Source: an uncultured Candidatus Saccharibacteria bacterium (GTDB taxonomy: Bacteria > Patescibacteriota > Minisyncoccia > Phycocordibacterales > GCA-2401445). Taken from it: a stretch of DNA of 64,000 nt. Below are positions 1-64,000 of this stretch, piece after piece (within the stretch, counting starts at the first letter, position 1; each line of letters opens with the position of its first letter). The notes below the pieces were generated by a model, which made no database searches, was not told the DNA's origin, and worked only from the letters and a program-made list of their open reading frames with translations. The DNA is taken from positions 16,678 to 80,677 of the forward strand of contig CAYTAR010000003.1 of the NCBI GenBank assembly GCA_964436015.1, given 5' to 3'. The position numbers were made by a program, and so were the translations under genes.

Positions 1-82
1 TTATCAGTGTGGTTAGAGTGGTTAAGATAGTAAAAGCAAAGAATAACATTGAAGAAATTATAAATAATTAACAAAAAATACT

Positions 83-544
83 ATGCAAAAAATTGTACCG
101 AATCTATGGTTTAACGGTAATGCTGAAGAAGCCGCCGAGTACTATACTTCAGTGTTTCCTAATAGCAAAATAATTTCTACCACATATTATCCAAAGACTG
201 CCGAAGAAGGTCTCGCTGATTTTCAGCTTGATATGGCAGGCAAGCCGCTGACGGTGGAGTTTGAACTTGAGGGTCAGCATTTTACCGCAATCAACGCCGG
301 TCCAGAGTTTCAGTTTACCGAAGCGGTATCTTTTGCTATTTACTGTAAGAATCAGGAAGAAATTGACTACTACTGGGAGAGGCTTTCTGCGCACTCGGAA
401 AATGAACAATGTGGTTGGTGCAAGGATAAGTTTGGTTTGAGTTGGCAGGTAGTGCCGGCGAACATGGACGAACTCATGAAAAAACCTCAGGCCTTCTCTA
501 TTATGATGCAACAGAAGAAAATTGTGATCGCTGATTACTCATAA
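83..544 (+). CDS. PhnB-like / VOC (glyoxalase-fold) family protein
   Basis: 153-aa ORF. The N-terminal [18 protein letters not shown] motif is characteristic of PhnB/3-demethylubiquinone-9 methyltransferase-like glyoxalase-fold proteins. Confidence 0.65.
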
Positions 545-551
545 CACAACA

Positions 552-929
552 ATGTCACAAAATTCACCACAAAAGAAAAATCGGATCTACACAATGAGTT
601 TCGCGCGTGTCTATCCACTGTATATTACGAAAGTGGAGAGGAAGGGGCGGACGAAAAAAGAGGTTGATGAAATTATTAAATGGCTTACTGGCTACAGTCA
701 GAAAGAGCTCGGTGTGCAATTGAAGAAAGAGGTTAGTTTTGATACTTTTTTCAAAGAGGCGCCAAAATTGAACCCTGCACGCAAGATGATTACTGGCGTG
801 GTGTGCGGTGTCCGGATAGAAGAAATAAAAGAGACACTGATGCGAGAAATTCGCTATTTGGATAAGCTGATTCACGAACTCGCGAAGGGGAGGGCGATGG
901 AGAAGATTTTGCGAAGTGATTCTAAGTAA
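552..929 (+). CDS. DUF2200 family protein
   Basis: 125 aa. [34 protein letters not shown] matches the conserved DUF2200 N-terminal block as I recall it. Confidence 0.55.
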
Positions 930-986
930 TGAGTAGGCTAGATTATTTTTGATCGGACTCATACATGTCTGTGGTATTATTTACCT

Positions 987-1727
987 ATGAAAAAAACACA
1001 CAAGATTGGGTTGGTGGTACTACTTGGTATTGTTGTACTCCTTGTGTGGTACGGTATGAAGCAATCAGTTTCTGATATTGATGAAGAGGTTGATTTAATC
1101 ATAGAGTCAGAAGAAACCGCTGAAACAGATTTGGTCCCACAGACAAACAATAATTCACCATTGCGAGAGGTTGAAATTGTAGAAGAATCTCCACAGATTA
1201 ATTATGCATACTTATTTGAAAAGGGAAGTAGCGAGGAAAGTAATATTGTGGGGCATTTTGGAGAAGGGGCGTTTGGGTGGTATGTACCAAGTTGGCTTGT
1301 AGCAAACTGGGTTGATGTAACTCCTGAAGGAGGTCTGGGTCTTATTTTTGCACCAAAAGTTCGTCACGATAGTGAGCAGTTCTCAAATATAGTTATTGAA
1401 GTTGGGACAAGTACCGAAGCGTTTAATGCAATGACGCTCTATGATATGAATATTGCTAAAAGTGCACCTTCAGACATTGTTATTACGGAAGTGCTTTTGA
1501 ATAAGCATGGAGCGAGTGATCTGCAGATAACCATGGAAACTAATACGTTGATATATCATATAGAAAAAAAAGTTTCTAATGATGTCCTGGATACATACTA
1601 TATGGACGGGAATGGTAAGACATTGATCGTTTCATTTCGTGCTCGTGCTGATATTTTCCCTCAATTTTCAACTCGTATTCGCGACCTTGTTGGAGGTATT
1701 GGCGCGCTGGTTCCGCCACAGGGGTAA
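987..1727 (+). CDS. hypothetical membrane-anchored protein
   Basis: 246 aa. N-terminal hydrophobic helix (IGLVVLLGIVVLLVW) followed by an acidic linker. Confidence 0.5.
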   Translation: MKKTHKIGLVVLLGIVVLLVWYGMKQSVSDIDEEVDLIIESEETAETDLVPQTNNNSPLREVEIVEESPQINYAYLFEKGSSEESNIVGHFGEGAFGWYVPSWLVANWVDVTPEGGLGLIFAPKVRHDSEQFSNIVIEVGTSTEAFNAMTLYDMNIAKSAPSDIVITEVLLNKHGASDLQITMETNTLIYHIEKKVSNDVLDTYYMDGNGKTLIVSFRARADIFPQFSTRIRDLVGGIGALVPPQG

Positions 1728-1740
1728 AAAGAATTCTCCA

Positions 1741-1771
1741 AATCCTGCCGAGGTCGGACCTCGGCAGAAAT
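1741..1771. repeat. 33-bp near-perfect palindromic repeat, copy 1 (aatcCTGCCGAGGTCgGACCTCGGCAGaaatt)
   Basis: Perfect 11-1-11 palindrome. A second copy at 5291..5321 differs only at the central base. Confidence 0.8.
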
Positions 1772-1797
1772 TTGAATAATGCAGATAGAAAATCTTG

Positions 1798-1824
1798 TTG
1801 ACAAAGTAATATATTTTGTATAGT
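1798..1824 (+). promoter_or_regulatory. sigma-70-like promoter for the YcaO-SagB gene
   Basis: TTGACA at 1798-1803 and an extended -10 TGtTATAGT ending at 1824. AAGGAT ribosome-binding site 7 nt before the ATG at 1875. Confidence 0.55.
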
Positions 1825-1874
1825 GTCAAGATAAATAAACTAGTTCTTAAACAATATAAGCGAAAGGATAAATC

Positions 1875-4055
1875 ATGAACTTTGGAAGTATACCTGTTGT
1901 ATGGGCTTCTGTTTTTATTTCGAGCAGAAAGACCACTTTTAGCACTTTCAGCAAAGAAGTGGTGGTTGAAGTCCCTCGGGCTGTTATTGCTGCTCTATTG
2001 GAGGCCTGCAATGGAAGTAGGATCCTGAGCGAAGTAATTGATATTTTGTCCCAGGATTGGGACCGGACATCAATCGAAGGGCTTATCGAGGAGTTGTTCA
2101 AAAAGCAAGTGATTGTTGATGGAAAAACACTCGAAGGTGAGTTCTGGAAAAATGTTACGAATCCGATGAGGTTTCCAACAAATATCAGCGATAAGAATGT
2201 GGCGCGTCTGGTATTCCATGCTACAGAAAGGCACCGAAAAGAAAAACCTGAGAAGGTTTACAGACCTTCAAAAAGTGATTTCTCTGAGATTGTTAGTCGT
2301 CGCAAATCCGTCCGTATTTTTTCTGGAGAGACCGTCGATTTTCAAATTGTCATTGATCTGCTTTGGAGTGCGTATGGGGAATGTTTGACAACTGACGGGC
2401 GACCTCATCGCTCTGTACCATCTGCTGGAGCACTTTATCCTCTAATCATTCATGTTTGCCTATTTGAAAAAACAGGCGATCTGGATCCGGGGGTATATCG
2501 AGTGCTTTACGATCAAGAAGGTTCTGTCGGCTTTAAGTATGTTTCAACTGATACATTGAGGTTTGCCAGGTCTTTCTTGAATCCTGTTAGTATCCAGAAA
2601 GGAATTCACGGAGTCATTGTCATTAGCGGATCATTCGCTGTGTCAAATCAAAAATACGGTAACCGAAGTATGCTGTACGTTCCCTTGGAGGCTGGGCACT
2701 CTGCTCAGAACGTTCTCCTAGAAGCTACCCGTCAAGGTGTTGCAACGCTAGAAATTGGAGGTTTTGTGGACGAGCTTGTTGCTCAGTCTATTGAACTTCC
2801 TGATGACTATCAACCGCTTACTCTCGTTGCTTTTGGTAAAGAGTCTGAACAAGTTGATTTGAAAAAACCTTCGACCTTGCAAGTTGATTGGGCTATCCCA
2901 TCGGCCAAAGGGTATGCTCCTGGTTTTGCTATTGCATCGGCTCGCTTGTCAGAAAAACGAAGTTGGTCGCACGGCAGAGATCCTTCTCCTGAGTTGGCTT
3001 TTAAAAAAGCGATTTCTGAAACCAAGGAATGGACTTCTTGTGGATGTATTCCGGAGCTTACTTGTGCTACTTATCGTGAGTTAGATAATGTTATTGATCC
3101 TCGAGAAATCATTCGATTTCACAAGAGTCAGTACAGGATCAAGGGGTTTCCGTTTGCGCAGTTTAATAAGAATATAAGGTACAACTGGACAAAAGGATTT
3201 GACATGAGTGGAAATGAATTTTATATTCTTGCCGATCATGTTTATTTCCCATATTTTCCAGAAACGCCTTACTATTGTTTTTCAAACTCATCGGGATGCG
3301 CTGCGCACCCTGATAAGCAGATGGCAATTAAGACTGGAACTCTTGAATTAATCGAACGGGATGCATTTATCAACTCGTATTTCTGCAGACTTGATATGCC
3401 AGTAGTTTCAGAAGATACTCTACCGGATGATATTCAAAAGCGTATCTATGAGCTAAGGGAAGTCGGGTTTGAAGTGTGGGTTGTTGATCATTCGCTCGAT
3501 TTGGCACCTGTGGTATTTGTCATGGCTCAAAGTGAAAAGCATACTTTTACCACCTGTGCATCTTGCTCCAGTTTTGATGTTGAGCATGCTGTCAGTCATT
3601 CGCTCATGGAAGTAGAGGCATCCATTCTTCATCGTCTGCAACATGGCGTGTCCGATAAGATCCGTCCAGATAAGGTCATTTGGCCTAACGATCACGGTCG
3701 TCTTTACGGCCAAAAACAATACTTCCGCCGTGCGGATTTCTTGGTTGCAAGCCAAAGGTCTGTACCGTTCCAAGAGATAGGGGGCAACGCTCCTAAAACT
3801 TGGGACAATCTCCTTGGTTGTTTCGAGGGTAAGGGTTGGAAACATTTAGTTGTTCCTCTCGAGCTCTCTGATGACTATGGAGGAAACGGTGATCTCAGTA
3901 TTGTCAGAGTGATCGTTCCTGGCACCATACAGATGACCTTTGGCAATCGTCAGGAACCTGCTGGAATGAAGCGTCTGTATGAAATCGCCGAGAGGTTCGG
4001 ACGAGGTAAATTGACTTACAGTCAGCTAACTAAGTTCCCGCATCCTTTTGAGTGA
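1875..4055 (+). CDS. TOMM-type RiPP maturase: fused N-terminal RRE-like domain + SagB-type FMN dehydrogenase + azoline-forming YcaO cyclodehydratase
   Basis: 726 aa. Residues about 130-330 carry nitroreductase/SagB motifs (RKSVRIF, SAGALYP, LEAGHSAQN). Residues about 350-726 carry both YcaO signature blocks (GRDPSPELAFKKAISETKEW and SSGCAAHPDKQMAIKTGTLELIERDAF). The C terminus ends in the proline-rich FPHPFE motif typical of azoline-forming YcaOs. The first about 120 aa look like a PqqD-like leader-recognition (RRE) winged helix. Confidence 0.85.
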   Translation: MNFGSIPVVWASVFISSRKTTFSTFSKEVVVEVPRAVIAALLEACNGSRILSEVIDILSQDWDRTSIEGLIEELFKKQVIVDGKTLEGEFWKNVTNPMRFPTNISDKNVARLVFHATERHRKEKPEKVYRPSKSDFSEIVSRRKSVRIFSGETVDFQIVIDLLWSAYGECLTTDGRPHRSVPSAGALYPLIIHVCLFEKTGDLDPGVYRVLYDQEGSVGFKYVSTDTLRFARSFLNPVSIQKGIHGVIVISGSFAVSNQKYGNRSMLYVPLEAGHSAQNVLLEATRQGVATLEIGGFVDELVAQSIELPDDYQPLTLVAFGKESEQVDLKKPSTLQVDWAIPSAKGYAPGFAIASARLSEKRSWSHGRDPSPELAFKKAISETKEWTSCGCIPELTCATYRELDNVIDPREIIRFHKSQYRIKGFPFAQFNKNIRYNWTKGFDMSGNEFYILADHVYFPYFPETPYYCFSNSSGCAAHPDKQMAIKTGTLELIERDAFINSYFCRLDMPVVSEDTLPDDIQKRIYELREVGFEVWVVDHSLDLAPVVFVMAQSEKHTFTTCASCSSFDVEHAVSHSLMEVEASILHRLQHGVSDKIRPDKVIWPNDHGRLYGQKQYFRRADFLVASQRSVPFQEIGGNAPKTWDNLLGCFEGKGWKHLVVPLELSDDYGGNGDLSIVRVIVPGTIQMTFGNRQEPAGMKRLYEIAERFGRGKLTYSQLTKFPHPFE

Positions 4056-4060
4056 TACCA

Positions 4061-4099
4061 AGACGGAAGGCTAAAAACTTTCCGTCTTTTTTTTATTTT
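4061..4099 (+). terminator. Rho-independent terminator
   Basis: AGACGGAA / TTCCGTCT stem, 11-nt loop, then a T run of 12. Confidence 0.7.
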
Positions 4100-4113
4100 G
4101 CTAGTATAAAGTA

Positions 4114-4926
4114 ATGAATAAAGGTTTGTCACAAATTGAATTTTATTTTCCAAGCGGAGAATTTAATGACAAAAATGAAATAGGGGACTCAATCGTCTCT
4201 CTAATGAAAGAAAATGGAAGTATTGATTATTCTGGCTATGCAGATGTCGATTTGTTAAAGCAGGGTTTATTGGACCACATTGGAAACGGAAGTGTTGAGC
4301 AATATAAAGAAATCTCTGAGGAGCAGAGGTTGGAAATAGAAAAAACTATTTCAGAAACCATTGATAAGTGTAATGAAAAATTATCTGTTCCAACTAAGAA
4401 TTTTATTTTTGTTCATCCCTACCTTACCACCGAAGATGACAAGGTTTTTGACGGCGTAATGGCTGTGGCAGTTTACAGCTGTGTTTTTCATTTGTTTATA
4501 AATTTAGATCAATACTCAAAAAAATCTATCGAAAATACCGTTGCTCACGAACTGAATCATACAATCTACTACTACTATCATTATGATGATTTCAATAACT
4601 ATACACTTTTAGATGAAATATTATTAGAAGGTTTGGCAGAAAATTTTAGAGAACAGTATTTTGATGCTGAAGTTAGCAAGTGGGCTGGTGCATTAAATAA
4701 AGATGAGGCATTTAAAGTATTAAAGGAATCAGAAGGTATTCTTGAATCCAGAGACAAGAAAGTTATTGGTGAATTTCTGTTTGGAAACGATAGGTATAAA
4801 AGATGGACAGGCTACTCAGTTGGGTATTGGTTGGTTAAAGAATTTTTAAAAAATAATATCAATGTACCTTGGACTGAAATAATGAAGATGGATTCACAAA
4901 GATTTTTAGTAGCTGTTAACAAATAA
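4114..4926 (+). CDS. putative Zn-dependent metallopeptidase (HExxH...E), candidate leader peptidase
   Basis: 270 aa. AHELNH motif with a downstream EGLAE (gluzincin-like). Lies between the YcaO gene and the precursor peptide. Confidence 0.45.
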   Translation: MNKGLSQIEFYFPSGEFNDKNEIGDSIVSLMKENGSIDYSGYADVDLLKQGLLDHIGNGSVEQYKEISEEQRLEIEKTISETIDKCNEKLSVPTKNFIFVHPYLTTEDDKVFDGVMAVAVYSCVFHLFINLDQYSKKSIENTVAHELNHTIYYYYHYDDFNNYTLLDEILLEGLAENFREQYFDAEVSKWAGALNKDEAFKVLKESEGILESRDKKVIGEFLFGNDRYKRWTGYSVGYWLVKEFLKNNINVPWTEIMKMDSQRFLVAVNK

Positions 4927-4929
4927 AAA

Positions 4930-4960
4930 GACGTAGTGACAACTGACTGGTCACTACGTC
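4930..4960. terminator. bidirectional hairpin terminator between convergent genes
   Basis: GACGTAGTGAC...GTCACTACGTC perfect 11-bp inverted repeat, A-rich on the left. Confidence 0.6.
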
Positions 4961-4974
4961 CTATAAAGGAAGCA

Positions 4975-5100
4975 TCATTTGCTCCCGCACTTGCCGTTGC
5001 CGCCGCCACCAGAACTGCACTGTTCCTGACACACAACTGTGCCAGGAAGAGGCTTGTCTTTGGCAGTGACTTTCCAAGAGAACTTTTTAGGATTCTTCAT
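4975..5100 (-). CDS. candidate TOMM precursor peptide (41 aa): MKNPKKFSWKVTAKDKPLPGTVV-CQEQCSSGGGGNGKCGSK
   Basis: Minus-strand ATG at 5098-5100 preceded by AAGGAGA 7 nt upstream. Strong promoter upstream. The Cys/Ser/Gly-rich C-terminal core is typical of heterocyclised RiPP substrates. Stop at 4975-4977. Confidence 0.55.
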   Translation of the reverse strand: MKNPKKFSWKVTAKDKPLPGTVVCQEQCSSGGGGNGKCGSK

Positions 5101-5169
5101 GGTTGTCTCCTTTCCAATAGTTAAGGTTTCACCGTCAACTGTGTAAAGTAAATCTTTACACCTAATCAA

Positions 5170-5198
5170 AATATAAGCATTACAGGTCAGTATGTCAA
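5170..5198 (-). promoter_or_regulatory. sigma-70-like promoter for the precursor peptide
   Basis: Minus-strand TTGACA-17 nt-TATATT, about 70 nt upstream of the precursor ATG. Confidence 0.6.
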
Positions 5199-5290
5199 CA
5201 TTACGAAATGATTCAATATCTTGGAATTTACACAATAATTTCATAAGGTATGCTAATTGCATATACTAAAATAAAAGATTGGTTGTAATA

Positions 5291-5321
5291 ATCCTGCCGA
5301 GGTCCGACCTCGGCAGAAATT
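5291..5321. repeat. 33-bp palindromic repeat, copy 2 (aatcCTGCCGAGGTCcGACCTCGGCAGaaatt)
   Basis: Identical to 1741..1771 except for the central base. Lies upstream (minus-strand sense) of the precursor promoter. Confidence 0.8.
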
Positions 5322-5424
5322 AGCGTTGGTATTTCTAAGTAAATGAGAGATTGACTAATGCTTAATTTCATTATATTGTTTTCGTAGTTAAAATGCAGTA
5401 AATCAGATACGAAAGGAAAAATGA

Positions 5425-5697
5425 ATGAATGACACGACGTGGTACATTCACCCCGGTGGGTGCGTAACGACCAATCGCCTTCTCGCGGAACGTCTTCCGC
5501 AAGAAGATGCCTGTCCACAGAAGCTCTGTGCTGATGGTGTTCTGCGGGACCTTTGGAAGTGCGACCATGCGGTGGTTACTGAATTCACTCGCGCTCGGAA
5601 ACAACTCTCCCTTAATTTCAAAGTGTTTGTGCAGGAGGGGCAGGGGCCGGTGCGCCTGTGGAAGTTTGAAGAGAAGAAGCAAGCAACGAAGGTGTGA
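5425..5697 (+). CDS. small GC-rich Cys-containing hypothetical protein
   Basis: 90 aa. AAGGA ribosome-binding site, an upstream TTGACT-17 nt-TATTGT promoter (5351-5379) and a strong downstream terminator. GC content is clearly above its surroundings and several frames are open across it. Confidence 0.4.
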   Translation: MNDTTWYIHPGGCVTTNRLLAERLPQEDACPQKLCADGVLRDLWKCDHAVVTEFTRARKQLSLNFKVFVQEGQGPVRLWKFEEKKQATKV

Positions 5698-5714
5698 CAT
5701 TCGTTGTTTGAAAA

Positions 5715-5750
5715 CACAACACGCGGACCGTAGGTCCGCGTGTTTTTCTT
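5715..5750 (+). terminator. Rho-independent terminator
   Basis: ACGCGGACC..GGTCCGCGT stem followed by TTTTTCTT. Confidence 0.7.
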
Positions 5751-5821
5751 GTATGCAGTAGGTGAAGTATAATAAAAATATAGAAATAACAATGCGCGAG
5801 CTAGTTTAGAAGACATATTCA

Positions 5822-6796
5822 ATGAAAAAGAAGCATACACAGAAGAATATTGTTATTTACCAAGCAAAGAACGGAGCGATTGAACTTCGGGGTGATTTTG
5901 GGCATGAGACAGTATGGGCGACCCAGGCTCAAATAGCGAATGCTTTTGAGACAAACCGTTCTGTAGTCACAAAGCATATTAGAAACATTTTGAATGATAA
6001 GGAACTTGATGCGAAATCAGTATGTGCAAAATTTGCACATACTGCCGAGGACGGTAAAACCTACCAAGTTCAATTCTATAATCTCGATGTTATTTTGGCT
6101 GTGGGTTATAGAACTAATTCAAAACGTGCCATTGAATTTCGTAAATGGGCAACAAAGACGCTTCGGGAATATATTACAAAGGGCTACGTAATCAATCGTA
6201 AGCAGATTCAGAAGAATCATAAAGAATTTCTGAAAACCGTTGAATCAATTCAACAGTTGTTGCCGGAACATATCGCCCTTGATCCGAAATCAATACTTGA
6301 ACTTATCAAGGAATTTTCAAGTACATGGGTATCACTTGATGCATACGATAAGGAGTCTTTGAAGCCCGTTGGCGTTACGAAGAAATCAGTTGCAATTAGC
6401 GGTATTGAATTACGTGAGGTAATTGCTAACTTGAGAGCGGAATTGATGAGAAAGGGGGAGGCAGGAGAAATTTTTGCACAAGAAAGAAATGCGGGGAGTA
6501 TAGAGGGAATTATTGGAAACGTAATGCAGTCATTTGGGGATAAACCAGTATACGAAACAGTTGAGGAGAAAGCAGCACACCTTCTTTATTTTATGGTTAA
6601 AAATCATCCGTTTATTGATGGTAATAAGCGCTCCGGGGCGTTTGCTTTTGTCTGGTTCCTACGGAAACAGCGTGTAAAGGGAAGAAGTAACATTAACCCA
6701 AGCGCACTCACGGCACTGACACTTCTTATTGCTGAGAGTGATTCTAAAAAGATGGGGCAGATGGTTGCGTTAGTGACACAGATGTTGAAGAAGTAA
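5822..6796 (+). CDS. Fic/Doc family protein with RhuM-like N-terminal domain
   Basis: 324 aa. The N terminus (IVIYQAKNGAIELRGDFGHETVWATQAQIANAFETNRSVVTKHIRNI) resembles the RhuM virulence-protein family. The C terminus carries HPFIDGNKRSGA, matching the Fic/Doc HxFx(D/N)GNKR motif. Confidence 0.7.
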   Translation: MKKKHTQKNIVIYQAKNGAIELRGDFGHETVWATQAQIANAFETNRSVVTKHIRNILNDKELDAKSVCAKFAHTAEDGKTYQVQFYNLDVILAVGYRTNSKRAIEFRKWATKTLREYITKGYVINRKQIQKNHKEFLKTVESIQQLLPEHIALDPKSILELIKEFSSTWVSLDAYDKESLKPVGVTKKSVAISGIELREVIANLRAELMRKGEAGEIFAQERNAGSIEGIIGNVMQSFGDKPVYETVEEKAAHLLYFMVKNHPFIDGNKRSGAFAFVWFLRKQRVKGRSNINPSALTALTLLIAESDSKKMGQMVALVTQMLKK

Positions 6797-6811
6797 TATA
6801 CTTACTTATAT

Positions 6812-7084
6812 ATGGAAGAAAAAGACCTATTAGAGAAAATTGAGCGTATGGTACAGGAGATTCATGATAAGGCTGGTAATTATACACAACCAGTTCTCCG
6901 TAGATATCCTCTGTTGTTTACCTTTTTGGTTACCTTTGGCGTGGCTGCTGTTTTGTATGGTTTTGAGTTGTGGGCAAATAAAATAGCCCTCTTTAATGAC
7001 CACCCACTTGTTCTTATGTTGATTGGGGTACTAGTTCTTATATTTACCGGCACTCTCTATAAAACGCTAAGAAAGGTTGATTAG
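6812..7084 (+). CDS. small membrane protein (2 TM)
   Basis: 90 aa with two hydrophobic helices. Confidence 0.4.
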   Translation: MEEKDLLEKIERMVQEIHDKAGNYTQPVLRRYPLLFTFLVTFGVAAVLYGFELWANKIALFNDHPLVLMLIGVLVLIFTGTLYKTLRKVD

Positions 7085-7171
7085 GGGGGTAAGAATTCAA
7101 GTGAAAGGAATCAAGAGACTTTTCTTTTGAAGTGGTTTTTGCATACATAGTATGTGTGTACATATGCACAC

Positions 7172-7201
7172 TTGACCTCCATACCCCCTGGGGGGTATAC
7201 T
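7172..7201 (+). promoter_or_regulatory. cso operon promoter with a CsoR-type operator in the spacer
   Basis: TTGACC-18 nt-TATACT. The perfect GC-rich palindrome ATACCCCCTGGGGGGTAT (7181-7198) fills the spacer and resembles known CsoR operators. Confidence 0.6.
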
Positions 7202-7207
7202 TGGTTT

Positions 7208-7483
7208 ATGACATACATAGATGAAAAAAATAAAGCGCGGGTAATACGTCGTCTCAAGTTACTTGAGGGACAAGTGCGAGGTCTTCAGCGAATGGTAGAG
7301 AAAGATACCTACTGTATAGATGTGATCACTCAAACATCGGCAGTTAAGCAGGGGTTATCTAATGTTGAAGATTTGCTTCTGGAGAATCACCTCGATCACT
7401 GCGTTCATCATCAGATGAAAACGGGGCAGACCGCAAAAGCAAAAAAAGAGATTATTACTGTGTATAAGTTAAAAAGAAAATAA
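7208..7483 (+). CDS. csoR: CsoR/RcnR-family copper-sensing transcriptional repressor
   Basis: 91 aa from the ATG at 7208. Shows the DUF156 fold signature and a Cys...His-Cys metal-ligand pattern (YCID...LDHCVHH). Immediately upstream of copA. Nearly leaderless relative to the predicted promoter. Confidence 0.75.
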
Positions 7484-7484
7484 T

Positions 7485-9779
7485 ATGCACACAGAAAATT
7501 ATCGGGTTAAGGGAATGCACTGTGCCTCATGTTCTTCGGTAATTGAGAAAACGCTTAAGAAAGTTGATGGGGTGCATTCAGTACAGGTGAACTATGGTAC
7601 TGAGAAAGCAAAAGTTTCTTTTGACTCATCAAAAGTAAACCCCCATGACTTGTCAAAGCACACTGAACCCCTTGGGTACACGCTTGAAGCAGAAGCGAGT
7701 GCTCAGGAGATGAACATGACAGCGGATGAACATGCTGCGCACACCGGCGTGAATCAGACAAAAAAAGAGAAGTTGGCAGAAGTGGCTGATATGCGTACCA
7801 AAGCATTTACCGCACTCCCCATAGCGCTGTTCGCAGCGTTTGTGATGGGATGGGATATGTTGGCAGAGTATAGTATTGCACCAATGATGGGTGAGACGCT
7901 TAAGAATTTTTTCCACCACGTGCTTCCAATACTCGCAACATATGTTTTATTTGTGGTGGGTAAGCCATACTTGTGGGGAGTGTATCGATTTTTCCGTTTT
8001 GGTAAAGCAAATATGGATACGCTGATAGGTATCGGTACCACCGCTGCTTTTCTGTACAGTTTTGCGGTAAGCGCGTTTGAAGAAGTACTCCGGCCTTTTA
8101 TTAATGTGGACTACCAATATTACGACGTAACCATTGTAGTGATTGCATTCATTGCTCTGGGTAAATATTTAGAGGCGCGCTCAAAGGTCAAAACAGGGGA
8201 CGCTATTGAAAAATTGCTCACACTGCAAGCAAAGTCAGCTTTGGTTATTCGTGAAGGAAAGGAAGTTGAAATTTCTGTTAATGAAGTGGTGCGCGGGGAT
8301 TTGATTATCGTAAAGCCAGGTGGAAAGATTCCTATAGATGGAGTGATTACCGAAGGAGAGTCTTTTGTTGATGAGTCTATGGTTACGGGCGAGCCAATGC
8401 CAGTGCAGAAAAAGGTTGGCGATCCTGTTGTTTCTGGAACACTCAATACACATGGTTCATTTATCTGTCGAGCGGAAAAGGTTGGTTCAGAAACACTCCT
8501 TGCGCACATTATACATATGGTTGAGGAGGCCCAGGGGAGTAAAGCGCCGATACAGGCGCTCGCCGATAAAATTTCGGCAGTATTCGTTCCTGCTGTGTTG
8601 GTAATTGCGTTTCTTTCCCTTGGTACCTGGCTCATTGTTGGTTCACAGTATATAGGTTTTTCTCAAGCACTTTCGTTCGGTCTCGTATCATTTGTAGGAG
8701 TGCTCGTGATTGCGTGCCCGTGCGCACTTGGACTTGCGACACCAACTGCAATTATTGTCGGTGTAGGTAAAGGGGCACGGGAAGGGATACTTATTAAAGA
8801 TGCAGAAACACTTGAAAAACTTCATAAGGTGAATACGGTTGTAGTAGATAAGACGGGGACGATAACCAAGGGTAAGCCAACGCTCGTTGATATTGAGAAT
8901 ATATCAAGTGTGACTGATACCGATCTTGTGAGTATTCTCGCCACACTTGAACGGAAGTCAGAACATCCAATAGCACACGCAATCGTAGCGTACGCACAGG
9001 AGAAGAATGTTTTATTATCAGAAATCTCTGGGTTTGAAGGGCTGCAAGGTAAAGGGGTCACAGGTACTATTAAGGGAATAGAATATTTTGCAGGTAACGT
9101 AACTTTGGCGACCGATCTCGGGCTTTCGTTTGATACGCAGAAGCTACACGAATATACTTCTCAAGGGAAAACACCAATTTTACTCATGACAAGAGAGCGT
9201 GTTCTTGGATTATTTTCAGTGTCAGATGAAATAAAAGCCGAATCAAAACAAGCGGTCGCTGATCTACATAAGCACGGTATTAAAGTGGTAATGCTCACCG
9301 GGGATGACGAAAAGGCTGCGCAGTATATTGCAAAACTTGTTGGTATTGATGAAGTGATTGCGCATGTGTTACCGCAGGATAAACGTGCAAAGATTATAGA
9401 GCTTCAAACACAAGGTCGCGTTGTAGCTATGGCGGGGGACGGGGTAAACGATGCACCTGCTCTTGCACAGGCGGATGTGGGAATTGCGATGGGGACCGGA
9501 ACAGATGTGGCGATTGAATCTGCAGGGATTACTCTTTTGGGAGGCGATATCTCAAAACTGGTGAAGGCAATTAAACTCTCAAAGATAACCATGCGAGGGA
9601 TTAAACAAAATTTGTTTTGGGCATTCATATACAATGTTGTTGGTATTCCACTTGCAGCAGGCGTATTCTACCCACTGTTTGGATGGTTACTGAATCCAGT
9701 GTTTGCAGGTTTTGCAATGGCAATGTCTTCGGTATCGGTGGTATCAAACTCACTTCGTATAAAGGCTAAAAAATTATAA
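7485..9779 (+). CDS. copA: copper-translocating P1B-type ATPase
   Basis: 764 aa. N-terminal HMA domain (GMHCASC), CPC in a TM helix, [19 protein letters not shown]. Confidence 0.95.
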
Positions 9780-9783
9780 TCAT

Positions 9784-10791
9784 ATGAAAACATATACATT
9801 GTACGTATCAGGAACTCATTGTCCCTCATGTAAGATTTTTATTGAGGATACTTTGAACGAAGAATCTGGTATTGAGCAGACAACAGTTGACTTACAAAAG
9901 GAAACGGTCTCTTTTAACACTACGCTTGAAGAGAGTCCGCAGGTACTTGCTCATATGTTGACCGAGAAGATAAAGCACAATGGGTATGTGCTTTCAGTTG
10001 AGCAAAAAGCACCGGAGAGAGGTGATGGAGCGGTCATATGGCAAGCCTTGCCAGTTGGTCTCATATTTCTTGCTCTGTTCTTTTTCCTACAAAAATCAGG
10101 TATTCTCAATTTCGGACTTGGTGGACAAATGACATTGGTAACTAGTTTTATTATCGGTCTCGTTGCTTCTGTTTCAAGCTGTCTCGCACTCGTAGGAGGT
10201 CTCGTGCTCTCGCTTTCTGCAAAAGTATCACAAGATGAAATAAGTGACACCAGAACGTTCACTCTCTTCCATGTAGGGAGAATCGTGAGTTTTGCGGTAT
10301 TGGGAGGCGCACTTGGGGCGATAGGGGGTGCGATTGGTATCAATTTTACACTCACTGCAGTATTGGGGATTATTGCTTCTGTGGTGATGTTGTTGCTCGG
10401 GTTGAATCTTGTTGGAGTTTTTACGAAAAATACGGTGTTTATACCAGCAGGACTATTCAATTTTTTCAAGAGGATTGAACACACAACCTTCACTCCACTC
10501 ATTCTTGGATTCGCGACATTCTTTCTGCCTTGTGGCTTCACGCAGTCAATGCAAGTTGTTGCATTGAGTAGTGGATCTTTCTTCTCAGGAATGCTTATTA
10601 TGTTGACTTTCGCACTGGGGACACTTCCAATGCTCCTCTTGCTTTCTTTCGGTTCAGCATCTTTTGCTCATTCAAAGTATGCATCACTGTTCTTTAAGTC
10701 AGCGGGAGTGGTTGTGATAGGTCTTGGGCTGTTTTCACTCCTTGCTGGTCTTGCTGGTTTGGGAATTATCAGTCCGTTATTTAGTATATAA
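9784..10791 (+). CDS. HMA (CxxC) domain fused to a DsbD_2/TauE-like polytopic permease
   Basis: 335 aa. N-terminal SGTHCPSCK metal-binding fold, then about 7 TM helices with conserved Cys (SSCLA, LPCGF). Confidence 0.65.
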   Translation: MKTYTLYVSGTHCPSCKIFIEDTLNEESGIEQTTVDLQKETVSFNTTLEESPQVLAHMLTEKIKHNGYVLSVEQKAPERGDGAVIWQALPVGLIFLALFFFLQKSGILNFGLGGQMTLVTSFIIGLVASVSSCLALVGGLVLSLSAKVSQDEISDTRTFTLFHVGRIVSFAVLGGALGAIGGAIGINFTLTAVLGIIASVVMLLLGLNLVGVFTKNTVFIPAGLFNFFKRIEHTTFTPLILGFATFFLPCGFTQSMQVVALSSGSFFSGMLIMLTFALGTLPMLLLLSFGSASFAHSKYASLFFKSAGVVVIGLGLFSLLAGLAGLGIISPLFSI

Positions 10792-10799
10792 TTACAGGT

Positions 10800-11198
10800 A
10801 TGAATAAAATTCCATTAGTAATTCTTACACTCGGATTAGTGATAGGTATTGGTATTATTTTCATGAATGGTCCAGGGGAAAATTCTGAAAGTGTATCTGG
10901 TGAGCCGGGGCAAAATATTGAAATACGGGATGGGGTTCAGTATGTAACCATTGTTGCTAGGGGTGGATACTCACCACGTACTACTCAGATCCAAGGAGGA
11001 TTTCCAACTAAACTTATCGTGAAGACCGATGGCACGTACGACTGTTCAGCAGCGCTTGTTATTCGCTCGCTCGGTTTTCAGAAAATATTATCACCGGAAG
11101 GAGAAGAGATTATAGATGCGGGTATACCTAAATCAGGAGAGAAAATACAGGGAGTGTGCGGAATGGGAATGTACAGTTTTCAAATAGACGTAAGTTAG
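10800..11198 (+). CDS. cupredoxin-like domain protein (membrane-anchored)
   Basis: 132 aa. N-terminal TM helix and a GVQYVTIVARGGYSP block typical of the EfeO-type cupredoxin-like domains often next to copA. Confidence 0.55.
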   Translation: MNKIPLVILTLGLVIGIGIIFMNGPGENSESVSGEPGQNIEIRDGVQYVTIVARGGYSPRTTQIQGGFPTKLIVKTDGTYDCSAALVIRSLGFQKILSPEGEEIIDAGIPKSGEKIQGVCGMGMYSFQIDVS

Positions 11199-11276
11199 TT
11201 TTACGGTCGTATGTTGCGTGCAATCTTGTATCAAACGCAGTACAATAGGGGTATTAGTAACTAGTCAGTATCCTTT

Positions 11277-12020
11277 ATGAGTATATTTCCACTGCTCGGC
11301 ATTGCGCTCTTTATTCTTATTATCAGCATCCGACAAATTAACCAGTATGAGCGGGGATTGCGTTTTACTTTTGGAAAACTGACCGCGGTGATGGAGCCTG
11401 GGTGGAGGATTGTACTTCCCATTATCCAAGGATATCAAAAAGTTGATATTCGTGTGAAAGCGGTTGATGTGCCTGATCAGAATGCAATAACACGTGATAA
11501 CGTTTCGGTGCGGGTGAATGCGGTGATTTATTATCGAGTGAGTGACGCGGCAAAAGCGGTGGTGGAGGTTGAAGATTTCAGACATGCTATCTCACAGTAT
11601 GCTCAAACTACGATGCGAAATATTGTCGGCGAGGTAACGCTCGACGAGCTCCTCTCAAGCAGGGATAAGATTGCAGAGCGGATTCGCGAGATTGTTGATA
11701 AGGAAACAGATGCGTGGGGGTTACAGGTGAACAATGTTGAACTGAAAGATGTAAGTTTACCTCCGGAAATGGAGAGAACTATCGGAAAGCAGGCCGAAGC
11801 AGAACGAGAGAAGCGCGCAGTAATTATCAATTCAGAAGGGGAACTTGCAGCGTCCGAGAACATCGCAAAGGCGGCACACATGCTCTCATCAACTCCTGGT
11901 GCACTTCATCTCCGCACACTACAATCGGTGAACGATATGTCATCAGACCAGTCAAATACCGTTGTATTTATGATACCTACTGAAGCACTTCGCGCACTGG
12001 AAGGGTTTATCAAAAAGTAA
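11277..12020 (+). CDS. SPFH/Band-7 (stomatin/prohibitin-like) protein
   Basis: 247 aa. N-terminal TM helix, then the QNAITRDNVSVRVNAVIYYRV SPFH core. Confidence 0.9.
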   Translation: MSIFPLLGIALFILIISIRQINQYERGLRFTFGKLTAVMEPGWRIVLPIIQGYQKVDIRVKAVDVPDQNAITRDNVSVRVNAVIYYRVSDAAKAVVEVEDFRHAISQYAQTTMRNIVGEVTLDELLSSRDKIAERIREIVDKETDAWGLQVNNVELKDVSLPPEMERTIGKQAEAEREKRAVIINSEGELAASENIAKAAHMLSSTPGALHLRTLQSVNDMSSDQSNTVVFMIPTEALRALEGFIKK

Positions 12021-12023
12021 GAC

Positions 12024-12056
12024 AAAAACAAACCGACGAAAGTCGGTTTTTTTGTA
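12024..12056 (+). terminator. Rho-independent terminator
   Basis: AAACCGACGAAAGTCGGTTTTTTTG. Confidence 0.8.
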
Positions 12057-12069
12057 GTATGATTATCAG

Positions 12070-12630
12070 ATGCAACAGGTCATAGTCTTGAATGATACTC
12101 GAGTAGAATACACCGTGCGCAACCGCAAGACGCGGAGTGTGCGTCTCGCGGTTGCGCGAGGTGGCGTGGTTACCGTTACGGCCCCACGCTTGTTTCCTTT
12201 GTGGTTGATTGAGAAGTTTATAATACGGAAAAGTGCATGGTTGCTCTCAAAAATTGACCATTTTAAACAGTACAAACCAGCTTTGTCTAGAGAAAATCAA
12301 AGGGCAGAATTTTTAGCACACAAAGAGCGTGCACGTGCGCTCGTGGAGAGTCGGGTAGAAAAGTGGAATGAATTTTACCAGTTTACATTTAATAAAATTA
12401 CTATTAAAAAACAAAGAGCACGGTGGGGGAGTTGTTCTGAGAAAGGTAATTTAAATTTCAATTATAAAATTGTTTTTCTACCTGATTATTTGGTGGACTA
12501 TATTGTCGTGCATGAGCTGTGTCACTTGGGAGAAATGAATCATTCAAAAGATTTTTGGGCGCTTGTTGCTCGCACCTTGCCCGAGTACCGTCGGCTACGT
12601 ACCGAGCTTTCTCGTTTGCATACGGTGTAA
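12070..12630 (+). CDS. YgjP-like (DUF45) M48-type metallopeptidase
   Basis: 186 aa. VHELCHLGEMNHSKDFW matches the DUF45 HExxH...NHS signature. Confidence 0.75.
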   Translation: MQQVIVLNDTRVEYTVRNRKTRSVRLAVARGGVVTVTAPRLFPLWLIEKFIIRKSAWLLSKIDHFKQYKPALSRENQRAEFLAHKERARALVESRVEKWNEFYQFTFNKITIKKQRARWGSCSEKGNLNFNYKIVFLPDYLVDYIVVHELCHLGEMNHSKDFWALVARTLPEYRRLRTELSRLHTV

Positions 12631-12646
12631 TTCTCTGTTGCACACT

Positions 12647-12690
12647 TCACTCCAAGGGGTCCCCTTGGAGTGAAGATGAGTTCGTGTTTT
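12647..12690 (+). terminator. hairpin terminator
   Basis: CACTCCAAGGGG/CCCCTTGGAGTG stem with a downstream T run. Confidence 0.55.
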
Positions 12691-12770
12691 TTGACAAACT
12701 ACAGGAATAGTAGTATTATATTTTTTGAATTTTGTTCCAACTAAAAGTAAAAATCAACAAAGGAGAACAT

Positions 12771-13391
12771 GCAATGAATACGGTACGGCCGGTCGTGTAC
12801 GCAGAAAATATATTTCCGGGACTTGATGACGTTGACTTACGGGAAGATTGGTCACATACGTGCAAAGTGTTAACTGGTGAAGAGAATGTCATTGGTACGC
12901 TTGAGCCATCCATGCAGAGAATGTGGGTGTTTCGATACCAACATTTTTTAGTACTTGAGGAGATGGCACAGCAAATGATTGATGTGCTGAATCTCCTTTC
13001 GGGAAGTGATGGAAATTCTATGACACACGCTGAATTTCAACCCTTCTTTCAAAAGTTAACTCGCTTGGCGGAGTCGCTTCGGTTGCCGTTTGAGAAGTTT
13101 GAAGCGGTGAATATGGAGTTCGTGCGACGGATACGGGAGTGCTTTGAGCGGGAGCATTCTGGCTACCTTGGGATACGGACTGGGTTTCTGGTTATCACGC
13201 GGGAGAACGATTTACGGAAGGATTCTGCGCACCCTCTGGATGAACTTTTTGAACTCCTATTTGCATTTTTGTCTGAGACGATGAATGGCGATTTGCGTTT
13301 CTTTGAGTCTTTGTTTGATTTGTGCAAAACTTTGGATGCGGTTACCAATTTGGGTGTGGATGCGAATAAACACACCTCCCTTGCTGAATAG
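12771..13391 (+). CDS. hypothetical protein
   Basis: 206 aa from the ATG at 12771, which is preceded by AAGGAG. The track ORF starts earlier, at 12732. Confidence 0.45.
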   Translation, partial: AMNTVRPVVYAENIFPGLDDVDLREDWSHTCKVLTGEENVIGTLEPSMQRMWVFRYQHFLVLEEMAQQMIDVLNLLSGSDGNSMTHAEFQPFFQKLTRLAESLRLPFEKFEAVNMEFVRRIRECFEREHSGYLGIRTGFLVITRENDLRKDSAHPLDELFELLFAFLSETMNGDLRFFESLFDLCKTLDAVTNLGVDANKHTSLAE

Positions 13392-13400
13392 CATTGTACA

Positions 13401-13427
13401 CCCCTCGCGTATGCGAGGGGTTTTTTA
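13401..13427 (+). terminator. Rho-independent terminator
   Basis: CCCCTCGC-GTAT-GCGAGGGG followed by TTTTTT. Confidence 0.8.
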
Positions 13428-13460
13428 TTGTGTTACGTAGGTACGTGGTATACTTTTTTT

Positions 13461-15170
13461 ATGGCAGAAAAACGACTGCGCTCAATCACTGAAATTGATT
13501 TTTCTGTTCGGGGTTCGGTGTATCCGTCTCCTGAAGATTGGCGCGACCATGTTATCTATTTTTTACTTGTTGACCGTTTTGATAATGGAAAGCGGTCGCC
13601 TATATATAATGGAGTACGTGCAACTGGTCAGATTGATCCTCGTAAGGGAGATATCATCCACGGTGGTACTATTAAAGGCATAAAGCGAAGACTTACGTAT
13701 TTAAAGAATTTAGGCATAACGACACTTTGGTTGAGTCCGATAATAAAAAATCGTGTTGACGGTAATTCAATTCATGGCTACGCGATACAGGATTTTCTTT
13801 CTGTTGACCCGCATTTTGGGACACTTGCGGATTTTAAAAAACTGGTGAGTAGTGCGCACGAGCTTGGTATTCGAATTGTTCTTGATATTGTGATCAATCA
13901 TACGGGAGATAACTGGGCGTACGAGAATGATTCTAAGCCTCTTTTTGATAAAAGTGGAACACGGTTTCCGTTTGGTTTCTGGAGATCAAAGAGTGAGCAA
14001 GAAGCATTTGGTCCTGACGATGCGGTTTGGCCGATTGAACTACAAAGTCCTGAATGTTATACCAGGCGAGGCGCGATTACTGACTGGAATGACGATGAGC
14101 AAGCGCGACGAGGTGATTTTTTTGGATTGAAGGACCTTGATTTGAGTAACCAGTCGGTACTTGAGACCATGATCGCAGTGTATAAATACTGGATTGTAGA
14201 GACTGATATTGATGGATACAGAATTGATACGGTGAAGCACATTGATACTGAATCTGCGGTTACTTTCTTCAATGCAATAAAGGAATTTGCTGAGAGTATT
14301 GGAAAAAGGAATTTTTTGCTTTTCGGAGAGATTGTTGCAGATGATTCGGTGATTGCGACATATGTCGGGTTGCAGAATCCAAATGGTAACCACCTCAAGG
14401 CGCTTGATGCCTCGCTTGATTTTCCTCTTTACTTCGTACTTGAAGACGTGTTAAAAGAGCGTTCCCCCATGTCGCTTCTTCGTGATCGGCATGATCGGGC
14501 ACTTTCAGTCTACCAGCATGCAAATGACGGAGGGTGTTTGATAACTTTTTTGGACAACCACGATCAAATTGCACGACCATTTTACCGTTTTCTCCATGGA
14601 GTGAACGATCCACTGCTTGCAGTGATTGGGGTTGGGTATTTACTTACCGCTCCTGGCATTCCCGCAGTCTACTACGGCACTGAACAGGGGTTTGATGGAG
14701 GAGGAGTGGGTCCGTACAGTGATAATTATATTCGTGAGTGTATGTTCGGTGGGGTATGGGGAGCATTCGGAACTACAGGAATGCATTTTTTTGATACGAA
14801 GAATTACATATACCGTATGATTGCAAAGATTGCGGGAATTCGTGCGAGAGAGGCGGCATTGCGGTACGGGCGGTGTTACTTCCGGGACGTATCGCTCGAC
14901 GGGAATGTATTTTGGTATCCGGAACGCGAAGCCGGCCTGTTTGCGTTTTCTCGCATGCATGACAATGATGAGATACTTGTCGTATTCAATTTTCACGAGC
15001 ACGTTGAGACGAACATGATTACACTTGATAAAGCAGTGACTCCTCCTGGAACGCTTATGGTTGACCTCCTTAATAAGAAGCATACCCACCTTACCTTTCT
15101 TCAAGGTGAGCGTTCGGTGATACAAGTAACACTACCTCCGCGGAGTATGGCAATATATAAACGCGTATAA
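13461..15170 (+). CDS. GH13 alpha-amylase family glycoside hydrolase
   Basis: About 570 aa. LWLSPII, GYRIDTVKHID, FGEIV and FLDNHDQ are GH13 catalytic-region motifs. Start taken at the first ATG; 13428 is a TTG. Confidence 0.85.
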   Translation: MAEKRLRSITEIDFSVRGSVYPSPEDWRDHVIYFLLVDRFDNGKRSPIYNGVRATGQIDPRKGDIIHGGTIKGIKRRLTYLKNLGITTLWLSPIIKNRVDGNSIHGYAIQDFLSVDPHFGTLADFKKLVSSAHELGIRIVLDIVINHTGDNWAYENDSKPLFDKSGTRFPFGFWRSKSEQEAFGPDDAVWPIELQSPECYTRRGAITDWNDDEQARRGDFFGLKDLDLSNQSVLETMIAVYKYWIVETDIDGYRIDTVKHIDTESAVTFFNAIKEFAESIGKRNFLLFGEIVADDSVIATYVGLQNPNGNHLKALDASLDFPLYFVLEDVLKERSPMSLLRDRHDRALSVYQHANDGGCLITFLDNHDQIARPFYRFLHGVNDPLLAVIGVGYLLTAPGIPAVYYGTEQGFDGGGVGPYSDNYIRECMFGGVWGAFGTTGMHFFDTKNYIYRMIAKIAGIRAREAALRYGRCYFRDVSLDGNVFWYPEREAGLFAFSRMHDNDEILVVFNFHEHVETNMITLDKAVTPPGTLMVDLLNKKHTHLTFLQGERSVIQVTLPPRSMAIYKRV

Positions 15171-15216
15171 AAAAAGTGTAGTTACGAAGTCTGTTTTTGA
15201 GCGTATACTACCATAT

Positions 15217-16104
15217 ATGAACATAAAAACATTTTTTGTCGGACGAGCAATTGGGTTATTACTAGTACTCTCACTTTTGGGAATTATTGTGGGCTTTTTT
15301 GCTTTAAATAATTACATATACGATAAGAAACAACCAACCGCGACGGGAGATTATAAAGATACTGAATATGTTATTGAAAATAGGCGTGTTACGCTTGCAG
15401 GAAATGTAAAACATTTTGGCAATGAGCTTTTTACTGATTTGAATAATGATGGGCGGGATGATGTGGTGTTCTTGATCACGGAGGAAACAGGGGGAAGTGG
15501 TACATTCTTTTATGTTGTGGCCGCACTTCAAACCGAGGGTGGGTATGTGGGATCACAAGCATATTTTCTCGGAGACCGCATTGCGCCACAAAATATAAAC
15601 AAAGGAAATGGAAAGATTATTGTCGTAAATTATGCAGTCCGTGCGCCGAATGAAAGCTTCACCACACCTCCTTCTATTGGTAAAAGTGAGTGGTTGATTC
15701 TTGACCCAACAAGCCTTCAGTTTGGTATTGTTGATAAAGATTTTACCGGGGAGGCTGATCCGTCTCGTATGACACTTGGCATGAAGACGTGGAATTGGGT
15801 CTATGCGTTGTACAACGACGGGCGCGAAGTTCGTCCAAGTAAAGAGGGAGTATTTACACTTACGTTTAATGCTGATGGAACATTTTCAGCTTCTACCGAT
15901 TGTAATGGTATAGGAGGAGAGTATAGCACTACGGATGGGCGAATAGAGTTTTCAAATATGATGTCTACGTTGATGTACTGTGAAGGTTCGCAAGAGAATG
16001 AAATACGGTCTATTCTTGAGAATTCGGCGACTTTTCATTTCACCTCAAAAGGAGAATTGGTACTTGGTATTAAATACGATAGCGGATCTGCAATTTTCAG
16101 GTAA
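15217..16104 (+). CDS. membrane-anchored META/HslJ (DUF306) domain protein
   Basis: 295 aa. N-terminal TM helix. The C-terminal 110 aa show the META-domain pattern (W.W....F.L.F.ADGTFSASTDCNGIGGEY...MMSTLMYC). Confidence 0.55.
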   Translation: MNIKTFFVGRAIGLLLVLSLLGIIVGFFALNNYIYDKKQPTATGDYKDTEYVIENRRVTLAGNVKHFGNELFTDLNNDGRDDVVFLITEETGGSGTFFYVVAALQTEGGYVGSQAYFLGDRIAPQNINKGNGKIIVVNYAVRAPNESFTTPPSIGKSEWLILDPTSLQFGIVDKDFTGEADPSRMTLGMKTWNWVYALYNDGREVRPSKEGVFTLTFNADGTFSASTDCNGIGGEYSTTDGRIEFSNMMSTLMYCEGSQENEIRSILENSATFHFTSKGELVLGIKYDSGSAIFR

Positions 16105-16115
16105 GCTTTCACAAA

Positions 16116-16140
16116 AACGGACACCTTAGGGGTGTCCGTG
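16116..16140. terminator. bidirectional terminator hairpin
   Basis: ACGGACACC-TTAG-GGGTGTCCGT between convergent genes. Confidence 0.7.
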
Positions 16141-16147
16141 TGCAACT

Positions 16148-16654
16148 TCAGTTACGTTCAGGAGCGAAAGCTCTCTCAAGAAATGTGGGCATTTTGCATG
16201 CTTTTCTATTTGAGACCTTGATGCGCTGTATTGGAAGGAATGTCCAATCAGGGGGATTAATCCAAGCACCAAGCAGGGATATGGTGATATCAATTTCTCC
16301 TGAATATAAGGGAGACGTCTCTTCCTTCAAAGACCGTGATGCAAGGATGAGTCGCATGCTATCAATGACTGCGTGAGTTGAGCGGGTAGCAGTGTCGCTG
16401 TACGAGACAATATCTCCGGAGATTTGGTATTCTTTTGGGGAGAGGTCCACCTTGATATTTCCAGAGTTTAAAATAGGACTGTTTGTGTAGGTGAAGAGGT
16501 GAACCAGGTGTTGAATCATCTCCTCAAACTGATCCTTTTTTCCCGGTGCGCTGATCTTCACATTAACGTTGGTTTTCTTAGAGGCCACCCACTGTTGTTG
16601 AAGTAGGGATGGTTCTTCAAATGAGAGCTCATGGATAAGAAATAGGTTGTTCAT
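16148..16654 (-). CDS. hypothetical protein
   Basis: 168-aa ORF with a clean intergenic context. No family recognised. Confidence 0.45.
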   Translation of the reverse strand: MNNLFLIHELSFEEPSLLQQQWVASKKTNVNVKISAPGKKDQFEEMIQHLVHLFTYTNSPILNSGNIKVDLSPKEYQISGDIVSYSDTATRSTHAVIDSMRLILASRSLKEETSPLYSGEIDITISLLGAWINPPDWTFLPIQRIKVSNRKACKMPTFLERAFAPERN

Positions 16655-16768
16655 GTCTATCGGATAACATAAAATATTCTCTTAAAGATGTCAATTTCAT
16701 CTATCTGGCACATTTTTGATATTCTCTGCTATAATAAAATTAAGTTTACTATGTAATATATCAGTATA

Positions 16769-17668
16769 ATGAAAAAAATAATTACTTTCGTAAGTATATT
16801 TGTTTTTCTGTTAGCGTTCATTCCACACAATTCTGCAACGGCGGTGTACTATCTTGAAATTGAAGGAGTGAAAGGAGAATCAACTGAAACAAGTAGTGCA
16901 GACGCATCAGTAAAGATGGAGTCAAAAACAACTGCGAGTCCTACCCGGGCAACGAGCGAAACAAGCGCGTCGGGAGACGTGGTGGTGTGTACTATGGATG
17001 CGAAAATGTGTCCTGACGGTTCATACGTTGGCCGTGTTGCTCCTGCGTGCGAATTTGCAGCGTGTCCATCTACATCAGGAGATAGAGATGTTTCTACGGA
17101 TGATGATGAAGCGAGTGCAGGTGGCTACATAAAAATAGGTGATATAAAAGGAGAGAGCGAGGAGGAGGCAAGGAAAAAAGGAAATGTAGAATATGGATGG
17201 AAGGTTGAAGAGGGAGAGAAACTTGAAGACACCGGTGTTGAACCAGACGAGATAGATATTGCAGATGATACTCAACCTACTACACCTGATTTCAGTATTC
17301 TACTTGGTGGGGGAAGTGATGATGAAGAGGATGCGGTACCTGAAGACAGACGCTCAGAGGTTGCTCAAATTGTGCTTGCGGGACTCCGTGAAGAAGGTAT
17401 TCCAGCAGAAGGGGTTGCGTTGGGCCGAGAGAAGATAGAAACAAAGGTTGTAGAGCGTATCAAGTTGTTCGGTTTCATTCCGGTATCTGCTACTGCGGAA
17501 GTAGAGATTACTGCTACAAATGAAGTATCAGTGAAGTATCCATGGTGGTCATTTTTGGCAAGCGGAAAAAAGAAAACAACGCTCGGTATTGAAATTTCAA
17601 GTGCAATTGAAGGGGTTTTGGAGTCAAAACATGATACGGTAAAAAACTCAATAAATAACGTTCGATAA
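16769..17668 (+). CDS. secreted acidic hypothetical protein
   Basis: 299 aa. Signal peptide (FVFLLAFIPHNSATA), then D/E-rich low-complexity sequence. Confidence 0.5.
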   Translation: MKKIITFVSIFVFLLAFIPHNSATAVYYLEIEGVKGESTETSSADASVKMESKTTASPTRATSETSASGDVVVCTMDAKMCPDGSYVGRVAPACEFAACPSTSGDRDVSTDDDEASAGGYIKIGDIKGESEEEARKKGNVEYGWKVEEGEKLEDTGVEPDEIDIADDTQPTTPDFSILLGGGSDDEEDAVPEDRRSEVAQIVLAGLREEGIPAEGVALGREKIETKVVERIKLFGFIPVSATAEVEITATNEVSVKYPWWSFLASGKKKTTLGIEISSAIEGVLESKHDTVKNSINNVR

Positions 17669-17732
17669 GACGTGGATACGCACAGTTGTCTTTCTGTATA
17701 TAGGGTATAATTACCGTATTATAAAGTAATGT

Positions 17733-17801
17733 ATGTCTATGGCGAAAGGAAACAACGCTCAGAAAAAAGAGAAAAAGAAACCAAAGAAGGATAAGAAGTA
17801 A
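17733..17801 (+). CDS. candidate 22-aa lysine-rich micro-protein (MSMAKGNNAQKKEKKKPKKDKK)
   Basis: Short ORF that ends directly in a strong terminator. Not in the ORF track because of its size. Confidence 0.25.
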   Translation: MSMAKGNNAQKKEKKKPKKDKK

Positions 17802-17830
17802 AAACACGGACAATCGTCCGTGTTTTTTTT
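17801..17830. terminator. bidirectional Rho-independent terminator
   Basis: AAAAACACGGACAATCGTCCGTGTTTTTTTT. Confidence 0.8.
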
Positions 17831-17843
17831 GTAAACACTTTCT

Positions 17844-18722
17844 TTAATTTTTATTTAAGTAGTAAGAAAACATCGATTTAACACCAGCAAGATTTTCCTG
17901 CCACTCAATGGTTTCGTGAGATTTCAATTCAACGGTGAGTGCGGGAATGTTGATTGACGCGAGCCATCCTTCGGCATCTCCTGTAACTGGGTACGCATCA
18001 AATGTTGCGACTGGTTTGTACCCCGATGCGTCAGCATATGCGTTCATAATAGCAAGCGTCTCAGGAAGTACTCCCTCGTGACATTCAGATGCGTACACTG
18101 CGTTTGCTTGTGAGTGCCAAAAAATAACTGCGCGCGGGTTGTGTGTGAGTACAAAGTCACGTATCGCAACCGCTTCTGGTTCTGAGAAGGGAGCATCTCC
18201 AGCACTTACCGTTTTACTTCTCCAGGTGCTTGTTGGTTCCCATTTACAATCAAAGTTTCGATTGAGATCAACGTTGTTTGCATTAAAACGACCTGTGCCT
18301 AGTGTGTTTGGAGTTGTGGGTGTATCACTAAGCTCGAAGCGACCTTCTTTTTTGATAACTGCAAAAAGTCCATCTGGGTTTGCAGAGGGGATTACCGAGA
18401 CTTTTAATGATGCAGGAATTGCGTCTGGATTTTCAGTAAAGTAGTCAATAAACTCGTGCGCGAGATACACGCTGTTCCATTCGTATCCTCCGTGTACTCC
18501 GCCAACAAAGAGGAGGTGAGTATCGCCACTTCCAAATGTGTACGCAACAATTTCGCGACCTTCAACAGAATTTCCAATGACTGTAGGAGTCCCTGATTCC
18601 ACCACTTCAGGAGTTTCTTCAATCACTGCTGTTGGTAGTGGCTCGTCACGGGTGACCGTACGAACAACAAAGAAAATGATAATACCGACAACCAACAGGA
18701 GTACTGCTTTTTTTCGTGACAT
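17844..18722 (-). CDS. M14-family zinc carboxypeptidase-like protein (secreted)
   Basis: 292 aa. N-terminal TM/signal sequence. GGVHGGYEW and DLNRNFDC match the M14 HxxE and DxNRN motifs. Confidence 0.65.
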   Translation of the reverse strand: MSRKKAVLLLVVGIIIFFVVRTVTRDEPLPTAVIEETPEVVESGTPTVIGNSVEGREIVAYTFGSGDTHLLFVGGVHGGYEWNSVYLAHEFIDYFTENPDAIPASLKVSVIPSANPDGLFAVIKKEGRFELSDTPTTPNTLGTGRFNANNVDLNRNFDCKWEPTSTWRSKTVSAGDAPFSEPEAVAIRDFVLTHNPRAVIFWHSQANAVYASECHEGVLPETLAIMNAYADASGYKPVATFDAYPVTGDAEGWLASINIPALTVELKSHETIEWQENLAGVKSMFSYYLNKN

Positions 18723-19657
18723 TACTGTGCAAAGTAGTTGAGTAATGCTTCAATACCTGCTTTATTTTTTGTCCATTCTGTATCTGTGTGGTTAGTTAGG
18801 AGAACGCTAATTGCAGGAACATTAATTCGTGCAAACCAATTTACCATGTCTCCTGTTATTGCGTAGAAATCAAATTCTTTGTACGCAGGGTACTTTGATG
18901 CTTGTGCGTAGATGTTGGTGATGCTCTGTGTGCTCTCTGATACTCCATTATTACAACTTGAGGCGTAGACTCCACCTGCTGCGCTGTACCACACTACTAC
19001 TGCTGTTGGTGGGTTGCTTGCAACATAGTCACGGATTGCAATACTCTCTGGCTCTGAGAATGGAGAAGTACCGCCGCTGACGGGAGTGTTTCTCCATGTG
19101 CCTGTTTTTTGCCACTCACAGTCAAAGTTACGATTGAGGTCAACCTCGTTTGCATTAAAGCGTGCAGAGGTGAGTAGGGCAGAGTCACGTGAAATTGATG
19201 GTGTGGTGAAGAGGGAGTCAACTGGAGATACTACTTTTGAAAGTCCATCTGGGTTAAGTACGGGTATAACGGTTACTTTTATACTTGCTGGTACCGCATT
19301 TGGATTCTTTTCTAAATAATCCATAAGTTCATACGCAACAAGTGCTGTGTTCCACGAGTACCCACCATGTATTCCACCAATAAACAGTAGTTCAGTATCA
19401 CCAGAGCCGTAGTGGTACGCGGTAATTTGTTTACCTTCAACTGAGCTACCAATGATTGTTTTAGTTTCGTCAATCGGAGGGAGATTTTCTGTTGTTGTCG
19501 CATTTGTTTGCTCGGTTGTTGTGGATGCGTTGTTTTCAGGAAGGGTAGAGACGCCTTCATTTTCCGGAGCGGTATAGCTTGTTTTGTCGCTACGGAAATA
19601 CATTATTGCTCCAAACACAAGAACCAAGACTATGAGAATGTAAATTATTTTTTTCAT
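18722..19657 (-). CDS. M14-family zinc carboxypeptidase-like protein (paralog)
   Basis: 311 aa. Same GGIHGGYSW / DLNRNFDCEW motifs. Tandem paralog of the downstream gene. Confidence 0.65.
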   Translation of the reverse strand: MKKIIYILIVLVLVFGAIMYFRSDKTSYTAPENEGVSTLPENNASTTTEQTNATTTENLPPIDETKTIIGSSVEGKQITAYHYGSGDTELLFIGGIHGGYSWNTALVAYELMDYLEKNPNAVPASIKVTVIPVLNPDGLSKVVSPVDSLFTTPSISRDSALLTSARFNANEVDLNRNFDCEWQKTGTWRNTPVSGGTSPFSEPESIAIRDYVASNPPTAVVVWYSAAGGVYASSCNNGVSESTQSITNIYAQASKYPAYKEFDFYAITGDMVNWFARINVPAISVLLTNHTDTEWTKNKAGIEALLNYFAQ

Positions 19658-20064
19658 ATACTTATTTTAACACAGATGAGGGTATTTTGGGTCGGAAATG
19701 AGTATTTATGGTCTTTTTGCTTTAATATTAGCGGAATTTACTTACTTTGTTTGATTAAATGTAAGGGCTTGACAAATTAGCATATTGTGTGCTATAATGA
19801 GTTCTGAACTGTAAATTGTCATGAAGAAGATAAAACTAACCATAACCATTGGGGTTGTCGCGTGTATCGTGACAACCTTCCTCATTATGGGCTCTGTTCA
19901 GAAAACGGCGCCCCAACCTCAACAACAGGAACCGAACGAAGAAGTGGTGAGTGTGGTGGAGGCCGAACAGACTCGGCCTCAGACCATTGAACTCACGATC
20001 AACCCAGTGTTGGAGTAAATCAAAATCAACAACTCAAACTCAGTCAAGGCAGAAAGACAAACTT

Positions 20065-21048
20065 ATGAAAAAAATTCTTGTTTTGTTCACTCTTCTAATC
20101 GTCGTTTTCACGCCAGTGCTGGCGAACGCACAGGTTCAGAATCTGGGCATGATCAGCTCGAAGGATGCTCTGCGCACATATGCGCTGGAACAGGCGGTGA
20201 ATGTGGATGTTGGGGCAAGTACCCACATCACGGGTGGAAGTCATAAGCGTGTTCGCTTGTCGAGTCCTACCGCCCGTGGGATAGAGGAGACCATCCGGTC
20301 TACTCAATTGGCACTGCAGGTGGTGAATCCGGACGACTGGATTTGGTTGTACGCGAGCGTCGTTAACTTTGAAGGAGAACAACTGTTCTATGGATATACG
20401 CACTTTGTGCTTGAATCCAAGAACGGGATGTACATTCTCCCCAAAGGATACGGGGACATGAAAGTGCGGTTAAGCGACAACATACCAATCCGGTATGACG
20501 ACGCGGAGTGGGCACAGGTGAATGTTCTGGCGGAGAATGGGAGTACCCAGTACAGCATGACGCTCTCCGTTCAGGGGGGGAAGATTTATTTTCCTACGCA
20601 CCTCGCCGGCACGAGCGCCATCGTTCAAGTTTCAACGTCGTCCAGTGGAATGCACTACTGGGGTACTGAAGACGGAAGACGTCTTCATTCTGGAAAGTAT
20701 GACCTTTCCATCAATGCGATGGTTGACGGAGTCGTCACTGTTGAAGATGAAAACTTCAACCTTGAGATTGAAACTCACGGTGGAGTTGGACAAAATGTCA
20801 CGGTGGAATTTGTTTCCACGGAGAAATCAATTTTCCACGCTGCGTTCCATACGAGCGAGGGGAAATGGTTCAAGAGTGTCCTTGTCAGAAAAGCCGGCAC
20901 CAGTAACTGGGTACGGTATCCAGTCAGAGTGACTCCTGAGTGGACATTTGCCAACATTGGCATGCAGGCCGGGGTGTACTACCTCATCCCGGAATGGGAA
21001 GAGGAGGATTTGAGGGAGAACCCTTACTATCCTGGTGGAAAAGGCTAA
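20065..21048 (+). CDS. secreted hypothetical protein
   Basis: About 327 aa from MKKILVLFTLLIVVFTPVLANA (signal peptide). Confidence 0.5.
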   Translation: MKKILVLFTLLIVVFTPVLANAQVQNLGMISSKDALRTYALEQAVNVDVGASTHITGGSHKRVRLSSPTARGIEETIRSTQLALQVVNPDDWIWLYASVVNFEGEQLFYGYTHFVLESKNGMYILPKGYGDMKVRLSDNIPIRYDDAEWAQVNVLAENGSTQYSMTLSVQGGKIYFPTHLAGTSAIVQVSTSSSGMHYWGTEDGRRLHSGKYDLSINAMVDGVVTVEDENFNLEIETHGGVGQNVTVEFVSTEKSIFHAAFHTSEGKWFKSVLVRKAGTSNWVRYPVRVTPEWTFANIGMQAGVYYLIPEWEEEDLRENPYYPGGKG

Positions 21049-21069
21049 AGTAGCCGAAAATAATTCACA

Positions 21070-21102
21070 AAGCGCGAGAACATAAATTCTCGCGCTTTTT
21101 TT
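21070..21102 (+). terminator. Rho-independent terminator
   Basis: AAGCGCGAGAA-cataaa-TTCTCGCGCTTTTTTTT. Confidence 0.8.
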
Positions 21103-21144
21103 GTGGGTAAAATTTGTACATATGATATATTTGAGTGCATATAT

Positions 21145-22629
21145 ATGAAGAAAAAAGTAATTGTAATTGGTGCAGGTCCAGGCGGATTGTCATCAGCGAT
21201 GTTGCTCGCAAGTAGAGGGTTTGATGTTACCGTGTACGAGAAACAGAATTATGTTGGCGGAAGAACATCTGCTTTGAAGGCAGGAGAATTTACATTTGAA
21301 CTTGGTCCAACGTTTGTAATGTTGCCCCAGGCATTTGAAGAAGTGTTTAGTCTCACTGGACGAAAACTTTCTGATTATCTCGATATGAAATTGATTGATC
21401 CGCTGTACCGGCTTCGTTTTGGAGACGGAAGAGATTTTCGTGTGCATTTTGATAAAGATAAACTGTCGCAGGAAATTGCACGGATATTCCCTGGGGATGA
21501 GGTTGGGTATGCAAAGTATCTACGTGATCAAAAAGTGAAGTTTGAGAAAATGTACCCGTGTCTAAAAATTTCATACAACAAGTGGTACAGCTACTTAAAT
21601 CCGAAACTTCTGAAGGCATTTCCATACATGGATAATTTTAGAACACTTCATGATGTGATGCGTAAGTATTTTACGCATGAAGACATGATGATTTCAATGA
21701 CGTTCCAGGCAAAGTACCTTGGTATGTCGCCGTGGCAGTGTCCTGGTGCGTTTTCCATTTTGTCGTACATTGAGCATCAGTTTGGAATTTTCCATCCCAT
21801 TGGAGGAGTGCATAAAATACCCGAGGCGATGGCAAAGGTTGTGATAGAGGAGGGAGGGAAAATTAATTTGGGTTCACCAGTAAAGAGGATTTGTGTTGAG
21901 GGTGGCCGAGTATCAGGAGTGGAACGTAACGACGGAGTCATTGATGAGGCGGATATTGTCATTATGAATGCTGACTTTGCGTTGGGAATGAAGCAGATGG
22001 TACCGGAGGAATACCGAAAGAGTTGGAATGATGCGAAGATTGATAAGAGTCCGCTTTCGTGTTCAACATTTATGATCTACCTTGGATTAAAGAAGATGTA
22101 TAACTTTGAGCACCACAATATTTTCTTTGCATCTGATTACAAGAAGAATATTGAGGAGATTTTTGAGGATATGAAACTTCCTGAAGATCCTTCATTTTAT
22201 ATTCAAAATGCGTCCGTTACTGATCCGACACTCGCTCCTCAGGGCAAGTCTGCAGTATACGTACTCGTGCCCGTGCCTAACCTGCGAGCGGGAGTTGATT
22301 GGAATGTAGAGAAGAAACGGTACCGAGATTTAGTTATGAAAAAGATAGCAGAGCGTACTGAGATGAGTGATATTGAGAGTCAGATTGAAGAGGAGCGTGT
22401 GATCACTCCCTTAGATTGGGAGCAGAGTATGGGTATATACAAAGGTGCAGTGTTTAACCTCGCGCACACCTTGGGACAAATGCTCTACTTGCGGCCCCAT
22501 AATCGTTTCGAGGAACTCCCAGGACTCTTTATTGTGGGTGGAGGAACACACCCGGGGAGTGGATTGCCAACTATTCTTGAGTCAGGGCGAATTGCTGCTG
22601 ATTTAATTTCTGAAGAATATTCTCCGTGA
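21145..22629 (+). CDS. FAD-dependent oxidoreductase, phytoene desaturase (CrtI)-like family
   Basis: About 494 aa. N-terminal KKVIVIGAGPGGLSSA...YEK Rossmann dinucleotide-binding motif. C-terminal GGGTHPGSG, typical of the CrtI/amine-oxidase family. Confidence 0.75.
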   Translation: MKKKVIVIGAGPGGLSSAMLLASRGFDVTVYEKQNYVGGRTSALKAGEFTFELGPTFVMLPQAFEEVFSLTGRKLSDYLDMKLIDPLYRLRFGDGRDFRVHFDKDKLSQEIARIFPGDEVGYAKYLRDQKVKFEKMYPCLKISYNKWYSYLNPKLLKAFPYMDNFRTLHDVMRKYFTHEDMMISMTFQAKYLGMSPWQCPGAFSILSYIEHQFGIFHPIGGVHKIPEAMAKVVIEEGGKINLGSPVKRICVEGGRVSGVERNDGVIDEADIVIMNADFALGMKQMVPEEYRKSWNDAKIDKSPLSCSTFMIYLGLKKMYNFEHHNIFFASDYKKNIEEIFEDMKLPEDPSFYIQNASVTDPTLAPQGKSAVYVLVPVPNLRAGVDWNVEKKRYRDLVMKKIAERTEMSDIESQIEEERVITPLDWEQSMGIYKGAVFNLAHTLGQMLYLRPHNRFEELPGLFIVGGGTHPGSGLPTILESGRIAADLISEEYSP

Positions 22630-23834
22630 GTATCTTTGATTCTTTGTGGTTCATATGGGAGCTTTACTGGAAGAAAGGCCTTCCTGATATTAAACGTATC
22701 CAGTCACTCGGATTATTGGCAGTAAAAATTGGACAAATGCACGCGCTCAGGCTTGATTTTTTGAGTAGGGAAAAGTGTGAAGAACTTTCCAAATTGTACC
22801 GAAGTAATGTACCGGTGGCGCAGGAAGATATTGAAGTGCTCATTGAAAATGCGGGCGGAAAGGATTTTAAAAAGAATTTTTCACAGATTGATAAAACTCC
22901 GCTTGCAGTTGCGTCAGTGGGACAGGTGTATCGTGCACAGCTCAACAGCGGAGCTCCTGTGGTAATTAAAGTATTGAAGACGTCTTTCAAGAAGCGTTTT
23001 GTTGCGGATGTTGCTCGGGTCCGACGTTTTTTTTCGCTGGTTCTATTTTTCAGACCAAAACTCAACAGTGTAGGTAACCCCATGGGTATCTTGAATGATA
23101 TTGAAGAGTATACACTCGCGGAATTGGATTTGCGCAACGAAGCACGCGGACGTGAAGAATTGTTTGCGGTGTACGAAAAATACAAAAATGACTTTGACCT
23201 TTCCATGCTCACATTTGTACGGGAGTACCCTGAGCTCTCAGGAGAAAATTTGTTGGTTTCTGAGTATGTGTCTGCGCCGACAGTAGATGAGCTTTTGCAG
23301 GAAGGGAAATTTACCTATGATGACATGCTCAAACTTTTTTACATTCAAGGGTTTTATATCTTTATTGCAGGCAAGTTCCATGGTGATATGCATCCTGCGA
23401 ATGTGCTCTATGATGGTAAGAAGTTTTACTTTGTTGACACTGCGTTTGTTGGGGTTGTGGGAGACCGGATACGGAAGGGTCTGTTTCATTTTTTTGAAGC
23501 ACTTTCACAGTATGACTACCCTGCGTGTGCCCGCTATTTGAACGAAATGGCAGAGGAGGGTATTTCTGGAGAGAGGTTTAAGAAATTTGAACAGGAGTTT
23601 GTGGCATTGTATGCAAACTATACACACAGCACGGTCTCCGAGGTGTCGCTGACATCACAGATGATGCGGACGATAAAACTGGGTGTACTTTCAGGTATGA
23701 AGTTTGAAAAGGGTATTTTCGCGATTATCCGTAGCCTCATGTACCTTGATGGTATGGTGCTCGCGTGTAACCCGAATGCAATTTTAATGGAGGATATGCG
23801 TCAGTTCATTGATGCATACAAACGTGCGGTGTAA
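22626..23834 (+). CDS. ABC1/UbiB (AarF)-family atypical protein kinase
   Basis: 402 aa. VIKVLK and FHGDMHPANVLY motifs. Its start overlaps the preceding stop codon. Confidence 0.7.
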   Translation: MSIFDSLWFIWELYWKKGLPDIKRIQSLGLLAVKIGQMHALRLDFLSREKCEELSKLYRSNVPVAQEDIEVLIENAGGKDFKKNFSQIDKTPLAVASVGQVYRAQLNSGAPVVIKVLKTSFKKRFVADVARVRRFFSLVLFFRPKLNSVGNPMGILNDIEEYTLAELDLRNEARGREELFAVYEKYKNDFDLSMLTFVREYPELSGENLLVSEYVSAPTVDELLQEGKFTYDDMLKLFYIQGFYIFIAGKFHGDMHPANVLYDGKKFYFVDTAFVGVVGDRIRKGLFHFFEALSQYDYPACARYLNEMAEEGISGERFKKFEQEFVALYANYTHSTVSEVSLTSQMMRTIKLGVLSGMKFEKGIFAIIRSLMYLDGMVLACNPNAILMEDMRQFIDAYKRAV

Positions 23835-23844
23835 ATTAAAAGGT

Positions 23845-24240
23845 ATGTACAAGAGCGGGGTAGTGTTTGGGGTATTTGATCTTTTCCATTCTGGACACCA
23901 GTACTTTCTTACTCAATCACGTTCCAAATGTGAAAAATTGATCGTGGTTGTAACACCTGATTCTATTGTGCGTGAGTTTAAGGGAAAAGATCCAATAGAC
24001 TCTTTTGAAAAAAGAATGCGAGCAGTTCAAGAGTTTGGAAATGATTATGTCGTGGTGGCGGGTGACAGTCATGCGGGTTCGTGGAATATCTTTTCACTGT
24101 ATCCACCAGATGTGGTTTTTTTAGGTTATGATCAACAAGGGATAGCTAGTGAACTTGAGAAACTACATGTTCCATATGTATACATTGATGCATACAAGAA
24201 AGAGCAGTATAAGACGTCAAAACTTCGCGGGCTAACATAG
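23845..24240 (+). CDS. cytidylyltransferase-like (HxGH nucleotidyltransferase) protein
   Basis: 131 aa. GVFDLFHSGH motif. Size and layout resemble TagD/FAD-synthase-type adenylyl- or cytidylyltransferases. Confidence 0.6.
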   Translation: MYKSGVVFGVFDLFHSGHQYFLTQSRSKCEKLIVVVTPDSIVREFKGKDPIDSFEKRMRAVQEFGNDYVVVAGDSHAGSWNIFSLYPPDVVFLGYDQQGIASELEKLHVPYVYIDAYKKEQYKTSKLRGLT

Positions 24241-24301
24241 TCTGTAATAGTTTTTGAGTAGAGAGTATTGACACAGGGTGGTTTTTTGTTATGCTGACTT
24301 T

Positions 24302-24521
24302 AGGTAGTAACGTGGTCGAAAGTCTATTACGTCAGATCATGTTCGGCGGCATACTGTCTGCCGTTATACACGACACATGAGCAAATCCACGACGGGGGTT
24401 CTAGTATCCCTTACCTCCTAGATTTGTTAGGCGATAGATGGCCTGTGTTTGAGGCAACAGAACTGGCCCTACACGTTCAACTACACCACTTGTCGCACAG
24501 GGCGACAAGTGGTATTTTTTT
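24302..24521 (+). ncRNA. candidate structured ncRNA 1 (unclassified)
   Basis: Own promoter (TTGACA 24268-24273, extended -10 TGtTATGCT to 24295) and own terminator (CCACTTGTCGC...GCGACAAGTGG plus T8 at 24486-24521). Intergenic, with no convincing ORF. Confidence 0.4.
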
Positions 24522-24652
24522 GCCTAACTTTTTGCTCTGTCAAAAACACATTGTGTTTACAGTATAGTTATATTTTGAGCCATTGATTCCCCCAAGGTTT
24601 AACCTTGGGGGAATTAGCTTGACAGTAGTGTGGACTGTGGTATACTACTCAT

Positions 24653-24910
24653 CAGTGAAGTGTTGTTCTTAAAACCCCTATCAGCCTTGCGTTGCGTCAC
24701 GCATTATCCTATGACGCATCGGCATTGCGCCGATATTGTGCGGCCAAACTCCGTGAGCACATCTGGGTTGGTGAGAGCTCACATTCTGCCAAATACCGGC
24801 CGCCGGAAAGGCAACGACGGGGCATTGGTCATAGAGGCTGACCAGTTCTGGACAATACTGTTGTTCACTAACTCCGCTTACGTACATTTGTGCGTAAGCG
24901 GTTTTTATTT
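24653..24910 (+). ncRNA. candidate structured ncRNA 2 or long regulatory leader (unclassified)
   Basis: Promoter TTGACA-16 nt-TATACT (24619-24646). GC-richer body. Terminator CCGCTTACG...CGTAAGCGG plus T run (24874-24910) lies about 20 nt before the next ATG. The only ORF crossing it reads through the terminator hairpin. Confidence 0.4.
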
Positions 24911-24929
24911 TGCATGATACAATAATGAT

Positions 24930-25262
24930 ATGAAAAAAATCTATCTGACTCTTTCTATTCTAGGTATTGTGTTGCCGTACACACAGTTTGTTCAGTGGAC
25001 AAATATGTATGGTTTTAATATTTCAGGGATGGTGCGTGACATGTTTGCAAATGGTATAGCGTCAGGTATCGCGCTCGATGCACTTATGACTGCGGTGGTC
25101 ATATTGGTCTTTGTACTTCATGAGCAAAAACGTCTTGCTGTCTCCTACGTATGGGTTCCACTTGTCGGTTTATTTCTCTCGGGTATCGCGTTTGCACTTC
25201 CGTGTTATTTGTACTTGCGTGAGAGCGCACTCGAGAAGAAATCTCAAGTAACCAGTATATAA
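24930..25262 (+). CDS. small integral membrane protein
   Basis: 110 aa with 3-4 predicted TM helices. Confidence 0.5.
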   Translation: MKKIYLTLSILGIVLPYTQFVQWTNMYGFNISGMVRDMFANGIASGIALDALMTAVVILVFVLHEQKRLAVSYVWVPLVGLFLSGIAFALPCYLYLRESALEKKSQVTSI

Positions 25263-25330
25263 AAGGTTGCAAAATATAGAGAATTTACCATTATGGTATA
25301 CTTAACATACCTGCGCAAACTTGTGTCAGC

Positions 25331-26257
25331 TTGTGTCAGGCTAATATAAAAAATATGAATTATAAAATTGTTATCTCGGGTTTTTTTATTGCCACGTGTA
25401 TGATGGCTCTGTCGCCACTGCGCACCTCTGCGCAGACGACAGATGTGTCGGCGTTAGTGCAACAAATTCAAGCATTGCTTGAGACTATCAATGGGCTACA
25501 ACAACAAATAGCGACATTACAGGGACAGCAGAATGTGCTACGAGGAGAAATTAAAGAATCTCTTGCGCTCACTCGTGAGTTGCGTCGTGGAATGAGTGAT
25601 GAAGAGGTTAAAGTGCTCCAAGAAATACTTGCAACAGATCCAAGTATTTACCCTGAGGGAATTGTAAGTGGTATGTACGGTCCACTTACTGAGAAAGCAG
25701 TGAAAAATTTTCAGAAGAAGCATGGGATAGAGCAGGTAGGAAATGTGGGTCCAAAGACTCGCGCAAAACTGAACGAACTTCTTTCAGAGGGTGCGGGTAA
25801 TTCAGGAAAAGTTCCTCCAGGGCTTTTGATTGCACCAGGTCTCAAGAATAAGATAGGAGAGAATGCAGGACCACTTCCAGGTCAAAAACTCCCTCCTGGT
25901 ATTGCAAAGAAAATGCCTGGGTATGAGAATCCAACCACAACCCCTGCAACGACTACTCCAGATACGACAGTTCCAGTGATCTCACTCTTTACCGCAACCA
26001 GTACTGCAAGCACAAGTATCACGACTACATGGGTAACTAATGAAATTGCGAATGGTTTTGTGTGGGTAAGCACTAGTACGCCAGTAGTAACTACCGGTGT
26101 CTCAAGTGCTTCAAGCACGGCATTTACTCTTGGACACTCATTTACGATTTCTGGCCTCATGGCAAGCACGACGTATTACTATGTTGGAGTATCAAAAGAT
26201 ATGGCAGGGAATACTGCAACAACAACTGAGCAGTCAATTATCACGCGTTCAGAGTAG
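25331..26257 (+). CDS. secreted protein with peptidoglycan-binding (PG_binding_1-like) domain
   Basis: 308 aa. Signal/TM segment, coiled coil, then a GMYGPLTEKAVKNFQKKHGIEQVGNVGPKT PG-binding repeat. The C terminus is Thr/Ser-rich and Ig/FN3-like. Confidence 0.55.
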   Translation: MCQANIKNMNYKIVISGFFIATCMMALSPLRTSAQTTDVSALVQQIQALLETINGLQQQIATLQGQQNVLRGEIKESLALTRELRRGMSDEEVKVLQEILATDPSIYPEGIVSGMYGPLTEKAVKNFQKKHGIEQVGNVGPKTRAKLNELLSEGAGNSGKVPPGLLIAPGLKNKIGENAGPLPGQKLPPGIAKKMPGYENPTTTPATTTPDTTVPVISLFTATSTASTSITTTWVTNEIANGFVWVSTSTPVVTTGVSSASSTAFTLGHSFTISGLMASTTYYYVGVSKDMAGNTATTTEQSIITRSE

Positions 26258-26287
26258 GCTCTGTAAGGGATAGCGTTATCCACAATT

Positions 26288-26318
26288 AAAACCTCCTGGG
26301 ATAACCAAGAGGTTTTTT
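26288..26318 (+). terminator. Rho-independent terminator
   Basis: AAAACCTC...GAGGTTTTTTG. Confidence 0.6.
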
Positions 26319-26341
26319 GTTGTGGTACTGTAGATATACGT

Positions 26342-29332
26342 ATGCGTGAACATTGCGTATTGTTCAGCATAGTGCTTCTATTCGCGAGCATGGTCTACCC
26401 GCAGGTTTCGTATGCACTCACTCCAGTACCTGCTACGTTTATTACGGGTGATGTGGTATGGACTCAAAATGATAGTCCATATGTACTGGAAGGTAATATA
26501 ACTATTGCGCCAAGTGCAACCCTTACTATTGAAGAAGGAGTTGAGGTGTTGTTTAAATCGAATAGATATATACAGGTGGCAGGGAGGCTTGTTGTAAATG
26601 GATTACCAAATGAGGAGGTGGTTTTTACTTCTCATAGCGGTGCGCGTGAGTGGTGGGGAGTGGTGGGTCATGGGGGTGTCATCGATATAAGTTATGCAGA
26701 GATAAGTAATAGTAGATCTGGTCTGTATTATTATGACAGTGATGGGGAATTGTACTCAGTCTACTTGTCGTCCAGTACCGCGCTTACAGTTGAAGATTCC
26801 AACGTTGATATGCGTCACAGTATTATACAGGGAGGGGGTGTGTGTATTCAGGAGCTCGGTGAATCACTGCTCAATCTTGAATACGTGACCGTTGAAGGGT
26901 GCGATGTCGGATTGTCTGTGAAGACAGAACCACCAAATATTCGGTTTGAAATTGCGAGTTCAACATTTAAAAATAATTTTGTTGGCATTGAGGTGCGACG
27001 ACCGCAAGGTCCAGTATTGGTACAAGAAGATCAATCTTTTATAAGTCGCTTTGCAAGATTATTTATCTCACCTGTATTTGCTGACACGTTTGTTGGTACT
27101 ATCATTTCTTCTCATTTTTCAGGAAATATAAACGCCGGTTTAGATTTACAAGTTGATCCAGATTTTTTAATTGATGCACGGAGCAATTGGTGGGGAGATG
27201 CAACTGGTCCATCGTCTGCTGAGAATACAGGCGGACAAGGTGATCGTGTATACGGAAATGTTTCTATTTCTCCATGGTTGACAGCAGAGCCGGTGCTTAC
27301 AATGCCAGTAGATAATGAAGAAATAGTGTGTTGCTCAAACGTACTATTCCTTCCAGGCTTGCTCGCAAGTGAACTTTATAAAGATGGATTAGTAGGAGAA
27401 GATCAGTTATGGCCTCCCACAGGTTGGGGTAGTGGGGATGTGGAGCAGCTTTTTATGAATAACTCCGGGGAGAGTGCAGAAGATATTTATACAAAAGAAA
27501 TAATGGAGACCGTAAAGACAATTAATATCTATAAGTCGTTTGTGTACAAAATGGATGAGTTGGTTGCCGAAGAGGTAATCGCAGAATGGATGCCGGTTGC
27601 ATATGATTGGAGGTATGATTCGCGGGATATTGTCCGGAGGGGGAGAATGTTGCCTCACGGAGGAGTGAGTTATGCTGACCCACTTCCCTCTGGTACGGAT
27701 CCGTATGTGGTGACTGCACTTCGCGATTTACTGAGTACGTCGCCGACCGGAAAAGTGAGTATTGTGGCGCATAGTAATGGAGGCTTGCTTGCAAAAGTGC
27801 TTGTGCGGGCGATTGAATCAGGAGAGTTTGATGGCTTGTCGGAAGATATTTTTGATAGGGTGGTGCTTGTCGCATCTCCACAAGTGGGTACTCCGAAAGC
27901 AATAGCGTCACTTCTTCACGGAGACCAAGCGGCACTTGGTGGTGGTGTGATAATGACAAAAACGGACGCTCGGGAATTGGTACGTAATATGCCCAGTGGG
28001 TATGGTTTGCTTCCTACTCAAAAATACTTTGATTTGGTCGAGGATCCGGTAATTGTATTTGATGATAGTTTGGAAGAGCTATTTGGTTTTGGTGGACGGG
28101 GAGACAGCATTACTACCGCTACGACGCTTCATGATTTTCTGTTAAGGCGTTTTGACACCAGACCAGATTCAGATTCTGATGAACTTTCTATTCCTCTCGT
28201 TGCAAATGAATCTATGCTTGAAAGAGCGATTGAGCTTCATAATGAGATTGATGAGTATGAGTTTCCGGATTCTGTACAGGTAATACAAATCGTTGGATGG
28301 GGCCTTGATACGATTAAAGGGGTTCGATACTACTCACCAGAAGGTTGTGTAGAAAAAGCCACTACAGAGAAAAAACTTATAGATTGTTTAAGGAGAAAAC
28401 TGTTGTTTACGGTTGAAGGAGATGGGACGGTGGTGTATAAGAGTGCTGATATGATGAGCTCTACCGAAACGGTTTATGTTGATATTTGGGAGAGAAATAA
28501 GTCATCTAGGTTGGATAGTGATAGAGATCATAAAAACATTACAGAGATAGATCAAGTTCTTGAATTTCTTATTTATGTTTTCTCAACTACCTCAGACACA
28601 GTAGTAGATACGCTACCGCAGTTTTTTACAAAAGAGAAGAAAATACCTAGCACTCTTGATGACAGGTTGCGCATCGTTATTCATTCTCCACTTGATGTTA
28701 TTATTACCGACAGTTTTGGAAGTACAACCTCTTCATACACAAATACTGAAACCGGAGAGGTGGTATTGATTCAAGACATATCAAATAGTTACTTATTCTT
28801 TGACGGAGAGAGTAAGTATATAGGATTACCTGATGATGGATTACATAGCGTAACTCTGTCTGCGTATGAGCATGGTACCTATAGCGTGGAAGTGGATCGT
28901 GTTGTGGGTGATAATATTGCCACTTCAAGTCAATTTATAAATTTGCCGGTCATTGAAGGTCAGAAAGTAAAGGTGGAAATTTTAAGTACGAGTACAATAT
29001 TGTGGCTAGACTACAACGATGATGGGGTCTTTGATGATTATGTGTTACCAATGGATGGTTTTGATGAGATAGAATATTTGAAAATGGTAAAGGGGATTGT
29101 AGGTACTCTTGAATTGCCATTAAAATATAGAAAACAGATAGAAAACAAAATTGATACCATACTTCGTACGCACGGAAAGGAAGGAAATGATACAATAAAT
29201 GTACTTATAAGAGGACTGATAAAGAACTTGGAAAAAGATTTAAAGAAAGAAAAGAAAGAAGAGTACCTAAGGGATATGAGGACACTTTTAACATTATTAG
29301 AAATTTTTAACGAATATGATGAAAAAAATTAA
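26342..29332 (+). CDS. large secreted multidomain protein: right-handed beta-helix region plus alpha/beta-hydrolase (lipase-like GHSxG) domain
   Basis: 996 aa. Signal peptide. Pectate-lyase-like parallel beta-helix repeats in the N-terminal about 300 aa. IVAHSNGGLLAKVL nucleophile elbow around residue 480. C-terminal Ig-like and coiled regions. Confidence 0.55.
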   Translation: MREHCVLFSIVLLFASMVYPQVSYALTPVPATFITGDVVWTQNDSPYVLEGNITIAPSATLTIEEGVEVLFKSNRYIQVAGRLVVNGLPNEEVVFTSHSGAREWWGVVGHGGVIDISYAEISNSRSGLYYYDSDGELYSVYLSSSTALTVEDSNVDMRHSIIQGGGVCIQELGESLLNLEYVTVEGCDVGLSVKTEPPNIRFEIASSTFKNNFVGIEVRRPQGPVLVQEDQSFISRFARLFISPVFADTFVGTIISSHFSGNINAGLDLQVDPDFLIDARSNWWGDATGPSSAENTGGQGDRVYGNVSISPWLTAEPVLTMPVDNEEIVCCSNVLFLPGLLASELYKDGLVGEDQLWPPTGWGSGDVEQLFMNNSGESAEDIYTKEIMETVKTINIYKSFVYKMDELVAEEVIAEWMPVAYDWRYDSRDIVRRGRMLPHGGVSYADPLPSGTDPYVVTALRDLLSTSPTGKVSIVAHSNGGLLAKVLVRAIESGEFDGLSEDIFDRVVLVASPQVGTPKAIASLLHGDQAALGGGVIMTKTDARELVRNMPSGYGLLPTQKYFDLVEDPVIVFDDSLEELFGFGGRGDSITTATTLHDFLLRRFDTRPDSDSDELSIPLVANESMLERAIELHNEIDEYEFPDSVQVIQIVGWGLDTIKGVRYYSPEGCVEKATTEKKLIDCLRRKLLFTVEGDGTVVYKSADMMSSTETVYVDIWERNKSSRLDSDRDHKNITEIDQVLEFLIYVFSTTSDTVVDTLPQFFTKEKKIPSTLDDRLRIVIHSPLDVIITDSFGSTTSSYTNTETGEVVLIQDISNSYLFFDGESKYIGLPDDGLHSVTLSAYEHGTYSVEVDRVVGDNIATSSQFINLPVIEGQKVKVEILSTSTILWLDYNDDGVFDDYVLPMDGFDEIEYLKMVKGIVGTLELPLKYRKQIENKIDTILRTHGKEGNDTINVLIRGLIKNLEKDLKKEKKEEYLRDMRTLLTLLEIFNEYDEKN

Positions 29333-29696
29333 TTATTTATTAGGTTTTATTTCAGTTTTGGTACTAGTGTGGAGTAATTTTTTTGTTGATGTCAGCAATT
29401 CAAGTCGTCGCGTTATAGAAATAGCCGATTCTGCGTGGTTACTTTCTGCTTCCATAATACTCTCAAGTATGATAATTCTTTTAATTTTGCGCACATTTAG
29501 GAGATTTTGGAGTATCTCGCTCTATGCCGTTGTGATTGTTGCACCCATATTGCTGAGTCTTGTTCCAAGCACATGTGGCACATTAGTATGCATACACAGA
29601 AATTTGATGGCACAAACAATCTCTCTTGGATTTATAGTCTTCTCTCTTATCTATGCACTCGTTACGCGGAAGAAAGAGGTTGTCACTGTAAAGTAG
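29316..29696 (+). CDS. small membrane protein
   Basis: 126 aa with 4 hydrophobic helices. Overlaps the preceding stop codon. Confidence 0.4.
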   Translation: MMKKINYLLGFISVLVLVWSNFFVDVSNSSRRVIEIADSAWLLSASIILSSMIILLILRTFRRFWSISLYAVVIVAPILLSLVPSTCGTLVCIHRNLMAQTISLGFIVFSLIYALVTRKKEVVTVK

Positions 29697-29793
29697 CGCC
29701 ATAAGTACCAAGTTTTCACTTTTTTAACAGGGAAAAAGTAGGCATGAAAAATACCCAGTGGTATACTAGTGTATATATACTAAAATTAAATTT

Positions 29794-30348
29794 ATGGAAA
29801 AAATACCAGAAAGTGTCGATGGTGGAGTAGTAGCTGAAAGTTCTCGCAGTGATATTCCCGAAGCAGAGCAAACAGATTTTAGTGATGGTCCAGTAACTCC
29901 TGAGGAGGCGCAAGAAGCGGTTGATGAACTTGGTATTGAAGGTAATGAGGAAGCACGCGATGGTGAGTCAAAAGAAGATTGGGAAAACCGCACTGATGCG
30001 ACCGCTGAAGCAGAGGTTGAAAAGCAAGCGGCTCAAGATAAAGAAAACTTGGAGCGTGTGCGCGCTGAACTTGAGGCATCGCACGAAGATGATGTAGAAG
30101 ACCGAGGTGGGTCACTTGAAGAGGAGGACAGGCCAGAGGGTTTTAGGCACACTCTTTCAGTAAGTGCTACTATGATGGGCGGTATGGAAATGGGTCGTGG
30201 AGGAACCAGTAATGAAAAAGAAGTAAAATTAAAGGCATGTGAAAAGTGTAAAGGTGGAGGAAGGTTTCTTTTTATCTTCAAATGTGGTGTATGTGGTGGG
30301 ACTGGGCGTGTTCCTACTTCTATCCGTGTAAAAGAGACACATCACTAA
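29794..30348 (+). CDS. acidic, disordered protein with two C-terminal DnaJ-type CxxCxGxG zinc-finger motifs
   Basis: 184 aa. The first 130 aa are D/E-rich. The C terminus carries CEKCKGGG and CGVCGGTG. Confidence 0.45.
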   Translation: MEKIPESVDGGVVAESSRSDIPEAEQTDFSDGPVTPEEAQEAVDELGIEGNEEARDGESKEDWENRTDATAEAEVEKQAAQDKENLERVRAELEASHEDDVEDRGGSLEEEDRPEGFRHTLSVSATMMGGMEMGRGGTSNEKEVKLKACEKCKGGGRFLFIFKCGVCGGTGRVPTSIRVKETHH

Positions 30349-30405
30349 TTTGTACATAGGCGGTCTGATTTTGAAAGGTGCTGATTATACGTTAGTATAA
30401 GTGTA

Positions 30406-31653
30406 ATGGAGTGGTTAACGGCTGTGCCGGTATACGGTATATTGTTTGCAACCTTGTATTTTGAGGTTTTTTTGGTGTATACGTATTTTGAAGAGCGATC
30501 TCATTTTAAACACCAGCGTGTGGCCAAGCGCGCTCATGGCGCATACCCAACTGTGACTGTCATCGTGCCCGCGTGGAACGAGGAAAAGACACTCGCAAAG
30601 ACTATTCAGTCGCTCCTCGCACTTGAGTACCCTAAGAAGAAACTTTCAATATTTATTGTAAATGACGGGTCAACAGACAATACACTTGCGGTTGCGCGTG
30701 AGTTTGAACGATATAAGCACATTCGCGTATTTACCAAAGCGAATGGTGGTAAACACACCGCAATGAACCTTGGAATTGAGCATTCTAATGCTGACTTGGT
30801 GGGCTGTCTTGATGCGGACTCGTTTGTGCACCCTAAGGCGCTGATGAATATTGTTGAGCAGTTTACTGATAAAGAGGTGATGGCGGTTACTCCGTCAGTG
30901 CAAATCTATACCCCACAAAACTGGCTTCAGCATATTCAAGCGGTTGAGTACATGGTGGGGCAGTTCACTCGAAAAGTGCTTTCTCGTATTCACGCGCTCT
31001 ATGTTACTCCTGGACCTTTTTCTTTTTACCGACGGGATATTTTTGAGAAAATCGGTGGTTTTGTGCATGGGTATGGGACTGAGGACATGGAAATGGCGAT
31101 GAGAATGCAAGCGCACCATATGCGTATAGAAAACGCACATGGTGCGCTCGTGTATACGGTATCTCCGCGAACTATACCCGTGTTGTATAAGCAGAGAGTT
31201 AGGTGGGTATCGGGCTTTTTAAAGAACGCACTTCACAGCTACCGTTACATGTTCTTTAACAAGCAGTTTGGTGACTTTGGCTTTTTGATTTTCCCATTTG
31301 CACTTATCTCTATCTTTGCGGGACTCTTTTTCTCGCTTCAGTATGTTCAAACACTCGCAACAACTATATATGAGCGGTATGTGGAGTATACTGCTCTTGG
31401 TGTTCATTTTAACTTTGGTATGCCGACTATTGAGTGGTTCACCCTTAACGTAGAATTTAACCGTTTACTCATTTACCTTTTGTTGTTTGTTACGTTGTTG
31501 TTTATTGTCGCGGGAACAGTGTTGGTAAAACAGCGTTTTGTGTTTTCTCGGGGTATTATTTTCTTTATTCTTATGTATGGATTATTGGCTCCTTTCTGGT
31601 TGGCAAAATCTGTGTATAATCTCCTGGTCGCTCGAAATGCGCAGTGGCGGTAA
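30406..31653 (+). CDS. processive family-2 glycosyltransferase (PgaC/IcaA/cellulose-synthase-like)
   Basis: 415 aa. VIVPAWNEE, VNDGSTDNT, DADS and a QRVRW (QxxRW) motif. TM helices at both ends. Confidence 0.8.
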   Translation: MEWLTAVPVYGILFATLYFEVFLVYTYFEERSHFKHQRVAKRAHGAYPTVTVIVPAWNEEKTLAKTIQSLLALEYPKKKLSIFIVNDGSTDNTLAVAREFERYKHIRVFTKANGGKHTAMNLGIEHSNADLVGCLDADSFVHPKALMNIVEQFTDKEVMAVTPSVQIYTPQNWLQHIQAVEYMVGQFTRKVLSRIHALYVTPGPFSFYRRDIFEKIGGFVHGYGTEDMEMAMRMQAHHMRIENAHGALVYTVSPRTIPVLYKQRVRWVSGFLKNALHSYRYMFFNKQFGDFGFLIFPFALISIFAGLFFSLQYVQTLATTIYERYVEYTALGVHFNFGMPTIEWFTLNVEFNRLLIYLLLFVTLLFIVAGTVLVKQRFVFSRGIIFFILMYGLLAPFWLAKSVYNLLVARNAQWR

Positions 31654-32345
31654 TTATGAGAACGTTTAACATACAAAAATACGTACTAGTCTTTTTAATT
31701 ACTCTCGGTTTGTTCGGGGTGATGTATCTCGCTTCTGAGTTTTTTTATAATGAGCGCGTTGCGCAGATCAAAACCCTTGAGGATACGATTAGTAGGAGCG
31801 TGCTTGAAAGTGAAATACAGTACCGACTACTTTCAGATAGTGCGTGTGAGGTTGAGGGGGCTGCAAATCCTTTTTTAATTGAGGAGATAAACACACTTGC
31901 GCGCAGATTGGATGTGATGGAGGCACAACGAGGATCTGACAATGATGAGGTGATTTCTCTAAAAAAATATTATTCGTTACTTCAAATACGAGATTATCTT
32001 TTTGTACGTGACCGTGGACGTCTGTGTGGCACGTCTCCTGCAACTATTATCTATTTTTACTCAAACAGTGGCGATTGTGATGATTGTAAAAAGATGGGCT
32101 ATGTTCTTACGAGTCTCAGAGAAGAGTACCCAACACTGCACGTGTATTCGTTTGATTACAATATCGGACTTTCGGTAATTGATGTGCTAAAGTCAATTTA
32201 TGATTTATCAGGTGAGTTGCCGGTGCTCGTGATAGATCGTAAACCGTTTTATGGATTCAAGACGCGAGATCAAGTACTTGATTTGTTGCCGACTTTGGTC
32301 CGTGCAACAACGACTGAGGAGGTTTCTATTGAACAAGAAGAGTAG
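31644..32345 (+). CDS. membrane-anchored hypothetical protein (possible thioredoxin-like CxxC)
   Basis: 233 aa. Overlaps the glycosyltransferase stop codon. N-terminal TM helix. Contains SGDCDDC. Confidence 0.45.
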   Translation: MAVIMRTFNIQKYVLVFLITLGLFGVMYLASEFFYNERVAQIKTLEDTISRSVLESEIQYRLLSDSACEVEGAANPFLIEEINTLARRLDVMEAQRGSDNDEVISLKKYYSLLQIRDYLFVRDRGRLCGTSPATIIYFYSNSGDCDDCKKMGYVLTSLREEYPTLHVYSFDYNIGLSVIDVLKSIYDLSGELPVLVIDRKPFYGFKTRDQVLDLLPTLVRATTTEEVSIEQEE

Positions 32346-32346
32346 C

Positions 32347-32637
32347 ATGCGTTGCGCATTTACTGCTGTTGCAAAGCAATTTACAGGAAGTGTGCCTTGG
32401 GTGTACGTGGAAGTTCCAAAAAAGATAGAGTCAAAAGTTCGTGTTTCTGTTGGGACTCACGCAGGGAAGGGTTGGAGATTTGTGCCGATTTCTGTTTCCA
32501 TTCGTACTACACAATGGAAGACATCACTACTTCCACTGGGGAATAATGCGGGGTATTTCATTGCATTGAAGAGTGATGTTAGGAGACGGGAGCAGATTAC
32601 TGTTGGGGACAAGGTTTCTCTTTCATTTACTTTTTAA
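32347..32637 (+). CDS. DUF1905 domain protein
   Basis: 96 aa from MRCAFTAV. VPWVYVEVP...GKGWRFVPISVSI...LLPLGN..GYFIALKSDVRR...GDKVSLSF matches the DUF1905 pattern as I recall it. Confidence 0.55.
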   Translation: MRCAFTAVAKQFTGSVPWVYVEVPKKIESKVRVSVGTHAGKGWRFVPISVSIRTTQWKTSLLPLGNNAGYFIALKSDVRRREQITVGDKVSLSFTF

Positions 32638-32666
32638 CGTATACTAGAGACATTCACTAATGCAAT

Positions 32667-33632
32667 ATGGCAAAAGAAAATAAACACTTATATATTTTTA
32701 TTTTTTCCGGAGTAGCACTGTTGGGTGTTATTCTATTTTTTATACTAAAGACAAATACACTCACGGTAGAGCTTACCAATACACAGTCAGCGCTCGCTAC
32801 ATCAACTAACCGGGTTTTGACTCTAGAGACAATGCTTGATCAGGAGATTTCTGCTCATGCGACCACTTCATCACACTTGGCCGATACTCGTTCTGTTCTA
32901 GAGACGGTACAGCAGAATTATAATTTAACCAAGTCAGACCGTGATTCGCTTGCAAGTGCCCTCCAAACAGAAAAGGAGCGTGTACAAATAGCAACAGAAC
33001 AAGTCACAATACTTACAGGGGCGGTAACGACTCTCACAAAATTGAATGAGACCGATAAAGAGCTGTTGCAAAAGTATTCAAAAGTATATTTCCTAAATGA
33101 GCACTACCTCCCGAGTGAGTTGAGTATCATACCACCGTACTATACGTATGATGAGAGTAAGGAATACAGTATTCACGCAAATGTTGCTCCATTTTTGAAA
33201 GCAATGCAGGATGATGCTGAGAAGGAGGGGATTACCTTGTGGGTGCGGTCAGCATATCGTTCATTTGATGAGCAGGCGGGACTGAAGGCGACGTATACGG
33301 TTAGTTATGGAAATGGTGCGAATAATTTTTCTGCTGATCAAGGGTATTCTGAGCACCAGCTTGGTACGACGGTAGACTTTACCACACGAGGAATAGGTGG
33401 AGGATTGGAAGGTTTTGGAAATACTCCCGCGTATGCATGGCTTGTGAAGAATGCTCATAAATATGGATTTACCCTTTCTTATCCAGAGAATAATGCGTAT
33501 TACATATTTGAACCGTGGCACTGGAGGTTTGTAGGAAAGAAGCTTGCAACTGATCTCTTTGAGTCGGGTAAACACTTCTATGACCTAGAGCAACGCGCGA
33601 TTGATGCGTACCTGCTTACTATTTTTGATTAG
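32667..33632 (+). CDS. M15B (VanY-like) D-alanyl-D-alanine carboxypeptidase family protein
   Basis: 321 aa. TM helix, coiled coil, then VRSAYRSFDEQ, SEHQLGTTVDF and EPWHWRF (M15 zinc-ligand blocks). Confidence 0.75.
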   Translation: MAKENKHLYIFIFSGVALLGVILFFILKTNTLTVELTNTQSALATSTNRVLTLETMLDQEISAHATTSSHLADTRSVLETVQQNYNLTKSDRDSLASALQTEKERVQIATEQVTILTGAVTTLTKLNETDKELLQKYSKVYFLNEHYLPSELSIIPPYYTYDESKEYSIHANVAPFLKAMQDDAEKEGITLWVRSAYRSFDEQAGLKATYTVSYGNGANNFSADQGYSEHQLGTTVDFTTRGIGGGLEGFGNTPAYAWLVKNAHKYGFTLSYPENNAYYIFEPWHWRFVGKKLATDLFESGKHFYDLEQRAIDAYLLTIFD

Positions 33633-33704
33633 GATTGCATGGTATTTTTGTAAGCTCTTTAAAAGAGTGTAGTAGCTCAGTTTAATAGAGAATATCTGCA
33701 CCAT

Positions 33705-33732
33705 CCTCTCTTACGATATATCGTAAGAGAGG
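33705..33732. terminator. bidirectional terminator (perfect 14-bp palindrome)
   Basis: CCTCTCTTACGATA|TATCGTAAGAGAGG between convergent genes. Confidence 0.65.
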
Positions 33733-33764
33733 AGTTTTAAGTTTAATGACAAAAGAAAGCTGTA

Positions 33765-34466
33765 TTACCAACTTCGCTCTGCATAGAGGGAGACACTTCT
33801 TCGCTTTCCACCACTTTTTCTTTTATGTCCGTGTGACTTGAGAACTTTGTGAATGATAAAATTTTCACCCAAGAGAGATTCCATTTCTTCTACGGTAAAC
33901 ACGTGTTCCGCAACGCCAATTTCAGGGTGGATATAGGTATTCTTTTCGCTGCCTGGATTTTCCTCTAGTAGACGATATGCATGCTTATCTTCGTCCAAAA
34001 GGAAAGTTTTCCAAAAGAACCAACCGCCTGGTTTGAGTACTCGCGCTATTTCATTGATGCATGTTTTTCTTTCTGCTTCAGAAAGGAAGTGTGACGTCAT
34101 CATATCAAGAACGAGCGTTTGGCTCTCGCTTGGTATTGATAATTCACCAGCTATAGAGCGTACTTCATACTGAATAGGGAGAGTGGTGCTTCGTTTACGT
34201 GCTTGTCGTATCGCCTCTCCTGAAATATCAAATCCAACTCCCCGAACTCCAAAATGCTCACTCAAGTAGATTAAGTTTCGGCCATTTCCACAGCCCAAAT
34301 CAAGCGCGGTTGCAGTTGGGTTAAGTATCTTATTTCCGTGTTCACGCATAAGAAACCGGACGAATTTTTGCAAATCTTCACTTGGCTCATCAGACAAAGC
34401 GAGGTGGGTGTTGCTCCCATACTCTTTATTCCAGAATTTTTTACCTACCGGCTTTTTGCGATTCAT
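33765..34466 (-). CDS. class I SAM-dependent methyltransferase
   Basis: About 233 aa from MNRKKPV. LDLGCGNGRN motif I. A longer start would overlap the divergent rlmB. Confidence 0.7.
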   Translation of the reverse strand: MNRKKPVGKKFWNKEYGSNTHLALSDEPSEDLQKFVRFLMREHGNKILNPTATALDLGCGNGRNLIYLSEHFGVRGVGFDISGEAIRQARKRSTTLPIQYEVRSIAGELSIPSESQTLVLDMMTSHFLSEAERKTCINEIARVLKPGGWFFWKTFLLDEDKHAYRLLEENPGSEKNTYIHPEIGVAEHVFTVEEMESLLGENFIIHKVLKSHGHKRKSGGKRRSVSLYAERSW

Positions 34467-34522
34467 GCAGGTATTAGAGCATGTTGCGTGCGTGTTCGCA
34501 ATATGCGTTGTATACTTTTGAG

Positions 34523-35275
34523 ATGAGCAGTGATACGGTTTACATTTATGGACGACATACGGTGAGCGAAGCGCTCGCAAAAAAACCTCACGTGATTAAA
34601 AGAGTCTTGGTTGCTGACTACGTATCTGACCCAAAATTTTTACATCTTCTTCGCGAAGCCTCAGTCCCTGTTGAGGTACTTACACAAAAAACATGTCCCA
34701 AAACGATTGATGATACTGTTGCGCACCAAGGTATCGTCGCGAGTATCGCAGTTGAGCGCCTCATTATTCCGTACCAAGAGTTTATCAGGTCGCTCTCAGT
34801 AACCAATCGCACGGGGATTGTTGCGTTAGGAGAGCTTTCTGATACGCAAAATGTAGGTGCGATTATTCGATCCAGCGCTGGATTTGGTATATCTGCAATA
34901 CTTATCCCTGAACATAATCAGGCACCTATTACCAGTACGGTTGCTAAAGTTTCTGCAGGAATGATATTTCAAGTTCCGCTTGTTTCAGTAACGAGTCTGA
35001 ACAATGCTCTGCGAGACCTCAAAGATAAAGGGTTTTGGGTATACGGGCTAGATGAAAAAGGAACTCAGTCCTTACCGAAAGAAAAGTTTGATGCACCGGC
35101 AGTGTTCGTGGTTGGAAATGAAGGGGAGGGACTTCGAAAGGCAACTCATGAGCTTTGTGATATTTTACTTTCAATTCCTATGGATAGGCGCTGTGAATCG
35201 TTTAATGCTGCTACGTCAGTGGCAATAGTGCTGTATCAGTGGAGTGTGTACACCCACCAGAGGGGTCAGGGTTAA
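34523..35275 (+). CDS. rlmB: TrmH/SpoU-family 23S rRNA (Gm2251) 2'-O-methyltransferase RlmB-like
   Basis: About 250 aa. VYIYGRHTVSEAL, LGELSDTQNVGAIIRSSAGFG, VVGNEGEGL. Confidence 0.8.
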   Translation: MSSDTVYIYGRHTVSEALAKKPHVIKRVLVADYVSDPKFLHLLREASVPVEVLTQKTCPKTIDDTVAHQGIVASIAVERLIIPYQEFIRSLSVTNRTGIVALGELSDTQNVGAIIRSSAGFGISAILIPEHNQAPITSTVAKVSAGMIFQVPLVSVTSLNNALRDLKDKGFWVYGLDEKGTQSLPKEKFDAPAVFVVGNEGEGLRKATHELCDILLSIPMDRRCESFNAATSVAIVLYQWSVYTHQRGQG

Positions 35276-35324
35276 ATACATAGTACGTTCTTGCACAAAA
35301 TATGACGAGTAGTACAATGAAATT

Positions 35325-35729
35325 ATGATGAAAAAATATATTCTCAGTATTGGTGTACTCCTTTTTGTTTTTGTGGTTGGATATGTTGCAGGAAGTAAAA
35401 CAGCTGAAGCTCCGACTGAACGCACGGTTAACTCTTTTGAGGAATGTGTTAGTGCCGGTAATCCCGTCATGGAAAGTTATCCGCGCCAATGTCGTCACGA
35501 AGGCGAACTCTTTGTAGAGATCATAGATGTTGAACCTCAAGTTATTACGTGTACACCAGACCAGAGGAATAGATTTTGCACTAAAGAATATAATCCAGTG
35601 TGTGGACTTACTCAGGTTGAATGTATTACCACACCATGTGACCCCGTGCCCCAAACCTATGGTAATGGATGTAGCGCGTGTAGTGAGGAACGGGTAATCT
35701 CATACACCATGGGAGAATGCTCAGTGTAG
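35325..35729 (+). CDS. secreted Kazal-type (protease-inhibitor-like) Cys-rich protein
   Basis: 134 aa. Signal peptide. CTKEYNPVCG...YGNGCSAC Kazal spacing. Confidence 0.5.
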   Translation: MMKKYILSIGVLLFVFVVGYVAGSKTAEAPTERTVNSFEECVSAGNPVMESYPRQCRHEGELFVEIIDVEPQVITCTPDQRNRFCTKEYNPVCGLTQVECITTPCDPVPQTYGNGCSACSEERVISYTMGECSV

Positions 35730-35798
35730 TATGCACGCGAAATATTCAACAACACGCAATCAGTAAAACACATTACTTCTGACCACCACCACCACCAA

Positions 35799-36119
35799 TT
35801 GCTCTTGTATAGAATATTCTGGTTTCTTATAGCGTATGGGTTGTATATTGCCAATAGCATCCATGTGCCTGATTTTGGAATGAGGGCACTTTTATTTATT
35901 TTGCTTGTAGTGTGGTGTGTCGTATTGCCGTTACGCTTTATTCTGCGCGATGAGACATATACTCATACAAAGAAAACTACCAGAATTGCGGTGTGGTTTT
36001 TCTTACTGTTTTTACTACTCTGTCTCTCAAGTGCATCAATTCAAATGATTGATGGAGTTAACTACGGGGAAAGCAACTTCGCACTACTATATGATGTGCT
36101 CATGCGTTTCGCTCAGTAG
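35799..36119 (+). CDS. small membrane protein
   Basis: 106 aa with 3 TM helices. Confidence 0.4.
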   Translation: MLLYRIFWFLIAYGLYIANSIHVPDFGMRALLFILLVVWCVVLPLRFILRDETYTHTKKTTRIAVWFFLLFLLLCLSSASIQMIDGVNYGESNFALLYDVLMRFAQ

Positions 36120-36204
36120 TATTCCTGTTTAGGGAGGTTTTTGAAAAAATAAGTTTGTACGATTTTCTTGGACAGAAGGTCATTTTTTTGTATAGTAAGT
36201 TCCT

Positions 36205-36948
36205 ATGTACGCAAACAGGACTCGTATAAAGAAGGACATTCTTGCTGAATTTGTCTTGCCAAAGAAAAAAACCAGTAAGGTTATTATTCTTGCAGGTGGA
36301 GCGCCTGGGTATCCAGAAAGAACAGAGTTGATGTTCTGGCTTGCTAAAAAGGGGTATGCGGTATTCAATCCTCGGTATAGGGGTAGTTGGGAAAGCGGGG
36401 GTTCTTTTCTCAAAGTTTCTCCACATAAAGATGTACTGGATATCATTGATGTATTACAGAGCGGATTTGCTGATGTGGTAAGTGGGGCGATGTTTGCTAT
36501 CAGTAAACCAGAAGTATATTTGATTGGTTCTAGTTTCGGGGGCCCTGCAGTACTACTCGCAAGTTTAGATAAGCGGGTAAAAAAAGTGGTTGCACTTGGG
36601 AGTGTGGTTGACTGGCGGATTGAGAGTGAAGCGGAACCACAAGAATTATTTCACACCCTTATGACCGAAGCATTTGGAGAAGGGTACCGTTTTCTTGAGA
36701 GTGACTGGAGTAAGCTTTTCAATGGGAGCTTTTATAACCCCGTTGCGTATTCCAGAAGATTTGACCCTCAAAAGATATGTATGATCCACGGCTCGCATGA
36801 CGCGGTGGTTACGCTTGACCCTGTAATTGCATTCGCGAAGGAGATTAAGTGTCGTTTGCATGTGCTTAAGAAGACAGGACATCTTTCTGTTTCTGATATT
36901 GTTGACCCAAAAATATCACGTATCGTATTCAAGTTTTTGAATTCGTAA
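36205..36948 (+). CDS. alpha/beta hydrolase (DLH/S9-like)
   Basis: 247 aa. LIGSSFGG nucleophile elbow and a late HGSHD. Confidence 0.7.
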   Translation: MYANRTRIKKDILAEFVLPKKKTSKVIILAGGAPGYPERTELMFWLAKKGYAVFNPRYRGSWESGGSFLKVSPHKDVLDIIDVLQSGFADVVSGAMFAISKPEVYLIGSSFGGPAVLLASLDKRVKKVVALGSVVDWRIESEAEPQELFHTLMTEAFGEGYRFLESDWSKLFNGSFYNPVAYSRRFDPQKICMIHGSHDAVVTLDPVIAFAKEIKCRLHVLKKTGHLSVSDIVDPKISRIVFKFLNS

Positions 36949-36978
36949 AAAAATACCAAAAATGCTATTCTAGATACC

Positions 36979-38475
36979 ATGGCGTCAATTGATGAAATTA
37001 GAAATGAACGTATTAAGAAGCTCGAGCTCCTCCGTAGCCGAGGTATTGATCCTTACCCAAGTGAGACTCATAGTACGCATACTATAGAAGGGGCTCTTGC
37101 TCAATTTGAGTCACTTGCGGAACAAGGTACGACTATTACACTCGCAGGTAGAGTGATGTCGCTCCGCGCACATGGCGCATTAACTTTCGCGGATATTTTT
37201 GACGGGACAAAACGTATTCAAGTATACCTAAAGCAGGATGAAATGGAGGGAAGTGTGTATGACGCATTTGGTGAATACGTAGATACGAGTGATTTTATTG
37301 AAGTAACGGGTACCCTGTTTGTTACTAAACGAGGCCAGCAGAGTATACGACTCGTAGCGTTCAGAATGCTTGCAAAGAGTTTGCGTCCTATTCCATCGGA
37401 GTGGTTTGGTATTAAGGATGAAGATGCTCGTTTTCGAAAGCGATATATAGATATTTTACTTCAAGAACACTTGGCGCTACAGGTGCGAAGAAGAAGTGTT
37501 TTTTGGAATACCATGCGCACGTTTCTTCTAGAGAGAGGTTTTATTGAAGTTGAGACGCCTGTACTTGAGACTAAAACTGGAGGAGCGGAAGCACGGCCTT
37601 TCGTAACGCACCACAATGCGCTTGATATTGATGTGTTTCTCCGTATTTCTGCAGGTGAACTGTGGCAGAAGAAATTAATGGTGGCAGGGTTACCAAAAAC
37701 TTTTGAGATTGGGCGAATTTTCCGTAATGAAGGTATGTCTCATGAGCATTTGCAAGATTACACCCAACTTGAATTCTATCAAGCGTATTCTGATTTCAGA
37801 GAAGGGATGAAGATGGTTATTGATCTATATAGAACCGTTGCTGACAATGTATTCGGTACTCGTGTATTTACTATCGGAGATTTTACTGTAGATTTTGATG
37901 CAGACTGGAAGGAGTATGACTACTGTGCACTTATGGAAAAGGCGTACGGATTTGACCCTCGTACTGTTACATTTGAAGAAGTGCGAAAGAGTATGCAAGA
38001 AGCACGCCATAAAGATGCGGGAGACCCCACACTCACGCTTGCACGAGGGGTTGATTCTTTGTGGAAATTGCTACGAAAGACGATTGGTGGCCCAGGGTTT
38101 CTCGTTAATGTGCCTGTGTATCTTGAGCCATTGGCAAAGCGAAGTAAGGATGATACGCGTGTTGTAGAGCGGTTTCAGGTGCTCATCGCAGGAAGCGAAA
38201 TGGGGAAGGGTTTTTCAGAGTTAAATGACCCCCTTGATCAACATGAACGTTTTCTGGAACAGGAACACTTGCGCGAAACAGGAGACGAAGAAGCACAAAT
38301 GAATGATGCTGATTTTGTTGAAGCGCTTGAGTATGGTATGCCTCCAACATTTGGCTTCGGACTCTCTGAGCGTCTTTTTAGTTTTCTATCAAACGTATCA
38401 GTGCGAGAGGCTCAGATTTTTCCTTTGATGAGGCCTAAAGAAGATGGAGAAAAGACAAGCGAAAAAAACCCATAG
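36979..38475 (+). CDS. lysS: lysine--tRNA ligase (class II)
   Basis: 498 aa. N-terminal anticodon-binding OB fold. FIEVETPVL (motif 1), FRNEGMSHEH...EFYQAY (motif 2). Its length fits LysRS. Confidence 0.8.
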   Translation: MASIDEIRNERIKKLELLRSRGIDPYPSETHSTHTIEGALAQFESLAEQGTTITLAGRVMSLRAHGALTFADIFDGTKRIQVYLKQDEMEGSVYDAFGEYVDTSDFIEVTGTLFVTKRGQQSIRLVAFRMLAKSLRPIPSEWFGIKDEDARFRKRYIDILLQEHLALQVRRRSVFWNTMRTFLLERGFIEVETPVLETKTGGAEARPFVTHHNALDIDVFLRISAGELWQKKLMVAGLPKTFEIGRIFRNEGMSHEHLQDYTQLEFYQAYSDFREGMKMVIDLYRTVADNVFGTRVFTIGDFTVDFDADWKEYDYCALMEKAYGFDPRTVTFEEVRKSMQEARHKDAGDPTLTLARGVDSLWKLLRKTIGGPGFLVNVPVYLEPLAKRSKDDTRVVERFQVLIAGSEMGKGFSELNDPLDQHERFLEQEHLRETGDEEAQMNDADFVEALEYGMPPTFGFGLSERLFSFLSNVSVREAQIFPLMRPKEDGEKTSEKNP

Positions 38476-38620
38476 CGTATCTATTGAACGACTCTCGCAC
38501 TTCAGGTGTGGTGTGTGTGATAAGTGGTGGAGTGTTGCAGATGCACCAAAAAAGAAAAGGGTATGGTTCTGTACATGGTGTGGGGCTCATACAAAAACCT
38601 CCGCATAGTAAGTGCGGAGG

Positions 38621-38911
38621 TTACTCTTCTTTAGGTGTTTTGAGTGCGATGGTTAGAATTCCATCGGGTGAAATTGAAGCATCGCCATATATATCAATCC
38701 ACGCTACCAGTCCACGACGGTCTCTCTCGGGATTGGTTCCAGGAATAATGTTTAAGGGAGAAGCCTCGCCACTGATACGCCATTCGACTAGTTGGTATTC
38801 CGTGTCCTCGTCATTAAAAAAGCATCGCCAGTGCTTTTCTTGTTTTGAGTGAATTCTAGTTGCATTGCCTGCAATACGTACCCATGTGTTTTTTCTTGAG
38901 TTGTTTTCCAT
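38621..38911 (-). CDS. Hsp20/alpha-crystallin family small heat-shock protein
   Basis: About 97 aa from MENNSRK. C-terminal GILTIALKTPK motif. The longer N terminus in the track has no ribosome-binding site. Confidence 0.6.
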   Translation of the reverse strand: MENNSRKNTWVRIAGNATRIHSKQEKHWRCFFNDEDTEYQLVEWRISGEASPLNIIPGTNPERDRRGLVAWIDIYGDASISPDGILTIALKTPKEE

Positions 38912-38996
38912 ATTCCACAGACACGTTACCATGCACTGGTGGTGAGTCAAGTGGGGGCGTGTTGCATAAAATAATGACTTCAGTACTATATATCGT

Positions 38997-39878
38997 ATGT
39001 TGAACAAAGAAGAATACATCATTTTACTTTTCTATAAGTTTATTCGCATTAAAGATCCGCATGTACTCTGTGAACGAGAGAAGGCTGTCTGTTCTGTGCT
39101 TGGAATGACGGGGAGGATGCTTATTGCCGAAGAGGGAATCAATGGGACTTTTGAAGGAACGAGAGAAGCGACAGAGAAATATAAAAAACATTTATTGAGT
39201 GATCCTCGCTTTAAGAATGTTGTGTTTAAAGAAAGTATCGGGAACGGGAAGGCGTTTTCAAAGCTTAAGGTAAAAGTTCGAAATGAAGTGGTAACTCTCG
39301 GTGTGGGAACGCTTAATCCTGAAAGAGATACCGCGCCTGAGTTGTCCGCAACTGAGTTTGAGCGATGGTACGAAAAGAATGAAGATTTTGTTGTGCTAGA
39401 TTTGCGAAATAGCTACGAGATTGTTTCTGGGTATTTTGATAAGACCATTGATCCTGGACTTAGGCATTTTCGTGATTTACCTGCAAAGCTAAAAGAACTT
39501 AAGGAAGATCCACGGTTGAAGAATAAAAAAATTGTCACCGTGTGCACCGGTGGAATTCGCTGTGAGAAAGCAACTTGTCTCATGAAGCAGGAAGGATTTG
39601 AACAGGTGTACCAGCTGAAGGACGGCATTCATACGTACATGCAAAAGTATCCGGGAAAGCGATTTAACGGAACACTTTTTGTGTTTGATAATCGAATGAC
39701 AACCCCGGTGGTTCCAGATGCACCACGCGCCATTGTTGGATCGTGTGTATTCTGTACGCATACCACAGAGCATTACGTGAATGATGACACTACCACTCCA
39801 TCCACTAAACTACTTTGCTGTGAATCTTGTTTTGAGAGCAGAAAAGATTCTCTTCGTGCAGTGGTTCCTACTGCGTAA
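38997..39878 (+). CDS. trhO: rhodanese-domain tRNA uridine(34) hydroxylase TrhO (UPF0176/YceA)
   Basis: 293 aa. Rhodanese domain with CTGGIRCEKA and a C-terminal Cys cluster. Confidence 0.75.
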   Translation: MLNKEEYIILLFYKFIRIKDPHVLCEREKAVCSVLGMTGRMLIAEEGINGTFEGTREATEKYKKHLLSDPRFKNVVFKESIGNGKAFSKLKVKVRNEVVTLGVGTLNPERDTAPELSATEFERWYEKNEDFVVLDLRNSYEIVSGYFDKTIDPGLRHFRDLPAKLKELKEDPRLKNKKIVTVCTGGIRCEKATCLMKQEGFEQVYQLKDGIHTYMQKYPGKRFNGTLFVFDNRMTTPVVPDAPRAIVGSCVFCTHTTEHYVNDDTTTPSTKLLCCESCFESRKDSLRAVVPTA

Positions 39879-39914
39879 TTTTTTCAATGAGCGCTCGTAG
39901 TTTATACTATTCTT

Positions 39915-40538
39915 ATGAATAGAAAGTATACGCTCGTAGCACTACTTGGAATGTTCCTTTTACTTGGTATTTTCTTTTTTCGTGACTCAGCGTATGAAAT
40001 ACGGAATAGTGATTCTACCGGTACGAGCATTGTCGCACTCGGTGATAGTTTGGTTGAAGGGGTAGGGGCAACTCCAGGAAATGATTTTGTATCACTTCTC
40101 TCTACGCGAATTGGGGAACCGATTGTTAATTTGGGAGTACGAGGAAATACAAGCAAAGATGCACTTGCGCGTATAGACGATGTGCTCGCGGAAGATCCTC
40201 GCGTAGTGTTGATTCTAGTCGGAGGGAATGATTATTTACGGCGAGTACCAAGAGAAGAGGTATTTGAAAATATAAGAACACTTATTACACAGATTCAAGA
40301 ATATGGAAGTGCGGTTATTCTGCTTGGAGTGCGCGGGGGGATATTGCGTGATAATTTTGATGCAGACTTTGAAGCACTCGCTCGAGAACTTGGTTGTGGT
40401 TTTGTACCAAATGTATTAGATGGACTACTTGGGAACAGTGAACTAATGTACGATGCGATACATCCAAATGATGAGGGGTATAAGCTCATCGCTGATAAAG
40501 TAGAGCCAGTTGTGCGTGGGGTACTCTACGGAAAGTAG
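39915..40538 (+). CDS. SGNH/GDSL hydrolase (secreted/anchored)
   Basis: 207 aa. VALGDSL, GGND, DAIHPN blocks. Confidence 0.75.
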   Translation: MNRKYTLVALLGMFLLLGIFFFRDSAYEIRNSDSTGTSIVALGDSLVEGVGATPGNDFVSLLSTRIGEPIVNLGVRGNTSKDALARIDDVLAEDPRVVLILVGGNDYLRRVPREEVFENIRTLITQIQEYGSAVILLGVRGGILRDNFDADFEALARELGCGFVPNVLDGLLGNSELMYDAIHPNDEGYKLIADKVEPVVRGVLYGK

Positions 40539-40582
40539 ACCACTTTTGTCTTTTATGGTATATAAGTTTCAGAAAGGTTTCT

Positions 40583-40909
40583 ATGAAGAAAATTGTGATT
40601 TTTGTGTGTTTGTATCCGGGTGGCATTGCTCAGGATATGACGGCAGAGTTTGTTAAGCGGTGTGAGGATGAAGGTTTTGTGTGCAACACATACAATTCTG
40701 AGACTCACCCTCAAGTCATCCTCCGCGCATGTATGATGCGAAATTCAATTATTGTCGTGTATGCTGAGCGTGGTCATGTGCTTGTTTCAAAATTAGAAAC
40801 GATGGCCAACATCAATGACTCTCAGTTCATACACTGTACCCATCACCCCGAAGCAGTCATTTCCATTCCCGCCTTGATTGAATCGATGACTCCCCTTAAT
40901 GCATATTAG
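40583..40909 (+). CDS. hypothetical protein
   Basis: 108-aa ORF, compositionally normal. Confidence 0.4.
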   Translation: MKKIVIFVCLYPGGIAQDMTAEFVKRCEDEGFVCNTYNSETHPQVILRACMMRNSIIVVYAERGHVLVSKLETMANINDSQFIHCTHHPEAVISIPALIESMTPLNAY

Positions 40910-40980
40910 TATTTAGACGCGCATAGGCGCGTTTTTTGTTACTTTATAAATGTGCAGGCGTAGTATATTATGAGTCTGTT

Positions 40981-41556
40981 ATGGAAGATAATGACGAGAA
41001 GGAGTTATTAGAGAAGGTTCACATGGGAGACCATGGCGCTTTTGGCCTGCTCTATAACCGGTATGTTTCTCGTATATATAATTTTATCTATTATAAAACT
41101 CACCATAGAGAGACTGCAGAGGACATTACGAGTCAAACTTTTTATCAAGCACTTGCACATATTCATGATCTTGATCCAAAACGTTCATTCTCTCCGTGGC
41201 TTTATCAGATAGCCCGTAACCTTGTGACTGATCACTACAGAAAACAAAAACATAGGAATCATAGTGACGTAGAAGATATTTGGGATACGTCTATTGCTGA
41301 TGCGGGAGTTGATATTGAAATGGATACGGATGTAAAGATGACTTTTGAGGCATTGAAAGAGCATTTGGAGAAGTTGTCTTCTGATGAACGAGAGATTGTA
41401 ATGCTTCGCGTGTGGGACGAGATGCCGTATAAAGAAATAGGGGCAATCGTAGGAAAGAGTGAAGGTGCGTGTAAGATGTCTTTTTCGCGTTCAATCGCAA
41501 CACTTAGGAATGCGCTTCCGATTACTGCGTATGTACTTATGATGCTTAAATTTTAA
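40981..41556 (+). CDS. ECF-type RNA polymerase sigma-70 factor
   Basis: About 191 aa. Region 2 (YNRYVSRIYNFIYYKT..AEDITSQTF) and region 4 HTH (EREIVMLRVWDEMPYKEIGAIVGKSEGACK). Confidence 0.8.
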   Translation: MEDNDEKELLEKVHMGDHGAFGLLYNRYVSRIYNFIYYKTHHRETAEDITSQTFYQALAHIHDLDPKRSFSPWLYQIARNLVTDHYRKQKHRNHSDVEDIWDTSIADAGVDIEMDTDVKMTFEALKEHLEKLSSDEREIVMLRVWDEMPYKEIGAIVGKSEGACKMSFSRSIATLRNALPITAYVLMMLKF

Positions 41557-41560
41557 TATT

Positions 41561-43063
41561 ATGAATATATCAAAAAAAATAGATACTATATTGCAGGAGT
41601 TATACCTCATTGATCCTGCACTCAAAACGAGGGAAGGGGAACTCAAGTTGCTGATCAGTAAACTGATTGAACTTAAACCTGACACTAAGTTTGATGAGGA
41701 GTTTGCGGTCAGGTTAAGGGAGGAGCTCGCGCTACGTCCGATTGGTAATTCAAAACAATCTTTTTTCAGTATGCCTTTTATGAAAGTTGCCTCAATTACA
41801 GTGCCAGCGTTCGCGGTACTGCTCTTGTTCGTTCTTCCTTTCGTATCAGAGAAGCAGGCGGGAGTGTTTTCAGTTTCGGTTACTGATGTAGGCAGGATTG
41901 CATTCGGAGACATTGTATATCCTGGTGGGAATGCGGATAGTTTTGGTGGAGCAACGATTGATGGTGTTGCGGAAAGTAGTGGTGTAGCCTTTGACGCATC
42001 AGTTTCTATGGTTGCTGATATATCAGTACCCGAAGGACGTGGGGGAGGTATTTCAGAGAAAATGATTGAACCTCCACAATCTTTGTCGGTGCGACCTCAA
42101 CCAGAGAGTATTGATTTATACCAGTTTACGTATGCAGGAGAAACTATTCCCGAATTGACTGCGGAGGGGTTTGTGTATAAGCGGGTAGCGGCGCGTGGAG
42201 ACTCATCACGGCTTATATCTGCATTAAAAAATACCAACCTTGGATTTTTATCCCTTGGTAGTTTTGATGAACTTAAAGTGCGAACATTTTCAGTGTTTGA
42301 AGATAAGGATTTTGGGTATGAAATAACTGCCCATATTGAAGAGGGTTCTTTATACATAGGTCCAAACTGGTCTCGGTGGAATAGTCATAAAGATGGAGAT
42401 GTAAGACAGCCTGCAGCTGAAATAATTCCAAGTGAGCGCGCGATTGATATCGCGGATGCGTTTTTACGTGAGTATGCAATTTCTCGGGCTAATTTTGGAG
42501 ATCCAACCGTTAGACATTTTGGTGCAGAGGTTGTTGCGTACGATGATATGTCTTTATCGAAAGAAACAATGCCTGCAGTATGGATGCCTGAGGCAGTGAG
42601 TGTTGTATATCCACTTGTGATAGATGAGAGTGTTGTTATTGACGAAGGCGGATATCCGTTCGGTATGAATGTTATGGTAAACGTACCTTATGCTAAGGTG
42701 TCTAATGTAGAAAATCTCTCTACTCATACATATGAGCGCTCAGCGTACCCGCTTATTGATGACTGGAATACGGTTTTAGGGAAGATTGAAGCACGAAATA
42801 CTATAAACTTTTTCTCTGATGATTTTGTTGGGGAAAAACGAGTACGACCTATATTACTTGATACTCCGACAGTGGTGTTGATGCACACATGGGTATATGA
42901 TCCAGTACGCTCAATTTCGCAGGAGCTACTTGTTCCAGCACTTCGTTTTCCTGTACTTGTTGATCCAGCTTCTTCATACATGTTCTATTCAGATTCTATA
43001 ATGATTCCGTTGGTTCAAGGTGTTGGTGAAGATGTGTATAGAATCTTGCCTGCTGTACAATAG
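41561..43063 (+). CDS. putative anti-sigma factor / membrane-spanning hypothetical protein
   Basis: 500 aa. Immediately downstream of the ECF sigma gene. Single TM helix near residue 80 with a large extracytoplasmic domain. Confidence 0.4.
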   Translation: MNISKKIDTILQELYLIDPALKTREGELKLLISKLIELKPDTKFDEEFAVRLREELALRPIGNSKQSFFSMPFMKVASITVPAFAVLLLFVLPFVSEKQAGVFSVSVTDVGRIAFGDIVYPGGNADSFGGATIDGVAESSGVAFDASVSMVADISVPEGRGGGISEKMIEPPQSLSVRPQPESIDLYQFTYAGETIPELTAEGFVYKRVAARGDSSRLISALKNTNLGFLSLGSFDELKVRTFSVFEDKDFGYEITAHIEEGSLYIGPNWSRWNSHKDGDVRQPAAEIIPSERAIDIADAFLREYAISRANFGDPTVRHFGAEVVAYDDMSLSKETMPAVWMPEAVSVVYPLVIDESVVIDEGGYPFGMNVMVNVPYAKVSNVENLSTHTYERSAYPLIDDWNTVLGKIEARNTINFFSDDFVGEKRVRPILLDTPTVVLMHTWVYDPVRSISQELLVPALRFPVLVDPASSYMFYSDSIMIPLVQGVGEDVYRILPAVQ

Positions 43064-43066
43064 GTC

Positions 43067-43609
43067 TTGTTTGAATTTAGAGGTATATACTCTACAATAG
43101 GGTATATGCTTGATAGGTTGATTCATGTACTCACGATACTCGCTGTAGTAGCTATTGTAGCTCTCGGAGGAAGCCTCTTTACTTCTTTTGGTTTTGCCAC
43201 TGATTCAGTAACAGAGATTTCTTGGTATGATCGTTTAATTTTACCATCGTACGCGCCTGATGGGGCAATTATCGGCATAGCCTGGACGCTTATTTATATT
43301 TTTACCGCATTGTCTGCTTTTATTTTTTACGGTAAAGGAGTGATAGGAAAACGGGCGTACGCGGTTACACTACTCTTTTTTGCAAATGCAGTGCTTAACG
43401 TATATTGGAGTTACTTCTTTTTTGTAAGTAACAATATACTATATGCCGTGTTGGACATGATTCTTCTGCTCGCTACCATAGTACTGCTAATTAAGCTTAT
43501 ACGACGTATCTCAATTAGCTCTGCAGTACTACTGTATCCGTATGCGCTGTGGGTGCTATTTGCAACAGTACTTACAGTACATATCTTAATTCTTAATCCC
43601 ACATCATAA
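43067..43609 (+). CDS. TspO/MBR (tryptophan-rich sensory protein) family membrane protein
   Basis: 180 aa. SWYDRLILPSYAPDGAIIGIAWTLIY and LLYPYALWVLFATVLTVHIL match TspO helices 1 and 5. The start may be an internal Met. Confidence 0.6.
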   Translation: MFEFRGIYSTIGYMLDRLIHVLTILAVVAIVALGGSLFTSFGFATDSVTEISWYDRLILPSYAPDGAIIGIAWTLIYIFTALSAFIFYGKGVIGKRAYAVTLLFFANAVLNVYWSYFFFVSNNILYAVLDMILLLATIVLLIKLIRRISISSAVLLYPYALWVLFATVLTVHILILNPTS

Positions 43610-43927
43610 TGTGTGCGCATGTGGGTTTTGGTTATCAACAGGGGGAGGTTGTGGGGTTTTTTACTTTTTGTATACTAATTATGTAGATTCATTTTTACAC
43701 AGTTCTTTCGGAAGGTGTCATTACTTTCCAGTTGTACCGAGACTTTCAGTCTCACACCAATTTCCGGCCTCGCATTATGTGGGGCCGTTTTCTTTTCCCC
43801 AACGTTCCGTATAACTCCGTGGTAAGATATATCTCCCCAAATATGTTGTATTAACCAGTAAACGACCCACACATACTTTTACAAGTACTTGTTTGTGTAG
43901 GTCGTTTTCTATTTGTGGGAACACTAT

Positions 43928-44515
43928 ATGTCATATACACCACGTCTTGATAAAGCATTAAAGTTAGCAACACTGCTCCATGAGGGGCAGTATCGCAAAG
44001 ATCGTGCGAAAATTCCATACATTGCTCACCCTGTTGCGGTTATGTATATTCTCAAAAAATATACTCGTGATGAAGACATTCTTATAGCAGGATTACTCCA
44101 CGATATTTTAGAAGATGTATTACTACCATACGACGAAAAAATATCTTTGATCACCGAGTCATTCGGTGATCGTGTGTACGAGATAGTTCGTACAGTTTCT
44201 GAAGATACCGACCCACTAACTACCAGTGAAAAGCCTCTTTCGTGGAAAGAGCGAAAGCGTAAGTATATACAGGCACTCACTCAGAGCACTGAAGAAGCAC
44301 TTCTCGTATGTGCTGCAGATAAGATTCATAACCTTATGTCTCTCATTAGCGCGTATGAGCATGAAGGGCCGAGTATTTGGGAAAAATTTCACGCACCAGA
44401 AGGTCATAAGTTGTGGTTCTATCATGAAGTGCTTGAGGTGATTCGCACACGTTCAACCTCGGCAATTGTCGATGAATTTGAACAGGTGTTACAGGAGGCG
44501 GAGAAGTGCCTATAG
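43928..44515 (+). CDS. HD-domain (p)ppGpp hydrolase-like protein (small alarmone hydrolase type)
   Basis: About 195 aa. YRKDRAKIPYIAHPVAV..ILIAGLLHDILEDV matches the RelA/SpoT HD hydrolase motif. Confidence 0.7.
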   Translation: MSYTPRLDKALKLATLLHEGQYRKDRAKIPYIAHPVAVMYILKKYTRDEDILIAGLLHDILEDVLLPYDEKISLITESFGDRVYEIVRTVSEDTDPLTTSEKPLSWKERKRKYIQALTQSTEEALLVCAADKIHNLMSLISAYEHEGPSIWEKFHAPEGHKLWFYHEVLEVIRTRSTSAIVDEFEQVLQEAEKCL

Positions 44516-44567
44516 TTCATCTGCTGTACACTGCCAGATACACGACGGATACGTTATACTTACAATA

Positions 44568-44930
44568 ATGCTTGTCAGTAATTATATTCTCTGGCACTAC
44601 ACGCGCGCACTCAAAGAATTCACTACTTTGTTGGCAACTTTTCTGTGGTTTGTGTACCATTTCTTCTCAATTCCTATACTCCTAAAATCACTGTTTGCTC
44701 CGTTTAAGCGATTGGATGAAAAGAAAGAGCGCGCACTGCAATTTGATGTGGTGCTGGTGAACATACTGATGAGGTTAGTTGGTTTTCTACTGCGCATGAC
44801 GCTCATCCTGATTGGATTTATTTTTCTCTTTGGCATAGTGGTTCTAGGTATTATAGGAATGCTTGCATGGATTTGTATGCCAGTAGTACTAGGTGGGCTG
44901 TTTACCATTTCATTTTTCTTTCTTGTATGA
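44568..44930 (+). CDS. small membrane protein (translationally coupled to the downstream AAA+ gene)
   Basis: About 120 aa with 3 TM helices. Its stop codon overlaps the next ATG (ATGA). Confidence 0.35.
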   Translation: MLVSNYILWHYTRALKEFTTLLATFLWFVYHFFSIPILLKSLFAPFKRLDEKKERALQFDVVLVNILMRLVGFLLRMTLILIGFIFLFGIVVLGIIGMLAWICMPVVLGGLFTISFFFLV

Positions 44931-47356
44931 AGATTCAAGACATACCACATTTTGCAGAGCAGTACTCACCAGCGTTAGTGCTTGAGAGGTACGTATCCAG
45001 ACGCGCTCGTCGGTGGGTATTTTTTGCGACTTCCGTATTATTGTTGATTGGAGGGCTGATGGTAGGTGTTGATGTATTTATTCGTGACATACTCGCCGAG
45101 CGTCTACTCGGAATTACGTACGCATCACTTTCCCTTATTTCAGTCCCATGGCTTCTTTCAGTAATGAGTATTACTTTTTTTAATTCTTTCTATTACAGGG
45201 TTTTTGGATTATCAAAAAAGGATCAAAAAAATCAGCATATTACGTACGAGCTTGCTCAAGTTATGTGGCGAAGACGAAGTCGCGATAGTGTGTATGCGCT
45301 GTTTGCTTCGCCTATAGGGCAGTTGATTATGACTCGTTGTGGAATAACGAAAGAAAATTACACTGAATTTTTTGAAAAGTATCGCACAGATATTCCGTTA
45401 GATGAAAGTGTGGATGTGGGAGGTGATTCAGTTATTACCACAGTTGATTTTGTACGGGCAGTATATAAAGCAGATACACAGCTAGTTCAATTTCTTGCAC
45501 GTCACGAAGTAAAGGAGGAAGATTTTGTTGGAGCCAGTGAGTGGGTGATACGTCAAGTTCAAAATGCAAAACGAAAAGCGCGGTGGTGGAGCAGAGAACA
45601 GTTAGGGCTTATTCAAGGTATTGGAAAGGATTGGTCATATGGACGTGCGTATACACTTGAGAAATTTGCGTACACATACACTGGTATTCCAAGTACTCAG
45701 GAGGTAAAGGGGGCACTTAGGTCTCCTGAAGTTTCTCAGCTCGAAGAGGTGCTTGCTCGTGGACGTGAAGCAAATGCGTTACTGGTAGGGAAATATGAAG
45801 AGGGGTTGGATGAGGTGATACGAAAGTTATCGGCAAAAATTGTATCAGGACATGTGTTGCCCGAGCTTGAGCATAAGCAAATTTTCTTTCTCGAGGGAAT
45901 GGAGGTGCTTGCACGTTCTCAACATAAGAATGAGTTTGAAGACACCATGAATACTATATTAGCTGAGACGTCTCGTGCGGGAAACGTCATTCTTGCGATT
46001 ACTCATTTTCCTCAGTTTGTGGCGGGAGTGCATGAGGTTGGAGGAGATATACTTGAATTTTTAAGTACACATCTCTCAGGGAGACACATTCAGTTTATCG
46101 TAAGTGCAGAAGAAAATCTTTTTCAACAAACGCTTGAACATGACCGAAGAATTCGAGATATGTTTGAACGAATCACTGTACAGGGTGTTGATCGTGATGG
46201 ACTCGTGCGTGAACTACAGTCTGAAGCAGGGATTCTGGAAAGAAAGAATGATGTGTATTTTACTGTCCAAGCGATACTTTCTATTGTAGAAGCAAGTGAA
46301 CGGTACTTCACTGCAAAAACTGCTGTTGATTCAGGATTAGATTTACTCAATGATGTGGTTGCGTGGTGTGTCCAGAGGTCTATTGAGGTGGTTCGTCCTG
46401 AACATGTGTTTTCATTGGTAGAAGAGAAAACCGGTATTAAAGCCGGGAAAGTGGGTGAGGAAGAAAGGGTACAGTTGATGCAACTTGAAGAGATTATGCA
46501 CCGAAGAATTGTGGGGCAAGACGAAGCCGTATCAGCTATTGCTCACGCACTGAGGCGTGCGCGGAGTGGAATAGGAAACCCAAACCGTCCGATGGGTTCA
46601 TTTCTCTTTTTGGGTCCTACTGGCGTAGGTAAAACGGAAGTCGCAAAAACACTCGCGCAAACATTTTTCAAAAGTGATGATATGTTGGTTCGTTTTGATA
46701 TGTCAGAATATGCAAGTAGTGATGCGCTTGAGCGACTCATCGGTTCATTTGAAACCGGAACAAGCGGCGTTTTGGCTACTGCTATTAGGTCAAAGCCGTA
46801 TGGTGTTTTACTTCTCGATGAGTTTGAAAAAGCTCACGGAACAGTACATAACCTCTTTCTTCAGATTCTAGATGAAGGGTTCTTTTCAGATATGCGCGGT
46901 GAGCGAGTAAATGCACGCAATCTGATTATTATTGCAACTTCTAATGAGCAGGCTGACCAAATATGGCAGTTGTCTGAGGAAGGGAAAAAATTATCAGATC
47001 ACTATGATGCAATTATTCGGGGAGTAGTAGAGCATGGAACATTTCGTCCAGAATTATTGAACAGGTTTGATGCTGTTATACTTTTCCACCCTATTGGCAA
47101 AGCGCAGAAGGAGGGTATCGCACTTAAACTTCTTCGTGAAATTCAGGATCGCATGAAAAAGAAAGGAATCACATTGGTAATAAACGAGGCGGTCAGGTCT
47201 GCGGTGGAACGTGCACAGACTGATCCAAAGTTTGGAGCAAGGGCGATGGGTAGATTCGCGCAAGAGAGAATTGAGCAAGTAATTGCTGATAAAATAATTC
47301 AAGGAGAAATACAACCAGGTGCGGTTGTTGAGTTGACCGAGAAAGATATCCAGTGA
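44927..47356 (+). CDS. membrane-anchored ClpA/ClpB-like AAA+ ATPase with a degenerate first nucleotide-binding domain
   Basis: About 809 aa. TM helix around residues 25-50. The D1-like region lacks Walker A (ALLVGKYEEGLDEV). D2 is canonical (IVGQDEAVSAIAHALRRARSGI...FLFLGPTGVGKTE...LLLDEFEKAH). Confidence 0.7.
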   Translation: MKIQDIPHFAEQYSPALVLERYVSRRARRWVFFATSVLLLIGGLMVGVDVFIRDILAERLLGITYASLSLISVPWLLSVMSITFFNSFYYRVFGLSKKDQKNQHITYELAQVMWRRRSRDSVYALFASPIGQLIMTRCGITKENYTEFFEKYRTDIPLDESVDVGGDSVITTVDFVRAVYKADTQLVQFLARHEVKEEDFVGASEWVIRQVQNAKRKARWWSREQLGLIQGIGKDWSYGRAYTLEKFAYTYTGIPSTQEVKGALRSPEVSQLEEVLARGREANALLVGKYEEGLDEVIRKLSAKIVSGHVLPELEHKQIFFLEGMEVLARSQHKNEFEDTMNTILAETSRAGNVILAITHFPQFVAGVHEVGGDILEFLSTHLSGRHIQFIVSAEENLFQQTLEHDRRIRDMFERITVQGVDRDGLVRELQSEAGILERKNDVYFTVQAILSIVEASERYFTAKTAVDSGLDLLNDVVAWCVQRSIEVVRPEHVFSLVEEKTGIKAGKVGEEERVQLMQLEEIMHRRIVGQDEAVSAIAHALRRARSGIGNPNRPMGSFLFLGPTGVGKTEVAKTLAQTFFKSDDMLVRFDMSEYASSDALERLIGSFETGTSGVLATAIRSKPYGVLLLDEFEKAHGTVHNLFLQILDEGFFSDMRGERVNARNLIIIATSNEQADQIWQLSEEGKKLSDHYDAIIRGVVEHGTFRPELLNRFDAVILFHPIGKAQKEGIALKLLREIQDRMKKKGITLVINEAVRSAVERAQTDPKFGARAMGRFAQERIEQVIADKIIQGEIQPGAVVELTEKDIQ

Positions 47357-47373
47357 GTGTGGAGTAATTTTGA

Positions 47374-49056
47374 ATGTGGCAGTGGTATACTGAGTGTATG
47401 AAATCACGTTTTTTTACGCGACCTATTTTTTATATTCCACTACTCATGGTGTTTGTGGTGGGTATTATTGTATTCACTCAGCGTAATAATGAGTTGTTGC
47501 ATGAGACAGAGGTTGTAGCCCGCGGGACAATTCGAGAAGAAGTTACGTTGACTGGAAGAGTGGTTCCATCACAAAAGGTAGAGCTTGCATTCGAACGTGC
47601 GGGGAGGGTCTCACGTATATATGGTGACGTGGGTGATACTTTTCCCGCACAAGCTCTGATTGCAGAACTTGATTATCAAGATATATCAGCACAACTTCTT
47701 CAAGCGAATGCTAATGTGTCCGTTGAACGTTCACGATTAGAAGAATTATTGCGGGGATTGAGACCGGAAGAACGTGAGTCACAGGAGACTCGTGTGCGTA
47801 ATGCTGAGCGAACTCTTTCTATAGCGGAAGAAAAACAGATAACAGTTTTTGATAAAACAAAGCGAGATATGGAAGGGGTATATATTGATGCGTTGGCTAC
47901 AGTTAAGAATGCTGCTGTTGCAGGAAAAGACGTGCTTCTTAAGGCAACCGAGATTCAGTATCTGTATTTTAATTCTTATTCAACTGCGGATTCTGACCTT
48001 GCGTACATGAAGGAAGAGGCGGTTCGTTTGCTGTTTAGTGTATCTGGGGCGGGAAGGTGGAGCGTGGATGCGCTAAGTATTCTTGATGGGGGTGTATACG
48101 GTAACGCATTTAAGATTACACCAGATAATGAGGAGTCTGTTGAAGAGGCACTTAAACACACGCAGGAGGCCTTGTTGCGTATACGATTGTTTGTTACCAG
48201 TATTCCCGTTAATACCCTTTTTAGTGATACTGAAAAGACTACCATGTCTACACTGAGGTCAGTTGCAGAAACACATGTAGAGAGCATCGCAAACGCAATG
48301 CAACGAATAAAAGCACAGCGTATTGCAAATGAAAATGCGCTTGCCATCGCACGTGCCGAGGTTACCTCTGCTCAAAACGCTCTTGAAGTAGCACGAAGTG
48401 ACCGTACGGTTGCTACTGCAGGAACCGCAGATGAGCAGGTGCGTGCACAAGAGTCTCGTGTTGAATCGGCGTTGGCGAATGTCGCCAATCTTTCTGCGCA
48501 GATAGAGAAAATGGTTATACGTGCTCCATTTGAGGGAACGCTCACAAAGAATGATGCAGTGTTGGGAGAAATCATATCACCCCATACTCCATATTTTGGA
48601 ATGATTGGTACAGATATATTTCAAATTGAAGCGTATATCCCTGAAGCTGATATTGCAAAAGTAGCTCTTGGGAATACCGCTCGCGTTACGTTTGATGCAT
48701 ACGGCCGTGATGAATTTTTTAATGCAACACTTACTAGTATTGCTCCCGCAGAAACAATTATAGACGGTGTGGCAACGTATAAGATCACACTCAAGTTCAT
48801 TGAACCGGATGAACGAATTCGTTCAGGAATGACGACAAATATAGATATTATTACTGCTGAGAAAAGTGACGTATTCTCGGTACCGCTTCGCTCTGTTGTG
48901 CGTCAGAACGACCGACGGTTTGTTCGTGTGCTAGGTCCACAAAATGAAATTGAAGAAGTGGAGGTTACAACGGGACTCCGTGGAATCGATGGAAGAATTG
49001 AGATTATCTCTGGTTTAGTGGGAGGGGAACGCGTCGTGACATATTTTATTGAATAG
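47374..49056 (+). CDS. HlyD/MacA-type periplasmic adaptor (membrane fusion protein)
   Basis: 560 aa. N-terminal TM helix, biotin-lipoyl-like and long coiled-coil, VIRAPFEGTL beta-barrel. Confidence 0.75.
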   Translation: MWQWYTECMKSRFFTRPIFYIPLLMVFVVGIIVFTQRNNELLHETEVVARGTIREEVTLTGRVVPSQKVELAFERAGRVSRIYGDVGDTFPAQALIAELDYQDISAQLLQANANVSVERSRLEELLRGLRPEERESQETRVRNAERTLSIAEEKQITVFDKTKRDMEGVYIDALATVKNAAVAGKDVLLKATEIQYLYFNSYSTADSDLAYMKEEAVRLLFSVSGAGRWSVDALSILDGGVYGNAFKITPDNEESVEEALKHTQEALLRIRLFVTSIPVNTLFSDTEKTTMSTLRSVAETHVESIANAMQRIKAQRIANENALAIARAEVTSAQNALEVARSDRTVATAGTADEQVRAQESRVESALANVANLSAQIEKMVIRAPFEGTLTKNDAVLGEIISPHTPYFGMIGTDIFQIEAYIPEADIAKVALGNTARVTFDAYGRDEFFNATLTSIAPAETIIDGVATYKITLKFIEPDERIRSGMTTNIDIITAEKSDVFSVPLRSVVRQNDRRFVRVLGPQNEIEEVEVTTGLRGIDGRIEIISGLVGGERVVTYFIE

Positions 49057-49768
49057 TATGCCATTTCTTGAACTTGTGGATGTAAAAAAAGAGTATTCAG
49101 ATGGTACTCAGGCATTGCGTGGTATTTCTTTTACTCTTGAAAAAGGAGATTTTGTTTCTATTATGGGTCCTTCAGGTTCAGGTAAGTCAACCTTGCTTCA
49201 TATTTTGGGCTTTCTTGACACCGCCTCAAGCGGAATATATCGCTTTGACGGAAAAAGCTATGATGATTATACTCCTGACGAAGTTTCTCATGTTCGGAAT
49301 CAAAAAATGGGTTTTATTTTCCAGTCATTCAACCTCCTTTCTCGAGCAACGGTATTTGATAATGTCCTATTACCGCTCATGTACTCATCGGTTCCAGTAC
49401 GTGAACGTCGTGATCGTGTATTGTCAGCGATTGAGTCTGTTGGTCTAACACATCGTGTTACGCATCTCTCCTCAGAGCTTTCAGGTGGAGAGCGTCAACG
49501 CGTGGCAATTGCTCGCGCTCTGGTTAATAACCCCGCATTGATATTTGCTGATGAACCGACGGGAAATCTAGACTCAAAATCAGGTGAGTTAATTATGGAC
49601 ATTCTCTATGACTTGAATCAAAAACGGAATCATACCGTAGTGCTCATTACTCACGAAACATATACTGCGCTTTATGGGGACCGTATCATTACTATAAAAG
49701 ATGGAGTAGTTGAACGAGAGGAGAAGGTGGAACAGAGAAAAACGAGTAACGTTGGCTTTTTGAAGTAA
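49049..49768 (+). CDS. ABC transporter ATP-binding protein (MacB/LolD-type)
   Basis: 239 aa. GPSGSGKST, LSGGERQRVAIARAL, IFADEPTGNLD. Confidence 0.9.
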   Translation: MNSMPFLELVDVKKEYSDGTQALRGISFTLEKGDFVSIMGPSGSGKSTLLHILGFLDTASSGIYRFDGKSYDDYTPDEVSHVRNQKMGFIFQSFNLLSRATVFDNVLLPLMYSSVPVRERRDRVLSAIESVGLTHRVTHLSSELSGGERQRVAIARALVNNPALIFADEPTGNLDSKSGELIMDILYDLNQKRNHTVVLITHETYTALYGDRIITIKDGVVEREEKVEQRKTSNVGFLK

Positions 49769-49769
49769 T

Positions 49770-51014
49770 ATGACTTTTAAGGATAGTATCAGTACAGCAG
49801 TACGTGGACTCCGAGCGAATCTTTCTCGGTCGCTACTAACAGTGCTCGGTATTGTTATTGGTATTACCGCAATTATTCTTATGATGGCGATGGGTAAAGG
49901 TGCTGAAGGTTTGATTCTTAACGAAATAGCAGGTCTTGGTGCTGAGACAATTGTAATACGTCCCGGAAAACAACCCACTGGACCCACTGACTTTGGCGAT
50001 ACTCTGTTCTCAAACTCACTCAAGTCTCGTGATTTGGATGCATTGCGTAAAAAAAGTAATGTGCCACACCTTATCACCGCAACTCCAGTACTGCTTGTTC
50101 CAGGAACGGTATCATTTAGTGGCGAGACATACCGAGCAACGGTAATGGGTGGTGAAGCCGAGTTTTTTGCAGAATCATTCAATGTGTATCCTGATCGCGG
50201 GGTACTTTTTACTGAACTTGATGTTCGTCAACAGGCGTCTGTTGCTGTTATTGGCGATAAGGTTGCGAGAGAGCTTTTCGGTGATTCAGAACCTTTGGGC
50301 GAGTTTATTTCTGTACGAGATAGAAAGTTTAGAGTGGTGGGAATATTCCCCCCTAAAGGTCAAGTGGCTTTTTTGAATTTTGATGAAATGGTTATTGTTC
50401 CATACACCACAGCACAACTGTATTTACTTGGAATTGATTATTTTCACGAGATTATCACAAAGGCTGATAGTCCAGAATCAGTGGCGCGAACTGTTCAAGA
50501 TATTGAGTATACTTTGCGAGAAACACATAACATTCATGATCCTATTGATGATGATTTTTATGTCGCCACTCAGCAAGCCGCCGTTGAACAGATTCAAACA
50601 ATCCTAGGAACCCTTACTATTTTCCTGTCATCAGTTGTGGCAATCGGCCTTGTTGTTGGAGGAATTGGGGTAATGAATATTATGCTCGTATCAGTGATAG
50701 AACGTACTCGTGAAATAGGTTTACGAAAAGCAATTGGGGCAACAAATAAAGATATCTTAACTCAGTTTTTGCTTGAAGCGGTGATACTGACTGCGTGCGG
50801 AGGTTTGATTGGGATACTACTTGGCGCGTCGTTCGCATTTTTACTTTCGTATTCCATTACTCTTTTATTTGATTTAGCTTGGGAATTTGTGTTTCCCGTA
50901 CAAGGCGCATTGCTTGGAATCGGCATGTCGACTGTGGTTGGATTAGTTTTTGGTTTGTACCCCGCGCGCAAAGCTGCACTTAAAAGTCCTATTGAAGCTT
51001 TACGGTACGAGTAG
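49770..51014 (+). CDS. ABC transporter permease, FtsX/MacB-type
   Basis: 414 aa. N-terminal TM helix, large periplasmic domain, C-terminal 3-TM FtsX fold. Confidence 0.85.
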   Translation: MTFKDSISTAVRGLRANLSRSLLTVLGIVIGITAIILMMAMGKGAEGLILNEIAGLGAETIVIRPGKQPTGPTDFGDTLFSNSLKSRDLDALRKKSNVPHLITATPVLLVPGTVSFSGETYRATVMGGEAEFFAESFNVYPDRGVLFTELDVRQQASVAVIGDKVARELFGDSEPLGEFISVRDRKFRVVGIFPPKGQVAFLNFDEMVIVPYTTAQLYLLGIDYFHEIITKADSPESVARTVQDIEYTLRETHNIHDPIDDDFYVATQQAAVEQIQTILGTLTIFLSSVVAIGLVVGGIGVMNIMLVSVIERTREIGLRKAIGATNKDILTQFLLEAVILTACGGLIGILLGASFAFLLSYSITLLFDLAWEFVFPVQGALLGIGMSTVVGLVFGLYPARKAALKSPIEALRYE

Positions 51015-51083
51015 TGCTACCTAGATGTGCATAACGAGTAGCGAAGGGAGGGGTATACTGTGTATATAATTTAACATAACATT

Positions 51084-51521
51084 ATGACTACACTACAAAA
51101 AGTATCACTTGTATTGCTTCGGGTCAGTTTGGGTTGGTTGTTCTTTTATGCGGGAATTACTAAAGTTCTTAATCCTGCATGGACCTCTGCAGGGTATCTG
51201 AACAACGCAAAAACATTTTCAGACTTGTATGCATGGTTTGCTCAAGAGGGTATTATTGGATATGTAGATTTTCTTAATCAGTGGGGACTCACGTTTGTGG
51301 GGCTAGGATTACTTTTGGGTGTATGTACTCGATACGCTTCTATGGGAGGAATAGCGCTTATGGTACTTTACTACTTTCCAGTGCTCACGTTTCCAAAGGT
51401 AGGCAATGGATACATTATTGACGATCATATTATATACATTGTTGCATTCCTTATACTCATTGCTTTCGATGCTGGTCGCTACTATGGATTGGGCAAACAT
51501 TTGAGATGGATTAAGAGGTAA
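51084..51521 (+). CDS. DoxX-family membrane protein
   Basis: 145 aa. LLRVSLGWLFFYAGITKVLNP. Confidence 0.65.
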   Translation: MTTLQKVSLVLLRVSLGWLFFYAGITKVLNPAWTSAGYLNNAKTFSDLYAWFAQEGIIGYVDFLNQWGLTFVGLGLLLGVCTRYASMGGIALMVLYYFPVLTFPKVGNGYIIDDHIIYIVAFLILIAFDAGRYYGLGKHLRWIKR

Positions 51522-51539
51522 AAGAGTAGTATTGCTAAA

Positions 51540-51572
51540 CAAAAAACACTCATATGAGTGTTTTTTGTTTAA
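51540..51572. terminator. bidirectional Rho-independent terminator
   Basis: AAACAAAAAACACTCATATGAGTGTTTTTTGTTT. Confidence 0.8.
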
Positions 51573-51590
51573 GTAGAGTTATTTTGTGTA

Positions 51591-53876
51591 CTAGACTATT
51601 TCGCAGACACCAGCAGCACATGCAAGTTCCTTTTTCACATCTAGCTCATCTGTTTTTTCATACGTGATGATCTTTGAGTAATCAATGTGCTCTAGGTATT
51701 TTGCGAGCTCTTCGTATTTTTCTTTTGTGATAGTTTCATACGGAGCGAGTGGATACACGTGATTGTCTCGAGGTAGGAAAGAGAGGCCCCCAACGTAGTC
51801 CCAGTTTTTGTAAATCCACTGAGCGACATCTATCCATTCGTTCTCTCCAACAGAAACGGTCACTGAAGGATTGTGTTCCGTGTAGCTTTGCTTAACTGTT
51901 TTCCAGTGTTCTAGCTGATCTAATGCACTGATAGAGTCTTTAAAGAATTCACTTTTTGGTGCTTTGACAGGGAATTCAAGAACATACGTTGTTGCACTTT
52001 CTGCAGTTTGACCTATTTCTGGGTGATATGGTACTCCTTGGTCTTTGAGCATCTTAAATAGAGAGTCAGTTGCTGCGATACGAACTCGACGAATATAGTA
52101 TGGCGCATGTCTTGGGTGCATTCCTGAAGCACAGTCAACCATTTGTGAAAGGGTACCTGAAGGTTTTACACAGGTGATACAAGTAGATTCGTTCACTCCA
52201 AACTTCTTTGCGTATTGCTTGTTTATCTTGATAGCTTCAGCCTTAAGCTTTTCAAGAATTTTTGGATCTCGAGCTGCAGGGGAGTCCCACTGACCAGTCA
52301 TTGATACCCCAAGGAGGCGTTCACGGTCACAGTGTTCTTTCCATTCTTTTGAAAGGTACGGAAACTTAGTGAGTGTAGATTGGTAGGTGCCAAGAATTGT
52401 GGCAATACGGATTTTTCTCTTTAATGATTCAAGAGTGTCATCGTTTCGAGCAACCACTTCTGAGAGGTTACAAAATTGTTTTGATTGCAGAATAATTTCT
52501 CCACATGGATTTGTTCCGAGTTGGCCAATAAGATTTCCTTGCGCATCAAAGTATCCCTTGTATTCTTTAAGTGCTTCAATACGACGCTTTGGAAGGGAGG
52601 TAGTGAGTGAGCCACGGTTAAATATTCCTCGCTCTCCTGAACCTGACTTAATGAGCGCCATCCATTCTTCAAGAAATTCAGTATTAGAAGGCTTCTGGTT
52701 ATAGACAGCTGAGTTGTTTGCAAGCATTCGTTGTGGATCTGTATTGTAGAATGCCCCCTTTTTTGCATCACGGACTTCAGTATCGTCTAAATCTGATAGA
52801 GAAATCATTGCACTTCGTCTCACGCCTCCCGCAACGACACAGTCGCCAATCATGCAGATAATATCGTGCACATCAATAGTGCGAAGCCGTCTTCCTTGGC
52901 GTGAAAGCATTTTATCACGGGTGAAATCGAGGAGACGTTGGAGTGGGGCGGGACCAGAAGCTTTACCTCCCATAGTAGCAAGTCTGGTTCCAGCGGGACG
53001 AATGTGAGAGTAATCAAATGCAATATTATCGCCGTTTGCCCATGCGGTCATTCCGACAGTAAGAGCGTCAGCCCATCCTTCTTTTGAGTCTGGAATAACA
53101 TGCGTTTTTGGAGCTTTTCCATTCTGTCGCAATATTTGAGGGAATTTTTCAACATTGTGACTTTCAACTGACCAGCCTACACCTGTGCCGCACATAGACA
53201 CATACATAATTTCCGCAAGGTCTTGAAATGATTCAGGAGCGGTGTACGAACAATTGTATGCGCACACGTTTGTTTTTCGTGCCGCATTTCCTGCAAACTG
53301 AAGAAGTCGCATTGACGGCATTGCTTCATGTTTTAGAATTGCTTCACGAACTTCTGCGTATTCTTTCTTGGTGAGTTTTTCACCAAGGTTTTCTTTCATA
53401 AAGTCGACATACCTATCTACGGTTTCAATCCATGTTTCTCGACGCTTCTCTGTCTCAATCCACCGAGCGTACGTTCTATAGTAGACAAATTCTCCAAGAG
53501 GGTTTCTGAAATATTTTTTACTTTCAAGTGCTAAATCTCGTACATGCTGTGGTACTACCGCTCCTTGAGCGCGCATGCTTGCTCGGTTGTTACGATATAG
53601 GATGTATGACTTTGCAGTTTTTGCATACCCACCCAGTATCAATTCTTTTTCAACAGTATCCTGAATTCCCTCAACTGTTGGAGTAAAGTTTTTGTATCTT
53701 TTTGCGATACGTTCAACATCTGCTAATACTTTCTGCGCGACCTTTTTTGCATCTTTTTCCGAACCCTCGGATGATGCCGTCATCGCCTTATATACCGCTT
53801 GAGTAATCTTGTCGACATTGAAGTCAACAAGAGTACCGTCGCGTTTTTGAATTTGTCTCACCGCTCGTTGTGACAT
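51591..53876 (-). CDS. nrdJ: class II (adenosylcobalamin-dependent) ribonucleoside-triphosphate reductase with N-terminal ATP-cone
   Basis: 761 aa. N-terminal QKRDGTLVDFNVDKITQAVYKA (ATP-cone). NPCGEI active-site Cys loop. C-terminal CAAGVC redox pair, as in monomeric RTPR. Confidence 0.7.
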   Translation of the reverse strand: MSQRAVRQIQKRDGTLVDFNVDKITQAVYKAMTASSEGSEKDAKKVAQKVLADVERIAKRYKNFTPTVEGIQDTVEKELILGGYAKTAKSYILYRNNRASMRAQGAVVPQHVRDLALESKKYFRNPLGEFVYYRTYARWIETEKRRETWIETVDRYVDFMKENLGEKLTKKEYAEVREAILKHEAMPSMRLLQFAGNAARKTNVCAYNCSYTAPESFQDLAEIMYVSMCGTGVGWSVESHNVEKFPQILRQNGKAPKTHVIPDSKEGWADALTVGMTAWANGDNIAFDYSHIRPAGTRLATMGGKASGPAPLQRLLDFTRDKMLSRQGRRLRTIDVHDIICMIGDCVVAGGVRRSAMISLSDLDDTEVRDAKKGAFYNTDPQRMLANNSAVYNQKPSNTEFLEEWMALIKSGSGERGIFNRGSLTTSLPKRRIEALKEYKGYFDAQGNLIGQLGTNPCGEIILQSKQFCNLSEVVARNDDTLESLKRKIRIATILGTYQSTLTKFPYLSKEWKEHCDRERLLGVSMTGQWDSPAARDPKILEKLKAEAIKINKQYAKKFGVNESTCITCVKPSGTLSQMVDCASGMHPRHAPYYIRRVRIAATDSLFKMLKDQGVPYHPEIGQTAESATTYVLEFPVKAPKSEFFKDSISALDQLEHWKTVKQSYTEHNPSVTVSVGENEWIDVAQWIYKNWDYVGGLSFLPRDNHVYPLAPYETITKEKYEELAKYLEHIDYSKIITYEKTDELDVKKELACAAGVCEIV

Positions 53877-54091
53877 ATTATTTTTTTACCACTCACTAGT
53901 AATGTATGACTATTATAGCAAATAAGTTATACACATCTTGTCGGGCTACAAGATGCGTGTTCTGATTGGTGTAAAAATGTGGCTTACTTGCAAGCTATAA
54001 ATTAGACGGTTATTTCATTTTAAATAAAGTCATATGTAGAGCCATATTTTTTGGGGAGAAAATAAGTGGGGTATGCGTATATAATAGATGA

Positions 54092-54337
54092 ATGAGTTTA
54101 GAAGCAGAATCATTTGTGGGAGAGTATCGTCATTACAAAGGTGGTACGTACCGAGTACTTGGAGTTGCGCGTCACAGTGAGACAATGGAAGATATGATTA
54201 TGTATGCACCGCTACAACCGCACGAGAAAACAGATGTACGTGTATGGGTTAGACCCTTGAATATGTTCTTTGAATCAGTACTACTTTCGAATGGAGATAC
54301 GGTTCCTCGTTTTAGTAAACTAGAACAACATGGATAG
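54092..54337 (+). CDS. DUF1653 domain protein
   Basis: 81 aa. YRHYKGGTYRVLGVARHSETMEDMIMY matches the DUF1653 core. Confidence 0.55.
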   Translation: MSLEAESFVGEYRHYKGGTYRVLGVARHSETMEDMIMYAPLQPHEKTDVRVWVRPLNMFFESVLLSNGDTVPRFSKLEQHG

Positions 54338-54821
54338 GGGAGCAGTATACGGAGCGTTAGTGACTGGTGTTATCTTAGGTCTATTTGCTGTGTCATTTTT
54401 ACAGAGGTCTGCATTGGAAGTAGATTCTACAAATGATTTATTTTCACAGGTCTCAACCGCGACTAGTTCTACCGATGCATTTCCTGGTACTGTTTTAATT
54501 TCATTACATAACCCGAAAGCTTATTCAGAAATCACATCCCCACTTTTTGTTACCGGAGAAGCGAGGGGTGTATGGTTTAACAATGGTGAATTTACTGTGA
54601 CTGTATATGATGCTGACCGTATGCAGATAGCGGAAGCAAGTGCAACCGCACTAGTGCCAATTAATAACAGTGATGATTTTGTTCCCTTTGTTGCATTACT
54701 AAACTTTACTTCAAAGCATCCACGAAGTAATGGATTTATAATGGTAAAGAGAGGGGGTGCTTCAGCACTTAACCCATCACCATGGGATTATCGTGAGATA
54801 CCAATATACTTTGCACGATAG
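54330..54821 (+). CDS. membrane-anchored hypothetical protein (Gmad2/Ig-like domain likely)
   Basis: 163 aa. N-terminal TM helix and a beta-rich C-terminal region. Confidence 0.4.
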   Translation: MDRGAVYGALVTGVILGLFAVSFLQRSALEVDSTNDLFSQVSTATSSTDAFPGTVLISLHNPKAYSEITSPLFVTGEARGVWFNNGEFTVTVYDADRMQIAEASATALVPINNSDDFVPFVALLNFTSKHPRSNGFIMVKRGGASALNPSPWDYREIPIYFAR

Positions 54822-54908
54822 ATTAGTTGTGGTGATTAGACAAAAGTGTAGGGATTATATATTGTGGAGTTCTTCAGTATGGTTTGTCTGTGAACGTACG
54901 GTAGGTTT

Positions 54909-54979
54909 CGGGCTGTAGTACAGTGGTAGTATTTGCCCATGGGGTGGGTAAGACCCGAGTTCAATTCTCGGCAGCCCGA
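54909..54979 (+). tRNA. tRNA-Pro (anticodon GGG by hand fold)
   Basis: Cloverleaf folded by hand. Acceptor CGGGCTG/CAGCCCG has the C1:G72 pair and A73 diagnostic of bacterial tRNA-Pro. Anticodon stem TGCCC/GGGTA with loop AT-GGG-GT. T-arm CCGAG-TTCAATT-CTCGG. CCA is not encoded. Confidence 0.7.
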
Positions 54980-55002
54980 CATGGTATCCTATACCAGTTT
55001 GG
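54963..55002 (+). repeat. direct repeat, copy 1 (tRNA-Pro 3' end plus 20 nt flank)
   Basis: The 40-bp sequence aattctcggcagcccgacatggtatcctataccagtttgg recurs exactly at 55277..55316. Its first 21 bp also recur at 55137..55157. Confidence 0.85.
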
Positions 55003-55136
55003 CCATACATGCACTTATGCATGTATGGCGAGAATTGAAAGGCGGAGCGATGTTTTTGTTTGACTGCTTTTGAGTCAAGGCAAAAACCGCGAGCCGGGGT
55101 CGCGCAATTTTTCCGTCAGGAAAAATATGTGTGACC

Positions 55137-55157
55137 AATTCTCGGCAGCCCGACATG
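55137..55157 (+). repeat. direct repeat, copy 2 (21 bp of the tRNA 3' end)
   Basis: Exact 21/21 match to 54963..54983. Confidence 0.85.
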
Positions 55158-55276
55158 AAATGAATTATATTCATTTCGTAGTTGCGAGAATGAAGGAGGG
55201 GGTCAGGGAACCTTCGGTTCCCCGTGCAGGAAGGCAGTGAGTCTACGAGCGTTGGAAAACCGTGGGTTTCCAAGGA

Positions 55277-64000: not shown

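What the first reader, a model, noticed from the sequence alone, without database searches (positions are those of the whole stretch)
1741..5321. Compact, apparently self-contained TOMM-type RiPP cluster built around a single tri-domain RRE-SagB-YcaO maturase
One 726-aa protein (1875..4055) carries three domains. The first is a PqqD-like leader-recognition domain. The second is a SagB-type FMN dehydrogenase with RKSVRIF, SAGALYP and LEAGHSAQN blocks. The third is an azoline-forming YcaO with both signature blocks, ending ...SSGCAAHPDKQMAIKTGTLELIERDAF... and the C-terminal FPHPFE proline motif. Canonical TOMM systems split these functions over three proteins: an E1-like C protein, a YcaO D protein and a dehydrogenase B protein. 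Here there is no separate E1-like or Ocin-ThiF partner. A dehydrogenase fused upstream of YcaO in one polypeptide is an unusual architecture. Together with the adjacent HExxH peptidase and the convergently encoded Cys-rich 41-aa peptide, it forms a minimal thiazole/oxazole peptide locus in a small low-GC genome.
Basis: partly seen in the sequence, partly recalled or inferred. Interest (0 to 1): 0.85.

Follow-up and report, generated by a model that had tools for sequence, protein, structure and literature searches.

The report
Single-enzyme thiazole/oxazole peptide gene cassette
A three-gene cassette in an ultra-small (Patescibacteria-type) bacterium encodes a short Cys/Ser/Gly-rich peptide, one large enzyme that joins the three activities normally needed to turn such residues into thiazole/oxazole rings, and a zinc protease. 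It is an uncharacterised but widespread variant of a known kind of modified-peptide pathway.

Summary

A DUF2268 HExxH+E protease (4114-4926) sits next to this enzyme in 31 related loci. The convergent 41-aa ORF (4975-5100, minus strand) is a real gene. It has a promoter, a Shine-Dalgarno site and a terminator, and synonymous changes outnumber non-synonymous ones. Its leader motif KKFSWKV recurs beside the enzyme in 25 of 49 loci (p = 3e-8), ahead of short Cys/Ser/Gly-rich cores.

No E1-like, Ocin-ThiF or TfuA partner is found in the window or among conserved neighbours.

The fused architecture is not rare: 327 clusters at 50% identity, in Patescibacteria and Burkholderiales. I found no publication describing or characterising it. 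LAP clusters in CPR genomes were noted in 2020.

Verdict: a linear azole-peptide cassette, a new variant of a known kind. The chemistry is inferred, not shown.

The parts
1741..1772 (.). Copy 1 of a 32-nt repeat containing the 23-nt palindrome CTGCCGAGGTC-G-GACCTCGGCAG. It lies just after the stop codon of the upstream gene and is probably a terminator or insulator hairpin at the left edge of the cassette.
   Evidence: The same hairpin occurs in 8 unrelated metagenome contigs, some followed by a T-run.
1798..1826 (+). Promoter-like TTGACA-17-TAGTGT upstream of the maturase gene.
   Evidence: Read from the sequence. The same TTGACA-17-TA(G/A)TGT arrangement is present upstream of the orthologues in L002 and L004. 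This is an inference; transcription has not been shown.
1875..2279 (+). Maturase residues 1-135. This is an RRE (PqqD-like winged-helix) domain, with beta strands 7-32 and helices 35-76, followed by two linker helices. Its predicted role is to bind the KKFSWKV leader motif.
2280..2879 (+). Maturase residues 136-335. This is an FMN nitroreductase-fold domain of the azoline-oxidase (SagB/McbC/ThcOx/BmdC) type. It carries RxSxR (R143, S145, R147) and the K260-Y261 dyad.
   Evidence: Pfam PF00881 E 1.7e-13. TIGR03605 E 1e-15, below the cut-off. K260-Y261 align with McbC K201-Y202 and are invariant in 47 homologues. Foldseek: BmdC, ThcOx, McbC.
2880..4055 (+). Maturase residues 336-726 plus the stop codon. 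This is a YcaO ATP-dependent amide-activating domain of the cyclodehydratase type. It has invariant E382/E385 and E491/E494/R495, and the C-terminal sequence FPHPFE.
   Evidence: Pfam PF02624 E 1e-39. TIGR03604 E 2.4e-40 over profile positions 31-376 of 377. Foldseek: LynD 1e-20, TruD, MusD. phmmer: TruD 2.7e-7, aligned through to its C-terminus. Invariant residues.
4060..4088 (+). Terminator-like hairpin followed by a T-run, between the maturase and protease genes. It may be an attenuator or a partial terminator.
   Evidence: Its function was not tested.
4114..4926 (+). DUF2268 zinc metalloprotease, 270 aa, with no signal peptide. The zinc-binding residues are H145-E146-x-x-H149 and E172. It is the predicted leader peptidase.
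   Evidence: Pfam PF10026 E 1.9e-28. It is adjacent to the maturase in 31 loci. HExxH and EG are conserved in 30 orthologues.
4922..4960 (-). Intrinsic terminator of the precursor gene: GACGTAGTGAC ... GTCACTACGTC followed by a T-run.
   Evidence: Read from the sequence. Equivalent hairpins follow the orthologous peptide genes.
4975..5100 (-). Precursor peptide gene, 41 aa. The leader is MKNPKKFSWKVTAKDKPLPGTVV, containing the KKFSWKV recognition motif. The core is CQEQCSSGGGGNGKCGSK, with three Cys residues, two of them conserved across the clade.
   Evidence: Orthologues occupy the same position in L001-L009 and other loci. Shine-Dalgarno sites are present and synonymous changes exceed non-synonymous ones. 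Motif enrichment p = 3e-8. The sequence is absent from the 15-billion-protein collection, so it is unannotated.
5170..5198 (-). Sigma-70-type promoter TTGACA-17-TATATT of the precursor gene, matching the consensus at 11 of 12 positions.
5290..5321 (.). Copy 2 of the 32-nt hairpin repeat, at the right edge of the cassette.

Best explanation
This is a compact linear azol(in)e-peptide (LAP/TOMM-type) RiPP cassette.

Proposed mechanism:

1. The 41-aa precursor is transcribed from its own strong promoter, convergent to the enzyme genes.
2. Its N-terminal leader motif (K/R)(K/R)FSWK(V/I) is bound, probably as an added beta-strand, by the N-terminal RRE domain of the 726-aa enzyme.
3. The C-terminal YcaO domain uses ATP to cyclodehydrate Cys, and possibly Ser, in the core CQEQCSSGGGGNGKCGSK to azolines.
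4. The central FMN domain oxidises the azolines to azoles through the Lys260-Tyr261 dyad.
5. The cytoplasmic DUF2268 HExxH+E metalloprotease removes the leader.

The nitroreductase fold is an obligate dimer. I therefore infer that it replaces the E1-like or Ocin-ThiF scaffold that holds the RRE next to YcaO in canonical systems, giving a single-chain, probably homodimeric, azole synthetase.

What is shown here: the domain identities and folds, conservation of the catalytic residues, co-conservation of the three genes, the leader motif, and absence of a linked partner protein.

What is inferred: the chemistry (a loss of 20 Da per azole), which residues are modified, the cleavage site, dimerisation, export, and the biological role (antibiotic or other).
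For: Domains:
- Pfam Nitroreductase and YcaO are above their gathering scores. The best NCBIfam models are SagD and SagB.
- The AlphaFold model has pLDDT 88.2 and pTM 0.81.
- Foldseek returns the cyanobactin heterocyclases LynD and TruD (1e-20), MusD, the azoline oxidases BmdC and ThcOx, and McbC and McbD.

Catalytic residues:
- K260-Y261 align with McbC K201-Y202 (their role is described in PMC6395948).
- E382/E385 and E491/E494/R495 are invariant, as are P722 and H723 within the C-terminal FPHPF[E/A] sequence (P724 is nearly invariant).
- The alignment to TruD runs to its Pro-rich C-terminus.

Substrate:
- The small ORF has a promoter, a Shine-Dalgarno site and a terminator.
- Codon differences are 10 synonymous against 2 non-synonymous versus L003.
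- The leader motif lies next to the maturase in 25 of 49 loci, against 2 of 3477 small ORFs elsewhere (Fisher p = 3e-8). This includes Burkholderiales/Reyranella loci at 26-34% enzyme identity.
- Cores are Cys/Ser/Gly-rich and differ between clades while the leader is conserved.

Protease: adjacent in 31 loci, with the zinc ligands conserved.

No partner: there is no ThiF/E1-like or TfuA protein among the window ORFs or among co-conserved neighbours.
Against: - No chemistry was observed.
- TIGR03604 (138.6 against 219.25) and TIGR03605 (57.7 against 78.4) are below their curated cut-offs.
- The window protein has no significant PqqD Pfam hit.
- The C-terminal motif is PHPF[E/A], not a full PxPxP.
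- As far as I know, characterised azoline-forming YcaOs other than the bottromycin enzymes need an E1-like or ThiF-like partner. Activity without one is therefore unproven, and a partner encoded outside the 64-kb window cannot be excluded.
- The residues preceding the conserved Cys are Gln and Lys, not the Gly favoured in microcin B17.
- No exporter or immunity gene is linked.
- The core is unusually conserved within the clade for an antibiotic.
Confidence: 0.75

Rival explanations
1. It is a RiPP cassette, but the YcaO domain performs a different amide-activation chemistry, such as thioamidation, amidine or macroamidine formation, or ATP-dependent peptide-bond cleavage as in MusD. The flavin domain would then perform another dehydrogenation, for example formation of a dehydro-amino acid.
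For: There is no E1-like or ThiF partner. SagD and SagB scores are below the curated cut-offs. MusD (7u58) and the thioamide-forming archaeal YcaOs are among the structural hits. RiPP nitroreductases can make dehydroPhe (PMC12636437).
Against: There is no TfuA or sulfur-donor gene. The best structural and sequence matches are azoline-forming heterocyclases. The McbC-type Lys-Tyr dyad is invariant. The Pro-rich C-terminus is aligned to that of TruD. Cores are Cys/Ser-rich. PMC12636437 itself notes that nitroreductases linked to YcaO typically make azoles.
Confidence: 0.1
2. The cassette is not self-contained. The fused enzyme still requires a trans-acting E1-like, Ocin-ThiF or other partner, or a separate exporter or immunity protein, encoded elsewhere in the genome.
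For: Canonical cyclodehydratases are strongly potentiated by the C or F protein (PMC4603692). Only 64 kb of the genome was available. A MacAB-like HlyD/ABC/FtsX efflux system lies 43 kb away, at 47374-51014.
Against: No such gene is co-conserved within 8 kb in 48 loci from very different genomes. The RRE, which is the part of the C and F proteins that recognises the leader, is already built into the enzyme. The cassette sits in different genomic contexts in close relatives, next to different tRNA genes. That pattern fits a unit that functions on its own.
Confidence: 0.1
3. The small ORF is not the substrate. The enzyme modifies another protein or peptide, as McrA-type or ribosomal-protein-associated YcaOs do, and the 41-aa ORF is an unrelated small gene.
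For: Some databases annotate homologues as 'ribosomal protein S12 methylthiotransferase accessory factor'. The peptide is not annotated anywhere.
Against: The small ORF is co-located with the enzyme in 25 of 49 loci, in two different gene orders (p = 3e-8). It is under purifying selection. It has the conserved leader plus variable Cys/Ser core organisation typical of RiPP precursors. The enzyme carries an RRE.
Confidence: 0.03
4. The flavin domain is only a structural scaffold that stands in for the E1-like domain, and the product keeps azolines rather than azoles.
For: RREs fused to dehydrogenases have been suspected of being vestigial (PMC7470986), which shows that fused RiPP domains can decay.
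Against: The FMN-phosphate motif R143/S145/R147 and the K260-Y261 dyad are invariant across 47 sequences at about 50% identity.
Confidence: 0.05

Closest known systems
Microcin B17 synthetase McbBCD (E. coli)
   Same: It uses the same three activities: leader recognition by an RRE, YcaO cyclodehydration, and FMN dehydrogenation through a Lys-Tyr dyad. McbC is 23-25% identical to the middle domain in the Foldseek alignments, and K201/Y202 align with K260/Y261. The core is likewise Gly-rich with Cys and Ser.
   Different: McbBCD has three separate proteins assembled as a B4C2D2 octamer, and its RRE sits on an E1-like McbB. Here there is one polypeptide and no E1-like domain. The leader, the core and the protease (DUF2268, rather than TldD/E as I recall) differ. 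There is no linked exporter or immunity gene.
Cyanobactin heterocyclases LynD/TruD/PatD with the oxidase ThcOx
   Same: LynD and TruD are the best structural and sequence matches of the YcaO domain. ThcOx is an RRE fused to an azoline oxidase, and it is the top Foldseek match of the N-terminal domain.
   Different: In cyanobactin pathways the RRE-E1-like-YcaO protein and the RRE-oxidase protein are separate. In this cassette an RRE-oxidase of the ThcOx type is fused directly to a YcaO that lacks the E1-like domain. There is no PatA/PatG protease and no macrocyclisation.
LAP clusters reported in candidate-phyla-radiation genomes (Sharrar et al. 2020, PMC7298704)
   Same: The host group and gene content are the same: YcaO, nitroreductase, peptidase and a precursor next to the YcaO gene. 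Those clusters were likewise predicted from sequence only.
   Different: That paper shows separate YcaO and nitroreductase genes and an 84-aa precursor in a Microgenomates genome. It does not describe the fused RRE-dehydrogenase-YcaO enzyme, the KKFSWKV precursor family or the DUF2268 partner.
E1-independent YcaOs of bottromycin biosynthesis
   Same: This is a YcaO acting on a ribosomal peptide without an E1-like or Ocin-ThiF partner (from my own knowledge; PMC4603692 notes that bottromycin has no identifiable C protein).
   Different: As far as I know, the bottromycin enzymes have no RRE and no fused dehydrogenase, and they use a follower peptide.
SagB-like/YcaO loci linked to ATP-grasp 'branch 6' (Makarova et al. 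2022, PMC8939145)
   Same: Proteobacterial members of the same tri-domain family sit next to an ATP-grasp-like protein in 11 loci. That paper noted the association of SagB-like and YcaO enzymes with ATP-grasps.
   Different: Those loci are more complex, with an ATP-grasp, ABC/HlyD transport genes and, in one case, two tandem maturases. They lack DUF2268.

Membership tests
YcaO superfamily (PF02624) | YcaO domain HMM score above the Pfam gathering score | tested here: met
   137.2 bits against 25.7, covering residues 369-684 and profile positions 4-324 of 325.
YcaO superfamily (PF02624) | Acidic ATP/Mg2+-binding motifs (ExxE and ExxER) | tested here: met
   E382/E385 (KAISETKEW) and E491/E494/R495 (LELIERD) are invariant in 47 homologues. 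The second motif aligns with the equivalent ELVERD of TruD and MusD. Their role in ATP binding is from my knowledge of E. coli YcaO.
Azoline-forming TOMM/LAP cyclodehydratase (SagD family, TIGR03604) | Score above the curated NCBIfam cut-off | tested here: not met
   138.6 bits against a cut-off of 219.25. It is nevertheless the best NCBIfam model and matches nearly full length, profile positions 31-376 of 377.
Azoline-forming TOMM/LAP cyclodehydratase (SagD family, TIGR03604) | Pro-rich C-terminal PxPxP motif | tested here: inconclusive
   The C-terminus is FPHPFE (FPHPFA or FPHPFP in relatives). P722 and H723 are invariant and P724 nearly so. It aligns to the C-terminus of TruD. Only two of the three prolines are present.
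Azoline-forming TOMM/LAP cyclodehydratase (SagD family, TIGR03604) | E1-like (C) or Ocin-ThiF-like (F) partner, fused or adjacent | tested here: not met
   There is no E1-like domain in the protein. None is found in about 48 window ORFs. None is co-conserved in 48 loci.
Azoline-forming TOMM/LAP cyclodehydratase (SagD family, TIGR03604) | Closest structures are azoline-forming heterocyclases | tested here: met
   Foldseek: LynD 3.7e-21, TruD 8e-20, MusD 4e-18. The thioamide-type archaeal YcaOs score lower, at about 1e-14.
SagB-type azoline dehydrogenase (TIGR03605 / McbC / ThcOx) | Nitroreductase FMN fold | tested here: met
   PF00881 scores 51.6 bits against 23.5. Foldseek: BmdC 6.5e-14, ThcOx 4.5e-12, McbC 1.8e-11.
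SagB-type azoline dehydrogenase (TIGR03605 / McbC / ThcOx) | Score above the curated NCBIfam cut-off | tested here: not met
   57.7 bits against 78.4.
SagB-type azoline dehydrogenase (TIGR03605 / McbC / ThcOx) | Catalytic Lys-Tyr dyad | tested here: met
   K260-Y261 align to McbC K201-Y202 (their role is described in PMC6395948). They are invariant in 47 sequences.
RiPP recognition element (PqqD-like, PF05402) | Significant PqqD HMM match | tested here: not met
   The window protein has no hit. Seven of 18 homologues give weak hits, best E 0.016. The PDB profile search finds PqqD at E 1.7.
RiPP recognition element (PqqD-like, PF05402) | Three-stranded sheet plus three-helix winged-helix fold | tested here: met
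RiPP recognition element (PqqD-like, PF05402) | Binds the leader peptide | not testable with these tools
   Support is indirect only: the FSWK leader motif is conserved wherever the enzyme occurs.
Linear azol(in)e-containing peptide (LAP) gene cluster | Adjacent precursor with a conserved leader and a Cys/Ser/Thr-rich core | tested here: met
Linear azol(in)e-containing peptide (LAP) gene cluster | The product contains azol(in)e rings | not testable with these tools
   This requires mass spectrometry of the co-expressed peptide.
DUF2268 predicted Zn protease (PF10026) | HMM score above the gathering score, with HExxH plus a downstream Glu ligand | tested here: met
   99.7 bits against 23.6. H145, E146, H149 and E172-G173 are conserved in 30 orthologues. 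Leader-peptidase activity was not tested.

The most novel reading that the evidence does not exclude
The RRE-dehydrogenase-YcaO proteins are a distinct, widespread class of E1-independent single-chain azole synthetases. In this class a dimeric flavin domain has taken over the scaffold role of the E1-like or ThiF partner. The enzymes are matched to a previously unrecognised precursor family defined by an N-terminal (K/R)(K/R)FSWK(V/I) leader.

In Patescibacteria the product would be a small two- or three-azole peptide whose core (QC...GKCG) is unusually conserved. That conservation hints at a conserved cellular or host-interaction target, or at metal binding, rather than an arms-race bacteriocin.
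Probability: 0.3. Interest if true: 0.7.

Novelty: new variant of a known kind. Interest (0 to 1): 0.55.

Why it matters
If the single polypeptide is sufficient, it would be the most compact azole-installing machinery known: one enzyme plus a recognition tag of about 8 residues. That would be useful for peptide engineering. It would also show that YcaO cyclodehydratases can be activated without the E1-like or ThiF partner that is thought to be nearly universal.

It also gives a concrete, testable natural product for Patescibacteria (CPR). These organisms have minimal genomes, and their chemistry and host interactions are almost unknown. Keeping a conserved RiPP cassette in such genomes suggests an important role.

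Tried and rejected
1. Mobile-element reading of the flanking 32-nt repeat. The hairpin is absent from the 79 related loci. It occurs in 8 unrelated metagenome contigs with no flank homology, some followed by a T-run. I therefore treat it as a generic terminator-like hairpin and not as an att site. I could not look for an empty site.

2. Phage carriage. A scan of viral contigs found no relative.

3. A recurrent 7-TM sensor-like protein seen in 10 loci. Follow-up BLAST showed only loose, inconsistent similarity, and it was dropped as a cassette component.

4. A conserved 5' UTR hairpin in the precursor mRNA. RNAalifold gives -3.5 kcal/mol, with some compensatory pairs and many broken ones. This is inconclusive.

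5. Sequence-only RRE detection (Pfam and PDB profile) was not significant. The fold search was needed to settle it.

6. Literature. Seven full-text searches found no description of a dehydrogenase-YcaO fusion. The 2017 YcaO review and Melby 2014 are not held in the library, so a mention there cannot be excluded. [quoted passage not shown]

7. The afdb50 fold library was unavailable.

8. Link to the alpha-KG HExxH enzymes. The paper concerns a different family and is not relevant to DUF2268.

Full report
**Observation.**
- Pfam assigns Nitroreductase to residues 141-322 (E 1.7e-13) and YcaO to residues 369-684 (E 1e-39). Both are above their gathering scores.
- The best NCBIfam models are the TOMM SagD-family cyclodehydratase TIGR03604 (2.4e-40, nearly full length) and the SagB dehydrogenase TIGR03605 (1e-15). 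Both score below their curated cut-offs. The protein is therefore a divergent relative, not a canonical member.
- ORF 4114-4926(+) is a DUF2268 HExxH protein (1.9e-28).
- The 41-aa peptide MKNPKKFSWKVTAKDKPLPGTVVCQEQCSSGGGGNGKCGSK lies at 4975-5100(-). It has a TTGACA-17-TATATT promoter, a GGAG ribosome-binding site and a hairpin terminator.
- The finding's outer coordinates are the edges of a 32-nt hairpin repeat that brackets the three genes.

**Domain identities.** An AlphaFold2 model built on 47 homologues is confident (pLDDT 88.2, pTM 0.81).
- *YcaO domain.* Foldseek against the PDB returns the cyanobactin heterocyclases LynD and TruD (about 1e-20) and MusD, then the archaeal and E. coli YcaOs. 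By sequence the domain matches TruD best (2.7e-7), with the alignment running to TruD's Pro-rich C-terminus. E382/E385 and E491/E494/R495 are invariant across the family, as are P722 and H723 in the terminal FPHPF[E/A]; P724 is nearly invariant.
- *Middle domain.* Foldseek returns the azoline oxidases BmdC and ThcOx, and McbC. The phmmer alignment to McbC places window K260-Y261 on McbC Lys201-Tyr202. The McbBCD structure paper describes that pair as the catalytic dyad (PMC6395948). The pair is invariant in 47 homologues.
- The tri-domain reading RRE, azoline-type dehydrogenase, YcaO is therefore confirmed.

**Family and context.**
- The search for homologous proteins returned 366 relatives. 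Nearly all of the 120 best listed are about 726 aa with the same two Pfam domains, they come mostly from metagenomes, and they are annotated at best as 'YcaO-like family protein'.
- In a library of 50%-identity representatives, 327 clusters score E<=1e-30. The top 150 are nearly all 700-770 aa and match over residues about 7-725.
- Genome loci place the family in Patescibacteria (Paceibacterota/Parcubacteria, Kaiserbacteria, Moranbacteria, Kerfeldbacteria, Magasanikbacteria). At 26-34% identity it also occurs in Burkholderiales and Reyranella, including the cultured Cupriavidus sp. H19C3, which has two tandem paralogues.
- I clustered all ORFs in 48 loci plus the window. Only one protein family travels with the enzyme in the Patescibacteria branch: the DUF2268 protease, in 31 loci. 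The proteobacterial branch instead carries an ATP-grasp-like protein and ABC/HlyD genes.
- The protease's HExxH and its downstream Glu-Gly are conserved in 30 orthologues.

**The precursor.**
- tblastn and ORF scans find orthologues of the 41-aa peptide in the same convergent position in L001-L009 and other loci.
- All eight closely examined copies have an AAGGAG-type Shine-Dalgarno site. All have terminator hairpins where the downstream sequence was inspected.
- Codon differences between close relatives are mostly synonymous: 10 against 2 for window versus L003, and 10 against 4 versus L001.
- The alignment shows a conserved leader motif P(K/R)KFSWK(V/I), a variable spacer, and a core Q(E/T)QC-SSGGGG-NGKCG with two conserved Cys.
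- A motif scan (F[STNEF]W[KRSNC][VIALT] within the first 45 residues) finds such a small ORF within 2.5 kb of the enzyme in 25 of 49 loci. Only 2 of 3477 small ORFs farther away match (Fisher p = 3.4e-8). One of the 25, in L030, looks doubtful.
- The hits include proteobacterial loci (L028 RSFSWSVV; L041 and L042 KTFSWSV). They also include clades whose cores are Ser-rich and lack Cys (L016, L024).
- In the distant clades the precursor lies directly downstream of the enzyme and the protease is convergent. The same three genes therefore occur in two different orders.
- A conserved leader with a clade-specific Cys/Ser/Gly core is the classical RiPP signature. It also argues that the built-in RRE reads the FSWK motif.
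- The exact peptide is not in the 15-billion-protein collection, so it is unannotated.

**No partner.**
- The enzyme has no E1-like domain.
- Pfam scans of about 48 ORFs across the whole 64-kb window found no ThiF/E1-like or TfuA protein.
- The only transport system is a MacAB-like HlyD/ABC/FtsX set 43 kb away.
- A partner encoded outside the window cannot be excluded.

**Mechanism.** I infer that the leader binds the RRE, the YcaO domain cyclodehydrates Cys (and possibly Ser) with ATP, the flavin domain oxidises azolines to azoles through K260/Y261, and DUF2268 removes the leader in the cytoplasm. Nitroreductase-fold enzymes are obligate dimers; McbC, for example, is a dimer within McbB4C2D2 (PMC6395948). 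The flavin domain therefore probably supplies the dimeric scaffold that the E1-like domain provides in LynD and McbB. None of the chemistry was observed.

**Comparison with what is known.**
- RRE-oxidase fusions are known (ThcOx; RRE-Finder paper PMC7470986). C-D fusions are common (PMC4603692).
- LAP clusters with YcaO, nitroreductase and peptidase were counted in 93 CPR genomes (PMC7298704).
- SagB-like and YcaO enzymes next to ATP-grasps were noted by Makarova et al. (PMC8939145).
- I found no paper describing or characterising an RRE-dehydrogenase-YcaO single chain, the FSWK precursor family, or DUF2268 as a RiPP protease. Two key subscription papers were not readable.
- I therefore rate it a new variant of a known kind. 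It works like a LAP/TOMM synthetase. It fails two family cut-offs and lacks the defining C/F partner.

**Side observations.**
- The bracketing hairpin is probably a generic terminator.
- Close relatives bracket the cassette with their own repeats, which include the -35 boxes of the two convergent promoters.
- Close relatives also place the cassette beside different tRNA genes. This suggests co-regulated promoters and a relocatable unit.

**Verdict.** Interest is moderate (0.55). The architecture and precursor family are new to the literature I could search, and they are experimentally very tractable. However, the chemistry expected is conventional, and CPR LAP clusters were already flagged.

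Noticed in passing
window 1741-1772 and 5290-5321: A 32-nt direct repeat, 31/32 identical and differing only at the palindrome centre, brackets the cassette. These are its only two copies in the 64 kb. The same 23-nt hairpin occurs in 8 unrelated metagenome contigs, some followed by a T-run. It is probably a terminator or insulator hairpin, not an att site.
   Followed up: partly
L003 1902-1942 / 5339-5379; L001 330-355 / 3754-3779; L004 7766-7852 / 11447-11533: In three close relatives the cassette is also bracketed by repeats, each with a different sequence: a 41-nt inverted repeat, a 26-nt inverted repeat and an 87-nt direct repeat. The arms of the two inverted repeats contain AATAATT...TTCTTGAC, which is the -35 region of both convergent promoters. 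This suggests duplicated, co-regulated promoters for the enzyme operon and the precursor gene.
   Followed up: partly
L001 113-197; L002 7644-7716; L003 1695-1769: A tRNA gene lies immediately upstream of the cassette in three relatives, and it is a different one each time: Leu-CAA, Glu-CTC and Val-TAC. The window has no adjacent tRNA. The cassette therefore sits in different genomic contexts, consistent with horizontal movement or relocation. No integrase is linked.
   Followed up: partly
window 4060-4088: A terminator-like hairpin with a T-run lies in the 58-nt gap between the maturase and protease genes. It may act as an attenuator that sets the enzyme-to-protease ratio. In distant clades the precursor gene occupies this position.
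   Followed up: no
window about 5120-5145 (minus strand); alignment A4: The 5' UTR of the precursor mRNA contains a short hairpin (GTGTAAAG...CTTTACAC). Its stem changes in a compensatory way in relatives (GCAAAG/CTTTGC, GAAAAG/CTTTTC). RNAalifold support is weak (-3.5 kcal/mol) and several pairs are broken.
   Followed up: partly
L039 4379-10834 (Cupriavidus sp. H19C3, chromosome 2): This locus has two tandem tri-domain paralogues (750 and 755 aa) separated by a 326-aa ATP-grasp-like gene. A 202-aa ORF follows; I did not scan it against any family library. A candidate precursor lies upstream, ending ...GSGGGGDSGCGS. The ATP-grasp-like protein accompanies the enzyme in 11 proteobacterial loci.
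   Followed up: partly
P0196, P0206, P0227: A few family members are about 950-970 aa, with an extra N-terminal region of about 240 residues ahead of the RRE. The identity of this extension was not examined.
   Followed up: no
window 5822-6796: A 324-aa protein combines a RhuM-family N-terminal region with a Fic/DOC (death-on-curing) C-terminal domain. Such genes are typical of mobile or accessory regions. A 69%-identical homologue lies about 5 kb from the cassette in L022.
   Followed up: no
window 7154-11198: A copper-resistance block lies 2 kb from the cassette: a CsoR-type metal-sensing repressor, a CopA-like P-type ATPase with an HMA domain, an HMA-DsbD_2 membrane protein and a cupredoxin-like protein. 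The neighbours I tested (the 246-aa, 90-aa, Fic, DUF2200 and 153-aa proteins) are not conserved next to the cassette in other loci, apart from one Fic match and one 153-aa match. The copper genes themselves were not searched against those loci, so a link is untested; none is evident.
   Followed up: no
window 5425-5697 (+) / 5371-5700 (-): Overlapping ORFs of 90 aa and 109 aa on opposite strands lie between the cassette and the Fic gene. Neither has a Pfam family. A strong bidirectional terminator at 5718-5744 favours the plus-strand ORF.
   Followed up: no
window 47374-51014: A MacAB-like efflux set (HlyD-family adaptor, ABC ATPase, MacB/FtsX permease) is the only obvious exporter in the window. 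It could export the peptide, but it is 43 kb away and not linked.
   Followed up: no
whole window: GC skew is positive in nearly every 2-kb bin, and the cumulative skew rises almost monotonically. About 50 of 61 large ORFs are on the plus strand. The window appears to lie entirely on one replichore with strong leading-strand gene bias. The convergent precursor gene is one of the few minus-strand genes.
   Followed up: no

Follow-up and report, generated by a model that had tools for sequence, protein, structure and literature searches.

Candidate REP-like hairpin repeats at both junctions of a mobile TOMM cassette in a Patescibacteria genome

Two near-identical palindromes bracket a small peptide-modification cassette in a metagenome-assembled genome (MAG), raising the question of whether they are a regulatory site of the cassette, the borders of acquired DNA or members of a wider repeat family. 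The window, meaning the whole 64-kb stretch of DNA that was analysed, belongs to a member of the Patescibacteria (Paceibacteria) according to the relatives of TypA and YcaO alike, so that the Bacillus-like context implied for this RiPP cluster by the first-pass annotation was wrong. The cassette, named here after the thiazole/oxazole-modified peptide (TOMM) class, is 3.5 kb long and self-contained, each of its transcription units having its own promoter, and is laid out as follows.

987 to 1727, plus strand: 246-aa gene upstream of the cassette, without Pfam family
1741 to 1772, no strand assigned: palindromic repeat copy 1, AATCCTGCCGAGGTCGGACCTCGGCAGAAATT, with a perfect 23-bp core at 1745-1767 and G at the centre
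1798 to 1826, plus strand: maturase promoter (TTGACA, 17 nt, TAGTGT), -35 at 1798-1803, kept in all cassette relatives
1875 to 4055, plus strand: TOMM maturase, a nitroreductase (SagB-type dehydrogenase) fused to a YcaO cyclodehydratase
4114 to 4926, plus strand: DUF2268 predicted zinc protease, the second cassette gene in every case
4930 to 4960, no strand assigned: hairpin between the convergent DUF2268 and precursor genes
4975 to 5100, minus strand: precursor peptide of 41 aa, MKNPKKFSWKVTAKDKPLPGTVVCQEQCSSGGGGNGKCGSK, kept in relatives
5170 to 5198, minus strand: precursor promoter (TTGACA, 17 nt, TATATT; 11/12 matches), -35 at 5198-5193, kept in relatives
5290 to 5321, no strand assigned: palindromic repeat copy 2, AATCCTGCCGAGGTCCGACCTCGGCAGAAATT, with a perfect 23-bp core at 5294-5316 and C at the centre

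Both copies have the form AATCCTGCCGAGGTC[G/C]GACCTCGGCAGAAATT, which on direct reading of the sequence occurs at just these two sites in the 64 kb, and they are identical at 31 of 32 positions, the sole difference being the centre base. The element had been described as a 33-bp near-perfect palindrome; the near-identical repeat is real and an imperfect symmetry does reach further (around copy 1 it continues into 19-nt arms at 84%), but the perfect palindrome comprises 23 bp in either copy, with 11-base arms and a 1-base centre. That it is found nowhere else in the window was borne out, since the 64 kb contain no further match to the 23-mer at up to 3 mismatches and, with up to 2 mismatches allowed, no further core GAGGTCNGACCTC, and since a shuffle control for the 23-mer gave matches in 0 of 100 shuffles. 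The two copies are spaced 3549 nt apart; the window has just four non-self repeat pairs, this one included. Folding predicts a hairpin of 10-12 bp on both strands (dG -19 to -24 kcal/mol, z -5 to -6), and the copies also have asymmetric flanks in common, AATCC on one side and GAAATT on the other. Other long perfect hairpins lacking T-runs are present after genes in the window.

Both copies are intergenic. Copy 1 begins 13 nt past the stop codon of the 246-aa gene and is the sole hairpin between that codon and the maturase promoter, while copy 2 is situated in the gap between the minus-strand precursor promoter and a plus-strand promoter at 5351-5379. The distances reported earlier, 30 nt from the end of the copy 1 core to the maturase -35 and 95 nt from the copy 2 core to the precursor -35, are correct. 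A perfect 11+1+11 dyad that occurs twice in 64 kb, once ahead of either cassette promoter, could be a shared operator, as had been suggested, at which a dimeric palindrome-binding regulator would occupy both copies and co-regulate the maturase operon and the precursor gene. Against this stand the unequal distances to the -35 boxes, the absence of promoter overlap by either copy and the lack of a regulator gene in and beside the cassette: between 83 and 6796, no gene encodes an HTH or any other regulator domain according to Pfam, and PADLOC named no regulator among five genes scanned, including that at 6812-7084.

The comparison with related cassettes bears on the same question. Nine homologous cassettes from eight other lineages, with maturases that are 58-87% identical, retain the maturase, the DUF2268 protease, the precursor with its 5'UTR hairpin and both promoters, yet the palindrome is present in 0 of the 9, whereas a RiPP-cluster operator should be conserved together with the promoters it regulates. 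A shared operator is therefore very improbable, and the comparison indicates that the palindrome does not serve the cluster as a dedicated binding site for a regulator. The case calls for caution, as a perfect dyad upstream of two promoters resembles an operator and the relatives nevertheless place it outside the conserved control region.

The relatives also speak to the origin of the cassette, whose gene neighbourhood is different in each lineage and in three of them includes an rve integrase, a serine recombinase or a TraG-like gene. In the closest relative (L065), homology starts at the maturase promoter and ends a little past the precursor promoter; its limits are the two -35 boxes, which lie directly inward of the palindromes. 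The tetranucleotide usage of the cassette is the most atypical among all 3.5-kb stretches of the window (z about 3.2). From sequence comparison, the cassette is horizontally mobile. The proposal of the first-pass annotation that the palindromes mark the boundaries of an acquired cassette is thus upheld as far as the varying neighbourhoods, the atypical composition and the end of homology are concerned; insertion as such is not demonstrated, as no relative with an empty site, that is, the locus without the cassette, was found among those searched. Repeats bracket the cassette in three other lineages too, but these repeats differ and are lineage-specific (a 163-nt direct, a 78-nt direct and a 220-354-nt inverted repeat), which brings repeat-bordered cassettes to four lineages of nine contexts, the window included; the flanks of the relatives carry different repeats or none, in direct or inverted orientation.

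The palindrome itself recurs in other genomes. Its core, GAGGTC-N-GACCTC within GCCGAGGTC-N-GACCTCGGC, was found in about 50 low-GC contigs of Patescibacteria and Omnitrophota, often in several copies per MAG or per 8 kb; the 19-mer core has 64 genome loci, about 25 of them in low-GC Patescibacteria or Omnitrophota MAGs, several of which hold 2-4 exact matches on separate contigs, and the 21-mer occurs in 25 low-GC metagenome contigs. The family consensus approximates AAAwTT-GCCGAGGTC-N-GACCTCGGC-AAwTTT, with flanks that are A-rich on the 5' and T-rich on the 3' side and a free centre base, all four bases being about equally frequent. Three copies (L052, L077 and L097), each located 5 nt past a uracil-DNA glycosylase gene, have the 23-bp core and the AAATTA flank (29 nt) in common with window copy 2. 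At 26 loci, extra copies with 1-4 mismatches lie within 8 kb, where about 2 near-matches in total would be expected by chance over the 580 kb examined, and the spacing within such clusters is irregular (23-527 nt). Because the source genome was read over 64 kb, with two copies, a dispersed multi-copy family is claimed for other Patescibacteria only.

Members of this family are mostly intergenic and typically lie 5-60 nt past a stop codon. The genes beside them are unrelated housekeeping genes; 128 flanking ORFs match 148 different Pfam families, among which neither an enriched family nor a transposase, Y1 included, was observed, and neither a RAYT nor a recombinase was identified as partner protein. 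Such functional incoherence of the adjoining genes is a further argument against the operator, as is the pattern of variation: of the 20 two-sided changes seen among variant copies, 13 preserve Watson-Crick pairing by compensation, where one third would be expected, which suggests selection for pairing and not for a sequence read by a protein. Since 41 one-sided changes break pairing, stem conservation is only moderate and is compatible with decaying copies.

These properties are best compared with the REP/BIME elements of Enterobacteria and Pseudomonas, which are likewise short (about 20-40 nt), GC-rich, intergenic palindromes lying mostly just past stop codons, form stable hairpins in transcripts, and occur in many copies per genome (as seen in the other MAGs) and in local clusters of variants with compensatory stem changes. 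Known effects of REPs are stabilisation of the mRNA upstream and attenuation of transcription, and recombination and IS insertion are concentrated at them; in E. coli, they protect mRNA 3' ends. When the defining traits are considered one by one, the palindrome is a short stable hairpin at an extragenic site, dispersed copies are found in other MAGs (exact ones on 2-4 contigs, plus variants) and number two in 64 kb of the source genome, and the link to a RAYT (Y1 HUH) protein is missing among the 128 flanking ORFs. Further differences are the Patescibacteria host, the absence of sequence similarity between the window palindrome and known REPs, and the lack of the conserved 5' GTAG-type head, which is what RAYT transposases recognise, and of a RAYT near any copy; many REP families have no linked RAYT. 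REP families are usually species-specific, whereas this core is common to many divergent lineages. The possibility of a REP-like hairpin, which had also been raised at the outset, has thus gained support from the dispersed copies at unrelated loci across Patescibacteria genomes. On balance, the reading that is somewhat favoured is that REP-like hairpin repeats, and no private regulator site, lie at both junctions of an acquired mobile TOMM cassette.

The position past stop codons also suits a second explanation, in which the two hairpins are independently selected bidirectional transcription insulators and owe their identity to reuse of a common terminator-type hairpin. Copy 1 would stop read-through from the 246-aa gene and copy 2 leftward transcripts arriving from the right, so that a toxic peptide system would be expressed from its own promoters only. 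Like bidirectional intrinsic terminators, the family combines a GC-rich stem-loop with A-rich 5' and T-rich 3' flanks, and some members have full A and T tracts and are canonical bidirectional terminators (L003 and L085, the latter reading AAAAAGCC-hairpin-GGCTTTTTTT); the high stability of the hairpins, the position of copy 1 as the only one before the maturase promoter and the T-run-less hairpins after other window genes point the same way. In the window copies, however, the tail that follows the stem is AAATTTGA or AAATTAGC, AAATT(T/A), with only three T, which falls short of the T-run of an intrinsic terminator (at least 5 of 8 T) in spite of the stem, and a terminator scan of the window called neither copy while finding canonical terminators at 4060 and 5718. 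Copy 2, moreover, lies between divergent promoters and follows no gene, the 10 kb or more to its right being free of minus-strand genes. Ordinary terminators at different loci and in different genomes do not have the same stem sequence, independent terminators would not be expected to have in common 32 nt that include the asymmetric flanks when the other gene-end hairpins of the window are each unique in sequence, and the cassettes of relatives do without the palindrome. A pair of independent insulators is accordingly rather unlikely.

Under the favoured reading of REP-like repeats at the cassette junctions, the window copies would belong to a family that is scattered between the genes of many Patescibacteria and would mark both junctions between the host chromosome and the 3.5-kb TOMM cassette. 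Copy 1, presumably transcribed as the 3' end of the 246-aa gene, would form a very stable stem-loop in the RNA that dampens read-through into the maturase promoter and shields the mRNA 3' end, and probably serves the upstream gene as a 3'-end hairpin as well. The presence of copy 2 would be historical, because there is no gene for it to terminate: either the cassette integrated by recombination at a pre-existing gene-end hairpin and left a copy on each side, or it may have been imported together with its flanking hairpins from a donor in which the family is common. As direct repeats 3.5 kb apart, the copies could also recombine with each other and delete the cassette.

A more active part in cassette movement can be conceived. 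In Neisseria, whose dRS3/NIME, Correia and minimal mobile elements resemble the present case in that repeats border a variable accessory cassette, short palindromic repeats border variable cassettes in naturally competent bacteria with small genomes, and the cassettes are moved by recombination through flanking DNA. Unlike there, no sign of conserved flanking genes with alternating cassettes is seen here, the cassette repeats vary by lineage and are direct or inverted, and the palindrome has no linked integrase of the phage or IS110 type. In Acinetobacter plasmids, near-palindromic pdif pairs of about 28-32 bp bracket small accessory modules without a recombinase (PMC6449649, PMC13141974). By analogy, a host site-specific recombinase might bind the arms of the palindrome and exchange strands at its centre, the cassette moving between palindrome copies. 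Two near-identical sites of about 30 bp do flank a small accessory cassette that encodes no recombinase and is known from many contexts, and if the centre base is read as part of an overlap (GTCGGAC versus GTCCGAC) the sites are inverted, as in dif modules; at L110, moreover, the TOMM cassette and an HTH-Fic module lie one after the other, with copies of a different repeat, three in all, marking their borders. The dif site, however, is 28 bp long and consists of an 11-bp XerC arm, a 6-bp centre and an 11-bp XerD arm resembling TTATGTTAAAT, and the GC-rich 11+1+11 palindrome has neither the AT-rich 6-bp centre nor the XerD-arm consensus. It is also chromosomal, is not kept with the module in relatives and adjoins mostly core genes elsewhere, without accessory modules; its unconstrained centre base suits a hairpin loop better than a crossover region, and the window has no recombinase near the palindromes. 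Recombination sites of the pdif kind are for these reasons quite unlikely.

Several other element classes were tried and rejected. An integron attC site is an imperfect palindrome of 57-141 nt with R''/R' core sites (RYYYAAC ... GTTRRRY) and extrahelical bases, placed at the 3' end of promoterless cassettes; the dyad here is perfect over 23 bp, lacks GTTRRRY and bulges, and borders a cassette with its own promoters and convergent genes. Although the copies can be read as 28-nt inverted arms (93%), they are not the terminal inverted repeats of a MITE or transposon, as the outer bases (TTCTCCA... / ...AGCGTTG) show no target-site duplication and such ends are missing from the cargo's relatives. 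An inverted pair of DNA uptake sequences (DUS/USS), whose half-site should be greatly over-represented throughout the genome and also occur singly within genes, was discarded, GCCGAGGTC occurring in the window inside the two palindromes only; for TGCCGAGG, 4+4 occurrences, of which half belong to the palindromes, compare with an expected 0.6 per strand, and at other loci CCGAGG is about as frequent as expected. A CRISPR or tandem array would consist of identical repeats at regular intervals, with unique spacers of similar length; here, two copies lie 3549 nt from each other, and the clusters elsewhere are irregular.

The genomes of Patescibacteria are tiny, and these bacteria are thought to rely on DNA that they take up, yet how accessory genes are gained and lost in them is little known; a full-text literature search found no description of repeat families in this group. 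A hairpin repeat common to many lineages and located at the borders of a mobile antimicrobial-peptide cassette offers a handle on this gene flux. As a speculative extension with a small chance of being right, Patescibacteria may carry recombinase-less modules bounded by short lineage-specific repeats, with GAGGTC-N-GACCTC serving as one such boundary, at which a host enzyme, or RecA following DNA uptake, would carry out recombination; such modules would be a chromosomal analogue of dif modules and would account for the repeats that flank the TOMM cassette in four of nine lineages. Should repeat-bracketing prove general, it would point to a mechanism of module exchange in Patescibacteria.

A palindromic repeat flanks a compact TOMM-type RiPP cassette at both of its junctions in the window, and a direct reading of the sequence together with a mismatch-tolerant scan bears out the first-pass annotation in finding the two copies near-identical and unique within the 64 kb. 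They agree at 31 of 32 positions, the sole difference being the centre base. The earlier description as a 33-bp near-perfect palindrome needs trimming: the palindromic repeat is real, but its perfect dyad spans 23 bp (11+1+11, at 1745-1767 and 5294-5316). Allowing up to 3 mismatches yields no third copy in the 64 kb (shuffled sequence gave zero matches), the core GAGGTCNGACCTC does not recur in the window at up to 2 mismatches, and the entire window holds only four non-self repeat pairs.

Features at and around the cassette, in window coordinates
1741-1772: copy 1 of the palindromic repeat, AATCCTGCCGAGGTCGGACCTCGGCAGAAATT
1875-4055: nitroreductase (SagB-type)-YcaO fusion, the maturase
4114-4926: DUF2268 zinc protease
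4930-4960: shared hairpin
4975-5100, minus strand: 41-aa precursor, Cys/Ser/Gly-rich
5290-5321: copy 2 of the palindromic repeat, AATCCTGCCGAGGTCCGACCTCGGCAGAAATT
5351-5379, plus strand: promoter of a GC-rich segment
5425-5697: 90-codon ORF, 52% GC, driven by the 5351-5379 promoter
5718-5744: strong bidirectional terminator closing the segment with the 90-codon ORF
5822-6796: RhuM-Fic gene, downstream of that terminator

Either strand of the repeat can fold into a hairpin with a 10-12 bp stem and a 3-nt loop (dG -19 to -24 kcal/mol, z -5 to -6). An unrelated 246-aa gene lies upstream, its stop codon 13 nt from the start of copy 1, and no other hairpin separates this gene from the maturase promoter; copy 2 is placed between the precursor promoter and the plus-strand promoter at 5351-5379. 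The maturase -35 (TTGACA, 1798-1803) begins 30 nt past the end of the copy 1 core and the copy 2 core is found 95 nt upstream, in the minus-strand sense, of the precursor -35 (promoter at 5198-5170; 11/12 matches), so that the distances of about 30 and 95 nt given previously are correct. No Rfam family covers the palindromes, the GC-rich segment at 5.4-5.7 kb or the repeats of the related locus L065, and neither tmRNA nor tRNA was found at the cassette junctions.

Several observations concern the surroundings. The segment 5351-5744 has 52% GC and an RNA fold z-score of only -2.6, and may be a coding ORF or an RNA; for its 90-codon ORF, searches gave neither a homologue at 90% identity nor a match in Pfam or PADLOC. 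PADLOC matches the RhuM-Fic protein to PDC-S23, a candidate defence family (E 4e-110), and Fic genes adjoin the cassette in L110 and L114, two loci from other genomes, too. The RhuM-Fic coding region holds a perfect 27-bp palindrome, CAGTATGTGCAAAATTTGCACATACTG (6018-6054), which overlaps CTGCCGAGGACGG, a partial match to an arm of the studied repeat that is probably due to chance. At the start of the csoR-copA operon, the dyad ATACCCCCTGGGGGGTAT (7181-7198) overlaps a predicted promoter (7172-7201) and looks like a CsoR-type operator. Far downstream (54909-55316), two further stretches reproduce the 3' end of tRNA-Pro (54963-55002), one exactly over 40 nt (55277-55316) and the other in part (55136-55157); direct repeats of this att-like kind point to the remains of an element that had integrated at that tRNA.

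The two copies lie next to the two cluster promoters, and a shared operator was one of the readings offered for them. This was examined by comparison with nine cassette relatives from eight other lineages (L065, L108, L109, L110, L112-L115 and the truncated L107), whose maturases are 58-87% identical. Gene order is the same in all nine. Wherever the sequence reaches far enough, both promoters are kept, as are the precursor and, in its 5'UTR, a hairpin that covaries; neither the palindrome nor its core is present in any of them. Between the window and its closest relative, L065, homology begins at the maturase -35 and stops just past the precursor -35, both limits falling immediately inside the two palindromes, and Pfam and PADLOC scans found no regulator gene in the cassette or beside it. 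Because of this absence from the nine relatives, the homology limits and the lack of an adjacent regulator, the palindrome is, on comparative grounds, not part of the conserved control region of the cluster, and a shared operator is left unsupported and highly improbable. The 5'UTR hairpin itself, GTGTAAAG/CTTTACAC (window ~5125-5150, minus strand; alignment columns ~338-365), is replaced by ATGCGGAG/CTTCGCAT in L108-L110, a covariation that speaks for a stem being conserved in the leader of the precursor mRNA.

As to the host, a Bacillus-like setting is contradicted by the closest named relatives of TypA and the YcaO fusion, which belong to Patescibacteria/Paceibacterota, and a Firmicute host was rejected. 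Close relatives of the YcaO fusion, which has roughly 370 homologues, carry the annotation Candidatus Paceibacterota, and the housekeeping GTPase TypA has its best named matches (72-76% identity) in Patescibacteria, Ryanbacteria, Paceibacterota and Yonathbacteria.

The cassette is mobile and, judged from sequence features, was probably acquired, because its neighbours vary by lineage, mobility genes lie nearby and its tetranucleotide usage is atypical. The neighbours differ in every lineage and include a copper ATPase with a Bsp6I restriction-modification system, ribosomal protein L19, transketolase, a sigma factor, MurE and a DGR (diversity-generating retroelement)-like region, and no other 3.5-kb segment of the window departs as far in its tetranucleotide usage as the one between the palindromes (z ~3.2). 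In three lineages (L113 7346-8307; L114 9690-10181; L112 10035-10181) genes of this kind lie within 1-4 kb of the cassette, namely an integrase of the rve type with 27-nt inverted repeats on either side, a serine recombinase and a gene resembling TraG/T4SS. The copper operon is not common to the window and L065: comparing the genes beside the L065 cassette with those of the window gives identities of only 40% for CopA and 59% for CsoR.

The proposal that the palindromes mark the boundaries of an acquired cassette therefore stands as far as a mobile cassette whose homology ends just inside them is concerned. No relative with an empty site was found, and the cassette may have entered at a hairpin that was already there, which would thereby have been duplicated, or may have brought both hairpins along. 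Among the candidates searched, L100-L106 share the first two genes and diverge after DUF2200 with no palindrome, and L116, which carries the best homologue of the 246-aa protein (50% identity), has neither synteny nor palindrome. Both copies have common asymmetric flanks, AATCC on one side and GAAATT on the other, which cannot decide between insertion and co-arrival because a subfamily represented by L052 has the same right flank in another genome.

Beyond the cassette, the palindrome is a member of a family that is scattered over many genomes. When a collection with a single genome for each species, the source genome not among them, was scanned with GCCGAGGTCNGACCTCGGC, 64 loci were found, about 25 of them in low-GC Patescibacteria or Omnitrophota MAGs, far above the roughly 0.15 expected by chance for this group (an estimate that takes its share of the collection as ~10 Gb), and several MAGs were matched on 2-4 contigs each. 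A metagenome scan with a 21-mer gave 25 contigs, all but one with GC of 31-47%. The flanks of the family follow the consensus AAAwTT-core-AAwTTT, and its centre shows no marked preference among the four bases. The 23-bp core plus AAATTA flank (29 nt) of window copy 2 is common to L052, L077 and L097, where the repeat sits 5 nt past a uracil-DNA glycosylase gene. Extra copies with 1-4 mismatches occur within 8 kb at 26 loci, often in small, irregularly spaced clusters, against about 2 near-matches expected by chance in the 580 kb examined. In variant copies, 13 of 20 two-sided changes restore a Watson-Crick pair compared with one third expected, and many one-sided changes break stem pairing. 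The copies are mostly intergenic, typically 5-60 nt past a stop codon. The 128 ORFs beside them match 148 different Pfam families (RtcB, topoisomerase, ribosomal protein L20, SHMT and acetate kinase among them) with no enrichment of any family and no transposase, and none of the palindrome-family loci holds the TOMM cassette. Dozens of copies thus lie at unrelated loci, in other genomes of the phylum, and in spirit this is the outcome that the first-pass annotation had named as refuting a cluster-specific element; the suggested REP-like nature holds for this dispersal, while within this genome the evidence consists of two copies in 64 kb. An uptake-sequence reading was rejected, half-sites not being enriched, as was a phage origin, viral contigs having given two high-GC chance matches only. 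L098 carries, beside copies of the family, five copies of another hairpin repeat that is unrelated to it, CTGGCAACGTCAAACGTTGCCAG, packed into 230 nt (298-526), an arrangement that resembles a BIME-like mosaic.

The best-supported account places a hairpin of REP-like type and terminator shape at each of the two junctions of an acquired cassette. Copy 1 has the position typical of the family, just 3' of a stop codon, and would protect the mRNA 3' end or attenuate transcription; as it lacks a T-run and is not called by the terminator scan, with canonical terminators present elsewhere in the window, this role is drawn by analogy with REP elements. Copy 2 would reflect history rather than function, since it lies between divergent promoters with no gene to terminate. 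Selection of the hairpins as insulators is regarded as unlikely, the relatives doing without the palindrome. Other long perfect palindromes of unique sequence (arms 12-15 nt) are intergenic at 12645-12675, 24485-24513, 24586-24614, 33704-33733 and 55002-55029, most without a clear T-run; this genome seems to place long hairpins at the ends of genes quite generally.

Among known kinds, the element behaves like REP/BIME repeats and is similar to the intergenic repeats found at the edges of variable cassettes in Neisseria; it differs from attC sites, MITE ends, uptake sequences, canonical terminators and CRISPR-type arrays in the property that defines each. The same is true of dif/pdif sites, and an explanation by recombination sites of a dif-module-like system is decidedly improbable. 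A literature search found no description of the motif or of REP-like repeat families in Patescibacteria.

In three other lineages the cassette is likewise bracketed by repeats, different and unrelated ones, which are always the top repeat pair of the locus.

Repeats bracketing the cassette in other genomes, in coordinates of each locus
L065, 9659-9819 and 13354-13515: direct repeat, 163 nt, 91%
L110, 4826-4903 and 8368-8445: direct repeat, 78 nt, 96%
L110, 10102-10137: third, partial copy, after the neighbouring HTH-Fic module
L108, 1145-1498 and 4904-5257: inverted repeat, 354 nt, 100%
L109, 1-220 and 3625-3844: inverted repeat, 220 nt, 97.7%

The inverted repeats of L108 and L109 extend to both -35 boxes, and ORFs within that of L109 were dismissed for their non-coding appearance. 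In L065, each copy (9700-9910, 13395-13560) looks like a promoter, TTGCTATACT, followed by the 5' portion of a small RNA that both have in common; the copies diverge further on, each ending in its own terminator-like hairpin, and the repeat has no Rfam match at E<1. Bracketing is not universal, L112, L113 and L115 having no flanking repeats and L114 weak ones only.

What the first reader, a model, noticed from the sequence alone, without database searches (positions are those of the whole stretch)
4975..5100. Unannotatable-by-size candidate precursor peptide with a Cys/Ser/Gly-rich core, strong promoter and Shine-Dalgarno site
A minus-strand 41-codon ORF encodes MKNPKKFSWKVTAKDKPLPGTVV/CQEQCSSGGGGNGKCGSK. 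It has an AAGGAGA site 7 nt upstream of the ATG and a TTGACA-17 nt-TATATT promoter. It is convergent with the YcaO gene and shares a bidirectional terminator. The Lys-rich leader followed by a core dense in Cys, Ser and Gly is the expected substrate for an azoline-forming YcaO plus SagB. The track's longer 95-aa ORF is the same frame extended upstream.
Basis: partly seen in the sequence, partly recalled or inferred. Interest (0 to 1): 0.8.

Follow-up and report, generated by a model that had tools for sequence, protein, structure and literature searches.

The report
Unannotated azole-peptide precursor gene, CPR bacterium
A real, conserved 41-codon gene encodes the likely substrate peptide of a compact three-gene cassette (one fused recognition-oxidase-cyclodehydratase enzyme, a zinc protease, the peptide) that probably makes a small thiazole-containing peptide in an uncultured, small-genome (Patescibacteria) bacterium.

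Summary
The 41-codon ORF (minus strand, 5100..4975) exists as described, and it is a real gene. Orthologues evolve under strong purifying selection: pN/pS is 0.04-0.13, and variable sites by codon position number 3/3/19. The promoter, Shine-Dalgarno site, a 5' hairpin and the terminator are all conserved.

Two details in the finding are wrong. The convergent neighbour is a DUF2268 HExxH protease gene (4114-4926), not the YcaO gene. "SagB plus YcaO" is one 726-aa polypeptide (1875-4055), and its first ~95 residues fold as a RiPP recognition element.

A peptide with the leader motif P-K-K-F-S-W-K-V-T and a Cys/Gly/Ser core lies next to this fused enzyme in 12 of 12 enzyme-first loci at >=45% enzyme identity. 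It also occurs in 4 more distant loci, including Bdellovibrionales and Proteobacteria. These loci differ in genomic context and gene order.

In most members the core (QxQCSSGGGGNGxCG) is conserved rather than hypervariable, but some loci pair the same leader with an unrelated Cys core.

Best reading: this is the precursor of a linear azole-containing peptide made by a minimal cassette that lacks the usual E1-like or ThiF-like partner protein. It is a new variant of a known kind. The chemistry and the function of the product are untested.

The parts
4975..5100 (-). Precursor peptide gene, 41 codons plus stop. Lys-rich leader with the motif PKKFSWKVT (residues 4-12). Core QEQCSSGGGGNGKCG (residues 25-39) with family-conserved Cys28 and Cys38; Cys24 is not conserved.
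   Evidence: sequence. (homologues). (pN/pS 0.04-0.13; variable sites 3/3/19 by codon position).
5106..5112 (-). Shine-Dalgarno site AAGGAGA, 5 nt before the ATG.
   Evidence: A GAAAGGAG-type site is conserved before the same ATG in orthologues.
5170..5198 (-). Sigma-70-type promoter: TTGACA, 17-nt spacer, TATATT.
   Evidence: 11 of 12 matches. The -35 TTGACA is conserved in all five close loci.
5141..5161 (-). 8-bp stem-loop at the predicted 5' end of the peptide mRNA.
   Evidence: dG -8.5, z -2.5. (97.5% of cells paired and 3 of 8 pairs with compensatory changes, in 5 sequences).
4921..4962 (-). Intrinsic terminator of the peptide gene: 13-bp stem, 9-nt loop, then UUUUUAUUU. The U-tract overlaps the DUF2268 stop codon.
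   Evidence: dG -18.6, z -5.15. A hairpin is kept at the same place in orthologues with a different sequence.
4114..4926 (+). DUF2268 protein, 270 aa. It has HELNH (HExxH) and a downstream invariant EGLAExFRE motif. Inferred to be the leader peptidase.
   Evidence: PF10026, 99.7 bits. (sequence). (HExxH and E172..E180 invariant in 11 complete orthologues).
4060..4098 (+). Hairpin plus T-tract between the enzyme gene and the protease gene. It is followed by TGnTAGTAT 6 nt before the protease ATG, with no Shine-Dalgarno site.
   Evidence: (the hairpin is conserved in 9 loci with compensatory stem changes).
1875..4055 (+). Single 726-aa enzyme: RRE (residues ~5-95), linker helix (106-121), SagB-type nitroreductase (~130-335) and YcaO (~345-726, ending FPHPFE).
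1798..1826 (+). Candidate promoter of the enzyme gene: TTGACA, 17-nt spacer, TAGTGT. Relatives have TTGACT-N17-TAATGT.
   Evidence: Its upstream region is paralogous to the region upstream of the peptide promoter.
1741..1772 (.). Left copy of the 32-nt palindromic repeat AATCCTGCCGAGGTCGGACCTCGGCAGAAATT that brackets the cassette.
   Evidence: two copies in 64 kb, none expected by chance.
5290..5321 (.). Right copy of the 32-nt palindromic repeat, 31 of 32 bases identical to the left copy.

Best explanation
The ORF is the precursor (A) gene of a self-contained cassette of about 3.5 kb in a Patescibacteria genome.

Shown:
- It is a conserved protein-coding gene with its own conserved promoter, Shine-Dalgarno site, 5' stem-loop and terminator.
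- It is genetically tied to one fused RRE-SagB-YcaO enzyme and, usually, to a DUF2268 HExxH protease.

Inferred mechanism:
1. The enzyme's N-terminal RRE binds the conserved leader motif P-[KR]-K-F-S-W-[KR]-[VI]-T.
2. The YcaO domain uses ATP to cyclodehydrate the conserved Cys28 and Cys38 to thiazolines. Cys24 and Ser29/Ser30 may also be modified.
3. The fused FMN dehydrogenase domain oxidises the thiazolines to thiazoles.
4. The cytoplasmic DUF2268 zinc protease removes the leader somewhere in the variable stretch before Gln25. This releases a Gly-rich azole peptide of about 17 residues, reminiscent of microcin B17.

The product's target and its export route are unknown.
For: Coding:
- pN/pS is 0.04-0.13, and 19 of 25 variable sites fall at codon position 3.
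- The ATG with its Shine-Dalgarno site is conserved, whereas the upstream extension of the reading frame is not.

Linkage:
- The DNA block 1841-5114 is 76-84% identical to four loci, with no synteny outside it.
- The peptide is found next to the fusion gene in L004-L010, L013, L014, L084, L086 and L087. These loci were fetched through the enzyme only and share 45-86% enzyme identity.
- It is also found in L011, L012, L016 and L023 (30-40% identity), where it lies on the same strand directly after the enzyme gene.

Leader and core:
- The leader motif is conserved while the core can be replaced, for example L086 GNSEGACINCDVPAPCGD.
- At least two Cys are kept after the leader motif in all 19 members tabulated; the L023 core also has four.

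Enzyme:
- YcaO Pfam E = 1e-39 and Nitroreductase E = 1.7e-13.
- Invariant R143-x-S145-x-R147 and K260-Y261, the LELxERD and MEVEAS acidic motifs, and C-terminal F-P-H-P.
- The PxP motif marks azoline-forming YcaOs (PMC7136475).
- PDB profile and fold matches are to the azoline heterocyclases LynD, TruD, MusD and McbD and to the azoline oxidases BmdC, McbC and ThcOx.
- At sequence level there are weak PqqD and PaaA_N Pfam hits in 11-12 of 31 members.

Protease:
- PF10026, with invariant HExxH.
Against: - No transcript, peptide or modification has been observed; everything rests on comparative genomics.
- No E1-like or Ocin-ThiF-like partner is present. Most characterised azoline-forming YcaOs need one (PMC4603692; PMC7136475).
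- The enzyme scores below NCBIfam's curated cut-offs for TIGR03604 (138.6 vs 219.25) and TIGR03605 (57.7 vs 78.4), so it belongs to a divergent clade whose chemistry is extrapolated.
- The highly conserved core is atypical for antibiotic LAPs.
- The cassette has no exporter or immunity gene.
- L087 lacks a DUF2268 gene and in L006 it is frameshifted, so the protease is not obligatory.
- More distant fusion homologues (L015, L017-L020) show no such peptide.
Confidence: 0.82

Rival explanations
1. The peptide is the enzyme's substrate, but the YcaO domain performs a different ATP-dependent backbone reaction (thioamidation, amidine formation or peptide-bond cleavage). In that case the nitroreductase domain would be a scaffold or would carry out another oxidation.
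For: - YcaO enzymes are chemically diverse.
- Among the closest PDB matches are MusD, deposited under 'YcaO-mediated ATP-dependent peptidase activity' (7u58), and the archaeal thioamidating YcaOs.
- The enzyme falls below the TOMM-specific NCBIfam cut-offs.
- No E1-like or ThiF-like partner is present.
Against: - No TfuA gene lies in the cassette.
- The C-terminal PxP motif typical of azoline formers is invariant.
- The fused SagB-type domain keeps its FMN-binding motif and its Lys-Tyr motif.
- The residues conserved across all core variants are Cys.
Confidence: 0.1
2. The small protein is real but is not modified by the neighbouring enzyme. It would act unmodified, for example as a Cys-based metal-binding peptide, a small toxin, or a regulator of the cassette.
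For: - It has three Cys in a Gly-rich tail.
- The core is unusually conserved.
- In this window csoR-copA lies about 2 kb away.
Against: - The csoR-copA neighbourhood is not conserved in any other locus.
- The only constant neighbour is the RRE-SagB-YcaO enzyme.
- The N-terminal half, not the Cys tail, is what stays constant when cores diverge. That is the pattern expected of a leader peptide read by an RRE.
Confidence: 0.06
3. The ORF is a chance reading frame, and the conserved element is a non-coding RNA or a regulatory region.
For: - The ORF is very short.
- The exact peptide is absent from the 15-billion-protein collection.
- It was not called as a gene in L084-L087.
- The flanking RNA hairpins are conserved.
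Against: - The substitution pattern is strongly codon-periodic.
- Amino-acid conservation persists down to 45% enzyme identity, where the DNA no longer aligns.
- There is no Rfam match.
- Some annotation pipelines did call homologues as genes.
Confidence: 0.02

Closest known systems
[quoted passage not shown]
   Same: - A short precursor with an N-terminal leader and a Gly/Ser/Cys core.
- A YcaO cyclodehydratase with the C-terminal PxP motif.
- A SagB/McbC-type FMN dehydrogenase.
- Leader removal by a zinc metalloprotease.
   Different: - There is no E1-like (McbB) partner; an RRE fused to the N-terminus of the dehydrogenase-YcaO polypeptide takes its place.
- B and D are one chain.
- The protease is DUF2268, not TldD/E (the latter from my own knowledge).
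- There are no export or immunity genes.
- The precursor has no detectable sequence relation to McbA or to any Pfam or NCBIfam precursor family.
Cyanobactin heterocyclases LynD/TruD and the muscoride enzyme MusD
   Same: These are the best whole-chain structural matches (E = 6e-17 for LynD). They have an N-terminal RRE followed by a YcaO domain in one polypeptide. LynD residues 36-90 align weakly with the N-terminal domain here.
   Different: In LynD and TruD an E1-like domain lies between the RRE and the YcaO domain. Here a nitroreductase/oxidase domain occupies that position. There are no PatA/PatG-type proteases and no sign of macrocyclisation.
Azoline oxidases with N-terminal RRE-like domains (ThcOx/CyaGox, BmdC)
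   Different: Those oxidases are stand-alone proteins that act after a separate heterocyclase or NRPS module. Here the oxidase is fused to the YcaO domain.
LAP gene clusters reported by genome mining in CPR bacteria (Sharrar et al. 2020, PMC7298704)
   Same: The phylogenetic setting is the same (Parcubacteria and other CPR lineages) and so is the gene content: YcaO, nitroreductase and peptidase. [quoted passage not shown]
   Different: The cluster drawn there has separate YcaO, nitroreductase and peptidase genes and an 84-aa putative precursor. The passages retrieved describe neither a fused enzyme nor the PKKFSWKVT/QEQCSSGGGGNGKCG peptide family. No product has been characterised.
Partner-less YcaO systems (bottromycin, trifolitoxin)
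   Same: The YcaO acts without an E1-like C protein (PMC4603692).
   Different: Bottromycin uses a follower peptide and stand-alone YcaOs with no RRE. Here an RRE is fused in cis and the precursor has a classical N-terminal leader.

Membership tests
LAP/TOMM biosynthetic gene cluster | A YcaO-domain cyclodehydratase (D protein). | tested here: met
   PF02624, E = 1e-39, covering 4-324 of 325 model positions. The LELxERD and MEVEAS motifs are invariant. Structural matches are to LynD, TruD, MusD and McbD.
LAP/TOMM biosynthetic gene cluster | The C-terminal PxP motif of azoline-forming YcaOs. | tested here: met
   The protein ends ...KFPHPFE. F721, H723 and P724 are invariant and P722 is conserved in >=90% of 22 homologues. 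The motif definition comes from PMC7136475.
LAP/TOMM biosynthetic gene cluster | A partner protein for leader recognition: E1-like (C) or Ocin-ThiF-like (F), separate or fused to D. | tested here: not met
   No such domain appears in the 726-aa protein or in the conserved cassette. An N-terminal RRE fused to the B-D polypeptide is present instead.
LAP/TOMM biosynthetic gene cluster | An FMN-dependent SagB/McbC-type dehydrogenase (B protein). | tested here: met
   PF00881, E = 1.7e-13. R143-x-S145-x-R147 and K260-Y261 are invariant; their roles are assigned from my own knowledge of nitroreductases and of the TOMM dehydrogenase Lys-Tyr motif. Profile hits are to BmdC, McbC and ThcOx.
LAP/TOMM biosynthetic gene cluster | A short precursor with an N-terminal leader and a Cys/Ser/Thr-containing core, encoded nearby. 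| tested here: met
   This ORF. Twenty family members lie next to the enzyme, with a conserved leader motif and 2-4 Cys in the core.
LAP/TOMM biosynthetic gene cluster | Azoline or azole rings actually present in the product. | not testable with these tools
   This needs mass spectrometry or NMR of the expressed product.
NCBIfam TIGR03604 (TOMM_cyclo_SagD) and TIGR03605 (SagB dehydrogenase) | A score at or above the curated cut-off. | tested here: not met
   138.6 bits against a cut-off of 219.25, and 57.7 bits against 78.4. These are the best-matching models, but the protein lies outside the curated families.
RiPP recognition element (PqqD-like winged helix) | An N-terminal three-stranded sheet followed by three helices, with fold similarity to known RREs. 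| tested here: met
RiPP recognition element (PqqD-like winged helix) | Binding of the leader peptide. | not testable with these tools
   This needs binding assays or a co-complex structure. Chimeric inputs for structure prediction were not possible.
Pfam DUF2268 (PF10026, predicted Zn-dependent protease) | A score above the gathering threshold and an HExxH motif. | tested here: met
   99.7 bits against a threshold of 23.6. HELNH is present, and H145, E146, H149, E172 and E180 are invariant in 12 aligned sequences. Protease activity on the precursor was not tested.
Named TOMM/RiPP precursor families in Pfam or NCBIfam | Any profile match of the peptide. | tested here: not met
   There were zero families at E <= 0.01 for the 41-aa and 95-aa versions. 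No paper contains the strings QEQCSS, KKFSWK or QEQCSC.

The most novel reading that the evidence does not exclude
The cassette is a mobile, self-contained 'one-enzyme' azole-peptide system. A single RRE-oxidase-YcaO polypeptide needs no E1-like or ThiF-like partner. Both convergent transcription units are driven by inverted copies of one promoter-bearing repeat. The product has a near-invariant core (QxQCSSGGGGNGxCG) and serves a conserved, non-bacteriocin role in episymbiotic CPR bacteria, for example host interaction, signalling or metal binding, rather than acting as a variable antibiotic.
Probability: 0.15. Interest if true: 0.8.

Novelty: new variant of a known kind. Interest (0 to 1): 0.58.

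Why it matters
If the inference holds, three points follow.

- **A minimal azole-peptide system.** The precursor, one 726-aa enzyme and one protease would form the smallest complete azole-peptide pathway I could find in the literature searched. It would show that an RRE fused in cis to a dehydrogenase-YcaO chain can replace the E1-like or ThiF-like partner that most azoline-forming YcaOs require. At about 3.4 kb it is easy to synthesise and express.
- **A concrete substrate for CPR clusters.** LAP clusters in CPR bacteria have so far been noted only as antiSMASH calls (PMC7298704, PMC12153355). This work supplies a specific substrate family for them. These organisms have very small genomes and almost no known secondary metabolism.
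- **A possible conserved target.** The unusually conserved core hints at a conserved molecular target.

In practical terms, gene callers missed the precursor in all four enzyme-first loci whose gene calls I checked. Genome mining of such clusters will therefore need a search for the leader motif.

Tried and rejected
1. Rfam search of 4000-6500 at E <= 1 found no RNA family. A non-coding explanation was rejected, also because of the codon-periodic substitution pattern.
2. The 95-aa version of the ORF was rejected. Its extension contains the promoter and is not conserved in orthologues.
3. The 246-aa ORF at 987-1727 was considered as a missing partner protein. It has no Pfam or NCBIfam family and no homologue in any related locus. 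It has an N-terminal membrane anchor and is not part of the cassette.
4. A link to the nearby csoR-copA genes (a copper peptide) was rejected because that neighbourhood is not conserved in any other locus.
5. A sequence-only search of the N-terminal domain against the PDB gave only E ~2 to LynD. The RRE assignment rests on the fold.
A sequence search of DUF2268 against the PDB found nothing. Its fold is therefore unverified.
7. An exact look-up of the window's own enzyme on a public contig failed, and the exact peptide is not in the protein collection.
8. A search for family peptides next to the most distant fusion homologues (L015, L017-L021, L024) found none, and L022 is ambiguous.
9. Literature searches found no description of this peptide family or of a YcaO-DUF2268 pairing.

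Full report
**1. Observation**

- On the minus strand, ATG 5100 to stop 4977-4975 encodes MKNPKKFSWKVTAKDKPLPGTVVCQEQCSSGGGGNGKCGSK.
- AAGGAGA lies at 5112-5106, 5 nt before the ATG.
- TTGACA-17-TATATT (5198-5170) matches 11 of 12 consensus positions. It is the best promoter-like site in 4000-6000.
- A 13-bp hairpin (4928-4962, dG -18.6 kcal/mol, z -5.15) followed by UUUUUAUUU ends the gene.
- The 95-aa ORF in the list (5262..4975) is the same frame extended upstream.

Two details of the finding are wrong:

- The convergent gene (4114-4926) is a DUF2268 predicted zinc protease, not the YcaO gene.
- The shared hairpin has a U-tract only on the peptide's strand.

**2. It is a real gene**

- A search of 5.8 billion proteins found six homologous small proteins.
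- A profile search of 1.84 billion cluster representatives found 22 hits at E <= 0.001. About 20 of them are small proteins of the same family.
- Among five orthologous loci that still align at DNA level, variable sites fall 3/3/19 on codon positions 1/2/3. Nei-Gojobori pN/pS is 0.04-0.13.
- The ATG and its GGAG site are conserved, whereas the upstream in-frame extension is not.
- The -35 hexamer and the terminator hairpin are conserved in position.
- So is an 8-bp stem-loop at the predicted mRNA 5' end (5141-5161).
- That 5' stem-loop keeps pairing through compensatory changes: 97.5% of cells are paired and 3 of 8 pairs have double changes, though only 5 sequences are available.
- No Rfam family matches the region.

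**3. Surroundings**

The gene at 1875-4055 encodes one 726-aa protein with a Nitroreductase/SagB domain (E = 1.7e-13) and a YcaO domain (E = 1e-39).

- Its best NCBIfam models are TOMM_cyclo_SagD and SagB dehydrogenase, but both score below their curated cut-offs.
- A 22-sequence alignment shows invariant R143-x-S145-x-R147, K260-Y261, LELxERD, MEVEAS and a C-terminal F-P-H-P.
- The PxP terminus is described as typical of azoline-forming YcaOs (PMC7136475).
- Profile hits in the PDB are MusD, TruD and LynD for the YcaO part, and 3eo7, BmdC, McbC and ThcOx for the oxidase part.

Residues 1-132, modelled with a 31-sequence alignment (pLDDT 82.9), form strands followed by three helices.

- Weak Pfam hits to PqqD and PaaA-like_N in 11-12 of the 31 members agree with this.

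The full-length model (pLDDT 79) matches LynD and TruD best. No E1-like or Ocin-ThiF-like domain or gene is present.

The DUF2268 protein has HELNH and an invariant EGLAExFRE motif. It has no signal peptide by inspection.

**4. Comparative test of the interpretation**

- Contigs found through peptide homologues (L001-L003) all carry the same three genes, but their flanking genes differ.
- Loci fetched through the enzyme alone were then searched for the peptide. All twelve with 45-86% enzyme identity contain it: L004-L010, L013, L014, L084, L086 and L087.
- Gene callers had not called it in L084-L087.
- Four loci with 30-40% identity also have a small ORF with the same leader motif and a Cys-containing tail. 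Here it lies directly downstream of the enzyme gene on the same strand. They are L011 (Bdellovibrionales), L012 (Pseudomonadota), L016 (Betaproteobacteria) and L023 (Saccharibacteria).
- Still more distant homologues (L015, L017-L020) show none.
- The window shares a 3.3-kb block (1841-5114) at 76-84% identity with L010, L001, L002 and L004. Nothing outside that block is shared.
- The association therefore survives changes of genome, neighbourhood and gene order.

**5. Anatomy of the peptide family**

- The conserved leader motif is P-[KR]-[KSN]-F-[SAN]-W-[KR]-[VI]-[TS], set in a Lys/Arg-rich N-terminus.
- A variable linker follows.
- Most members then carry the core Q-x-Q-C-S-[SC]-G-x-G-G-N-G-x-C-G.
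- Cys24 of the window peptide is not conserved; Cys28 and Cys38 are.
- Some members keep the leader but have unrelated cores: L086 GNSEGACINCDVPAPCGD, L016 GCSCCGGK and L012 ECGACG.
- Two representatives (P0152, P0158) keep the core with a different N-terminus.
- This is the leader/core modularity expected of a RiPP, but with an unusually conserved main core.

**6. Mechanism**

Shown: the gene, its expression signals, its linkage to the enzyme, and the enzyme's domain composition and motifs.

Inferred:
1. The RRE binds the FSWKV leader segment.
2. The YcaO domain makes thiazolines at Cys28 and Cys38, and possibly also modifies Cys24 or Ser29/Ser30.
3. The fused SagB domain oxidises them to thiazoles.
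4. DUF2268 removes the leader.

The Gly-rich Cys/Ser core resembles microcin B17 in composition (from my own knowledge), but no homology was detected. The target, export route and immunity mechanism are unknown.

**7. What is known**

- The minimal LAP definition is a precursor (A), a YcaO (D) with a C or F partner, and a dehydrogenase (B) (PMC7136475).
- The TOMM catalogue describes C-D fusions and F proteins. In the passages retrieved it does not describe B-D fusions (PMC4603692).
- LAP clusters with YcaO, nitroreductase and peptidase genes have been reported in 93 CPR genomes by genome mining, with one 84-aa candidate precursor (PMC7298704). YcaO clusters in CPR are also noted in PMC12153355.
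- I found no paper pairing YcaO with DUF2268 and none containing the peptide motifs.
- I therefore file this as a new variant of a known kind. It works like a LAP/TOMM system, but it fails the 'partner protein' criterion and the curated NCBIfam cut-offs.

**8. Origin of the window**

The best named relatives of the window's TypA (58110-59903) are all Patescibacteria/Parcubacteria MAGs at 71-77% identity. The closest cassettes are in Paceibacterota and Saccharibacteria MAGs.

**9. Extra features**

- A 32-nt palindromic repeat brackets the cassette (1741-1772 and 5290-5321). There are two copies in 64 kb and none is expected by chance.
- In L001, L002, L004 and L010, the ~65-150 nt upstream of the enzyme promoter and upstream of the peptide promoter are inverted copies of each other, ending at the shared -35. 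In L001, 93 of 97 nt are identical.
- These repeats differ between loci. That suggests co-regulation of the two units, concerted evolution of the repeats, and possibly mobility of the cassette.
- A conserved hairpin plus U-tract separates the enzyme and protease genes.
- That hairpin is followed by a TGnTAnnAT element 6 nt before a protease ATG that has no Shine-Dalgarno site.

**10. Verdict**

- Confidence in 'RiPP precursor of the fused enzyme' is 0.82.
- Interest is 0.58: solid and useful, moderately surprising because of the partner-less single-chain synthetase, the conserved core and the CPR host. It is not categorically new.

Noticed in passing
window 1741-1772 and 5290-5321: A 32-nt repeat, AATCCTGCCGAGGTC[G/C]GACCTCGGCAGAAATT, is 31 of 32 bases identical between its two copies and is itself a palindrome. 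It brackets the three-gene cassette. These are the only two copies in the 64-kb window, and none is expected by chance.
   Followed up: partly
L001, L002, L004, L010 (upstream of the enzyme gene and of the peptide gene); window 1700-1874 vs 5101-5360: The ~65-150 nt upstream of the two convergent promoters are inverted copies of each other and end at the shared -35 TTGAC (L001: 93 of 97 nt identical). The repeats differ between loci, which suggests concerted evolution or transposon-like ends. In the window only decayed similarity remains.
   Followed up: partly
window 4060-4113: A hairpin plus T-tract lies between the enzyme and protease genes and is conserved in 9 loci with compensatory stem changes. 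It is followed by TGnTAGTAT 6 nt before the DUF2268 ATG, with no Shine-Dalgarno site. The protease may have its own extended -10 promoter and a leaderless mRNA.
   Followed up: partly
window 5141-5161 (-): A stem-loop sits at the predicted 5' end of the peptide mRNA. It is kept in five loci with 3 of 8 pairs changed on both sides, and may be an mRNA-stabilising 5' hairpin.
   Followed up: yes
window 54909-55320: tRNA-Pro(GGG) is followed by two further copies of its 3' end. A ~40-nt direct repeat (54964-55002 and 55280-55318) flanks about 316 bp, which looks like att-type scars of integration at the tRNA.
   Followed up: partly
window 55041-55127; L001 17027-17110: An 87-nt element is 84% identical between two otherwise unrelated regions, in both cases just downstream of a tRNA gene. 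By eye it forms three consecutive hairpins. There is no Rfam match, even at E <= 5.
   Followed up: partly
L086 ~7180-7317 (-); P0152, P0158: There is modular swapping within the peptide family. L086 keeps the PKKFSWKI leader with an unrelated core (GNSEGACINCDVPAPCGD). P0152 and P0158 keep the QEQCSSGGGGNG core with a different N-terminal region.
   Followed up: no
L084-L087; window: The precursor gene was not called by the NCBI or JGI gene callers in any of the four enzyme-first loci whose gene calls were checked. In L087 a 93-aa gene is called at 6187-6468 on the + strand, overlapping the minus-strand peptide ORF. The window's exact peptide is absent from the 15-billion-protein collection.
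   Followed up: yes
L002 7662-11533: Next to the cassette lies a second RiPP-like cluster with an MvdD-type ATP-grasp ligase, a TPR protein, an ABC transporter and an M16 peptidase. It is probably one of the CPR graspetide loci described in PMC8939145.
   Followed up: no
L003 641-1300; L006 8235-9046; L087: The protease content varies. L003 has a second, divergent DUF2268 paralogue on the other side of the peptide gene. In L006 the DUF2268 gene is split over two reading frames. L087 has no DUF2268 gene and instead has a giant RHS/Ntox44 toxin gene downstream.
   Followed up: no
window 987-1727 (+): A 246-aa ORF with an N-terminal membrane anchor has no Pfam or NCBIfam family and no counterpart in any related locus.
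   Followed up: partly
window 5822-6796 and 7154-9779: Just beyond the cassette lie a RhuM-Fic/Doc fusion protein gene, preceded by a strong bidirectional terminator (5718-5744), and a csoR-copA copper-efflux pair. Neither is conserved next to the cassette in other loci.
   Followed up: partly

What the first reader, a model, noticed from the sequence alone, without database searches (positions are those of the whole stretch)
24268..24915. Two tandem promoter-to-terminator units without credible ORFs: candidate structured ncRNAs or a riboswitch-like leader
Unit 1 (about 24302..24521) and unit 2 (about 24653..24910) each have a near-consensus sigma-70 promoter and a strong intrinsic terminator. 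Both have GC content above the local average, and their only ORFs read through the terminator hairpins. The unit 2 terminator ends about 20 nt before a small membrane-protein gene, as in a transcription-attenuating riboswitch. I could not match either to RNase P, SRP, tmRNA, 6S or common riboswitch consensus sequences by eye. A perfect 11-bp hairpin (ttcccccaagg-ttta-ccttgggggaa, 24588..24614) separates the two units.
Basis: seen in the sequence. Interest (0 to 1): 0.5.

Follow-up and report, generated by a model that had tools for sequence, protein, structure and literature searches.

The report
Two orphan small RNA genes
Two neighbouring stretches in a small uncultured (CPR/Patescibacteria-type) bacterial genome each look like a short non-coding RNA gene with its own strong promoter and terminator, but they match no known RNA family, have no detectable relatives anywhere searched, and do not appear to be a riboswitch for the gene downstream.

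Summary
Two near-consensus sigma-70 promoters with TG-extended -10 boxes (24268-24295 and 24619-24646) are each followed by a strong intrinsic terminator (24485-24513 and 24874-24901). Only three such promoters occur in the 64 kb window. The stretch has no credible ORF and is GC-rich for an intergenic region.

No Rfam family, tRNA or tmRNA matches. The 95-aa ORF has no credible homologue among 1.84 billion representative proteins.

The riboswitch-leader reading is not supported:
- The DUF2834 gene has its own extended -10 box (TGATACAAT, 24915-24923) 6 nt before its ATG. Seven other genes in the window share this leaderless layout.
- Neither terminator has an alternative antiterminator pairing.
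- In 11 related loci, DUF2834 or its operon partners lie next to each other with no RNA insert.

Without the terminators the RNA bodies fold little better than shuffled sequence (z = -1.1 and -1.9). Sequence searches, covariance-model searches and pattern scans found no homologue, so covariation cannot be tested. Resemblances to RNase P motifs fail the P4 pairing test and are at chance level.

Best reading: two lineage-specific, independently transcribed small RNAs of unknown, probably trans-acting, function. Interest is modest.

The parts
24268..24295 (+). Promoter of unit 1: -35 TTGACA, 16-nt spacer, TG-extended -10 TATGCT
   Evidence: One of only three sites in the window with at least 10 of 12 matches plus a TG extension.
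24302..24521 (+). Unit 1 transcript: about 183-nt body plus terminator. The 5' end is inferred from the -10 box, not mapped.
   Evidence: The 5' strand (24304-24314) pairs with 24472-24484 just before the terminator. Body GC 0.49. Body folding z = -1.08.
24485..24521 (+). Intrinsic terminator 1: 12-bp stem, 5-nt loop, T7 run
   Evidence: -21.3 kcal/mol, z = -8.1. No antiterminator partner.
24586..24614 (.). Perfect 14+14 nt palindrome that ends 4 nt before the -35 box of unit 2. It has no T-run and its role is unknown (possibly a protein-binding site or insulating hairpin).
   Evidence: -25.2 kcal/mol. Unique in the window. No match in viral contigs.
24619..24646 (+). Promoter of unit 2: -35 TTGACA, 16-nt spacer, TG-extended -10 TATACT
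   Evidence: TGGTATACT is the same 9-mer found before other genes in the window.
24653..24911 (+). Unit 2 transcript: about 221-nt body plus terminator. The 5' end is inferred.
   Evidence: A long closing helix (24654-24668 with 24850-24869) encloses several hairpins. Body GC 0.52. Body folding z = -1.94.
24874..24911 (+). Intrinsic terminator 2: 12-bp stem, 4-nt loop, T5AT4 run
   Evidence: -20.3 kcal/mol, z = -6.8. No antiterminator partner.
24915..24923 (+). Extended -10 box TGATACAAT, 6 nt before the DUF2834 ATG: the gene's own promoter, giving a leaderless mRNA (inferred)
   Evidence: Eight cases of this spacing at starts of long ORFs, against about 2.6 expected.
24930..25262 (+). DUF2834 small membrane protein gene. 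Context only; not part of the RNA units.
   Evidence: Pfam PF11196, E = 5e-26. Homologues in relatives have no RNA leader.
23845..24240 (+). Cytidylyltransferase-like gene, the last gene of the upstream operon. Context only.
   Evidence: Pfam PF01467. In the closest relative (L009) the homologue also follows ABC1, but without the RNA units.

Best explanation
The 689-nt gene-free stretch holds two separate small non-coding RNA genes. Each is transcribed from its own strong sigma-70-type promoter with an extended -10 box. Each ends at its own constitutive intrinsic terminator. The predicted RNAs are roughly 200-220 nt (unit 1) and 250-260 nt (unit 2).

The units are lineage-specific insertions into an otherwise conserved operon (amine-oxidase-like gene, ABC1 kinase, optionally a cytidylyltransferase, then DUF2834). 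They most likely act in trans as free RNAs, by base-pairing or by binding a protein. They probably do not regulate the neighbouring gene in cis.

Shown: the transcription signals, the lack of coding potential, the absence from known families and the absence from relatives. Inferred: that the units are transcribed, that they are functional and that they act in trans.
For: - Promoters and terminators: two of the only three promoters of this quality in the 128 kb of both strands lie 190-230 nt upstream of two of the strongest terminators.
- Composition: this is one of the longest gene-free stretches in the window, and the RNA bodies are GC-rich for non-coding DNA.
- No coding signal: every ORF runs through a terminator. 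The 95-aa ORF has no Pfam match. Its only hit among 1.84 billion representative proteins is a single spurious-looking E = 1e-4 match to a 1142-aa protein. Six-frame translations find nothing in the relatives' loci or the rest of the window.
- Constitutive terminators: the 5' arm of each terminator stays unpaired when the 3' arm is removed.
- The downstream gene has its own leaderless promoter.
- Relatives show ABC1 directly followed by DUF2834, or ABC1 followed by the cytidylyltransferase, with no RNA units.
Against: - No expression data exist.
- No homologue was found, so there is no covariation and no evidence of selection.
- The RNA bodies fold only marginally better than shuffles, and the reverse strands fold equally well.
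- No target stands out among the 60 gene starts of the window.
- The searches of large collections could use only exact patterns. Homologues at moderate divergence elsewhere in relatives' genomes would have been missed.
Confidence: 0.55

Rival explanations
1. Unit 2, or units 1 and 2 in tandem, is a cis-acting leader of the DUF2834 gene. A riboswitch or attenuator would control read-through of terminator 2.
For: The architecture is promoter, then about 220 nt of GC-rich RNA with a long closing helix, then a terminator, then a gene 18-28 nt later on the same strand.
Against: - The gap holds an extended -10 box 6 nt before the ATG, like seven other leaderless genes in the window.
- There is no Shine-Dalgarno sequence before the ATG for internal initiation.
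- There is no antiterminator alternative.
- No Rfam riboswitch matches, even at E up to 10.
- DUF2834 homologues in seven loci have no leader.
- Unit 1 is followed by no gene at all.
Confidence: 0.08
2. One unit is a highly diverged housekeeping RNA of this lineage that Rfam models miss, such as a miniaturised RNase P RNA or a 6S RNA. This is documented for RNase P RNA in CPR bacteria.
For: - Lui et al. 2021 (PMC8172020) found that 10 of 35 complete CPR genomes had RNase P RNAs below Rfam thresholds, some with helices missing.
- Unit 1 has GAAAGUC just after its 5' closing strand. It also has ACAGAAC, then 8 nt and an A, directly before its 3' closing strand. This is the position of the conserved J2/4-P4 region in E. 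coli M1 RNA.
- Unit 2 contains AAACUCC and GCCAAAUA, which also occur in M1 RNA.
- Strong promoters and sizes of about 185-220 nt would suit 6S RNA.
Against: - Neither unit gives any RNase P, 6S, SRP or tmRNA hit when scanned alone at E up to 10. ARAGORN finds nothing.
- The 8 nt after ACAGAA (CUGGCCCU) have no complementary partner after GAAAGUC, so helix P4 cannot form (read from the sequence).
- The universally conserved CR-I and CR-IV positions, as I recall that consensus, are only partly met.
- The shared heptamers are at the number expected by chance (about 4-5 for these lengths; my own estimate, not a tool result), and in unit 2 they are out of order.
- Local alignment to M1 RNA is not significant: 61 of 300 shuffles match or beat it for unit 1, and 158 of 300 for unit 2.
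- The covariance model of unit 1 does not hit E. coli rnpB.
- The predicted folds are branched, not the rod with a central bubble typical of 6S RNA.
Confidence: 0.1
3. The units are transcribed or transcribable DNA with no selected function. They could be remnants of acquired or decaying DNA that happen to retain promoter and terminator signals, or insulating elements.
For: - They are absent from every relative examined, and no homologue was found anywhere searched.
- Body folding is not clearly better than shuffles.
- The locus is variable between relatives.
Against: - Two near-consensus promoters, each paired with a strong terminator at an RNA-gene-like distance, are unlikely to persist by chance in a small compact genome.
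- No trace of a former protein gene or mobile element was found.
- GC content is raised, as in bona fide RNA genes.
Confidence: 0.17
4. A unit encodes a very small peptide. An example is the 22-codon GTG ORF at 24312-24380 in unit 1 (VVESLLRQIMFGGILSAVIHDT), which would make it a type I toxin-like mRNA.
For: A short, partly hydrophobic ORF lies near the 5' end of unit 1, with an AGG 6-7 nt upstream.
Against: - The hydrophobic stretch is only about 11 residues.
- No antisense partner or overlapping promoter is present.
- This genome seems to favour leaderless AUG starts, and neither unit begins with AUG.
- No homologues were found.
Confidence: 0.05

Closest known systems
Free-standing bacterial small RNA genes with a sigma-70 promoter and a Rho-independent terminator (the generic class of trans-acting sRNAs)
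   Same: Own promoter, 200-260 nt non-coding transcript, strong intrinsic terminator with a U-tract, intergenic location, narrow phylogenetic range.
   Different: No expression data, no identified target or seed region, and no known RNA chaperone context in CPR bacteria. The two genes are unrelated in sequence yet sit side by side.
Transcription-attenuating riboswitch leaders
   Same: For unit 2: promoter, about 220 nt of GC-rich RNA closed by a long helix, a terminator, then a gene on the same strand about 20 nt later.
   Different: No antiterminator and no Rfam aptamer match. The downstream gene has its own leaderless promoter. There is no conservation upstream of DUF2834 homologues.
Diverged RNase P RNAs of CPR bacteria (Lui et al. 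2021, PMC8172020) and the minimal type T RNase P RNA of Thermoproteaceae
   Same: The host belongs to a group in which RNase P RNA is often missed by Rfam. Unit 1 has 5' and 3' ends paired like P1, and has GAAAGUC and ACAGAAC motifs at roughly the expected places.
   Different: P4 cannot be formed, the other conserved regions are incomplete, there is no covariance-model hit, and the similarity to E. coli M1 RNA is at chance level.
6S RNA
   Same: Size range, strong promoter and paired ends.
   Different: The predicted folds are multibranched rather than a rod with a large central bubble, and no Rfam 6S hit was found.

Membership tests
Free-standing sRNA gene (promoter to intrinsic terminator, non-coding) | Own promoter upstream of the RNA | tested here: met
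   Near-consensus extended -10 promoters at 24268-24295 and 24619-24646. Sequence evidence only; start sites are not mapped.
Free-standing sRNA gene (promoter to intrinsic terminator, non-coding) | Own Rho-independent terminator at the 3' end | tested here: met
   12-bp GC-rich stems followed by U-tracts.
Free-standing sRNA gene (promoter to intrinsic terminator, non-coding) | No translated ORF | tested here: met
   ORFs run through the terminators and have no Pfam match. The 95-aa ORF, the only one searched, has just one weak hit (E = 1e-4) among 1.84 billion representative proteins. Six-frame tblastn is negative.
Free-standing sRNA gene (promoter to intrinsic terminator, non-coding) | A discrete transcript is detected | not testable with these tools
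   No RNA-seq data are available.
Riboswitch or transcription attenuator | Mutually exclusive terminator and antiterminator structures | tested here: not met
   With the 3' arm removed, the 5' arm of each terminator stays unpaired in the minimum-energy fold. The best upstream duplexes are only 7 bp for terminator 2 (-10.8 kcal/mol) and 10 bp with a break for terminator 1 (-13.1 kcal/mol).
Riboswitch or transcription attenuator | The downstream gene depends on the leader's promoter | tested here: not met
   TGATACAAT lies 6 nt before the ATG at 24930. The same layout is found at seven other genes in the window, 8 in total against about 2.6 expected. Inferred from sequence.
Riboswitch or transcription attenuator | A conserved aptamer upstream of homologous genes, or a match to a known aptamer class | tested here: not met
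   No Rfam hit. DUF2834 homologues have no leader. Model R1 finds nothing in 15 loci.
Bacterial RNase P RNA (type A) | Helix P4 formed between the conserved region CR-I strand (GAAAGUC...) and the strand after ACAGAA | tested here: not met
   The strand CUGGCCCU after ACAGAA has no complement after GAAAGUC in unit 1 (sequence inspection against E. coli M1 RNA).
Bacterial RNase P RNA (type A) | Match to the RF00010 or RF00011 covariance models | tested here: not met
   No hit at E up to 10 on each unit alone or on the whole region. Caveat: scores below about 10-15 bits would not be shown, and Lui et al. used a 5-bit threshold.
Bacterial RNase P RNA (type A) | Specificity-domain conserved regions CR-II and CR-III, in order | tested here: not met
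   Absent from unit 1. In unit 2, AAACUCC precedes GAGAGC, the reverse of the M1 order. The number of shared 7-mers is as expected by chance.
6S RNA | Rod-like fold with a large central bubble flanked by closing and terminal stems | tested here: not met
   The minimum-energy and centroid folds are multibranched. No Rfam 6S hit. Single-sequence folds are weak evidence.
tmRNA or tRNA | tRNA-like domain detectable by ARAGORN or Rfam | tested here: not met
   ARAGORN finds only tRNA-Pro at 54909. Rfam finds only that tRNA.
SRP RNA | Helix 8 motif recognised by the Rfam SRP models | tested here: not met
   No hit at E up to 10.

The most novel reading that the evidence does not exclude
One of the two units is this lineage's version of an essential RNA that has diverged beyond recognition. 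The most striking possibility is that unit 1 is a roughly 185-nt RNase P-like catalytic RNA lacking most canonical helices. A 6S-type RNA is the other possibility. Alternatively, unit 2 could be a new class of structured RNA specific to a poorly sampled CPR clade.
Probability: 0.07. Interest if true: 0.8.

Novelty: new member of a known kind. Interest (0 to 1): 0.3.

Why it matters
Small RNAs of CPR/Patescibacteria are essentially uncharted. These genomes are so compact that nearly 700 nt of gene-free DNA carrying two very strong promoters is unlikely to be idle. If the two RNAs are expressed, they would be among the first candidate regulatory or structural RNAs specific to such a lineage.

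The side observation may be more useful in practice. Many genes here seem to be transcribed as leaderless mRNAs from extended -10 promoters set 6 nt before the ATG. This affects how gene starts and "leaders" should be read in these genomes, and it explains why a terminator so close to a gene is not a riboswitch here.

As it stands the evidence is from a single sequence, so the finding is a lead rather than a discovery.

Tried and rejected
- **Rfam.** I ran gathering thresholds on the whole window. I also ran E up to 10 on the region and on each unit alone. Only junk came back (rli38, miRNA and snoRNA models hitting the hairpins).
- **ARAGORN** found nothing in the region.
- **RNase P idea.** I fetched E. 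coli rnpB and compared it. The alignments are not significant and P4 cannot form, so I rejected this as membership.
- **Paralogy of the two units.** Local alignment is at shuffle level. A 9-nt complementarity between them and the shared ACGACGGGG are at chance level, and the duplex energy equals that of shuffles.
- **Protein reading.** The 95-aa ORF has no Pfam match. The search of 1.84 billion representative proteins returned one weak hit, E = 1e-4. Six-frame tblastn found nothing.
- **Synteny route to orthologous intergenic regions.** I fetched DUF2834, cytidylyltransferase and ABC1 homologues with their contigs. None of the loci has the RNAs.
- **Sequence and model searches of those loci.** blastn and nhmmer covered the first nine loci. 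Single-sequence covariance models R1 and R2 covered all 15. The models hit only the sequences they were built from; the one other hit (8.4 bits, E about 1, inside the ABC1 gene) is noise.
- **Exact-pattern scans.**
  - Viral contigs, three scans: none.
  - Metagenomes, unit 1 21-mer: none.
  - Metagenomes, unit 2 19-mer: 15 hits, all random with unrelated flanks.
- **blastn against phage and plasmid collections:** no match.
- **Target search** against 60 gene starts in the window: nothing above the null.
- **Source contig.** It could not be looked up.

Full report
**What is in the sequence**

The stretch between a cytidylyltransferase-like gene (23845-24240) and a DUF2834 membrane-protein gene (24930-25262) is 689 nt long and has no credible ORF.

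It holds two sigma-70-type promoters, both with a TG extension before the -10 box:
- TTGACA, 16 nt, TATGCT at 24268-24295.
- TTGACA, 16 nt, TATACT at 24619-24646.

I scanned the whole window on both strands. Only three sites combine at least 10 of 12 consensus matches with the TG extension: these two, and a perfect 12 of 12 promoter at 19769 that heads the upstream operon.

Each promoter is followed by a canonical intrinsic terminator:
- 24485-24513, followed by T7: -21.3 kcal/mol, z = -8.1.
- 24874-24901, followed by T5AT4: -20.3 kcal/mol, z = -6.8.

A perfect 14+14 nt palindrome (24586-24614, -25.2 kcal/mol) lies between the units and ends 4 nt before the second -35 box. It is unique in the window.

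The RNA bodies have GC 0.49 and 0.52. The window is 0.42, and most intergenic regions are 0.23-0.40.

**Coding potential**

Every ORF in the stretch runs through a terminator hairpin, and each stop codon lies beyond the U-tract.

The 95-aa ORF at 24630-24917 has no Pfam match. A full HMMER search of 1.84 billion representative proteins returned only one weak hit, a repetitive-looking match at E = 1e-4 to a 1142-aa protein. Six-frame translations of the stretch match nothing in the related loci or in the rest of the window, so it is not a decayed gene.

**Known RNA families**

Rfam at gathering thresholds finds only tRNA-Pro at 54909. At E up to 10, on the region and on each unit alone, only chance hits to hairpin-like models appear. 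ARAGORN finds no tRNA or tmRNA here.

**How structured are they?**

The whole units fold with z = -4.3 and -3.9. This is mostly the terminator hairpins. The bodies alone give:
- Unit 1 (24302-24484): z = -1.08, with 34 of 200 shuffles folding as well.
- Unit 2 (24653-24873): z = -1.94, with 8 of 200 shuffles folding as well.

The reverse strands fold about as well. In both bodies the 5' end pairs with the segment just before the terminator. Unit 2 has a plausible multi-hairpin core. Single-sequence thermodynamics does not establish a special fold.

**Is unit 2 a leader of DUF2834?**

Three lines of evidence say no.

1. The 18-28 nt between terminator 2 and the ATG contain TGATACAAT (24915-24923), an extended -10 box ending exactly 6 nt before the ATG.
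   - The same arrangement precedes the starts of seven other long ORFs in the window. Six have 6-nt spacing (ATG at 987, 4114, 13461, 47398, 63874 on the minus strand, 19657 on the minus strand) and one has 7-nt spacing (36979).
   - That is eight cases against about 2.6 expected.
   - This points to widespread leaderless mRNAs in this organism and gives DUF2834 its own promoter. This step is inferred from sequence.
2. When the 3' arm of either terminator is removed, the 5' arm remains unpaired in the minimum-energy fold. No convincing antiterminator exists.
3. In relatives, DUF2834 follows the preceding gene directly:
   - Amine oxidase then DUF2834 in L001.
   - ABC1 then DUF2834, with a gap of only 4-12 nt, in L006 and L028-L030.
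   - No leader in L002 and L003.

**Relatives and homologues**

The ABC1 kinase's closest homologue (79% identity) is from a Candidatus Paceibacterota MAG (L009). Others, at 60-72%, come from Falkowbacteria, Parcubacteria-type and similar MAGs. The window therefore comes from a CPR/Patescibacteria bacterium.

The conserved arrangement is amine oxidase, ABC1, then DUF2834 or the cytidylyltransferase. In L009 the cytidylyltransferase follows ABC1, and an acidic 191-aa protein comes next. None of the 11 syntenic loci contains the RNA units.

None of the following found a homologue:
- blastn and nhmmer against the fetched loci.
- Single-sequence covariance models R1 and R2 against 15 loci and the whole window.
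- Three viral-contig pattern scans.
- Two metagenome pattern scans. One found nothing. The other gave 15 hits with unrelated flanks, about the random expectation.
- blastn against phages and plasmids.

The two units are not similar to each other.

**The RNase P lead**

CPR bacteria often have RNase P RNAs that Rfam misses (Lui et al. 2021, PMC8172020), so I examined some resemblances I noticed:
- Unit 1 has GAAAGUC after its 5' closing strand.
- Unit 1 has ACAGAAC, then 8 nt and an A, immediately before its 3' closing strand.
- Unit 2 has AAACUCC and GCCAAAUA.

I fetched the E. coli rnpB sequence and compared it with both units. The result is negative on every count:
- The strand after ACAGAA (CUGGCCCU) has no complement after GAAAGUC, so P4 cannot form.
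- The conserved CR-I and CR-IV positions, as I recall that consensus, are only partly met.
- The unit 2 motifs are out of order.
- The number of shared heptamers is what chance predicts for these lengths, about 4-5 by my own estimate.
- Local alignments are at shuffle level: 61 of 300 shuffles match or beat unit 1, and 158 of 300 match or beat unit 2.
- The unit 1 model does not hit rnpB.

I therefore do not file either unit as RNase P RNA. Very low-scoring similarity, below about 10-15 bits, could not be inspected with the tools available.

**Best reading**

These are two lineage-specific, independently transcribed small non-coding RNA genes. They are inserted between the cytidylyltransferase and DUF2834 genes of an ancestral operon. 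Each has a constitutive terminator.

They most likely act in trans. No target stands out among the 60 gene starts in the window, so the mechanism remains an inference. The palindrome next to the unit 2 promoter may be a protein-binding site or an insulating hairpin; this was not tested.

Confidence that these are stand-alone non-coding transcription units is fairly high. Confidence in any particular function is low.

**Rivals**
- cis-acting leader: about 0.08.
- Disguised housekeeping RNA: about 0.10.
- Non-functional remnant: about 0.17.
- Tiny peptide mRNA: about 0.05.

**Novelty and score**

These are orphan members of a familiar kind, promoter-to-terminator sRNA genes, in a group where such RNAs are unexplored. 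With no conservation, no expression data and only marginal folding support, interest is modest at 0.3.

The most useful by-product is the evidence for leaderless genes with extended -10 promoters. It explains the terminator-next-to-gene geometry that suggested a riboswitch.

Noticed in passing
window 972-986, 4099-4113, 13446-13460, 24915-24929, 36963-36978, 47383-47397, 63889-63875 (-), 19672-19658 (-): An extended -10 box (TGnTAnnnT) sits exactly 6 nt (once 7 nt) before the ATG of eight long ORFs, against about 2.6 expected. This suggests that many genes of this organism are transcribed as leaderless mRNAs. It also implies that the starts at 13428 and 47374 listed for two of these ORFs should be 13461 and 47398.
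   Followed up: partly
window 43669-43800 (+): A third small promoter-to-terminator unit: TTGTATACT, then about 110 nt forming three hairpins, the last a terminator (43765-43787 plus a T-run). Folding z = -5.2. No Rfam family (best hit suhB/mmgR at 21 bits, below threshold) and no credible ORF.
   Followed up: partly
window 19769-19798 (+): A perfect 12 of 12 sigma-70 promoter with TG extension (TTGACA, 18 nt, TGcTATAAT), about 150 nt upstream of the GTG start listed at 19951. It probably drives the operon 19951-24240 (unknown 365-aa protein, amine oxidase, ABC1 kinase, cytidylyltransferase). An ATG at about 19822 may mark an earlier start or a small ORF.
   Followed up: no
window 21103-25262; loci L001, L006, L009, L026-L031: Amine-oxidase-like gene, ABC1/UbiB kinase and DUF2834 form a conserved, tightly packed operon in many CPR relatives, often preceded by a YgaP-like membrane protein. 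Only this window and L009 have a small cytidylyltransferase after ABC1. This suggests a functional link between DUF2834 and this redox/kinase pair.
   Followed up: partly
window 24586-24614: A perfect 29-nt palindrome (ATTCCCCCAAGGTT-T-AACCTTGGGGGAAT) ends 4 nt before the -35 box of unit 2. It has no T-run and no other copy in the window or in viral contigs. It could be an operator or an insulating hairpin.
   Followed up: partly
window 5425-5750 (+) and 5293-5318: A small ORF of about 90 codons (5425-5697) is followed by a strong terminator (5718-5744). Upstream there is a GC-rich hairpin (cctgccgaggtccgacctcggcag). On the minus strand, an 11 of 12 promoter at 5198-5170 faces another small ORF. 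This is a compact region of small genes that was not examined.
   Followed up: no
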